Source of the DNA: an uncultured Acidimicrobiales bacterium
GTDB taxonomy: Bacteria > Actinomycetota > Acidimicrobiia > Acidimicrobiales > SHLQ01
Direction of reading: 5' to 3'
DNA: 46,231 nucleotides
Assembly (NCBI GenBank): GCA_964445255.1
Contig: CAYUKM010000003.1
Coordinates: 1 to 46,231, forward strand
A model generated the notes under the pieces. That model was not told the DNA's origin, did not search any database, and worked only from the letters and a program-made list of their open reading frames with translations. Both the position numbers and the translations under genes were made by a program. Position 1 is the first letter of the stretch. Every line of letters starts with the position of its first letter. Positions 1-46,231 of the stretch are shown here, one piece after another.

Positions 1-8
1 AGATACTC

Positions 9-1538
9 GTGAGAAATACACCTAAGCGCAAGCCTGCGCTTCTTAAACTGCTGGGGCTCTTTGCAGCTCTCGCAATGATCGCTGCTGCATGCGGCGGCGC
101 TGAAGAACTTGCTGACACTGCTGCTGACGCAGCGGGCGATGCAGCTGACGCAGCAGCCGACGTAGTCGATGGCGACGAAGAAGAAGAAGCCATGGAAGAC
201 GAAGAAGAAGAAGCCATGGAGGACGAAGAAGAAGAAGCCATGGAGGACGAAGAAGAGCCAGCTGAAGCGGCTCCTTCCTTCGACGGCCAAGAGATCACGG
301 TTGCTGTTGTAAACAACGGCGCTACCGACTCGATCCAGCGCTTCACCCCAGACTTCTTCACCGCTGATACCGGTCTTCAGGTCAACTTCCTCGAGCTTCC
401 AGAGCAGGAACTGCGTGAGCGTGTCACCCTCGCCGCCGGTACCGGTTCGGCCGAGTTCGACGCATTCATGATTGGCCCATTCGAGGCACCACAGTTCGGT
501 GGCGTTAACGGATGGATCCAGGACCTCACCCCATTGGCAGAGGCTGACGATGACTACAACCTCGGCGATCTCCTCGACCCAATCCGTGGCGCTCTCTCCC
601 TCAACGGTGAGCTCTACGGCGTTCCTTTCTACGGTGAGTCATCCTTCGTGATGTTCAACCAGGAAATCATGGACGCTGCAGGCATCGACTTCCCAGCTGC
701 ACCTACCTGGGATGAGATCGCAGAAATCGCTGAAGCTGTTGACACCGACGATGTTGCAGGTATCTGCCTTCGTGGTCTCGCTGGCTGGGGCGACCTTGGC
801 GCATCTCTCACCACTGTTGTGAACACCTTCGGTGGAACCTGGTGGGAAGCTAACGCTGACGGCACCCCTGGTGAAGCACAGATCAACCAGCCTGACTCAG
901 GCTTCCGTGCAGCAACCGAGTTCTACGTAGACCTTGTCCAGAACTTCGGTGAGGACGACGCTGCTAACTCGTCATTCCCTCAGTGCCTTGAGCTCATGCA
1001 GAGCGGTGGCGCAGCAATGTGGTACGACGCAACGGTTGCCGCTGGCTTCCTTGAGAACGAAGGCCTCACCGGCAACCTCGGTGTAGCTCTCGCTCCTACC
1101 GGCCCAGCAGAACTTCCTGCTGGTTGGCTCTGGACCTGGTCGTTCGCTATCCCTGAGAACGCACCAAACACCGCAGCCGCTTGGGAATTCATCAGCTGGG
1201 CAACCTCTGAGGAATACATCAACATCGTTGGTGAGAACGACGGCTTCGCAGCTGCCCCTCCTGGATCTCGCGTTTCGACCTACGAGAACCCTGACTACAT
1301 CGCAGCTTCTGAGTCCTTCGGCCAGACCACGCTTGAACAGATTCAGATTGCAATGCCAGAGAGCCCAGGAACCACCCCACGTCCAGGCCTTCCAGGCGTT
1401 CAGTACGTAGGTATCCCAGAGTTCCAGGACATCGGTACCCGATGCACCCAGGAAATCTCCGCAGCAATCGCTGGACAGCAGTCAGTAGACGCAGCTCTCG
1501 ACAACTGCCAGGCAATTGCCTCTGAGGTAAGCCAATAA
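9..1538 (+). CDS. Sugar/polyol ABC transporter substrate-binding lipoprotein (sorbitol/mannitol SmoE/MtlE-like)
   Basis: Signal peptide with lipobox IAAAC; acidic linker; CUT1 SBP motifs PFYGESS, GICLRG.AGWG, WLWTWSFAIP; first gene of ABC operon. Confidence 0.9.
   Translation: MRNTPKRKPALLKLLGLFAALAMIAAACGGAEELADTAADAAGDAADAAADVVDGDEEEEAMEDEEEEAMEDEEEEAMEDEEEPAEAAPSFDGQEITVAVVNNGATDSIQRFTPDFFTADTGLQVNFLELPEQELRERVTLAAGTGSAEFDAFMIGPFEAPQFGGVNGWIQDLTPLAEADDDYNLGDLLDPIRGALSLNGELYGVPFYGESSFVMFNQEIMDAAGIDFPAAPTWDEIAEIAEAVDTDDVAGICLRGLAGWGDLGASLTTVVNTFGGTWWEANADGTPGEAQINQPDSGFRAATEFYVDLVQNFGEDDAANSSFPQCLELMQSGGAAMWYDATVAAGFLENEGLTGNLGVALAPTGPAELPAGWLWTWSFAIPENAPNTAAAWEFISWATSEEYINIVGENDGFAAAPPGSRVSTYENPDYIAASESFGQTTLEQIQIAMPESPGTTPRPGLPGVQYVGIPEFQDIGTRCTQEISAAIAGQQSVDAALDNCQAIASEVSQ
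174..257 (+). repeat. In-frame 24-bp tandem repeat, about 3.5 copies (DEEEEAME)
   Basis: GACGAAGAAGAAGAAGCCATGGAR units start at 174, 198 and 222, with a partial unit at 246. Confidence 0.95.
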
Positions 1539-1586
1539 GCCTTTAGGCTTAGAGCTATAGAAAGCGAATTTGCTTTCTGATTCGTA

Positions 1587-1620
1587 TGTACCAGCAGGTC
1601 GGCAACGGCCTGCTGGTACA
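1587..1620 (+). other. Strong intercistronic hairpin after the SBP gene (mRNA stabiliser or partial terminator)
   Basis: TGTACCAGCAGG..CCTGCTGGTACA perfect 12-bp stem; further hairpins at 1536-1551, 1559-1578 and 1634-1657. Confidence 0.7.
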
Positions 1621-1678
1621 AATGATTTGTGAGGACTTTGCGCAGGCGCGCAAAGTCATTAGGACGTACAAGGGCGCT

Positions 1679-2623
1679 GTGACCACCGAGATATCGAACG
1701 TAGATACGCAAGTCTCCTCAGTAGGGGTTGATCCCGCTGCAGTGAAAGCAGCTGAACGTAAGGAGAGGTGGCTACGCCGAATTCCGCTCTTACCGGCGCT
1801 GATCTTTACGATCGTCGTCACCCAGGTCCCATTCGTCATCGCACTGTGGATCTCGCTAAACGATTGGGCGTTCCTTACGCCAAACCCAATCGAATTCGTC
1901 GGTCTGGACAACTTCACGTCGATTCCAGACAATGGTCGATTCGTCGACTCGATCATTAATACTTTCTGGATCACCTTCGGTACGGCGTTCTTCTCGACGG
2001 TGATCGCCACCGGGCTCGCCATTGCCCTAGACAAGAAGTTCATCGGTCAGTCGGTTGTCCGAACGCTTCTCATCACACCGTTCCTTACGATGCCGGTGGC
2101 GGCATCGCTGATTTGGCGAAACAGTATTCTCGACGTCCGCTTCGGCTTCGTGAACTTCCTGCTCACGAGTCTCGGGTTTGACGCGTTCGAGACGTCGTCA
2201 TCGCCGCTGTTCACCGTGCTGGTCTTCTCGATCTGGCAGTGGACGCCATTTCTCATGCTCATCTTGCTCGCAGGTCTGCAGAGCCAGCCGCCATCGGTGC
2301 TTGAGGCCGCACGGGTCGATGGCGCTAGCAACTCAGCAATCTTCTTCCAGATCACCCTGCCGCACTTGCGGCCCTATCTTGAGCTCGGCGCACTGCTCAG
2401 CTCGATCTTCTTGATCCAAACCTTCGACGCTGTCGATCAGCTCGCAGGTGGCGCCATCGGCGCCCAAAACATCCCGTTCTTTGTGCACCAGCGAGCCATC
2501 GGTGGCGCATTCCAATTCGGCGAAGCATCGGCGTTCGGTGTCGTCGTGGTGATCGCATCGATCATCCTGGCGACCTTCTCGCTGCGAGTGCTTTCCGGTC
2601 TACTTGATGGAGACGACCTATGA
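1679..2623 (+). CDS. Carbohydrate ABC transporter permease
   Basis: Multiple TM helices; EAARVDGAS EAA loop; GTG start at 1679 with AAGGG RBS preferred over 1586. Confidence 0.9.
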   Translation: MTTEISNVDTQVSSVGVDPAAVKAAERKERWLRRIPLLPALIFTIVVTQVPFVIALWISLNDWAFLTPNPIEFVGLDNFTSIPDNGRFVDSIINTFWITFGTAFFSTVIATGLAIALDKKFIGQSVVRTLLITPFLTMPVAASLIWRNSILDVRFGFVNFLLTSLGFDAFETSSSPLFTVLVFSIWQWTPFLMLILLAGLQSQPPSVLEAARVDGASNSAIFFQITLPHLRPYLELGALLSSIFLIQTFDAVDQLAGGAIGAQNIPFFVHQRAIGGAFQFGEASAFGVVVVIASIILATFSLRVLSGLLDGDDL

Positions 2624-3519
2624 GCGGTGTAAGCGACGAAATCGTTGGTGTAAATACCCGCTGGAGTTCCATCAGCGCAGCGGTCGTTGGCTGGGCGGCC
2701 GCCATCGTGTTCTTCTTCCCGATCTTTTGGATGGTGCACACCTCCTTTAAGACCGAAGACGACGCGCAGAGCCTCGATCCGGTGTTCTTCTTTAACCCCT
2801 CGTTCGATCGTTACCGCGAAGTCAGCGAGGACTTCGGCGGCAACCTCGGTGCCGTCGATGCATTCACCAACTCGTTCAGCGTCGTCATCGTGTCGACAAT
2901 TCTCGTGTTGTTGATGGGTATCCCCGCCGCGTATGCGCTCACGATCCGCCCGATCGAGAAATGGCGCGACGTGTTGTTCTTCTTCATCTCGACGAAGTTC
3001 CTGCCAATCGCTGCAGCGATCGTGCCGTTGTTCTTCTTCGCTGATGCTATTCCCTACCCAACGCTCGGACTTCCGTTCCTCGACACCGACGACCTTCTCG
3101 GTACTCGACTCGGGCTGACGATCGTCTACACAGCGTTCAACTTGCCGCTCGGTGTGTGGATGATGCGCTCGTTCTTCGAGGAGGTTCCGAAGGAACTCAT
3201 CGAGGCTGCCCAGATCGATGGAGCATCGATTACCGAGCAGCTGCGTTCGGTGATCTTGCCGATCGTGTCGCCTGGTATCGCCGCGACCGCACTGCTGAGC
3301 TTCATCTTCGCTTGGAACGAGTTCTTCCTTGCGTTGAATCTCACCGCGGCAGATACCGCAACGGTTCCCATCTGGGTCACCGGTACGGTGGACGGACGCG
3401 GACAGTTTTTTGCAAAGTTGTCCGCAGCTGCAACAATGGCCTCGATTCCGGTCATCGCGGCTGGGTGGATTGCACAAAAACGCTTGGTACGTGGGCTCGC
3501 GCTCGGTGCAATCAAGTAA
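2620..3519 (+). CDS. Carbohydrate ABC transporter permease
   Basis: EAAQIDGAS loop, FIFAWNEF motif; ATGA overlap with the upstream permease. Confidence 0.92.
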   Translation: MSGVSDEIVGVNTRWSSISAAVVGWAAAIVFFFPIFWMVHTSFKTEDDAQSLDPVFFFNPSFDRYREVSEDFGGNLGAVDAFTNSFSVVIVSTILVLLMGIPAAYALTIRPIEKWRDVLFFFISTKFLPIAAAIVPLFFFADAIPYPTLGLPFLDTDDLLGTRLGLTIVYTAFNLPLGVWMMRSFFEEVPKELIEAAQIDGASITEQLRSVILPIVSPGIAATALLSFIFAWNEFFLALNLTAADTATVPIWVTGTVDGRGQFFAKLSAAATMASIPVIAAGWIAQKRLVRGLALGAIK

Positions 3520-3562
3520 GTAGATCTTGTAAAACGCCAAACAGGCATGGACGGAGGAAATA

Positions 3563-4669
3563 GTGGCTCAGGTCACCTATGAAAGTGCGAGTCGAATCTA
3601 TGGGTTCGGCTCCTCACTAGAGGTTCGCGCGGTCGACAAACTCGACTTGCACATCACCGACGGCGAACTCTTGGTGCTTGTCGGTCCATCAGGGTCGGGT
3701 AAGTCCACCGCGCTGCGTATGCTCGCAGGCCTGGAACCAATTAACGAAGGTCGCCTCATCATTGACGACCGCGACGTATCGCTCGTTCGCCCACAGGATC
3801 GCGACATCGCAATGGTGTTCCAGAACTACGCCCTGTACCCACAGATGACTGTGGGCGAAAACATGGCCTTTGCGCTCAAGCAGCAAAAGATCCCTAAGGA
3901 CGAGCGTCGCACCCGCGTTGAGGAAGCTGCTCGCATCCTCGACCTGTCGCCATATCTCGACCGCAAGCCCAAGGCACTCTCGGGTGGTCAGCGTCAGCGT
4001 GTCGCCATGGGACGCGCCATCGTGCGTGAGCCGAAGGTGTTCTTGATGGATGAGCCGCTGTCGAACCTCGACGCCAAGCTCCGTGTGCAGACCCGTACCG
4101 AACTCGTCGACCTTCAGGCCCGCCTCGGAGTCACGACCGCATATGTAACCCACGATCAGGTCGAGGCTATGACGATGGGTCACCGCGTCGCCGTACTTGA
4201 TCACGGTGTGCTCCAACAGGTCGACACCCCAGGACGGCTCTACAGCCACCCGGACAACCTCTTCGTAGCCGGGTTCATCGGCTCCCCAGCCATGAACCTC
4301 GTCGAGACCGAGCGTTCCGGTAACGATCTCCATCTCGGTAACAACGTGGTGCCATTAACACCGTCGGTACAGGCCGATCTTGAGCAGTCGAGCGCAAAGA
4401 AGTTTGTTGTGGGCGCTCGCCCAGAGCATCTCGCCACCGTCGAAGGCGGCACCGCCGCAACCGCGAATGTCATCGAGGACCTCGGCTCAGAAGCTTTCGT
4501 GCACGCGACCATGCCACACCAGGGCCGCGACGAGACGATTGTGATCCGCGTCCCTGGCGAGACCGCCATCAAGCGCGGCGACAACATCAACATCAGTGTT
4601 GACGGTCCGCTACACATCTTCGAAGCAGAGTCCGGCCGCCGGTTGGGCTCTGAAGAAGACGCCGAGTAG
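3563..4669 (+). CDS. Sugar ABC transporter ATP-binding protein (MalK/MsmX/UgpC family)
   Basis: Walker A GPSGSGKST, LSGGQRQRVAMGRA signature, Walker B FLMDEPLSNLD, C-terminal TOBE-like region; GGAGG RBS. Confidence 0.95.
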   Translation: MAQVTYESASRIYGFGSSLEVRAVDKLDLHITDGELLVLVGPSGSGKSTALRMLAGLEPINEGRLIIDDRDVSLVRPQDRDIAMVFQNYALYPQMTVGENMAFALKQQKIPKDERRTRVEEAARILDLSPYLDRKPKALSGGQRQRVAMGRAIVREPKVFLMDEPLSNLDAKLRVQTRTELVDLQARLGVTTAYVTHDQVEAMTMGHRVAVLDHGVLQQVDTPGRLYSHPDNLFVAGFIGSPAMNLVETERSGNDLHLGNNVVPLTPSVQADLEQSSAKKFVVGARPEHLATVEGGTAATANVIEDLGSEAFVHATMPHQGRDETIVIRVPGETAIKRGDNINISVDGPLHIFEAESGRRLGSEEDAE

Positions 4670-4678
4670 CCCAGGCAG

Positions 4679-5533
4679 ATGTTTGCGGCAGTAGAAGCAG
4701 GCGGCACGAAGTTTCGTGCCGCTGTCTTCAGCGACGAAACGACCGTGGTCGACCAAGAGTGGATTCCAACAACCACTCCCGATGAGACACTCGGTGCAAT
4801 CGAGCGCTTCTTCGAAAGGCACGACGGAATTGTTTCTCTTGGTATCGCGTCTTTCGGCCCGCTTGTGATCGATCGGTCGTCGCCGAAGTTCGGCGCCATT
4901 GCTGCTACCCCGAAGCCTGGCTGGACCGATGCGCCACTACTGGAGCGGCTAACTAATACCCTCGGCGTACCCTCCGACATCCAGACCGATGTAGAGGCCG
5001 CCGCAGTCGCTGAGTGGCGTCATGGCAACGGCCAAGGGTTCTCAAGGGTCGGTTACGTAACGGTCGGCACCGGCATCGGTGCTGCGATCGCGATCGATGG
5101 GGTGCCGTTTCGAGGTCGTGCGCATACCGAGATGGGGCACATCCCGGTCAAGCGACATCCCGACGATACCTATCCGGGTCGAGACCCCTTCCACATGGAT
5201 TGCCTTGAGGGAATGGCCGCTGGACCTGCGATCGGTGAACGCTGGGACGCTGATCCTAAGACGCTTGTCGATCGCGATGACGTGTGGGAGTTGGAGGCTT
5301 ATTACCTCGCGCAGCTGGTGCGAGTATACACCTTGACGTTTGCTCCCGATATCGTCCTTTTCGGCGGTGGCGTGGGCACACTGCCTCATCTCGATGACCG
5401 CATCCGCGCGGCGGCAGAGATCGACCTGGCTGGCTACGCCGTCGACGGACCGCCACAGGTCATGACCGCTGGACTGGGTGAAGACGCCGGGCTCATTGGC
5501 GCTGCTGTAGTAGCTGCCGGGCTGGTCGCCTGA
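4679..5533 (+). CDS. ROK-family kinase, fructokinase-like
   Basis: EAGGTKF, GIASFGP, TPKPGW, VTVGTGIG, EMGH..HMDCLEG motifs of ScrK/GmuE-type ROK fructokinases. Confidence 0.85.
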   Translation: MFAAVEAGGTKFRAAVFSDETTVVDQEWIPTTTPDETLGAIERFFERHDGIVSLGIASFGPLVIDRSSPKFGAIAATPKPGWTDAPLLERLTNTLGVPSDIQTDVEAAAVAEWRHGNGQGFSRVGYVTVGTGIGAAIAIDGVPFRGRAHTEMGHIPVKRHPDDTYPGRDPFHMDCLEGMAAGPAIGERWDADPKTLVDRDDVWELEAYYLAQLVRVYTLTFAPDIVLFGGGVGTLPHLDDRIRAAAEIDLAGYAVDGPPQVMTAGLGEDAGLIGAAVVAAGLVA

Positions 5534-5589
5534 ACCGAAGTTCTGCTGTCCGGGTAGACAAACGAACCAGAGCCTGGGCAAGCTGAGCT

Positions 5590-6579
5590 ATGGCCGTTGC
5601 CGTACCGTTTCCCACCGTTCAACCACCCGGTTATACGTGGCTTGACGATGAGCCGCTCTTCGACGCGGAGCTTCACCTGGAGCCTGAGGAACCCACCGAG
5701 GTCGTGTTGCTCGCCGACCTTGGCTATGACGAAGAGGAGATCGCGGGGAAGGTCACCCCGGTCGCCGCATCGTCTCCCTTTCGCCTTCTGAGCGACGAGG
5801 GGTCTCGGGTGATGTTGGAGGTCGCGCGTCGGCTCAGAAGCCACGTCAAGCCCGCAGGGGCGCGTATAGAGAACGTCGTGCGTGGCGGGTGCTATCGGTC
5901 CCGCTGGCTACGCGATCTCTGCATCAGCCCTGAGGTGGCTCACCATCTGGGGTCAATCTACGGAATCGACATCGCACCGCACCCGATGCCGGTCCACCTC
6001 GGGCACCTGAACTACGAACCCAAGAAGATCGACAACGCGATCGACAAATGGCACCACGACACGCTTCCACTCGACTACGTCATGGCCGTTACCGACCCTG
6101 CCACGGTGGACGGCGGTCGCTTCGAGTACTTCCTCGGTACGAAACATGAGGCGGCTGAGCTCGCTGCTGCCGGTAAGACGCCGCCGCCCGAACGGGTCGT
6201 AGCGCCAGAGTTCCCCGCCTCTGGGTATGCCATCGCGCTCCATGGCGACATGGTCGTGCACCGCGCTGGCCCGCTGTTTTCGCCTTGTGAACGAATCTCG
6301 ATGGTTAATGGATATGTCTCGCTCGACACCGCTCTAGACGAACAGGCACGCAACAAGGATCTGATGGTTGTCGACGACCCAAACGTGCTCTACACCGAGT
6401 GGGCCAAGATGGCCGCGTGGCGAGCACAGAGCCGCTTAACGGCGCTGATCGACGAACTCGGCTTCACCGACGACAAAGAAACTGTCGCAGCTTCCCTCGA
6501 GCACGCGATTGCCGATGCCCAACGAGCTGTTGATGAAATGCGAGCGGGCCCTGAGGAAATCCATCACTACGGCGGTTAG
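5590..6579 (+). CDS. Hypothetical protein, probable Fe(II)/2-oxoglutarate dioxygenase fold
   Basis: WHHD (HxD) ... GGRFEY ... VVHRA ... RISMV spacing typical of DSBH oxygenases. Confidence 0.6.
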   Translation: MAVAVPFPTVQPPGYTWLDDEPLFDAELHLEPEEPTEVVLLADLGYDEEEIAGKVTPVAASSPFRLLSDEGSRVMLEVARRLRSHVKPAGARIENVVRGGCYRSRWLRDLCISPEVAHHLGSIYGIDIAPHPMPVHLGHLNYEPKKIDNAIDKWHHDTLPLDYVMAVTDPATVDGGRFEYFLGTKHEAAELAAAGKTPPPERVVAPEFPASGYAIALHGDMVVHRAGPLFSPCERISMVNGYVSLDTALDEQARNKDLMVVDDPNVLYTEWAKMAAWRAQSRLTALIDELGFTDDKETVAASLEHAIADAQRAVDEMRAGPEEIHHYGG

Positions 6580-6607
6580 CCCCCGAAATGCGCGCTCAGA
6601 AGCGAAT

Positions 6608-7138
6608 TTAGCGCCATTTGCTGCGCAAATTTCGGGCTTGCGGGGCCATCATGTGGTCCTCACCTTCCCGGGCACGGGTGGAAGAGACGCTACGAAGCTC
6701 CTCAGAGGTCTCCAGGATGTCTGCCCCGACGATCGGCTCTCCGTCTCGCTCAGCGACCACAACGGTCGGTAGGCGGGCAATGGAGGCGTCTCTGTGGGCG
6801 TCGTCGTCGTAGTAGGCGCTGTCATTGACCTGCGCCCACTTATCAGCGCCCATGATCACCACATCGAAACCCTCGGCGATGTCGGCAATCAATTTCAGTT
6901 CTGTGGTGGCGACCACGAGCCAATCGTAAGCTCTGGCATCGGCTTCAATGGCCGCGATCCGTTCGTCGAAGCTCGGACCCGGTGGATTCGGTTTGTCGAG
7001 AGCAGCCACGCTCACCACCAAATGAATCTCGTCGAGGCCATGGCGCGCTCGCGCGAGACGGGCGATTTCGAGGTGCGCAATCGTCAACGGATTAAACGAG
7101 CCGGGGAACACCCCGCGCCGGGGATTGGTGCCTGCCAC
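6608..7138 (-). CDS. HIGH-superfamily nucleotidyltransferase (NadD/CoaD-like)
   Basis: GVFPGSFNPLTIAH, MGADK and VSST motifs; start uncertain (GTG 7138 preferred because upstream sequence is the ilv leader/promoter). Confidence 0.7.
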   Translation of the reverse strand: MAGTNPRRGVFPGSFNPLTIAHLEIARLARARHGLDEIHLVVSVAALDKPNPPGPSFDERIAAIEADARAYDWLVVATTELKLIADIAEGFDVVIMGADKWAQVNDSAYYDDDAHRDASIARLPTVVVAERDGEPIVGADILETSEELRSVSSTRAREGEDHMMAPQARNLRSKWR

Positions 7139-7171
7139 CCCGCCATGTTGCCTTGAGGAGGGGTTCGAAGG

Positions 7172-7177
7172 CATACT
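7172..7177 (+). promoter_or_regulatory. -10 box (CATACT) of the leaderless ilv leader transcript
   Basis: Hexamer lies 6 nt before GTG 7184; TTGCCT candidate -35 at 7148-7153. Confidence 0.55.
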
Positions 7178-7183
7178 CAAAGC

Positions 7184-7222
7184 GTGTTTTCGCAAGCCAT
7201 TCTCGTAGTAGTAGTTATGTAG
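7184..7222 (+). CDS. ilvB operon leader peptide MFSQAILVVVVM
   Basis: GTG TTT TCG CAA GCC ATT CTC GTA GTA GTA GTT ATG TAG; six consecutive Ile/Leu/Val codons upstream of ilvB and of a terminator. Confidence 0.85.
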   Translation: MFSQAILVVVVM

Positions 7223-7248
7223 CACACGGCCAACCCGCCGTGTGCTTC

Positions 7249-7280
7249 GCCTTCCCAACCGGGAAGGCTTCTTCGTTTTT
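7249..7280 (+). terminator. Attenuator terminator upstream of ilvB
   Basis: GCCTTCCC-AACC-GGGAAGGC followed by TTCTTCGTTTTT; preceded by a 10-bp hairpin at 7221-7246. Confidence 0.85.
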
Positions 7281-7319
7281 GGCCCACCACCAACCACCCA
7301 CCAACTGAGGAATCACATC

Positions 7320-9056
7320 ATGGAAATGGACGGAGGAACAGCCCTCTTGAAGGCCCTCGAGTACGAGGGCGTCGAGGTGGTGTTCGGCTATCCCGGCGGA
7401 GCGATCATGCCCGTCTACGACTCCATGGTTACCGATAAATCATCCCCACGCCATGTGCTCGTACGTCATGAGCAAGGTGCAGGGCATATGGCCTCGGGCT
7501 ATGCGCACGCCACCGGCAAGCCAGGCGTCGTCATGGTCACCAGCGGCCCCGCGGCGACCAATATCGTTACCCCGCTCGCTGACGCCTACCTCGACTCGGT
7601 TCCCATCGTCGCAATCACTGGCCAGGTTCCCTACAACCTCATCGGCACCGACGCATTCCAAGAGACCGACACCACCGGCATCACGATGTCGATCACCAAG
7701 CACAACTACCTCGTCTCGGACCCCAACGACATTCCTCAGGTCGTGCACGAGGCGTTTCACATCGCAACGACCGGCCGCCCGGGCCCGGTACTAATCGATC
7801 TCCCGAAGAACATCACCGACGTCCTCAATCCGCAGTCGACAATGACCTGGAGCGATCCCGTACCGGTGGATCTCCCAGGCTTCAAGCCTGTGTTCGACGG
7901 CGAACCCGAAATGATCGAAGCCGCGGTCGAGCTGATGCTGAAGGCGACTCGTCCGGTGCTCTACGCCGGCGGCGGTATTTTGAAGGCCCGTGGCGCAGCG
8001 GAGCTTCGTGAACTCGCCGAGCGAATGAACATCCCGGTCGTGACAACGCTCATGGCACGAGGCGCTATGCCAGATAGCCACGAACTCAACCTCGGGATGC
8101 CCGGAATGCACGGCAACTACACCGCCGTCATGGCGATGCAGGAGTCAGACCTGCTCATTGCGATGGGAAGCCGTTTCGACGACCGAGTTACCGGCAAGGT
8201 CGACGAGTTTGCCCCCGACGCCAAGGTCATCCACGTCGATATCGATCCTGCTGAACTCGGCAAGATCCGTCTGCCCGACGTCGCCATCCGTGGCGATGCC
8301 AAGCACGTGATGCGTCAGATGCTCGACGTCATCGGCGCCTCCAACCCTGCTGATCACAGCGCCTGGCGCTCGACTCTGTCGGGTTGGCAAGAGAACTATC
8401 CGCTGGCCTACGAAGACGCCGAACCAGGTGGGCGCCTCAAACCCCAGATGGTCTTGGAGCGACTGCACGAGCTGTCGCCAGAGGACACCATCGTTGCTTC
8501 GGGTGTGGGCCAGCACCAGATGTGGGCGAGCCAGTACTGGAAGTTCGAACACCCATACACCTGGCTCAACTCGGGCGGCCTTGGAACGATGGGCTATTCG
8601 ATCCCGGCGGCCATTGGTGCGAAGGTCGGTATGCCAGACAAGACCGTTTGGGCAGTCGACGGCGACGGCTGTTTCCAAATGACGAGCCAAGAGCTAATTA
8701 CCGCAGCCGTGGAGAAGATCCCGGTCAAGGTGGCGCTGCTCAACAACACCTACCTTGGCATGGTTCGTCAATGGCAGGAGATGTTCTACGAGAACCGCCT
8801 CTCGGAGGTCGACCTGTCCGGGCCGGTGCCCGATTACATCAAACTGTCTGAAGCGATGGGTTGCGTTGCGATCCGCGTCGAGGACCCTGACGAGGTAGAC
8901 GACGCGATCGAGCGGGCCAACGCCATTAACGACGCTCCAGTCGTGCTCGAGTTCGTCACCGAGCCGAACGAGAACGTGTACCCGATGGTCCCAGGCGGCA
9001 AGAGCAACTCCGAAGTTGTCGTGCCTCCGTTCCAGCAAAAGCGAGCGACAGAATGA
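7320..9056 (+). CDS. ilvB: Acetolactate synthase large subunit
   Basis: VFGYPGGA, RHEQGAGH, TSGPAATN, GLGTMG, ThDP motif GDGCFQM..NN; ATG 7320 after GAGGA RBS. Confidence 0.97.
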   Translation: MEMDGGTALLKALEYEGVEVVFGYPGGAIMPVYDSMVTDKSSPRHVLVRHEQGAGHMASGYAHATGKPGVVMVTSGPAATNIVTPLADAYLDSVPIVAITGQVPYNLIGTDAFQETDTTGITMSITKHNYLVSDPNDIPQVVHEAFHIATTGRPGPVLIDLPKNITDVLNPQSTMTWSDPVPVDLPGFKPVFDGEPEMIEAAVELMLKATRPVLYAGGGILKARGAAELRELAERMNIPVVTTLMARGAMPDSHELNLGMPGMHGNYTAVMAMQESDLLIAMGSRFDDRVTGKVDEFAPDAKVIHVDIDPAELGKIRLPDVAIRGDAKHVMRQMLDVIGASNPADHSAWRSTLSGWQENYPLAYEDAEPGGRLKPQMVLERLHELSPEDTIVASGVGQHQMWASQYWKFEHPYTWLNSGGLGTMGYSIPAAIGAKVGMPDKTVWAVDGDGCFQMTSQELITAAVEKIPVKVALLNNTYLGMVRQWQEMFYENRLSEVDLSGPVPDYIKLSEAMGCVAIRVEDPDEVDDAIERANAINDAPVVLEFVTEPNENVYPMVPGGKSNSEVVVPPFQQKRATE

Positions 9057-9547
9057 AGCGAACCCAGCTAACTCGTACGCATACCTTGGCCGTGCTCGTC
9101 GAGAACAAGGCGGGCGTGCTCGCTCGCGTCGCCGGGCTCTTCGCCCGCCGCGGCTTCAACATCGAGTCGCTTGCCGTGGCCCCGACCGATGAGCGCTTCA
9201 GTCGCATCACGATCGTGATCGACGCGGAGTCGGCTCCGCTCGATCAGATCAAGAAGCAGCTCGACAAGTTGATCGACGTCATCGACATCGTTGAACTATC
9301 GCCCGAGCACTCAGCGCTGCGGGAAATGGTCCTCGCTCGCCTAGAGCTTGACGACGAGGCGAAGGTGGCCGACGTCGAAGCGTTGGTCGACGGATTCAGC
9401 GGCTCGGTGCTGCGAGTGCGTGGATCGTCGATGATGCTCTCGCTCTCGAGCCGGCCAGAAGATCTCGATGCATTCCTCGAAAAGCTTGAACCGTACGGCG
9501 TTGCCGAACTGCAGCGCACCGGGGCCATCGCCATCCCGGGCATCTGA
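9053..9547 (+). CDS. ilvN: Acetolactate synthase small subunit
   Basis: ACT domain VLVENKAGVLARVAGLFARRGFNIESL; overlaps the ilvB stop. Confidence 0.96.
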   Translation: MKRTQLTRTHTLAVLVENKAGVLARVAGLFARRGFNIESLAVAPTDERFSRITIVIDAESAPLDQIKKQLDKLIDVIDIVELSPEHSALREMVLARLELDDEAKVADVEALVDGFSGSVLRVRGSSMMLSLSSRPEDLDAFLEKLEPYGVAELQRTGAIAIPGI

Positions 9548-9651
9548 CCGCCTAGCGAATGGGCCTCTAGACGCATGAGCAAGTAGCGTTTGGACGCTCG
9601 ATCGCACGAATTTCGATTAGTTCACTTACTTACACAAGGAAAGACACATCC

Positions 9652-10683
9652 GTGGCAAACATCTACTACGAGAAGGACGCCGATCGCTCGCTGATCGCCG
9701 ACAAGAAGGTCGCCGTACTCGGTTACGGCTCCCAGGGTCACGCACACGCCCTCAACCTAAAGGAGTCGGGCATCGATGTACGCGTCGGTCTCCGCGAGGG
9801 GTCCTCGTCGAAGGCCAAGGCGCAAGAAGCCGGCCTTACGGTCAAGACGATCGCTGAGGCAACCGCTGAAGCCGATCTGATCATGGTCTTGCTCCCCGAC
9901 ACCGAGCAGGCTGCGATCTACCAGGAGCACATCTTGCCGAACCTTGAGGCTGGCAACGCTTTGGCGTTCGCGCACGGTTTCAACATTCGCTTCGACCTCA
10001 TCGAACCACCAGATGACGTCGACGTCATCATGATCGCCCCTAAGGGTCCAGGTCACCTCGTGCGCCGTACCTACGTCGAAGGCGGCGGAGTGCCGGCCAT
10101 CATCGCTGCGGAGAACGATGCAACCGGTAACGCCATGGCACTCGCCCTCGCCTACGCAGACGCCATTGGTGGCGCCCGGGCAGGCGTGATCGAGACCACC
10201 TTCACCGAAGAGACCGAGACCGACCTCTTCGGTGAGCAGGTAGTGCTCTGCGGAGGAACCTCCGAGTTGGTTCGTTCGGGCTTCCAGACCCTCGTAGACG
10301 CTGGCTACCAGCCAGAGATCGCCTACTTCGAGTGCCTCCACGAGCTGAAGCTCATCGTCGACCTCATGTACGAAGAGGGCATCTCCGGAATGCGCTACAG
10401 CGTGAGCGACACCGCCGAGTATGGCGATCTCAGCCGCGGCCCACGCATCATCAACGATGAGGTGCGCGCCGAGATGAAGAAGGTCCTCACCGAGATCCAG
10501 GACGGCACTTTCGCCGAAGAATGGGTCAACGAATCCAAGAGCGGCCGCAAGAACTTCCACGCAATGGAAGAAGAGGGCAAGGGTCATCTCATTGAGACCG
10601 TTGGTTCAGAGCTCCGAGGCATGATGCCGTGGATCTCCGCTGGCAAGCAGTCCGTCAAGGACGCAGCCGGCGGCCAGAACTAA
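9652..10683 (+). CDS. ilvC: Ketol-acid reductoisomerase
   Basis: [43 protein letters not shown]; AAGGA RBS. Confidence 0.98.
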
Positions 10684-10700
10684 GTCAATTCGAACAAATT

Positions 10701-10736
10701 CGTGTGCCTCGCCACCATTCGGTGGAGAGGCACACG
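10701..10736 (+). terminator. Hairpin after ilvC (likely terminator, no U-tract)
   Basis: CGTGTGCCTC-G-CCACC-ATTC-GGTGG-A-GAGGCACACG. Confidence 0.65.
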
Positions 10737-10857
10737 TCGACGTGCTTGCAACCGACTACACCTATGTTGAAGGCGGCGAAGATGACGACGACGAATAGCT
10801 GGTGCGTTCCATAAGCACGGCCGGTCAGCGTCAGCTCTCCAATCTTTGAGGTTGAAG

Positions 10858-11631
10858 CTATTCGGTGCGGCCGTAGAAGGTTTGCAGAGCCGATTCGCTG
10901 ATGCTGATCCCGGGTTTGTCATTGAACGCAAACACGACGAGCATGCGCGTGACGTCGCCCTCGGTTGGTGTCACGCGGTGCAGAGCGTCGCGCCCGCGAA
11001 AGAGAACGAGGTCCCCGGGGGCGAAATCAAGTGTTGATACGTCGACCTCGCCATCGAGTATCGCTCCGACGCGCGCAAAGGCCATGTCACTTGCATCGGA
11101 ATCACGCGCGGCTGGCACATACTCAAACATCGCTCCGCCTTTGGGTGCCTGTAGCAACATCGTGACTGCGAACGACGAGTTGTCGAAGTGCCAGCCCAGC
11201 TCCTCACCAGAGGATGCAAAGTGGACGTTGATCGAGGACAACTTGTCGGCGTATGGGTAGATCGACTCGATGCCTAGAACGCCACATAGGAAAGCGCGGA
11301 ACTGTGCGTCGCCATACACCTCACGAAGCGGCGACGTCGCCGATACTTGATCGTCGGCGATCAGGCCCTTGCTGCTCGTAATCTGTCGGTTGAATACGTG
11401 ATCGTCGGCGAGATCGGGGTTCGAGGGCGTGAGGTAGACGTTGTGCGTCGAGTTTGCGTAGAAGGCCTCCGCCTCCCGGTCCGCTGACTCCGCCACGATC
11501 TGTGCAATGGCCTCATTGGTAAAGAACCCTTCCAGAACCAGCGCACCATCGGCGTCGAGGCGGGCACGGCACGCGTCGACGTAGCCGGAATCAGTAATCG
11601 GGTGTTTGGCGGTGTCGAGGTGAATGGTCAC
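10858..11631 (-). CDS. Fe(II)/2OG oxygenase of the BesD/HalD-related family, HxD hydroxylase type
   Basis: LGWHFD..FAVTMLLQAP.GG.FEYVP ... PGDLVLFRGR..LHRVTP ... R. Confidence 0.75.
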   Translation of the reverse strand: MTIHLDTAKHPITDSGYVDACRARLDADGALVLEGFFTNEAIAQIVAESADREAEAFYANSTHNVYLTPSNPDLADDHVFNRQITSSKGLIADDQVSATSPLREVYGDAQFRAFLCGVLGIESIYPYADKLSSINVHFASSGEELGWHFDNSSFAVTMLLQAPKGGAMFEYVPAARDSDASDMAFARVGAILDGEVDVSTLDFAPGDLVLFRGRDALHRVTPTEGDVTRMLVVFAFNDKPGISISESALQTFYGRTE

Positions 11632-11665
11632 GGCTACCCCCGTTGCCTGCTAGCCCCAACCAGAG

Positions 11666-13147
11666 TTAGTAGCTGCCCTTTTGGAGCAGGACTGCCGGGA
11701 CGGTTCGCAAGATGATGGTGAGGTCGGTGATGAGGGTCCAGTTGTCGACGTAGTACAGATCGAGCTGTCCGTAGTCGTCGCCGTCACCGTCGCCGTCAAG
11801 GCGACCGCCTACCTGCCACATACCAGTGATGCCTGGCTGCACCCGCAGACGGTTGCGCAGCACCGGCTGCCATTGCTCGACCTCAGTAGGCAGAGCAGGG
11901 CGAGGACCAACGATGCTCATCTCGCCGCGAAGGACGTTGATGAACTGTGGCAACTCGTCGATCGACGTCTTGCGGAGGATTCGTCCGATCTTGGTAATGC
12001 GAGGGTCGTCTTTGATCTTGAAGATCGGACCCTTCGCCTCGTTGAGGTGGCGGACGTTCTCGAGCTGAGCCTCGGCGTCGGTGACCATGGTCCGGAGCTT
12101 GTAGACCTCGAACTCTTCGCCATCACGGCCGACACGTACTTGCTTGAAGAACACGGGCCCGGGGCTCGTGGCCTTGATGCCAATCATGGCGCCGATCAGT
12201 ATCGGAAGGGTAGCGAGGAAAAGGCCTGCGCCGAGCACGTAATCGAACATCTGCTTGGCGGAGTTACGCCAGCCGTTGCGTTCTACAGGCTCGATGTACA
12301 CCATCGGGAAGCGGCCTAGCGGGCGGATTGTCAAGCGGTCAGATGCGATATCGCAGAGCGTTGACGAGAGTTCGACGTGTACGTCGTTCTCGGTCAAGGT
12401 TCGGATGAGCTGGTTGCTTGTTCCGACATCGATGCCAGTAGCTGCGATGATTACACCGCCAGCTTTTGCCTCCTTGATAGCCGCGAGCGCCTTGGCTGGA
12501 TCGGCGACATCCTCAAGTCCGCCAGGAAGCTGATCCTCCAGGTACCCAAGCACTTTGTAGCCATGAGAGAGGTCGCTATCGAGCATCTCGCGAACGAAGG
12601 CGCCCTCTTGGTTTTTGCCGACGATCATGACGTTGCGAAGGTTCTCGCCTTGCGTGCGAGCCCGCTTGAAGAGGTAGCGGGCAATACCTCGTTCGATACC
12701 GACGATGATGAGCATCGTCACTATGGCGATGATGATCAGGGTTCGAGCGGGGCGGACCTGCGCGAAGACCGAGACCGCGAAGACCCCCATGAATCCGTAG
12801 AAGATGGCCTTGACTACTCGTGATGCCTCGTCGGCGCTGCGGGCGATGTGGCGTGAGCGGTACAGGAAGTTCCGAGTGAAGCTCAATGGCCAGACCGGGA
12901 AGGTCAAAAAGAAGAGCCAGAAGTAGGTTGAAGCCGACACTGGATCTTCTGGGTTGACGGCCCCATGAATGAGGTTTGCCACAAGAAGTGCAAGGGCAAC
13001 GGCATTGAGATCTGCAACGAAGAGTGCGGCCTTGCGGGCATTAAACCGCGAAGGGCGCTCGCCATCGTTACCGAAAACGGCCGAGGTCGGGTGTAGAACC
13101 ACCCGGTTCTCGGGTGTCTCCAGTTTTGGGGACTCTTGAGTGGACAT
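11666..13147 (-). CDS. Polyprenyl-phosphate glycosylphosphotransferase (WcaJ/WbaP-type priming sugar transferase)
   Basis: N-terminal TMs, CoA-binding-like middle; YKLRTM, DDPRIT, SIDELPQFINVLRGEMSIVGPRP, PGITG.WQV, DLYYV. Confidence 0.93.
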   Translation of the reverse strand: MSTQESPKLETPENRVVLHPTSAVFGNDGERPSRFNARKAALFVADLNAVALALLVANLIHGAVNPEDPVSASTYFWLFFLTFPVWPLSFTRNFLYRSRHIARSADEASRVVKAIFYGFMGVFAVSVFAQVRPARTLIIIAIVTMLIIVGIERGIARYLFKRARTQGENLRNVMIVGKNQEGAFVREMLDSDLSHGYKVLGYLEDQLPGGLEDVADPAKALAAIKEAKAGGVIIAATGIDVGTSNQLIRTLTENDVHVELSSTLCDIASDRLTIRPLGRFPMVYIEPVERNGWRNSAKQMFDYVLGAGLFLATLPILIGAMIGIKATSPGPVFFKQVRVGRDGEEFEVYKLRTMVTDAEAQLENVRHLNEAKGPIFKIKDDPRITKIGRILRKTSIDELPQFINVLRGEMSIVGPRPALPTEVEQWQPVLRNRLRVQPGITGMWQVGGRLDGDGDGDDYGQLDLYYVDNWTLITDLTIILRTVPAVLLQKGSY

Positions 13148-13309
13148 GTGGTTTGAACGTTCGTGAAGCCGCTGGTTCTAAGTTCTCACCTTAGGCGAGT
13201 TTTTGCGAGGGCGTTAACCGGTTGTGAGACCACAAACGCGCCGCGTGCTAGACCTTCGGCATATTGAGCACGGTCCTGACTAGTTCTTCCAGTCTTTTTT
13301 GGAACGACC

Positions 13310-15763
13310 TCAGCTGGTAGGAATCCAGATCAGGGCGAACTCATCGATCGAAATATCGGTCTTTTCGAGCGGGACTTCGATCGTGTCGATCTCTTTGGCC
13401 TTGTCGTCCCAATCAGACTGGATTTCCCACAGGCTGTCGGTTAGTTCCGTTTCGAGCTCTTCTAGCTCGTCCGCCTTGTCCTCAAGTCGGTTCTCGGCGG
13501 TCTTCAAACGCTCTTCAGCGTTGCCCTTCACGCGGCCCTTCGACGTTGCTCGACGGGCGCCACCGAGGATCGATCGCGTTGAACGACGACCTCCGAGCAC
13601 TCCACCGAGGACCGACATACCAATATCGAGAATTTGTTCCTTGCCGCGCGAGTCCACATCGGCCTCAAGTTCGCGGATGCGGTCTTCGCTCTTCTCGATA
13701 GCCGCTCGCACGCGATCCATCTTTGTCTCGAGTGACTTGCGAAGCTTGGCTACATCCTCATCGGCTTTCTCACCAGCTACTTCGTTGCACCGCTGGGTGA
13801 AGTCTTCCATCGACTCGCCCACGCGTGAGGCCAGTTTGAGTTCGGGGTTAAAGAACAACTCCAGCGATTCGCCCCGGTAGAGCTTGTCTTTGAGCTGGGT
13901 CTGCGCCTTGGAGAACAGCGTCTTGGTGTGGATCTTTGCGGTAGGCAGCACGAAGACCTGATCTTCGCGGACCTTGTCGCGGCGGAGGTCGCGATCGTCA
14001 TAGTCAACCTCCACTGCATCGTCGACATCGATCTCATCGTCGACCGGCGAAATGATCGCTTCCCACTCGACCTCATGGCGCAGATCCGCCTTCGTGTCGT
14101 CGAAGAGCAAGTTCACTCGAGTAGCAACGCCGGCGACCAAGCGGCGCCCGTCCGGATCACCACCGACATCGCCCAGCCATGGTGCGCCAGGGTCAATGAA
14201 GTAGACATCGGTACCGTCGGCGACCTCGGGTACGACGTCGGACTCATCGTCTGCTAACTCCCGCTCGTTCCTCGCTCCCGCAATCGCACTTCCGCTTCGC
14301 TCTGAGTGCTCTGCAGCTGCGCCGGAGGCGTCGAGCCGCTCCTCGTCCCTCGTCGCTCCAGAGGCGCCAGCACCCAACTCTGATTTCTTAGTCTCCATCA
14401 GATCGGCGATCTGGGTGCGGGTCAGTGGACCTGGCAGGTAGCTCATGGCCCAACGGGTGCCAAACATCGTCGGTGCGTTGGCACGGGTCTGATGCAACAG
14501 GAACTGTCGCTTGTCGAGAGCGGAGATGATGTCTGAAAGTTCACTCTTGTTCTCGCCGCCGCTCGCCGCGGTCATGCCTTCGAGTAGACGGTCCTTGTCA
14601 CGCTCGGTCTGCAATCGGCCGACCATCCAGGTCCCGGCGTTTGAAATGGCCTTGTAGTCGATGTCGACCGGGTTCTGGGTGGCGAGCACGAGGCCGACGC
14701 CGAAGGCGCGGGCCTGCTTGAGGATAGTGAGAATCGGCTTCTTCGTGGGCGGCATCGCGGTTGGCGGTACATAGCCGAACACTTCGTCCATGTAGATCAA
14801 TGCCCGTAGCTCGGGGGTACCGGCTTGCTTGCGCATCCATGTGACGATCTTGGAGAGCACGAGCGTTACGACAAACTGGCGCTCGGAGTCCGACAGGTGC
14901 GCGATGGAGATGATCGAAGCTTTGGGGCCTTGGCCCAACATGGCGTCGATATCGAGGGGCACGCCCTCCATCCACGAACCAAACGCGGGTGAAGCCAACA
15001 GGCCGTTGAGCTTCATGACCAAGGCAGTTCGGTCCTTGGCGGGATAGAAGCTTTCAAGCTCGAGTACGCCGAGCTTGCGCATCGGCGGATTCTGGATCTG
15101 GCCGAGCAGTGTTGACAACGAGAGGTTCTCGCCGTTCTCCCAGGCACGGTGCACGAGGTTGGACAACAAGATGTGCTCGCGGCTGGTGAGCGGGTCTGCC
15201 TCGATGTCGACCAAGGCCAACAGCGAGGAGACGAGACCTTCGACCTCGTCGGCGAGCGCTTCAGAATCCGCGCCGGCAGGAGCGGAGAGGTCACCGATGA
15301 TGTCGAGCCCGATGCCCGAGTTTGATCCCGGGGTGTAGATCGTAAAGTCGGCCTTCTCACGCAGTGCGGCTATGCGGTCAGGGGTGATTCCCCAACCGTC
15401 GAGGCCGTTCTTCCACATGTCGGCGGTGTTGCCAGCCAGTTCACCGACGGAAATGCCGTCACGGTCGGCATCGGCTGAGTTCACCCATGGCTCGAACGAT
15501 GGGCCGTCGAGTTCTGGGAATGTGAGCAACAGGTTGCCCATGTCGCCCTTCGGGTCGATGATAATCGTCGGAATTCCCTGCATGAGGGCCTCCTCCAACA
15601 TGATCACCGAAAGGCCGGTTTTGCCCGACCCGGTCATGCCCACGATCACGCCGTGAGTGGTCAGATCGCTGGCTTCGAGATGAACCGAATCACCGGTTCG
15701 TTCGCCGTTGGATGGATCGAGTACCCCGCCCAGGTACAGGTGGCCCTGTGGAACGTCAGTCAT
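13310..15763 (-). CDS. HerA/FtsK-superfamily ATPase (DUF87/DUF853-like) with C-terminal coiled coil
   Basis: THGVIVGMTGSGKT Walker A, IIDPKGD, IYMDEV Walker B, QARAFGV..LATQNP; leaderless TACAGT 7 nt before ATG. Confidence 0.85.
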   Translation of the reverse strand: MTDVPQGHLYLGGVLDPSNGERTGDSVHLEASDLTTHGVIVGMTGSGKTGLSVIMLEEALMQGIPTIIIDPKGDMGNLLLTFPELDGPSFEPWVNSADADRDGISVGELAGNTADMWKNGLDGWGITPDRIAALREKADFTIYTPGSNSGIGLDIIGDLSAPAGADSEALADEVEGLVSSLLALVDIEADPLTSREHILLSNLVHRAWENGENLSLSTLLGQIQNPPMRKLGVLELESFYPAKDRTALVMKLNGLLASPAFGSWMEGVPLDIDAMLGQGPKASIISIAHLSDSERQFVVTLVLSKIVTWMRKQAGTPELRALIYMDEVFGYVPPTAMPPTKKPILTILKQARAFGVGLVLATQNPVDIDYKAISNAGTWMVGRLQTERDKDRLLEGMTAASGGENKSELSDIISALDKRQFLLHQTRANAPTMFGTRWAMSYLPGPLTRTQIADLMETKKSELGAGASGATRDEERLDASGAAAEHSERSGSAIAGARNERELADDESDVVPEVADGTDVYFIDPGAPWLGDVGGDPDGRRLVAGVATRVNLLFDDTKADLRHEVEWEAIISPVDDEIDVDDAVEVDYDDRDLRRDKVREDQVFVLPTAKIHTKTLFSKAQTQLKDKLYRGESLELFFNPELKLASRVGESMEDFTQRCNEVAGEKADEDVAKLRKSLETKMDRVRAAIEKSEDRIRELEADVDSRGKEQILDIGMSVLGGVLGGRRSTRSILGGARRATSKGRVKGNAEERLKTAENRLEDKADELEELETELTDSLWEIQSDWDDKAKEIDTIEVPLEKTDISIDEFALIWIPTS

Positions 15764-15889
15764 AGCTGCGACTGTACTATTTCAGCGGTCCCAACCCGGT
15801 CCTGGTGGACCTCGATGCTCGGCTCTTGCTAAATCAACGACCGCAATCAGGCCGTGGACGGTGTCGATGCCAAGAACCAGCGCGAGAAG

Positions 15890-16795
15890 CTAGCGATCGG
15901 TTACGTCGGTAAAGACACGGGTCTCTACGCGGGTGTCCACACCGCCGGCGCCGAAGATGCCCCAGGCCTCGGTGAAATCCACCGACCGGAGTCGGTCGAT
16001 GCCATGGTCGAAGCGATAGGCGGTGGTTTGCACGACAGCGCCCTCGAAGCCGATGTTCGCGAAGGCCTCCGGCCGTCCGTTGGGGTCGCGGAGTTCCTCC
16101 AGAAGGTCATCTAGGTCCTCGATGATCTCTTCGGGGCCGATGTGTCTGGTCGCTCGAAGCACCTCACAGCCCTGGTCGTCGGTGCCGAGGTGTTCAAGGG
16201 TAAGGGTAGCGGTCTCGATGCTTGCGGTGAGAGGGTTGATCATCAATGCCGGTGAGGTGATTGTTGCGCCGTCAGCAACCGATGCGACGAAGTTATAGAT
16301 TTCGACGTCGGTGGCGATGAGGTCGGCGGGAGGCGTGTCGCTGATGATCGCACCGAAGTCATCGATCTCGACTTCGATCGTGTCGGCGGGAAGAGATTGT
16401 CCGATTTCGGTGAGGCTGCCGTCATCGAACATGGTCTCGCCGATGACCCAATCGAGCAGTGTTCCGGTTGGGGCGAGTTCTGCTGCGGTGACCGTAATCG
16501 GAGTGGTGCCGATCGCGCCGCTGATCCTGGGGTCAACGCCCGCGCCAACACTCGACGTAGCGAGCGATAGCTCGCGGACTTCGCCCAAGTTCCAACTAAC
16601 CGCGAGGTCGAGGCCCGACGACGGATCTTCGCCCGTGCACGTCGCCGTCCCCTCGGGAAAAGCCTGGCCCGGCTCGGCGTCGGAGCTACACGATGTGGCG
16701 AGGACACAAAATAGCGATAGCGCGACCACCGCCTTCCGAAGGGGGGTGGACGAACGAGTGCGAAGTTTTCCGAAAGCGGTGCCCATAACTTCCAT
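15890..16795 (-). CDS. Hypothetical lipoprotein
   Basis: Signal peptide with lipobox LATSC; long ORF with typical codon usage. Confidence 0.7.
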   Translation of the reverse strand: MEVMGTAFGKLRTRSSTPLRKAVVALSLFCVLATSCSSDAEPGQAFPEGTATCTGEDPSSGLDLAVSWNLGEVRELSLATSSVGAGVDPRISGAIGTTPITVTAAELAPTGTLLDWVIGETMFDDGSLTEIGQSLPADTIEVEIDDFGAIISDTPPADLIATDVEIYNFVASVADGATITSPALMINPLTASIETATLTLEHLGTDDQGCEVLRATRHIGPEEIIEDLDDLLEELRDPNGRPEAFANIGFEGAVVQTTAYRFDHGIDRLRSVDFTEAWGIFGAGGVDTRVETRVFTDVTDR

Positions 16796-16867
16796 AACTG
16801 TACGTTTGACGCGCTGGTTTGAGCGCGGGCGCAGTCCAAGCGTCCGCTGGCGTCGGTCTTGCCGACG

Positions 16868-17015
16868 CTATTGGTCTGTGATGTCGGTGAACGTTTTTGT
16901 CTCGATACGAGTACCGCCCTCACCGCTCACTTCAAAAATTCGGATCGTCTCGGCGAACTCGACGCGCCGGACCCGATCGATTCCATGGTCGAACCTGTAC
17001 GTGATAGTTCGAATG
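16868..17015 (-). pseudogene. 3' fragment of a paralog of the 15890-16795 lipoprotein
   Basis: TITYRFDHGIDRVRRVEFAE..TRIETKTFTDITDQ* aligns to TTAYRFDHGIDRLRSVDFTE..TRVETRVFTDVTDR*; no plausible start of its own. Confidence 0.8.
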
Positions 17016-17019
17016 GCGC

Positions 17020-18219
17020 TCAGTCCAAGCGTTCGATGACCATGGCCATGCCTTGGCCGCCGCCCACGCACATGGACTCAACGCCGTAGCGGCCACCGGA
17101 GTCCTGCAGGCCGTTGAGCAGGGTGGTCATGATGCGTGCGCCGGTCATACCGAAGGGGTGCCCGAGGGCGATCGATCCACCGTTCACGTTGAGCTTCTCC
17201 TCGGGGATGCCAACTTCGTCGGCGGAGCCTAGGACCTGCACGGCAAACGCTTCGTTGATCTCGAACATGTCGATGTCGTCCACGGTCAACTCAGCGCGCT
17301 CCAGCGCCTTCTTAATGGATTCGATCGGGCCGAGGCCCATGATCTCCGGGTTCAGGCTGGAAACAGCGCTGGACACGATCCGGGCCAGGGGCTTGATGCC
17401 GAGCTCCGCTGCCTTGGTGTCGCTCATGACGACCACCGCTGCGGCACCATCGTTGAGTGGGCATGCGTTTCCTGCGGTGACGGTGCCATCGGGCCGGAAC
17501 ACCGGGTTCAGTTGGCTGACCTTTTCGATCGTGGTGCCCTCGCGGATGCCGTCATCTTTGGTCATCATCGTGCCGTCGGGCAGGGGATAGGGCGTGATCT
17601 CGTTCTCGAAGAAGCCGCGGTTCATGGCGGCCTCGGCTCGGTTCTGCGAACGGACGCCCCATTCGTCTTGTCGCTCGCGGCTAATCCCGGTCATTTGCGC
17701 CACATTCTCGGCGGTTTGACCCATCTCGATGTAGATGTCGGGAACCTCGGGTGCTTCCCAGTCGGATGCGCCCTCCTCTTTGCGTTCTGTGGTGCGAGCT
17801 TCTGCGTCTGCGAAGTGCCCGTTGTGCTCGCCGGTATCGCTCATGCCGTTTCCATAGCGGCTGACCGTCTCGACACCGCCGGCGACGAACACGTCGCCCT
17901 CGCCAGCTTTGATGGCGTGAGCAGCCATGCGGATCGTCTGCAATGACGAGCTGCAATAGCGGTTGATTGTTACGCCGGGGACCTCTAGGCCGGCGAGCAG
18001 TGCGGAGACGCGTGCGATGTTGTATCCGCCCTCACCACCTGGCTGGCCAATTCCCCACATGATGTCTTCGATTTCAGAGCGGTCTAGAGCCGGAACTTTG
18101 TTGAGGACGTCGTCGATAATGAACGCGGACATGTCGTCTGGTCGGACGTCGACCATCGACCCCTTAAAGGCCCTGCCGATCGGGGTGCGGGAGGCGGCGA
18201 CGATTACAGCTTCGGCCAT
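17020..18219 (-). CDS. Acetyl-CoA C-acyltransferase (thiolase)
   Basis: RTPIGRA, NRYCSSS, NEAFA, GGSIALGHPFG, CVGGGQG; start MAEAVIV at 18219. Confidence 0.95.
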   Translation of the reverse strand: MAEAVIVAASRTPIGRAFKGSMVDVRPDDMSAFIIDDVLNKVPALDRSEIEDIMWGIGQPGGEGGYNIARVSALLAGLEVPGVTINRYCSSSLQTIRMAAHAIKAGEGDVFVAGGVETVSRYGNGMSDTGEHNGHFADAEARTTERKEEGASDWEAPEVPDIYIEMGQTAENVAQMTGISRERQDEWGVRSQNRAEAAMNRGFFENEITPYPLPDGTMMTKDDGIREGTTIEKVSQLNPVFRPDGTVTAGNACPLNDGAAAVVVMSDTKAAELGIKPLARIVSSAVSSLNPEIMGLGPIESIKKALERAELTVDDIDMFEINEAFAVQVLGSADEVGIPEEKLNVNGGSIALGHPFGMTGARIMTTLLNGLQDSGGRYGVESMCVGGGQGMAMVIERLD

Positions 18220-18492
18220 GAGAGGTGCTCTTTCGTTTGGCGACTGTTGGGTAGTTGGCAGTTGCCGTCTCACGTTACTAGCAAACCCATATTCGACAAG
18301 TTCCTGTGGATGTGCTAGCACACCGTGAGACACCCCATCTGTTTTTCAGATAGCCATGTCGCGGATAGCTATTGCAAACCCCCACAAAGCGCGCGCACCA
18401 TCTTGAACGGTAAGTGGAGTAGAAGGGCCGAATGGGCGCGCAGCATTGACAGCTGCGTGGTCTGTCCTGTCCTCAGGAGGACCAACAACGTA

Positions 18493-27874: not shown

Positions 27875-27979
27875 CTGCTGTGAACTCCTCAAACGTCCAG
27901 AATCTCATCAATCCTGTTGTCCCTTGTTTTTAGTCCGTCTCGCGCCTGTAGCGAAAGCAAACGCAGCGAAACTACAAAG

Positions 27980-28006
27980 CGTGACGTCTCCAACGGAGAC
28001 CTCACG
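27980..28006. terminator. Hairpin downstream of 28012-28770 (possible terminator)
   Basis: CGTGA-C-GTCTCC-AAC-GGAGAC-C-TCACG. Confidence 0.45.
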
Positions 28007-28011
28007 TTGAG

Positions 28012-28770
28012 TTAATCGCTGTCGGGATCATCGGCAGGTGCAGCGTGAAAGATCTCGATGGTCGACTGCAAGATGTCGTTGTTTGGAACGAACACGATGT
28101 CCTGGTGGCTCGTGATCTGGGTCGACGTTGAGCCGATCGCCTTTATCTCGCCGTGCAGATCGCCCAACGAAATCGAGTCGCCTACTTTGAGTTCTCGGCG
28201 GAGCGCTCGTCCCGCTGCGACCTGTTGGGCGACGTCGCGGCCACCGAGTCCGGCAAGCAGTGCGGCAGCAAGGGCCAGTCCGAAGAACACTGCGGCGACG
28301 ACCACCGAGATAATCGTGGTATCAATACCGAGCTGGTTCGCTGCGATCACAAGGACGAAGCCTTGAATGGTCCATTTGATTATCATCGGGACTCGGCGCC
28401 GCAACTCGGCAGATACATGGCCGAGGCTCCGTTCGACGCCAGTTTCGACGACTGCGCCGACGATGTTGCCAATGATGAGGACGATTGAGGCCGCGAGCAG
28501 CCGTGGAATGAAGCGGACGAAATCGTCGATCAGCCGGTCGAGATCGGGTCGGTTGATGATGCCGAGGGCAGCGATCAGCCCGACGATCAATATCAAAGAG
28601 AGGACGAGCGTGGCGATCGCTTCGGCGGAGGCGCGCACGACATCGCTGCCACTTCGGGCGGCGAGACGTCGAGCGATCGCAGCCGCGACGCTTCCAAGCA
28701 CGAAGCCCGCAATGATGACAGCGAGAGCTATTAACGCGTCAGTCGCGCTTGTTTGGGCGAATAAAAGCAT
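28012..28770 (-). CDS. MscS/CmpX-like mechanosensitive channel family protein
   Basis: TM-helix repeat FIPRLLAASIVLIIG, LGID, GLGGRDVA; Sm-like beta domain KVGDSI...GEI..IG...VPN. Confidence 0.8.
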   Translation of the reverse strand: MLLFAQTSATDALIALAVIIAGFVLGSVAAAIARRLAARSGSDVVRASAEAIATLVLSLILIVGLIAALGIINRPDLDRLIDDFVRFIPRLLAASIVLIIGNIVGAVVETGVERSLGHVSAELRRRVPMIIKWTIQGFVLVIAANQLGIDTTIISVVVAAVFFGLALAAALLAGLGGRDVAQQVAAGRALRRELKVGDSISLGDLHGEIKAIGSTSTQITSHQDIVFVPNNDILQSTIEIFHAAPADDPDSD

Positions 28771-28902
28771 CGCCTATACCTCCGTCAGGAAAGCCACTGT
28801 ACGGGGTGGTTAGCTAAATAGCGAAAACGAGAAGCCTCATTTGTGCGCGGTTAAACAGCACTTCGGTGCACCGCCCATCTGGCACGTAGCGCGCGAGCGG
28901 TG

Positions 28903-29265
28903 CTACTCGTCGTCGTCGGCAACGATCGTGGGCTCGTCCGGGTCCGTATTGGTGATGATGATCTCACCGGTTTCGCGTGGGACGCCGAGCATCGAGCCGA
29001 GCAATTCCATGTCTTCGCGGCGCTGGAGGCGTTCCGCGAGTCGTTCACTCACCCGTTCGTGGAGATCGTCGGGGGGTTGCAGCAACGTCAAGAGCGCAGG
29101 CCCGATGTCGGACGGTTCCGGATTGTCATTGGAAACCGAGAGGCTGATGAGGTCAAGCTTTGACGCGCAGATCTCACACGTTTCTAGGTGCTCATCGATT
29201 TTCGGGTCGGCTACTTCGCCATCGAGCCATCGGGCGAGTTGGTCAGGCTTTGGATGTCTAGCCAT
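28903..29265 (-). CDS. Zinc-binding (ZAS, zf-HC2) anti-sigma factor, soluble
   Basis: L..WLDGE......EHLETCEIC; TAATG overlap with the sigma stop. Confidence 0.8.
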   Translation of the reverse strand: MARHPKPDQLARWLDGEVADPKIDEHLETCEICASKLDLISLSVSNDNPEPSDIGPALLTLLQPPDDLHERVSERLAERLQRREDMELLGSMLGVPRETGEIIITNTDPDEPTIVADDDE

Positions 29266-30029
29266 TACGCCCTCCAATCCGAGAGAGCTGCGGCGAGTAC
29301 TCGTCGTGCTCGCAGCAGACGGGTCTTGACCGTTGGGAGAGGTACTTCCAGGAGATCGGCAATCTCGTCATAGGACAAGCCCTCTACCTCACGAAGAACA
29401 ACGATTGATCGAGAGAGCTCGTCGAGTTTGTCGAGCGCCTCTTCGAAGTCCGACATCGTAATTCGGTCGAGGACTTGGCTCTCGGTGGACGAGCGCGTGG
29501 GGGCTTCAGGGAGAAGGCTGGGATCTCGCAACTCCTCTCTTCGCTTTCGTAGCGAAGAGATGGCCGTGTTGTGCGTGATACGCAACAGCCATGACCGCAA
29601 AGAAGAATCGCCTCGGAAGCTTGGCAGGGCGTTCCACGCTTTCAAGATCGCATCTTGGGACACGTCTTCGGCCAAGGCGCTATCGCGTACGACCGAGTAC
29701 GCCACCCGGTAGACGGAGTCGAGGTGTTCGCGGACGAGGACCTCTAGTTGTTGCTCGGGTGTGAGTGTCGTATCCATAGCGTCATGCGGGGGATCGGACT
29801 TACCGTTCCCTCCCGAGACGGTAGCCGTATCGACGCCGTTGTTGGTAGCAGTTTGGGCTTCGGCGCTAGAAGCTTGGGTGTTCATGCCATCAGCCACGGT
29901 CAAGGTGAAGAGCGCCGCGGTCTCTTCACGAAGCGCTGCGGCCATAAACTGCCACGCCCGGTGGGCTACAGCCGTAACTGGGCCACCGATTTGTATATAC
30001 CTCGGATTGCTGGCAAGTATTGCGGACAT
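29265..30029 (-). CDS. ECF RNA polymerase sigma factor
   Basis: Region 2 AEDVSQDA.LKAW..LPSFRGDSSLRSWLLRI.HN; region 4 VLREVEGLSYDEIA..L..P..TVKTRL.RAR; start uncertain. Confidence 0.93.
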   Translation of the reverse strand: MSAILASNPRYIQIGGPVTAVAHRAWQFMAAALREETAALFTLTVADGMNTQASSAEAQTATNNGVDTATVSGGNGKSDPPHDAMDTTLTPEQQLEVLVREHLDSVYRVAYSVVRDSALAEDVSQDAILKAWNALPSFRGDSSLRSWLLRITHNTAISSLRKRREELRDPSLLPEAPTRSSTESQVLDRITMSDFEEALDKLDELSRSIVVLREVEGLSYDEIADLLEVPLPTVKTRLLRARRVLAAALSDWRA

Positions 30030-30037
30030 AGTGTTCA

Positions 30038-30063
30038 GACGTCCTGAGTTCCGGCAAAGTCGC
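30038..30063 (-). promoter_or_regulatory. Candidate ECF promoter GCGACT-N16-CGTC for the sigma gene
   Basis: AGTCGC at 30058-30063 and GACG at 30038-30041 on +; -10 ends 8 nt before ATG 30029. Confidence 0.65.
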
Positions 30064-30099
30064 GTATCAGAAGGACACGAATAAAAACCCGCAGATTAC

Positions 30100-30125
30100 G
30101 CGACTTTCGGAATTGTCCGGGCGTC
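30100..30125 (+). promoter_or_regulatory. Candidate ECF promoter GCGACT-N16-CGTC for the 30170 gene
   Basis: GCGACT at 30100-30105, CGTC at 30122-30125; mirror copy of the minus-strand element. Confidence 0.65.
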
Positions 30126-30169
30126 AGTGCTGCAGTCCCTGACAAAAAGTGAAAGGCACATAAACCAAA

Positions 30170-30832
30170 ATGCTCGTAGATTCAATAATCGACTCCTTTG
30201 GGAACCTAATCGGTTCCTTCATCGAGTTTGTCCCAGCCCTCGTGGGCGCCCTCTTGCTCCTCTTCGTAGGCAAGATAGTGTCCGGCTTCATCGCCGGACT
30301 CTTCAAGAAGTTGCTCGATGCGATCAAGTTCGATCGTGTAATCGACCGCAGTGGTCTTGGTACCTATGTTGAGCGAGCTGGTTACCCAGACTCATCAGCA
30401 CTGCTTGCCAAGATCGTTGGCTGGATCATCATGCTCGTCTTCGTTCAGCTCGCCGTCACCACGCTCGGCATCGACTCCATCGAGGAACTTGTCACCACGT
30501 TCATCTCCTGGATCCCTAACGTGATCATCGCGATCATCCTCCTCGTCATCACCGGCGCTGCAGCGAATATCGCTCGCGACGTTCTCTCCCCATCGGTCGC
30601 CAACGTCAACGCTGGCAGCCTTATCCTCCGTGTTGTAAACGCAATGATCTGGATCACCGGTGGCTTGCTTGCATTCAACCAGCTCGGTTTCGGCGAGGAG
30701 CTCGTACAGCAGCTCTGGACCGCTCTTACCTCTGGTCTCGTAGCGATCATCGTCATCAAGTTCGGTATCGGTGGCATCTGGGCCGCTCGTGACCGCTTCT
30801 GGCCAAAGGTCTACGACTCAGTCCAGGGTTAA
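30170..30832 (+). CDS. CmpX-like conserved TM-helix protein (MscS-associated family)
   Basis: Two repeats FVPALVGALLLLFVG and WIPNVIIAIILL; FGIGG; strongly biased codons; GAAAGG RBS. Confidence 0.8.
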   Translation: MLVDSIIDSFGNLIGSFIEFVPALVGALLLLFVGKIVSGFIAGLFKKLLDAIKFDRVIDRSGLGTYVERAGYPDSSALLAKIVGWIIMLVFVQLAVTTLGIDSIEELVTTFISWIPNVIIAIILLVITGAAANIARDVLSPSVANVNAGSLILRVVNAMIWITGGLLAFNQLGFGEELVQQLWTALTSGLVAIIVIKFGIGGIWAARDRFWPKVYDSVQG

Positions 30833-30892
30833 TCCCGACGCTGGCCTAGCCCAGCACCCAAAAGGTGGGTTTAGCTGCCTTGTCATACAACT

Positions 30893-30945
30893 CGGCCCCC
30901 GCTGCATCCTTGCAGCGGGGGCCGCGGTTTGTTTTGGGTCGGGTT
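30893..30945 (+). terminator. Intrinsic terminator
   Basis: CGGCCCCCGCTGCA-TCCT-TGCAGCGGGGGCCG 14-bp stem followed by a T-rich tract. Confidence 0.85.
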
Positions 30946-31003
30946 TGTTTTGGGTCGACTGTTCGTTCCGAGTTGAACGAGATGCGAAGTCTGGGAAGCG
31001 CAG

Positions 31004-31732
31004 TTACAGCTCGTCGATGCGGTGGAACGACTCAGCCACGTTGAAGTCGGTTCCGGTGGCCATCGCCGCCATCTGTTCCATCTCGCGGGTGTGAAAGGCC
31101 GCGGTTTCGCTATCGGGGTCGTCCGTGATCACCATCGTGGTCTCGAATTGACTCTCGTGGGCGAGTAGCGCATTGATTTTCGCGTCGGTATAACCCTCCA
31201 CGTCTTCGACGTGGTTGGGTTCCTCGCTCTCGAAGAGCAACAACGTGTCTGGCCGGTGGCGGGGCAGATCCAACTCCGGGAAGAAGAACGGATCTCGGGC
31301 CGCCACGATTCCTTCGACGGCGAGAAAGCCAGCGTTGCGATGGTCTGGGTGTAGTCGCCACCGCTTCCAGGGGTCGTGTCCGAACACGACGTCGGGCTGG
31401 GTAATGCGGATGACACGGGCGACCTCGCGTCGCCACTGCAGCTCCGCGGTGAGCTCACCGTCGACAGCCCCAAGAAAGAAAACCTCGCCTGTGGCGCCAA
31501 GGCGCTTGGCAGCCTCGCGCTGTTCGTCCTTTCGGATATCGACCAAGGCAACGGTGTCGGCGTTCTCGTCCCAAGTTCCTTTCGAGCCGTCGGTGCATAT
31601 GAGGTGGTTCACCACCGCTCCAGCAGCAGCCCACTTGGCCAACGTCGCGCCGCATTCGAACTCGATGTCGTCGGGATGTGCTGCGATCGCAAGCACTCGG
31701 TCGGGGGTCTGAAGGTTCGTTGTTGGGTTCAT
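31004..31732 (-). CDS. PIG-L/LmbE family deacetylase
   Basis: AHPDDIE, T.GSKG, R..EQ.EAA..LG, DG.L, HPDHR. Confidence 0.92.
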   Translation of the reverse strand: MNPTTNLQTPDRVLAIAAHPDDIEFECGATLAKWAAAGAVVNHLICTDGSKGTWDENADTVALVDIRKDEQREAAKRLGATGEVFFLGAVDGELTAELQWRREVARVIRITQPDVVFGHDPWKRWRLHPDHRNAGFLAVEGIVAARDPFFFPELDLPRHRPDTLLLFESEEPNHVEDVEGYTDAKINALLAHESQFETTMVITDDPDSETAAFHTREMEQMAAMATGTDFNVAESFHRIDEL

Positions 31733-32358
31733 TGCTTGTCTTGGTTGAGTAGTTGGGCGAGTGGTGGGAGGTCGTTCAGGTCATCGGGATGATCGAGATC
31801 GCACGCCAGATCTGGTGACGACACGATACGCGCTTCGATGCCGAGGCTGCGAGCGATGTCGCAGTGGTTCTCGAACGAGCCGGGTCCGTAGGCGAAGTCG
31901 AAGTCGAGCCCGGCAGGTACGCAGAGCACGTTCGTTCCGTCACCGTGGCGGTCGGGTGCGATCGAGATGGCGTCGTTGCTGAGCATGGTGCGAAGGTCGT
32001 TGGCACACGGTAGGTCACCGTGGGCAACGATCACGCGTGCCGTGCCAAGAGATGCGAGTAGGTCACGGCCTGCGGACACGGCCTGGTTCAGCCCAGGGGT
32101 TAGGGGACGCAACGCCATCGCCCCTCTGTCGGTAGCCCAACGAGCCACCTCGGGGTCATCGTGCACGATGAGTACCGGCAACTCGAATGCTGCTGCAAGT
32201 ACCCGTTCGGCCATGGCCGATATCAGGGCGATCCGCTCGTCATCGTCGAGTACCGACCGCAACCGTTGCTTGCCCCGATGAAGAGACCGCAGTGGAACCA
32301 ACACCACATCAGCACCCTCGAGTGGGCCTGGCGGTACGTCCAGGTGAGGAAGCGCCAT
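31729..32358 (-). CDS. cofC: Phosphoenolpyruvate/2-phospho-L-lactate guanylyltransferase (F420 biosynthesis)
   Basis: VP.RS...GKQRL..VL, GLNQA, HGDLP, APDRHGDGTN, YGPGSF..H, DLDHPDDL. Confidence 0.9.
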   Translation of the reverse strand: MALPHLDVPPGPLEGADVVLVPLRSLHRGKQRLRSVLDDDERIALISAMAERVLAAAFELPVLIVHDDPEVARWATDRGAMALRPLTPGLNQAVSAGRDLLASLGTARVIVAHGDLPCANDLRTMLSNDAISIAPDRHGDGTNVLCVPAGLDFDFAYGPGSFENHCDIARSLGIEARIVSSPDLACDLDHPDDLNDLPPLAQLLNQDKQ

Positions 32359-32364
32359 GACAGG

Positions 32365-32374
32365 AGTCTAGGGT
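32365..32374. promoter_or_regulatory. Overlapping bidirectional -10 boxes (TAGGGT on +, TAGACT on -)
   Basis: 7 nt to ATG 32382 and 6 nt to ATG 32358 in a 23-bp gap. Confidence 0.7.
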
Positions 32375-32381
32375 TCGTCCT

Positions 32382-34133
32382 ATGAGGTCTCTTCGCGATC
32401 GCCTGCGTGGTGCCCAGCCTGTAGACGATGCGCCCGATATCGCCGATGACGCGGTGACGGCATGGAACAGCTTGTACACCCTTGGAATCGGCGCGGTCGG
32501 CGCGGTGGACAATCGAGGTGTTGTGTACCCCGACCGACGGCCGTTGTCCGTGGAGGTGTGGTTCGGCGTTGGCGAGCGCTGGCTTCGGGGAGGGAGCCGA
32601 GACGGAGTCCGGCAGCGTCGTGTGGATGGTCTGCCAATCGTTGAGACCCGCCAACGGGTAGGGGAATCCGATCTCGTCCAGACCGCGTGGGCTGACGAAT
32701 CCGGCGACGGACAAGGTCGCATGAACATCCAGCTGGCAAACGAAACAGACGACGCCGTGATCGCCGCCGTTGTCGTACGCCCTTTCACCCGGCTAGCAGC
32801 AGGCTCGATCTCGTCGATTCGATGCGCGGGAACATTCATCGTGGCTGACGGGCGGCCGATCGTCGATCTTGGGCGAGAGCCTGGCGACTGTGCGACGGCT
32901 CTCGACGTAGAACGAAACGCCCCTGCTGTCCTGGAGTCTGTCTCGCTACCAACCGGCGAGCGGGCAAATTCCCAGGAGTTGGCCGATGCTGATGGTCGGG
33001 CAACGCTCGCGGCGATGATCCCGCTAACACCTGGGGTTGAGCGCACGATTCAGGTGCTCGATGGCCGCGAGAAAGCAACGATCGCGCCTGCTCCGTTCGA
33101 CTCGGTCGTGCGCGGCTGGGCCCATCACCTCAGCTCCGCTGGTGAGATCGATCTCCCGACCTGGCCGAACCACATCTTCGCGTCGCTGGCATCAAGCCTG
33201 CTCGGCGCGGTCGGTCAGCGTCAGCGCCCCCTCGGCGACCACGAGTGGAGCTCCGCCGATGACGCATTGTTGGTGTCGGCCCTCGGAGCTATCGGCCTAG
33301 GCGAGGCTGGTACGGACATCGCTGCGACTCTGCTCGCTGGCGTTGCCTCTGGGAACCTGGAACGTGCTCGATGGCCCGATGTGGCCGCAGCGATCGCCGC
33401 GGTCGTCGATGCCAACGGCTCCGAGGCTGTCCTCGTCCGAGAACGTGAGGCAGTGGCTACGGTCGCTGGCTACGTCCTATCTACCAGTGAGCACAATGCC
33501 ATTGCCCCTTCGATGGTTGAGGCGGTGGCGATCTCCAATGGCCACGACGCATCGGTTGATGCTTCACAGATCGTGGGCAGACATGGCGACGGCGGCACGG
33601 CCCGAGCCTTGTTGCGTCATGGTTGGTCGCCACCCCCGGGCCAACTCATCGATCTTCGCGCCAATGAATTCACCGACCCTGAGCGAGTAGCTCTCGCCAT
33701 GGTCGCCTCCGCGTACAGCGGTGCACCGTCAGAACCACTGGTCTCACTCCGTTCGGCCGCCGGCTCGTCATGGCGATGGTCGAGAGGATTATGCGGCGAT
33801 AGCCCCCACGTTCGTGCCCAGCTCGCAATTGGACTCGTGTCGTGGTGTCGGCGCCTCGTGATCGACGGAGCGGATCGGAGTGTCGATCTGCTACCGGGGG
33901 TGCGTCGCTCGTGGTACGGCCAACCGGTGAGCTTCTCGAGGCTGCCAGTCGCAGGGAGTCGGCTGTCGTGCGCGCTTCGCTGGCATGGCGCCCGACCTGC
34001 GCTGCTGTGGGAGTTCGACGCAGCGATACCCGAAGGCCACCGCGTGACATGCACCGCGCTCGATCCGACGTTTGAGTCGTTTGAGCCGTCGGGTGAAGTC
34101 CTCCTCGGCGTCCCACCGGATGTACAGACGTGA
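32382..34133 (+). CDS. Hypothetical protein (possible degenerate six-hairpin glycosidase-like architecture)
   Basis: 583-aa ORF; beta-rich N-terminus, helical core, C-terminal LLPG...W.GQ...RWHGARPALLWE; GTGA overlap with rnhB. Confidence 0.65.
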   Translation: MRSLRDRLRGAQPVDDAPDIADDAVTAWNSLYTLGIGAVGAVDNRGVVYPDRRPLSVEVWFGVGERWLRGGSRDGVRQRRVDGLPIVETRQRVGESDLVQTAWADESGDGQGRMNIQLANETDDAVIAAVVVRPFTRLAAGSISSIRCAGTFIVADGRPIVDLGREPGDCATALDVERNAPAVLESVSLPTGERANSQELADADGRATLAAMIPLTPGVERTIQVLDGREKATIAPAPFDSVVRGWAHHLSSAGEIDLPTWPNHIFASLASSLLGAVGQRQRPLGDHEWSSADDALLVSALGAIGLGEAGTDIAATLLAGVASGNLERARWPDVAAAIAAVVDANGSEAVLVREREAVATVAGYVLSTSEHNAIAPSMVEAVAISNGHDASVDASQIVGRHGDGGTARALLRHGWSPPPGQLIDLRANEFTDPERVALAMVASAYSGAPSEPLVSLRSAAGSSWRWSRGLCGDSPHVRAQLAIGLVSWCRRLVIDGADRSVDLLPGVRRSWYGQPVSFSRLPVAGSRLSCALRWHGARPALLWEFDAAIPEGHRVTCTALDPTFESFEPSGEVLLGVPPDVQT

Positions 34134-34828
34134 CCACGGTTCGTCAACTTCGTGGGGCGTTGAAGAAGTCGTCCCCGGGCCTCCGGGTCGAGTCGGCGCT
34201 ATGGGATGGCGGACACACGATCGTGGCCGGTGTCGACGAGGTTGGCAAGGGCGCGTGGGCTGGTCCGCTCTCGGTCGGAGCGGTCGTGGTGCCCAAGGAC
34301 CGCCGCATTTACAAGGTGCGTGACTCGAAGCTGCTAACAGAACCCGAGCGTGAAGCGATGTTCGAGCGCATCGCGAACTGGTGTGACTCCTGGGCGGTCG
34401 GTCATGCAACCGCTAACGAATGCGATGAACTCGGCATGTCCGACGCGCAACGGTTGGCCACGCGCCGGGCGCTCGAGGCGCTAGGCGTCACCGCCGACCG
34501 GGTGCTGCTCGACGGCAAATGGGATTTCCTCGGCGATGGGCGAGCCCAAACGATCGTGAAGGGTGAGCGCGTCAGCCTTTCGATCGCTGCGGCCAGTATT
34601 CTTGCCAAGGTGACCCGCGACCGAATCATGCGTGGACTCGATGCTGAGTTTCCGGCCTACGCTCTCGCCGACAACAAGGGCTACCCATGTCACCGGCACC
34701 GCTCCGCACTGCAGATGGTCGGCCCGAGCACGATCCATCGGCGCAGTTGGGCATTCATGGATTCCCTGAAGTGGCGAGGGATACAACGGGTGACGCCCGA
34801 TGACGGACAAGGACAACTCTTTCTATGA
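34130..34828 (+). CDS. rnhB: Ribonuclease HII
   Basis: AGVDEVGKGAWAGP, DSK.L, LLDG, SIAAASILAKVTRDR, NKGY, HRRS. Confidence 0.95.
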   Translation: MTTVRQLRGALKKSSPGLRVESALWDGGHTIVAGVDEVGKGAWAGPLSVGAVVVPKDRRIYKVRDSKLLTEPEREAMFERIANWCDSWAVGHATANECDELGMSDAQRLATRRALEALGVTADRVLLDGKWDFLGDGRAQTIVKGERVSLSIAAASILAKVTRDRIMRGLDAEFPAYALADNKGYPCHRHRSALQMVGPSTIHRRSWAFMDSLKWRGIQRVTPDDGQGQLFL

Positions 34829-35235
34829 GTTCGGTCGCCACTGAACCGCCGCTGCGATCATGGCGAGCCCTGCTCGCTCTCTGGACGGTCGGCATTTGGG
34901 GTAGTCGACTTCGCAACGCCGTGGTCGATGATGATCTCGTAGGTGGCGAGCGCCTGAGCGCAATCGGTATTGCAGCTCTCTTCGTCGCTCTCGGGGTAAT
35001 CGTCGGCGTGGGTGTCCTCCGTCGTCGCTGGGACTGGGCACCGTTGTTGATTTTGGCCATTGCCGGTATTGCTCGGTGGAGTATCCGTGGTCCGATCATC
35101 TTAGTGAGTGACGAATGGACCGTCGGGTTCAAGGTCGTCCATACCGTGCTGTGGCTCGTGACTGCAGCCCTCAGCGTCTTGGCATTGCGCGAGCATCCTC
35201 GACTCCGAAACGTCGATGTCATCGCTCCCGCGTAA
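34825..35235 (+). CDS. Hypothetical 4-TM membrane protein
   Basis: W..R.RN and FKVVH..L pattern; ATGA overlap with rnhB. Confidence 0.7.
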   Translation: MSSVATEPPLRSWRALLALWTVGIWGSRLRNAVVDDDLVGGERLSAIGIAALFVALGVIVGVGVLRRRWDWAPLLILAIAGIARWSIRGPIILVSDEWTVGFKVVHTVLWLVTAALSVLALREHPRLRNVDVIAPA

Positions 35236-35251
35236 CCGGTAGAATCTTCTC

Positions 35252-35584
35252 ATGGGTCAGCTGGTATCGGTTATTGAGAAGCCTTCGAATCGGGCGGGCA
35301 TTGTGCGCTACGTACTCAACCGTGCGCTTACAGGCATGGGTCACGAGCGGTTCGTCGCTCGCCAGGAGATCCATGGAGATCGCCCAGCCGATGAACTCGC
35401 TCGTCGCCTCCTGGCAACGGGTCAGGTCATCTCGGTAGCAATCAACTCCAACGTGGTAACCGTCGACCTCGAAGGCAACGACTCGTCGGGTCTCAAAGAG
35501 ATCATTATCGACCTCTACACCTACTACGTCCCTGGCGTGGAGATTCCCTCCGACGAAGAGTTGATGGCCCAAGTCGAGGGCTAG
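35252..35584 (+). CDS. Small hypothetical protein, NifU/Nfu N-terminal-like
   Basis: Leaderless TAGAAT 6 nt before ATG; LARRLL..GQV.SV.I.SNVVTV resembles Nfu_N. Confidence 0.6.
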   Translation: MGQLVSVIEKPSNRAGIVRYVLNRALTGMGHERFVARQEIHGDRPADELARRLLATGQVISVAINSNVVTVDLEGNDSSGLKEIIIDLYTYYVPGVEIPSDEELMAQVEG

Positions 35585-35589
35585 ACCCG

Positions 35590-36201
35590 CTACGAGATTT
35601 CATCCATCCGATGCTGGGTGATCCAGGTGTGCATGGCGATTCCCGACGCGACGCCTGCGTTAATCGAGCGTGTGGAGCCGAACTGGCTGATTGAGCACAC
35701 GAGCTCGACGACTTCGCGAACCGCTTCGGATAGACCTGGGCCTTCTTGGCCAAAGACCATCACGCACGCCTCCGGCAGCGTCGTGCGCTCGATGGGAACC
35801 GAGCCCGGCAGGTTGTCGATACCGATCACTGGCAGTTGCTCGTCGGCGGCCCAGGCCACGAAGGCCTCAACGGACTCATGATGATGGACGTGGTGGTAGC
35901 GGTCGGTGACCATGGCGCCACGCCGGTTCCAGCGGCGTTTGCCAACGATGTGTACGCCCGCGGTGTTGAACGCATTGGCATTACGCACCACCGTTCCGAT
36001 GTTGAAGTCGTGCTCCCAATTCTCAATCGCGATGTGCAGCGGGCTACGGGATTGGTCGAGATCGGCAACGATCGCCTCGCGAGTCCAATAGCGATACTTG
36101 TCGACGACGTTCCGCCGATCCCCCTCGGCGAGCAACTCCGGATCGAAGTACGGCTCAGATGGCCACGGTTCGGGATGTGGCCCGACGCCGATTTCGTGCA
36201 T
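35590..36201 (-). CDS. TrmH/SpoU-family RNA methyltransferase
   Basis: HDFNIGTVVRNANAF, FGQEGPGLS, QFGSTRSINAGVASGIAM; leaderless TACAGT 7 nt before ATG 36201. Confidence 0.92.
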   Translation of the reverse strand: MHEIGVGPHPEPWPSEPYFDPELLAEGDRRNVVDKYRYWTREAIVADLDQSRSPLHIAIENWEHDFNIGTVVRNANAFNTAGVHIVGKRRWNRRGAMVTDRYHHVHHHESVEAFVAWAADEQLPVIGIDNLPGSVPIERTTLPEACVMVFGQEGPGLSEAVREVVELVCSISQFGSTRSINAGVASGIAMHTWITQHRMDEIS

Positions 36202-36232
36202 GGGCACCACTGTAGGAGCGGCTAGGTGTACC

Positions 36233-38083
36233 TCACCCAATAGTGAATTCAGGAAGGTTGAGGGCGTCGAGCTGGCTTCGCAACAACTGCATCTCGATGA
36301 CGAGTGGGTCACGATCTGGATCGGCGAGCCCTATCGGGCTGACCGGTGCGGACGTGGCGGGTTCAGTATCGGTGGCGACGGCGACGACCCCAGGTTCGGG
36401 AACTTCGATCAACGTTCGATAGCGGCTCCCTGTACGCAGAACATTCTGGCTGTACTGCGTGTCATGGTTGTAGGCGAAGTAGGCCTGCAATTCACCGGCG
36501 ACGGTTGTCATCGTCGACGTGGAGGCGCACAGATATCGAGCCGACGCGAGCGACGCGTCGTAGATGTTCTGCGGGTCCTTCTCGTCGTCGAGATTTCCGT
36601 CTTGCTCGAATAGTCGCCACGTAGAGGGGATGAACTGCATCGGTCCGACCGCCCGGTCGAAGACCGTGTCGGCGTCGAGAAGGCCATCGTCGGAGTCCTC
36701 GATGAGCGCCAAGCGACGGATGACCCGGGGAGGGGGCGGGGGTGCTGGTGTCGACGCTTCAGAGCCCGCAGCGGTTTGTGGGCTCTCACTAGGTTCGTTT
36801 GCCGGAGCCTCGTTGCTCTCGGTCGCCGGTTGGGGTTGAGGTGCGGGTTCGGCGGGAGTTTGTTCAGCCGGGGCGCGAGCCGGTACGGCCTCGGGAGGGG
36901 GCGCTGCTTCGGTTGGTGGGGCGTCGGGTCCTGGAGCCTGCGGGACGGGAAGTACTTCGGTTCGTGAAGTTGGGTCCGGAGCATCGCCATCGGTGACGAA
37001 CTGGGCGCCCTCGAGAATTCGGCCATCGAGGGCGGGGCCGCGAATGTCTTCGGTGGTGTGGCCATTGATGTCGAGCATCGAACTGGTGAAATGTCCGTGG
37101 AACGACTCGATGTGTCCAATTCCTGCGAGCATCGACCAGTGGATGCCGCACTGCGGCTGTTCCTCAGCCAAGGTGCGCTGCGCGATCACGTAGGCATTGA
37201 GGGCAACGAGTGGGATGTTGCTGCCCTCAACAAATTGGGGGAGGCGCTCATGCAGCGCTACCTGGTACGTGGCCTTGGTCCGTGCGGGTAGATCCTCGAT
37301 CTCTCGACGGGTCTGAAGAAGGCCTAGGCGCTCGTCTCGCAGCCCACGTATTGCCTCTCGCTCGTCACGCAGGATTGCCTGTAGTCCCATACGGCGTCGC
37401 TCTCGTTCGGCCAACTCGTTCTCGCGATCTTCAAGTTGGGCGAACTGGTCTTCTCGGACCTCGTCACTGACGACCCGTGTCTCTGTCGCTGACCCATTCG
37501 TTTCTCCGAGCGCCTCGATGTCGTCTTCGAAGATGAACGCTCGTAAGGCGAACTCGGTCAAGGCTTCTTCGAGGATGGAGATCTCTTCAGCGAGGCGTGT
37601 TTCGTTTGTGCGCTCGTGGTCGATCTCGGCTACCAGACGGTCGATGGTTGGTCGTCGTTGATCGATCGCCTCGCCAAGACTCTCGATATCACGATCGAGG
37701 GTTTCGAGGACCTGAAGCGTGCGTACGTGGTTAGCGACGATTTCATCGAGTTCGCTGCCGTTGGTGGCAACGAGATCGACCCCAGCGGCAAAGATCACAC
37801 TTTCGTGGAATTCGATGGGGTCGAACTCTGGCGCCGGCGCAAGGTTCGCGGGGTCAAGTCCGGCGAGTTGCACCGGATCTACCCAGGGGTCGTCGTCGGT
37901 GTAGGGGGTGCCAATGATGGTGAAGCCGATGAGGTCGTCGATGTCGGCGTCAGGAATGGCGTCTGGTGCGGTTTGGGCCGCGACAGGGGTGATCGAAGCC
38001 ACGAGAATGACTGCGCACAGGGCGCTGACCCATGCGAGATACCGGGAATTTCGAACCGAAGACATCCTTGCGGTGGTCGGCAC
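36233..38083 (-). CDS. Secreted lytic transglycosylase (SLT_2/MltB-like) with coiled coil and Pro-rich insert
   Basis: Signal peptide; coiled coil; LAGIGHIESFHG, DRAVGPMQFIPSTW, DPQNIYDA, YLC, AYNH...Y. Confidence 0.88.
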   Translation of the reverse strand: MPTTARMSSVRNSRYLAWVSALCAVILVASITPVAAQTAPDAIPDADIDDLIGFTIIGTPYTDDDPWVDPVQLAGLDPANLAPAPEFDPIEFHESVIFAAGVDLVATNGSELDEIVANHVRTLQVLETLDRDIESLGEAIDQRRPTIDRLVAEIDHERTNETRLAEEISILEEALTEFALRAFIFEDDIEALGETNGSATETRVVSDEVREDQFAQLEDRENELAERERRRMGLQAILRDEREAIRGLRDERLGLLQTRREIEDLPARTKATYQVALHERLPQFVEGSNIPLVALNAYVIAQRTLAEEQPQCGIHWSMLAGIGHIESFHGHFTSSMLDINGHTTEDIRGPALDGRILEGAQFVTDGDAPDPTSRTEVLPVPQAPGPDAPPTEAAPPPEAVPARAPAEQTPAEPAPQPQPATESNEAPANEPSESPQTAAGSEASTPAPPPPPRVIRRLALIEDSDDGLLDADTVFDRAVGPMQFIPSTWRLFEQDGNLDDEKDPQNIYDASLASARYLCASTSTMTTVAGELQAYFAYNHDTQYSQNVLRTGSRYRTLIEVPEPGVVAVATDTEPATSAPVSPIGLADPDRDPLVIEMQLLRSQLDALNLPEFTIG

Positions 38084-38148
38084 CTTCGCTTCGGTCTTGA
38101 GCCGTTTGACCTATGTCACGTCGCCTTTGGGGTGTGGAAATAGTGGAG

Positions 38149-38589
38149 TTATATCGCGTTTCGGGCTACCCACAGGTCGCCGCGGGCGAGTTCAATCTTT
38201 GTTCGATATTCCTGTGCGCGGCCTCCCGCATAGCTCGCCTCGTTGTAGGCAACCCCCGCTTCGGCTTGGAGGTCGTCAACTAGGGCATCGAGCGTGGTGA
38301 TTGCGGCACGGGCTCGTTCACCATGCATCCCAAGGCGAGTTCGGCTCTGATTCGCTGCAGTACCTTCCCAGGTGTGGCTGTTGTGTAGGCGCTCTACGGG
38401 TTCTAAGACTTGAGGAAGGGGAGCCATATTGGTGTCGATTGCCGAAGCGCAGGCCCGTAGAGCCTCGTTTCGTTCGTCCCAATAGGCCTCTTGGCGAGCC
38501 CAATAGTCTCGACTTCCCTCGAATCCGTCGATTTGTGATTGTATGCGGTCGACTTCGGACGTATGGAACGTGACTCCAGTAGACATCAT
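38149..38589 (-). CDS. WXG100-like helical protein
   Basis: About 146 aa, predicted helical, TWEGTAAN motif; AGGGGTG RBS before ATGATG at 38589. Confidence 0.6.
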   Translation of the reverse strand: MMSTGVTFHTSEVDRIQSQIDGFEGSRDYWARQEAYWDERNEALRACASAIDTNMAPLPQVLEPVERLHNSHTWEGTAANQSRTRLGMHGERARAAITTLDALVDDLQAEAGVAYNEASYAGGRAQEYRTKIELARGDLWVARNAI

Positions 38590-38678
38590 TTCACCCCTGA
38601 AATAATAAATAAGACTGAAATAGATTGAAACGCATTTAAAGGGGAAAATCAAGTTGAAATCGAACGAGTTGCAGAAAA

Positions 38679-38692
38679 CGAACAAATGTTCG
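38679..38692. promoter_or_regulatory. LexA (SOS) box CGAAC-AAAT-GTTCG
   Basis: Perfect actinobacterial consensus, lying within TTGCAG(38669)-N17-GATACT(38692), which is 6 nt before imuA ATG 38704. Confidence 0.92.
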
Positions 38693-38703
38693 ATACTGGC
38701 CAT

Positions 38704-39429
38704 ATGGTCAGCTCGCAACAAAACATCGCGGACATCATTGGCCGCGAGGTCGCTCCGGTTGTATTGGCCAAAGAGCAACTCATTGCTGTTCCGTCGCCAT
38801 TTGAGGAGATTCTGCCAGGAGCGGGCCTGCAGCGGGGGTGGGCCACATGTGTGACCGGATCGCCAGCAGGACGCGTATTTGTCTGGGCGTTGCTCGGTGA
38901 ACTCACTCGTAGCGGAGGTTGGGTCGCCACGGTCGACGTTTCTGGTATCAATCTGACGGCAGCCAACGAGGTCGGTCTATCGATCGAACGAGTCTTGGTC
39001 GTCTCGGGAGCGGGTGCAAAGAACTGGGCCCAGGTGTTGGGCGCGTTAGTGGGAGCGGTCGATGTGATCGTGTATGGAAATCCACGACACCGAGTCCAAC
39101 CGAGCACCTTTCGCAAGCTGGTCTCCCGGTGCCGAGAGCGCGGAACAGTTCTGATGCAGTTGCCGAATGGACACGACGCCGCGTCACGGGGCCTGCCCGT
39201 TGAGGCCGATGTGTCTTTCGATGTTCGTCCAGCTGGTTGGAGTGGTCTGGGTGATGGCCATGGGCGCCTTGCATCTCGAGCGGTCGATGTCACCGTGTCA
39301 GGACGACGAGTACCAGGGCGACCACGAAAAGGGACCTTCATGGTGCCCGACGCTGACGGAACGGTTCGCTCCATTCCTGCAGCGCCCACTTCTACCGTGC
39401 AAGACCCCGCTCTCTCGATCGTTAGGTGA
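38704..39429 (+). CDS. imuA: ImuA'-like RecA-fold mutasome accessory protein
   Basis: LPGAGLQRG, degenerate P-loop, A.E.GL..ERV, R.R.RGTVL, W.GLGDGHGRL; LexA box; coupled to imuB. Confidence 0.85.
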   Translation: MVSSQQNIADIIGREVAPVVLAKEQLIAVPSPFEEILPGAGLQRGWATCVTGSPAGRVFVWALLGELTRSGGWVATVDVSGINLTAANEVGLSIERVLVVSGAGAKNWAQVLGALVGAVDVIVYGNPRHRVQPSTFRKLVSRCRERGTVLMQLPNGHDAASRGLPVEADVSFDVRPAGWSGLGDGHGRLASRAVDVTVSGRRVPGRPRKGTFMVPDADGTVRSIPAAPTSTVQDPALSIVR

Positions 39430-40982
39430 TGGCCGCTCCACAACGGGTGGCTTGTGTGTGGTGTCCCGACTGGCCGGTGGTCGCTTCGGGGATTCCCGCC
39501 GCGGTTCCAGGAGCGGTCCTGCATGCCAATCGGGTTATTGCATCGTCGGCGGCTGCACGAACCGTCGGGGTCGTACGCGGGTTGCGTCGTCGCGAAGCCC
39601 AGAGTCGGTGCCCTGATCTGGTCATCGCCGAACGAGATCTTGCACGAGAAGTTCGAGCCTTCGAGGAGATCGCAGCTGCGATCCAAGCGTTCACCCCGCG
39701 ACTGGAACTCACCCATGCGGGTACGGTCATCTTCCCTACCCGCGGGCCTTCGCGCTATTTCGGCGGCGACCATGCGCTTGGAGCCAAGATTCACGACGCT
39801 GTACACAATGTCCTCGATGACCGCACGACGTGTCACATCGGCATCGCCGATGGGATCTTTGCTGCCCGCATAGCCGCTCGGCATCGACATGGATCGGTCC
39901 ATGTAGTCGATCCGGGTGCGAGCCCAGAGTTCCTCGAACCGCTATCGATCTCCACGCTCGGTCTCCCCGAACTCGTCGACGTGTTGTGGCGACTTGGCAT
40001 CGTCACACTCGGAGCTTTCGCAGCCCTAGAGGCTGCCGACGTGTTGGGAAGATTTGGCCATGTCGGGCTTCGAGCACATCGCCAAGCATCGGGGCTCGAC
40101 GAACAGCGAGCCGACGTCTCGGACCCTCCACAAGACATGGAGGTATCGATCGAATTTGAACCTCCGGTGGAGCGGATCGATCAGGCCGCCTTCGCAGCCC
40201 GTCATATAGCGGTAGGACTGAACGAGAAACTTGAGCGCCGCGGAGCGGCATGCTCGCGGGTCACGGTCGAGGCGGAGAGCGAACATGGCGAGAACTTTGT
40301 ACGCAGCTGGCGCCACGACGGTGCGCTATCGGTGGGTGCGATAACCGACCGAGTGCGTTGGCAACTCGATGGATGGTTGCAGGCGCCACCTCAGATTCGA
40401 CCTACCGGTGGTTTAGCGCGACTCGTGTTGCGTCCCGATGATCTCATCGCAGCTGGCGGCCGCCAGCTCGGATTCTGGGGAGGGGAAACCGAGGCGGATC
40501 AGCGGGCGGGGAGAGCCGTCGCGCGAATAGAAGGATTGCTTGGGGTTAACGGTGTGCAACTCGCCGAGGTTCGCGGCGGTCGGGAGCCCATGGACCAGAT
40601 CGAACTTCTTCCCGCGGGGTCGATCGACTTAACCGATCGGCGCGTGGCCCAACCCGACGTTCGGCCATGGCCTGGTCAGCTGCCTGCCCCGTCTCCAGCA
40701 GAGCTTTTCTCCCAGACCGCGATCGAACTAATCGATGCTCAACATCGATTGATCGCAGTGAACGGCAGGGGAGAGGTTTCTGGTGCACCGACCTACATTC
40801 GCAGCTCGGGAAAGGCGTGGCGTCGGGTGGAGTCCTGGGCTGGGCCTTGGCTCCTCGACGAGCGGTGGTGGGACCCTGAACGATCACGTCGACGAGCCCG
40901 CTTCCAAATTGTCGATGAGCATGGCCAAGCAATGTTGGTGTACTTAGAAAAAGGTAGCTGGTGGCTAGCTGGGGTGTACTGA
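39426..40982 (+). CDS. imuB: ImuB, catalytically inactive Y-family polymerase scaffold
   Basis: VWCPDWP in place of the catalytic Asp motif, GLRRREAQSRCP, clamp motif QLGFW, C-terminal WAGPW..DERWWD domain. Confidence 0.92.
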   Translation: MMAAPQRVACVWCPDWPVVASGIPAAVPGAVLHANRVIASSAAARTVGVVRGLRRREAQSRCPDLVIAERDLAREVRAFEEIAAAIQAFTPRLELTHAGTVIFPTRGPSRYFGGDHALGAKIHDAVHNVLDDRTTCHIGIADGIFAARIAARHRHGSVHVVDPGASPEFLEPLSISTLGLPELVDVLWRLGIVTLGAFAALEAADVLGRFGHVGLRAHRQASGLDEQRADVSDPPQDMEVSIEFEPPVERIDQAAFAARHIAVGLNEKLERRGAACSRVTVEAESEHGENFVRSWRHDGALSVGAITDRVRWQLDGWLQAPPQIRPTGGLARLVLRPDDLIAAGGRQLGFWGGETEADQRAGRAVARIEGLLGVNGVQLAEVRGGREPMDQIELLPAGSIDLTDRRVAQPDVRPWPGQLPAPSPAELFSQTAIELIDAQHRLIAVNGRGEVSGAPTYIRSSGKAWRRVESWAGPWLLDERWWDPERSRRRARFQIVDEHGQAMLVYLEKGSWWLAGVY

Positions 40983-41007
40983 CGAACACTCGCTAGCCTC
41001 ATGCCCC

Positions 41008-41499
41008 ATGAGTGATGAACGAGAGCATCTCGACTGGGCGACCTACGGCACTGCTGCACGTGAGCTTGCAGGGCAGGTTGCAGACGACGGTTACCGGCCT
41101 GACATCATTTTGGCTATCGCCCGAGGAGGGCTATTTGTTGCCGGGTCTTTGGGGTACGCTCTGTCGGTGAAAAACCTGTATGTCATGAACGTCGAGTTCT
41201 ACACCGGGGTCGATGAACGCCTCGACGTTCCGACGACTCTGCCGCCATATCTGGACAAGTTCGACCTCACCGATTCGAAGGTCTTGATCGCCGACGACGT
41301 GGCCGACACGGGCCACACACTTCGCCACGTTCACGACTTCTGCTCCGACGTAGTCGGCGACGTCCGTTCTGCGTGTCTGTACGAAAAGCCCCAATCGCTC
41401 ATCAAGTGCCAGTACGTATGGAAGCGCACCGATCAGTGGATCGAGTTCCCATGGTCGACCGAACCCCCACTCGTTGACGGTAGCGTCCTGGACGCATAG
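41008..41499 (+). CDS. Type I phosphoribosyltransferase
   Basis: IARGGL, PRPP loop VLIADDVADTGHTL, WIEFPW; own -10 TAGCCT at 40994. Confidence 0.9.
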   Translation: MSDEREHLDWATYGTAARELAGQVADDGYRPDIILAIARGGLFVAGSLGYALSVKNLYVMNVEFYTGVDERLDVPTTLPPYLDKFDLTDSKVLIADDVADTGHTLRHVHDFCSDVVGDVRSACLYEKPQSLIKCQYVWKRTDQWIEFPWSTEPPLVDGSVLDA

Positions 41500-42302
41500 T
41501 GAAGAAGATTCGGGTCCCTGCCTCCTCCGCGAACCTGGGACCTGGCTTTGATGTCCTCGGGATGGCGATCGATCGCTACGTCGAGGTCGAGTTTGCCGAG
41601 GAGGGCATCGGAAGTATCGACCACCTCACCATGAAAGTGTTTCGCCAGTTCGGCGGGACCGGCGGGCTAAAGATCTCTGGGACGATCCCACATGCTCGAG
41701 GGTTGGGGTTCTCGGGAGCGGCGCGGGTGGCTGGGCTGCTGGCAGCTGCGATCCAAAAGGGAACCGATCTTGAAGAATGTCGGCGGTGGTTGTTCCTTGA
41801 AGCCACCGCGTTGGAGGGCCATCCCGACAACGTCGCACCGTCGGTATTTGGCGGTGTGACGGTAGCGGTGGGCGAGCGGGTCGAACGAGTTCCGCTCGGG
41901 TTCCAAGCGAACGTCATATTGTGGATCCCGAACACGCTTTCTGGTACGAAAGAATCGCGAGGGAAGCTACCGACGGAGATTTCGATGGAGGACGCGGTCT
42001 TCAACATGGGCAGAACCGCCCTGTTGATAGCTGCGCTCACGAACGGCGATACCGATCTGCTCGCTGAGGCGACCGAAGACCGGATGCACCAAGAGATTCG
42101 CCTGCGGACGCTTCCCGGTACCGCCGCAGCGATGCAGGCAGCGAGAGCCGCTGGAGCGTGGTGTTCGTGGCTCTCGGGTAGTGGCCCGACGGCAGCGGCG
42201 CTGTGTGAGCCGGCCAACGCCCAAGCGGTCGCTGCAGCCATGCCGCCTGGGGGCGAGGTAAGCATCTCCCACATCGATATGCGCGGAGCGGTCTACGAGT
42301 GA
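41499..42302 (+). CDS. thrB: Homoserine kinase
   Basis: VPASSANLGPGFDVLG, IPHARGLGFSGA, EGHPDNVAP, D.MHQ..R, LSGSGPT. Confidence 0.93.
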   Translation: MKKIRVPASSANLGPGFDVLGMAIDRYVEVEFAEEGIGSIDHLTMKVFRQFGGTGGLKISGTIPHARGLGFSGAARVAGLLAAAIQKGTDLEECRRWLFLEATALEGHPDNVAPSVFGGVTVAVGERVERVPLGFQANVILWIPNTLSGTKESRGKLPTEISMEDAVFNMGRTALLIAALTNGDTDLLAEATEDRMHQEIRLRTLPGTAAAMQAARAAGAWCSWLSGSGPTAAALCEPANAQAVAAAMPPGGEVSISHIDMRGAVYE

Positions 42303-43495
42303 GCGCTGAGGCGGATCCCGGCTCGGCGGAACAAGCCGATTTGTCAGCCCTGTTAGCCGAGACTGAGGACTGGTTCGTTCATCACGGAATCCCGCACTTT
42401 ATCGACGACTTCAAGGCTTCCGAGGATGTCTGGACACGAGCTGTCGGGTTCCTCACATTCGTGTTCTTTGGAGAGGTCTTCTTGACCTTCGGCCAAGACA
42501 TCACCGGTTGGCAACAAGCGGGTGTGTTCATCATTGGCCTGCTCGTCGTATTGTCCGCTGTTGTGCTCGTCAATCGTGTGCGCGGTCGCTCCGCGTTTGC
42601 GCGACCGAATGACATTGGTATCGGTGAGCTAGCGCTGTTTGTGTTGATCCCGCCAGTGCTCGCGCTCTTGGGGGGACGCCGGTCCACATCGGAGTTCCTC
42701 TTGGTGGTCGTGTTCAACATCGCCATTCTGGTCGGTGTGTACCTCATTGTTTCGTGGGGCATCTTCTCGATGGGGCGGTGGGGTCTCTCGGTGATGTGGG
42801 GACACCTCACACAGATCGTGCAGCTTCTCGGCCGAATCCTTCCGTTGATGTTGCTGTTCTCCGCCTTTCTTTTTCTCAATGCCGAGATCTGGCAGGTGGT
42901 CAACGACTTGCCGCTTCTGTTGTTCGCTGTCGTGACGGGGATACTCGCGCTGATCGGGGTGAGTTTCTTGACCGGCGCAATGGGCGGTTCGAGTTTGGAG
43001 CTGCGCTACTTCACCTCCTGGAGCGACGTGGCCAAGTTGCTTGACGACACACCACTCGAGGTGTGCGATACACCGACGTTCGCCGGAGCGCCACATCGTG
43101 TTCCTTTGGATCGTGCGGGCCGCACGAACCTCACGCTGCGGTTAGTCGTTGGGCTCGCTGCTCAGGCACTGCTCGTAACGCTCGTGATCTTCGCGTTCTA
43201 CGTACTGTTCGGAGTACTCACCGTTCGCGAGGAGACGATTCTGCAATGGACGACGCTCAACGAGTTAGGTGCAGCTGAGCTGTGGCGCTTCACTGTTCTC
43301 GGCGAGGACATCGTCCTCACCCGACTCCATCTCATCACCTCAGGCTTTGTGGCGGCGTTTAGTGGGCTGCAGTTCGCCGTCTCCCTCGTGACCGACGACG
43401 CGTATCAAGAGCAGTTCGTGGCTGACAGTAATGAAGAGGTTCGCGAAGCGCTCGCAGTCCGTGCGGCCTATCTGTACCTCATCGAGTCTTCGTGA
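42299..43495 (+). CDS. Hypothetical integral membrane protein
   Basis: Many TM segments; GIPHFI, LPLMLLF..FLFLNAEIWQ motifs. Confidence 0.75.
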   Translation: MSAEADPGSAEQADLSALLAETEDWFVHHGIPHFIDDFKASEDVWTRAVGFLTFVFFGEVFLTFGQDITGWQQAGVFIIGLLVVLSAVVLVNRVRGRSAFARPNDIGIGELALFVLIPPVLALLGGRRSTSEFLLVVVFNIAILVGVYLIVSWGIFSMGRWGLSVMWGHLTQIVQLLGRILPLMLLFSAFLFLNAEIWQVVNDLPLLLFAVVTGILALIGVSFLTGAMGGSSLELRYFTSWSDVAKLLDDTPLEVCDTPTFAGAPHRVPLDRAGRTNLTLRLVVGLAAQALLVTLVIFAFYVLFGVLTVREETILQWTTLNELGAAELWRFTVLGEDIVLTRLHLITSGFVAAFSGLQFAVSLVTDDAYQEQFVADSNEEVREALAVRAAYLYLIESS

Positions 43496-43505
43496 GTCTG
43501 GACTG

Positions 43506-44204
43506 CTATCGGATGTTGGCGAGACGAATCCGTTGGATGCCGTCCGCATCGAAATTGTCCAACGACAGCCACTTGGCAAACATGCGCTCTTGAACAACCC
43601 AATCCTCGTCGGTCATCGCGAACCAGGCGGTGTCACGGTTGCGTCCCTTGTAGTGGGTGGCCTTACGGAACGTGCCCTCGTACTGAAAGCCCAGGCGTGT
43701 CGCCGCTCGTCGTGACGTCTCGTTCAGGGCATCGCATTTCCATTCGACGCGCCGATAGCCCGAGTTGAAGGCGTGCCGTAGCAAGAGTGCGATTGTCTCG
43801 GTAGTCGCGGTGGAGCGTTGGATTGTGGGTGAGAACAGGATCCACCCAATCTCTAGTACGCCGACGTCAGGTTGGATACGAAGTAACGACAGGAAGCCAA
43901 AGATCTCGCCATCGATAACCACGGCGTAGGGCAAGCTGCCGCGGTGTCGGTTCATGGCGTCGATGAGTTGCCCGAACCCGGCAGCATCGTCGAAGGGGCC
44001 AAGCGGCAGGTAGGTCCATAGTGATGGATGCGTGCCACTGAACTCATGAAACAAAGGGATGGCATGTTGGGTGCGCTGGAGCGGTTCTAGATGCACCGTA
44101 CGCCCGTGCAGGGCAACATGGGCCGGCATCTCTGGCGGCTTCCAGCTTCCGAGATCTGCCGATATCTCTTGACCGTATTCATTTAATATTCCCACGGCGA
44201 GCAA
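43506..44204 (-). CDS. GNAT (RimJ/RimL-like) acetyltransferase
   Basis: LEIGWI, GYRRVEWKCDALN..SRRAA.RLGFQYEGTFR, KGRNRDTAWF. Confidence 0.9.
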   Translation of the reverse strand: MLAVGILNEYGQEISADLGSWKPPEMPAHVALHGRTVHLEPLQRTQHAIPLFHEFSGTHPSLWTYLPLGPFDDAAGFGQLIDAMNRHRGSLPYAVVIDGEIFGFLSLLRIQPDVGVLEIGWILFSPTIQRSTATTETIALLLRHAFNSGYRRVEWKCDALNETSRRAATRLGFQYEGTFRKATHYKGRNRDTAWFAMTDEDWVVQERMFAKWLSLDNFDADGIQRIRLANIR

Positions 44205-44222
44205 CCTAGTGGGCGAGAGCGC

Positions 44223-45425
44223 TTAGGTCGAAGCCCCTGAACCGGTGAACATGCCTCGTCGCCAGCGACGGGGCGTTGCAATGATCGCCCGCGGATAGTC
44301 CTCGAACATCCAGCGTCCGAAGTTTCGTCGGGTCCACGCTGTGGCACCTACGAGCGTCAGCGCCGCTTCGGCGACCTTTCGGTGCCCGAGAAGGCCTCCG
44401 CACAGTTCAGCCATCTTGTGGTCGGCGAAGAGTTCGTCTTCGATGGCGTCTCGATAGTTCGCGGCTGCGGTCACAAACCGCTCGGACTCGATCAGGGCAT
44501 CGGCGGCGACTCGTCCGGTGAGCAATGCCTGTCCGATTCCCTCGCCGGTCAAGGTGTCGCAGGCGGCGGCAGCATCACCGACGAACAGCGTTCGTGGACC
44601 GGTCAGTGGCACGCCGTTTATCCGTGCAGGAATCGGCCACGCTCGATGTGGAGCTTCCGGTGTTGCATCGATTCCGAGGACCTCGCGTATATGAGGCCGA
44701 GCGAGGATGTCGGGCCAGAGGGTCTTCATCTGCTGAGTGGGGACGGTCCCGCCGCGCAAGATTCCAAAGCCAACGTTTGCTCGACCCCCGCCGATCGGAA
44801 ACGACCACACATAGCCTGGGAGCACATCGGGCTCGAACCAGATCCACAGCCCGGACTTGGCGGCTTCGTCGACGTTCTTGAAGTACTGCCGGAATGCGTG
44901 CCACTCGCCTCGGTACCCCTCGACTTCTAAGCCCAAGAGCTTTCGCATCGGGGACCACATGCCGTCCGCCGCGATGCACTGACGAGCCGCAATCGACTGC
45001 CCATCGTCGGTAGTGACGGTGATTCCTTCTGGCGATGTCTGGGCCCCAACGACTTTGTGCCCGAACCGTCCGATCACACCCGCTGCGAGTGCGTGGTCGA
45101 CGAGTACGGCGTCGAGTTCGCTCCGCCGAGCCACGGCCGCAAAAAGACCAGGTCCGGAAGGGAGCGGAACGTCGATCGTCTTTCCGTTCGGTGAGCGCAG
45201 CTTCGCTCCATGCACGGGTGCGAACGACGGCAACTGCGATACCGACACCCCCATTAATTCGAGTTCGCGCAGGCATAACGTGGTCAAGCCATCACCGCAG
45301 AACTTGTCCCTGGGGAAGGTCGCTTTGTCGACCAAGACAACCTCTCGGCCAGCGCCCGCCAACCGATGCGCGGCTGCGGCGCCGGCTGGACCAGCGCCCA
45401 CGACGACGGTGTCCACGAAGCTCAT
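44223..45425 (-). CDS. Geranylgeranyl reductase-family FAD oxidoreductase (MenJ-like)
   Basis: VVGAGPAG, FPRDKFCGDGL, IAADG, GYVWSFP, VGDAA..DTLTGEGI. Confidence 0.88.
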   Translation of the reverse strand: MSFVDTVVVGAGPAGAAAAHRLAGAGREVVLVDKATFPRDKFCGDGLTTLCLRELELMGVSVSQLPSFAPVHGAKLRSPNGKTIDVPLPSGPGLFAAVARRSELDAVLVDHALAAGVIGRFGHKVVGAQTSPEGITVTTDDGQSIAARQCIAADGMWSPMRKLLGLEVEGYRGEWHAFRQYFKNVDEAAKSGLWIWFEPDVLPGYVWSFPIGGGRANVGFGILRGGTVPTQQMKTLWPDILARPHIREVLGIDATPEAPHRAWPIPARINGVPLTGPRTLFVGDAAAACDTLTGEGIGQALLTGRVAADALIESERFVTAAANYRDAIEDELFADHKMAELCGGLLGHRKVAEAALTLVGATAWTRRNFGRWMFEDYPRAIIATPRRWRRGMFTGSGAST

Positions 45426-45515
45426 ATGCTGAGCGTATCTAGCCGTAGGCCTAGCGCTCGGACTAGGTGTGATGCTTCGCCGCTACACCTCTCACGCCTG
45501 GTGTGCTGGGGCGGG

Positions 45516-46229
45516 TTACGCGGCGGGCTCTTCCACCTCGACTGGGGGAGTGGTCGCCTCTGGAGGCACGGTCTCTGGAGGCACGGTTTCGGGCGGCGCC
45601 TCGGTCACCGGGGGTTCGTCGGCTGGCTCTGGTTCTGATTCAGGTGCTGTTGTCGCGGGAGGCGTTTCGGGTTCTTCAGGGGTTTCGGGTTGCGGCTCTG
45701 ATGGTGCGATGTCGCCAGGGTCTTCGCCTTCATTCTGCTCAGGGTCCGTCGGCGTCTCGGGTGCCTCAGGCGACTCTGGAGCCTCACCCTGTTCGGGACC
45801 CTCGCCGTCGGCGGTGGGATCCTCGCCATCGCCGGGTAGGTCCTCCGGGTTCTGACCCTCAGGGACTTCGCCGTTTACGTCGGGTTGATCAGCCGGGTTC
45901 TCATTGTCGAACCCAGGGTCTTCGCCGTTCTCCAAGGCCTCGATCTGCTCGGCGTCAGGATCTTCGGTCTCGACACCGTCGCAGCCGATTCCCTCGGGTC
46001 GGTAGGTGGCAAAGACGGTGTCGATGTCGGTGGAGCCATCGTCGATGAAGGTCAGCGTGCGTTCGGTCGTAACCCGGGTGCAGGCTTCGCCCACCTGGGT
46101 TTCCCATTGGGCGGACTGCTCGGCCTCAACCCACGGGGTGGAGTAGAGATCAACCGTCACCGAGCCGGAGGTACTCGTCGGCCAGATCAGGACCGGGTAT
46201 GGGCTCGGATTCGAAATGATGAGCGCTGG
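45516..46229 (-). CDS. VanW-family protein, 3' part (truncated by window end), with acidic Pro-rich tail
   Basis: Frame stays open to the window edge: PALIISNPSPYPVLIWPTSTSGSVTVDLYST; G5-like segment then PPET repeats. Confidence 0.7.
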   Translation of the reverse strand, partial: PALIISNPSPYPVLIWPTSTSGSVTVDLYSTPWVEAEQSAQWETQVGEACTRVTTERTLTFIDDGSTDIDTVFATYRPEGIGCDGVETEDPDAEQIEALENGEDPGFDNENPADQPDVNGEVPEGQNPEDLPGDGEDPTADGEGPEQGEAPESPEAPETPTDPEQNEGEDPGDIAPSEPQPETPEEPETPPATTAPESEPEPADEPPVTEAPPETVPPETVPPEATTPPVEVEEPAA

Positions 46230-46231
46230 CG

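Follow-up and report, generated by a model that had tools for sequence, protein, structure and literature searches.

Gene organization of the locus

The region under study lies in the window, by which we mean the whole stretch of 46,231 nucleotides that was analysed, and its features are collected in Table 1. On the minus strand, an operon encodes an ECF sigma factor, a putative anti-sigma factor and a small MscS-like channel protein, while the gene for a CmpX-like membrane protein points away from it on the plus strand. Assignment of the sigma factor to the ECF (group 4) sigma-70 family is based on its matches to PF04542, PF08281 and TIGR02937. The last of these, a superfamily model, was the only NCBIfam entry over its cut-off (112 bits versus 42.9), and no NCBIfam equivalog matched the protein at its cut-off. 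The sigma-2 domain begins at residue 98 and is preceded by an N-terminal extension of variable length that is poorly conserved. The nearest solved chains are those of M. tuberculosis SigH (E = 1.9e-21) and SigE (E = 8.5e-18). In the SigE chains, too, a long N-terminal stretch precedes sigma-2, whose start is near residue 84-91. The likeness of both proteins to the present sigma is generic to ECF sigmas. SigH and SigE are both controlled by HxxxCxxC-type anti-sigmas and use -35 boxes of the GGAA type, and neither is known to be linked to channel genes.

The ATG of the putative anti-sigma gene overlaps the stop codon of the sigma gene, and its product has no obvious membrane segment. Residues H26, C30 and C33 were invariant in 20 sequences. 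By tblastn the protein was found in 23 of the 25 orthologous loci from the search of 41 genomes described below and in 42 of the 80 loci of a wider set, with the HxxxCxxC motif present in 23/23 and 37/42 of these detected proteins. The motif and the position of the gene directly 3' of the sigma gene are those of a zinc-binding anti-sigma factor, but a curated family model did not recognize it, there being no Pfam match at E <= 0.01 and no NCBIfam match at E <= 0.001. The MscS-like gene accompanies the sigma in 25/25 and 75/80 loci, respectively. Prediction of a complex between the cytoplasmic part of the MscS-like protein and the anti-sigma gave a score of 0.00, which lends no support and is uninformative on binding either way. 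The CmpX-like protein scored 57.2 bits with PF05552 (cut-off 22), and its gene is divergent from the sigma gene in 20 loci of the genus. Across positions 27500-31500 of the window, the only Rfam match was one to sR084 at chance level (E = 0.83), far below the gathering score.

Table 1. Coordinates of genes, predicted promoters and repeat arms at the sigma locus.
Feature	Position	Strand	Remarks
ECF sigma factor, 254 aa	29265..30029	-	PF04542 at residues 98-164, PF08281 at residues 195-243
Putative anti-sigma factor, 120 aa	28903..29265	-	Counted from ATG at 29265; HxxxCxxC motif
Small MscS-like channel protein, 252 aa	28012..28770	-	Third gene of the sigma operon; PF00924 and PF05552
CmpX-like membrane protein, 220 aa	30170..30832	+	Divergent from sigma; PF05552 in two stretches
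Predicted autoregulatory promoter of the sigma operon	30038..30063	-	-35 GCGACT 30063-30058, N16, -10 CGTC 30041-30038
Predicted promoter of the CmpX-like gene	30100..30125	+	-35 GCGACT 30100-30105, N16, -10 CGTC 30122-30125
Predicted transcription start of the sigma operon	30029	-	A of the ATG; fixed distance of 8-9 nt from the -10
Predicted transcription start of the CmpX-like gene	30134	+	8-nt distance from the -10 applied as on the sigma side
Left arm of the repeat, AAAGTCGCGTA	30056..30066		Extended -35 box of the minus-strand promoter
Right arm of the repeat, TACGCGACTTT	30097..30107		Extended -35 box of the plus-strand promoter

Mirrored motifs in the divergent gap

It can be observed that GCGACT-N16-CGTC occurs on both strands of the 140-nt gap between the sigma gene and the CmpX-like gene. 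The initial annotation had claimed this pair with its exact spacing of 16 nt, and inspection of the window proved it correct. It had also placed the minus-strand copy 8 nt before the sigma ATG, with which the coordinates agree, as the CGTC ends at 30038 and the ATG starts at 30029. The spacers of the two copies are TTCGGAATTGTCCGGG and TTGCCGGAACTCAGGA. Both contain CGGAAYT, as had been remarked; orthologous spacers do not keep this element, which is lineage noise and was dropped as a promoter feature. Within 29900-30300, no sigma-70-like promoter was found.

Taken alone, motif counts from a single genome are weak evidence, because two matches in the window (0.39 expected) were equalled or exceeded in 5 of 100 shuffles, and because the strict pattern gave 25 matches across the window's genome and 25 in the reversed control, that is, no enrichment. 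What takes the predicted promoter pair beyond chance is the position of both copies inside one divergent gap and, above all, their conservation in relatives.

Conservation among orthologous loci

A search of 41 genomes yielded 25 orthologous sigma loci (L001-L025, 55-100% identity), the CmpX-like gene lying within 21 of them. On the cmpX side, GCGAC(T/C)-N16-CGTC was located 34-52 nt before the ATG in 21/21 loci, with spacers that are unrelated to one another. On the sigma side, GC[G/A]AC-N17-[C/G/A]GTC was present in all 25 loci. Of the 20 loci of the genus, 14 have the strict form and the other six retain the same geometry, five having a GGTC or AGTC -10 and one a GCAAC -35; sigma-side sites in L007 and L022-L025 complete the count. 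Absence of conservation upstream of orthologous sigmas had been named in the initial annotation as an outcome that would speak against the promoters, and conservation was instead complete. It had also proposed a scan of the genome and its relatives for GCGACT-N16-CGTC; the motif is present at the orthologous loci of the relatives, and the strict pattern is not enriched across the window's genome. Five non-orthologous ECF loci (36-40% identity) contained no such site, apart from a questionable variant that lies 667 nt upstream in L026.

Together the two sides provided 41 sites. The -35 core was GCGAC in 40 of these and GCAAC in one. Directly 5' of the core a C was present in 40/41 and, three bases before it, a T in 30/41, while the three positions 3' of the core were A or T. 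The -10 has an invariant GTC core whose preceding base is C in 36/41, and beyond the three A/T positions no spacer column was conserved. It should be noted that the bases specified in the search pattern could not vary among the sites, whereas the flanking positions, the placement and the spacers were free to do so. The consensus of both predicted promoters is t-N-c-GCGAC-www, about 14 further spacer bases and (c)GTC. The sigma-side element has the sequence properties of an ECF-type autoregulatory promoter, being bipartite, with fixed spacing, upstream of its own operon and with a -10 of the CGT/GTC type (25/25), but the AAC core that is typical of the -35 in most ECF groups is absent.

These data bear on an alternative in which the motif pair arose by chance or by a recent local duplication and has no function. 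The frequency of paired matches in shuffled windows and the flat genome-wide count of the strict pattern speak for it. Against it, the motif persists to a sigma identity of about 51% among loci with no similarity in their spacers and flanks, and it was found in 0/79 control stretches of equal length taken downstream of sigma loci in the wider set. We regard this alternative as extremely unlikely.

Predicted start of the sigma transcript

Downstream of the sigma-side -10, an in-frame, stop-free ATG follows at a distance of 8-9 nt in 19 of 21 loci. The reading frame from such an ATG remains free of stop codons over up to 95 codons and is in frame with the sigma core. The two exceptions are L023, which has no ATG at this place, and L016, in which this ATG begins a short ORF outside the sigma frame whose end overlaps a downstream sigma start. 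Among the sigma-side sites of the wider set, 24/24 with a sigma identity of at least 60%, 9/13 at 54-60% and 2/7 at 50.5-54% had an ATG or GTG at a distance of 7-10 nt downstream of the -10. Since the distance between the -10 and the ATG is fixed at 8-9 nt, the start of transcription is placed at the A of the ATG, and the sigma mRNA is probably leaderless.

The inverted repeat

The initial annotation had described an inverted repeat in the gap, and its two arms (Table 1) are indeed 11 nt long, 100% complementary and 30 nt apart. Such an element could be the operator of a dimeric transcription factor or form a DNA cruciform, with the CGTC boxes being incidental. The repeat is perfect, and as a single strand it folds better than shuffled sequences (z = -3.3, with 2/200 as good); furthermore, the spacers of divergent-side promoters contain short palindromes more often than expected (10/42 versus 3.1). 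Comparison among loci, however, goes against this explanation. The shared arm reaches 11 nt only in the three closest genomes and shrinks to 6 nt (CGCGAC) in 9 of 20 loci. Across 20 loci, the two -35 pentamers are separated by 12 to 118 nt, the value for L014 not being meaningful because its sigma-side core is GCAAC. A dimer of fixed geometry could not follow such changes, and a dyad operator of this kind is therefore excluded. Moreover, each arm keeps a fixed distance of 16 nt from its own GTC box and points to a gene, the motif also stands alone in front of genes that are not linked to the locus, and neither predicted transcript contains both arms. An operator or cruciform is accordingly judged very improbable.

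The 11-nt repeat is, on the predicted promoter map, a by-product of two extended -35 boxes (tNcGCGACwww) placed back to back and forms no unit of its own. The pattern is consistent with a pair of independent promoters that, in this genome, happen to have the same extended -35 box.

Clade specificity and probable recognition by the adjacent sigma

The initial annotation had proposed twin promoters with a GAC-containing -35 that fire outward and are read by the adjacent sigma. Comparative evidence supports this proposal, and we consider it likely that the two elements are ECF-type promoters recognized by the adjacent, autoregulated sigma. The minus-strand promoter would then drive the operon in which sigma is followed by the HxxxCxxC anti-sigma and the MscS-like channel. 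The plus-strand promoter would drive the CmpX-like gene, whose mRNA would have about 36 nt of 5' UTR if transcription starts at 30134. Reading of both promoters by the adjacent sigma would result in positive autoregulation, held in check by the anti-sigma, and in this sigma clade the -35 box would have shifted from the usual G(G/A)AAC to GCGAC.

The main alternative is that the promoters are real but are read by another sigma of the genome, the adjacent sigma being only a target. The genome holds 15 matches over the TIGR02937 cut-off, so that another sigma could in principle read the sites, and a CGTC -10 is common to several B. subtilis ECF sigmas (PMC5758882). Autoregulation, on the other hand, is the usual state of ECF sigmas according to parts of PMC7826278, and three comparative results given below also weigh against a different reader: the motif follows the phylogeny of the adjacent sigma; in a sister clade, both the ECF and the box found at this place are others; and where a genome has the adjacent sigma, cmpX genes not linked to it are also preceded by the motif. 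Recognition by another sigma is consequently regarded as improbable, and recognition by the adjacent sigma is preferred.

The phylogenetic signal was obtained from the wider set of 80 loci, which was drawn from named genomes of uncultured Acidimicrobiales, Acidimicrobiia and Actinomycetota; its weakest loci belong to Solirubrobacterales and Thermoleophilaceae. The pattern CGCGAC-N16/17-CGTC was sought on either strand up to 650 nt upstream of the sigma core. By sigma identity, the strict motif was found in 28/29 loci at 60% or more, in 14/17 at 54-60%, in 7/11 at 50.5-54% and in 0/23 below 50.5%, which amounts to 49/57 homologues with at least 50.5% identity versus 0/23 below. Among the eight homologues above this level without the strict form, one, L183, has only 31 nt of upstream sequence. 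In an even draw of 301 genomes of the class, the sigma was present in 15, and 5 of 14 non-self loci had the strict sigma-side motif; two more loci of this draw have a cmpX-like gene 5' of the sigma gene and in the same orientation.

Homologues of cmpX were found in 28 of the 301 class genomes, and those with 40-42% identity belong to genomes that hold this sigma. The motif precedes four of five such homologues by pattern and the fifth, by eye, as an N15 variant. In L120 and L121 the cmpX gene is on a different contig from the sigma and the motif is nonetheless present, which we count as predicted action in trans. The more distant cmpX-like genes had the motif in 0/20 cases, with three further loci giving no tblastn match.

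Six of the distant cmpX-like genes (L125-L128, L133 and L137) are divergent to an ECF gene whose product is 36-41% identical to the present sigma. This sister clade resembles the GCGAC clade in its divergent ECF/CmpX-like arrangement and in the twin mirrored promoters visible by eye on both strands of the gap, but differs in the boxes themselves, which read G(G/A)AACTT-N16-(G)(T/G)GTC with a canonical -35. It follows that the architecture predates the GCGAC box and that sigma and box changed jointly. When 33 GCGAC-clade sigmas were aligned with six sister-clade sigmas, discriminating columns (GCGAC clade/sister) were seen in sigma-2, namely L149/Y, H153/T, T155/L and S158/N, and in the sigma-4.2 helix, namely P232/N, K235/R and L238/I. 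In a set of 86 sigmas, the sigma-4.2 helix that accompanies GCGAC reads x-T-(V/I)-(K/R)-T-R-L-(L/F/Y)-R, and sister groups lacking the motif have G-Q-V-K-I-R-L or G-S-V-K-G-R-L there. Both K and R at position 235 occur with GCGAC, and no single residue therefore explains the switch. These residue differences are correlations only.

Candidate regulon

It had been expected in the initial annotation that a regulon motif would follow directly from the sequence. The strict pattern did not provide this, as it is not enriched genome-wide, and a weight matrix was for this reason built from the 41 sites and run over the window's genome and the reversed genome; it did uncover conserved further targets. 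Scores of at least 20 were reached by 6 sites versus 0 in the reversed genome, of at least 18 by 8 versus 2, and of at least 14 by 35 versus 11. The cmpX-side site has the highest score of the genome (28.9). Outside the window, the top sites precede an aquaporin gene (PF00230), genes for two small hydrophilic proteins of no family and a Wzz-like gene, and one further top site lies in a non-coding stretch at a contig end.

Regarding the aquaporin gene, its orthologues in the genus have the motif 52-97 nt upstream in 13 of the 18 loci with a readable upstream region, a count that leaves out three truncated loci. Among aquaporin paralogues (39-44% identity), the motif was found in 0/6. It should be noted that the five aquaporin orthologues without the motif, and the eight of 57 sigma homologues at or above 50.5% identity without its strict form, count against the model of promoters read by an autoregulated adjacent sigma.

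In five further genomes, CGCGACWW-N15-CGTC gave 53 matches versus 32 in the reversed control. Ten of the 53 are the known sigma, cmpX and aquaporin sites and 40 others were inspected, three sites of genome G014 (contigs C19, C31 and C33) being left out. Many of the inspected matches fall within long open frames and appear to be due to chance. Recurrent intergenic matches precede genes for the same hydrophilic proteins as in the window's genome, for BON-domain proteins (two pairs), for Wzz-like proteins with a weak PF02706 match (3 genomes), for a 60-aa membrane peptide and for a membrane protein of about 256 aa (3 genomes). As enrichment of the strict patterns is absent or slight in both scans, the regulon is small and most matches are chance occurrences in coding sequence. 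The predicted targets are channel-like, aquaporin, BON-domain (OsmY-like), hydrophilic and Wzz-like proteins, and for this reason their annotation suggests a response to osmotic conditions or to envelope/membrane tension. A search of Rfam with structured leaders returned no match at E <= 1; the genes preceded by the motif include one for a membrane protein with a structured leader.

Comparison with known systems

The autoregulation of ECF sigmas is usual (PMC7826278, in part), and upstream regions are routinely used to predict promoters specific to a group, as sections of PMC7826278 and PMC7776599 describe. The method and the logic followed here are thus standard. The system itself is of a known kind, namely an ECF sigma with its probable cognate promoter and a small candidate regulon, to which are added a -35 without AAC, a predicted leaderless mRNA, the paired clades and a parallel with SigX-CmpX.

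A likeness to the geometry of Bacillus SigM-type promoters had been pointed out in the initial annotation, and this was a fair comparison when set against the B. subtilis ECF promoters in the relevant part of PMC5758882. There, SigM, SigX, SigW and SigV promoters read tgaAACntttt followed by CGTC or CGTA. The geometry, the CGTC -10 and the T-tract after the -35 are shared, the latter as TTT on the cmpX side. The core of the -35, however, is GCGAC and not AAC, and many sigma-side sites have AAA rather than TTT after the box. In the supplement of PMC7826278 and the supplementary files of PMC7776599, as far as these were covered, GCGAC is absent. A literature search returned no paper joining GCGAC, CGTC and ECF and nothing relevant on ECF sigmas of Acidimicrobiia with a mechanosensitive channel; earlier computational coverage may exist.

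The closest counterpart is the SigX-CfrX-CmpX system (ECF102), with which the locus was compared by gene content and published description. In P. aeruginosa, a SigX-dependent promoter lies upstream of cfrX-cmpX, and the SigX consensus is not precisely defined (PMC7641640). Regulation of cmpX was predicted by Todor et al. in Pseudomonas and Flavobacterium (PMC7776599, in part). Both systems have an ECF sigma linked to a PF05552-type CmpX-like protein, with cmpX as a target (a predicted one here). Published work ties the SigX module to membrane or osmotic conditions, as the annotation of the predicted targets suggests here. In the group descriptions consulted from the PMC7826278 supplement, ECF102 is the only ECF group with a mechanosensitive-type channel, a neighbour that the present sigma also has, with the CmpX-like gene divergent and the MscS-like gene in the operon. 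The same descriptions confine ECF102 to Bacteroidetes and Gammaproteobacteria and give its predicted promoter motif as not conserved, whereas the present loci come from Acidimicrobiales and Acidimicrobiia metagenome genomes and have a conserved motif. Unlike SigX-CfrX-CmpX, the present locus also has probable autoregulation, a putative HxxxCxxC anti-sigma and a second, MscS-like gene in the operon.

How channels feed into Pseudomonas SigX is still debated (PMC7641640; PMC7826278, in part), and an ECF sigma linked to CmpX/MscS-like proteins in bacteria other than Proteobacteria and Bacteroidetes provides a simpler setting in which to study this channel-to-transcription question. In addition, a testable promoter motif and a first predicted regulon are provided for a sigma clade of uncultured marine Acidimicrobiia. 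The paired clades, with the same gene architecture and GCGAC in one but GGAACTT in the other, constitute a natural experiment on the joint change of sigma and promoter.

It is possible, if rather doubtful, that sigma, anti-sigma, MscS-like and CmpX-like proteins form an old Actinomycetota module that converts membrane tension into transcription, in which one clade re-tuned its sigma and all of its promoters from GGAAC to GCGAC. The channels would be both sensors and main targets, and their gating under osmotic shock would free the sigma. If true, this would show sigma and promoter specificity rewired in concert in a natural setting, and the module would be an independent counterpart of the Pseudomonas SigX-CfrX-CmpX pathway. 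The set of genes is found across Acidimicrobiia, and MscS-like genes also lie beside related sigmas in Thermoleophilia-type genomes.

Structured leader of a membrane protein gene

It can be observed that a leader of 230-320 nt lies between a GCGAC-type promoter (the predicted ECF promoter with a GCGAC -35 element) and the gene for a membrane protein of ~256 aa, to which no Pfam family was assigned. In each leader, a hairpin whose stem measures 13-16 bp and whose CCCGCC loop is invariant occurs in 2-3 copies, and the predicted transcription start coincides with the beginning of the first hairpin. When 11 copies were compared, compensatory changes were found at 11 of the 16 predicted pairs. A search of the hairpin leaders against Rfam returned no matches at E <= 1. 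The leader may be an undescribed cis-regulatory RNA. Hairpins sharing its loop were also located elsewhere in genome G000, two of which are followed by a T-run and resemble intrinsic terminators. The loop may represent a recognition element that is not confined to the leader of this membrane protein gene. The positions of these features are listed in the table below. Separately, a weak Rfam match to sR084 at 30858-30922 (+) of the window is regarded as chance; it scored 21.3 bits, the gathering score being 95 (E = 0.83).

Positions of the hairpin and spacer features (G, genome; C, contig; L, locus from searches of relatives)
Feature	Position	Other loci
Leader with hairpins	G000 C74:13450-13719 (= L034:2450-2720)	L080, L087, L093, L105
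Hairpins sharing the leader's loop (GGT..CCCGCCACC)	G000 C33:1254, C34:19982, C76:1128	
Spacers of divergent-side promoters	window 30106-30121	L148-L201

Promoter spacers, sigma start and gene linkage

Promoter spacers were screened for palindromes with a stem of at least 4 bp. On the divergent side, such short palindromes were enriched, occurring in 10 of 42 unique spacers against 3.1 expected, a count as high being reached in 1 of 500 shuffles, although this test overstates the effect because these are related sequences; no enrichment was seen in sigma-side spacers (5/45, 4.9 expected). At locus L016 of genome G006, the ATG lying 8 nt past the -10 element starts an ORF of 14 codons, out of frame with the sigma, the end of which overlaps a downstream sigma ATG. 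Here, a coupled leaderless mini-ORF seems to take the place of the N-terminal extension.

Across Acidimicrobiia, ECF sigma genes are widely found linked to CmpX/MscS-like genes. Beyond the GCGAC clade, an ECF sigma of a different clade (36-41% identity) is divergent to a CmpX-like gene at six loci (L125-L128, L133, and L137), with mirrored GGAACTT-type promoters, as read by eye. Furthermore, tblastn extended the CmpX/MscS-like linkage to sigma neighbours in genomes of Solirubrobacterales and Thermoleophilaceae.

Repeated promoter-like sites

Four promoter-like sites in genome G002 (L090, L095, L096, and L101), each without a clear gene downstream, are near-identical in sequence after the -10 element (..tatccgta), and might represent a promoter that is repeated along with a family of small RNAs or elements. 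A further site, L086 in genome G024, was grouped with these four.
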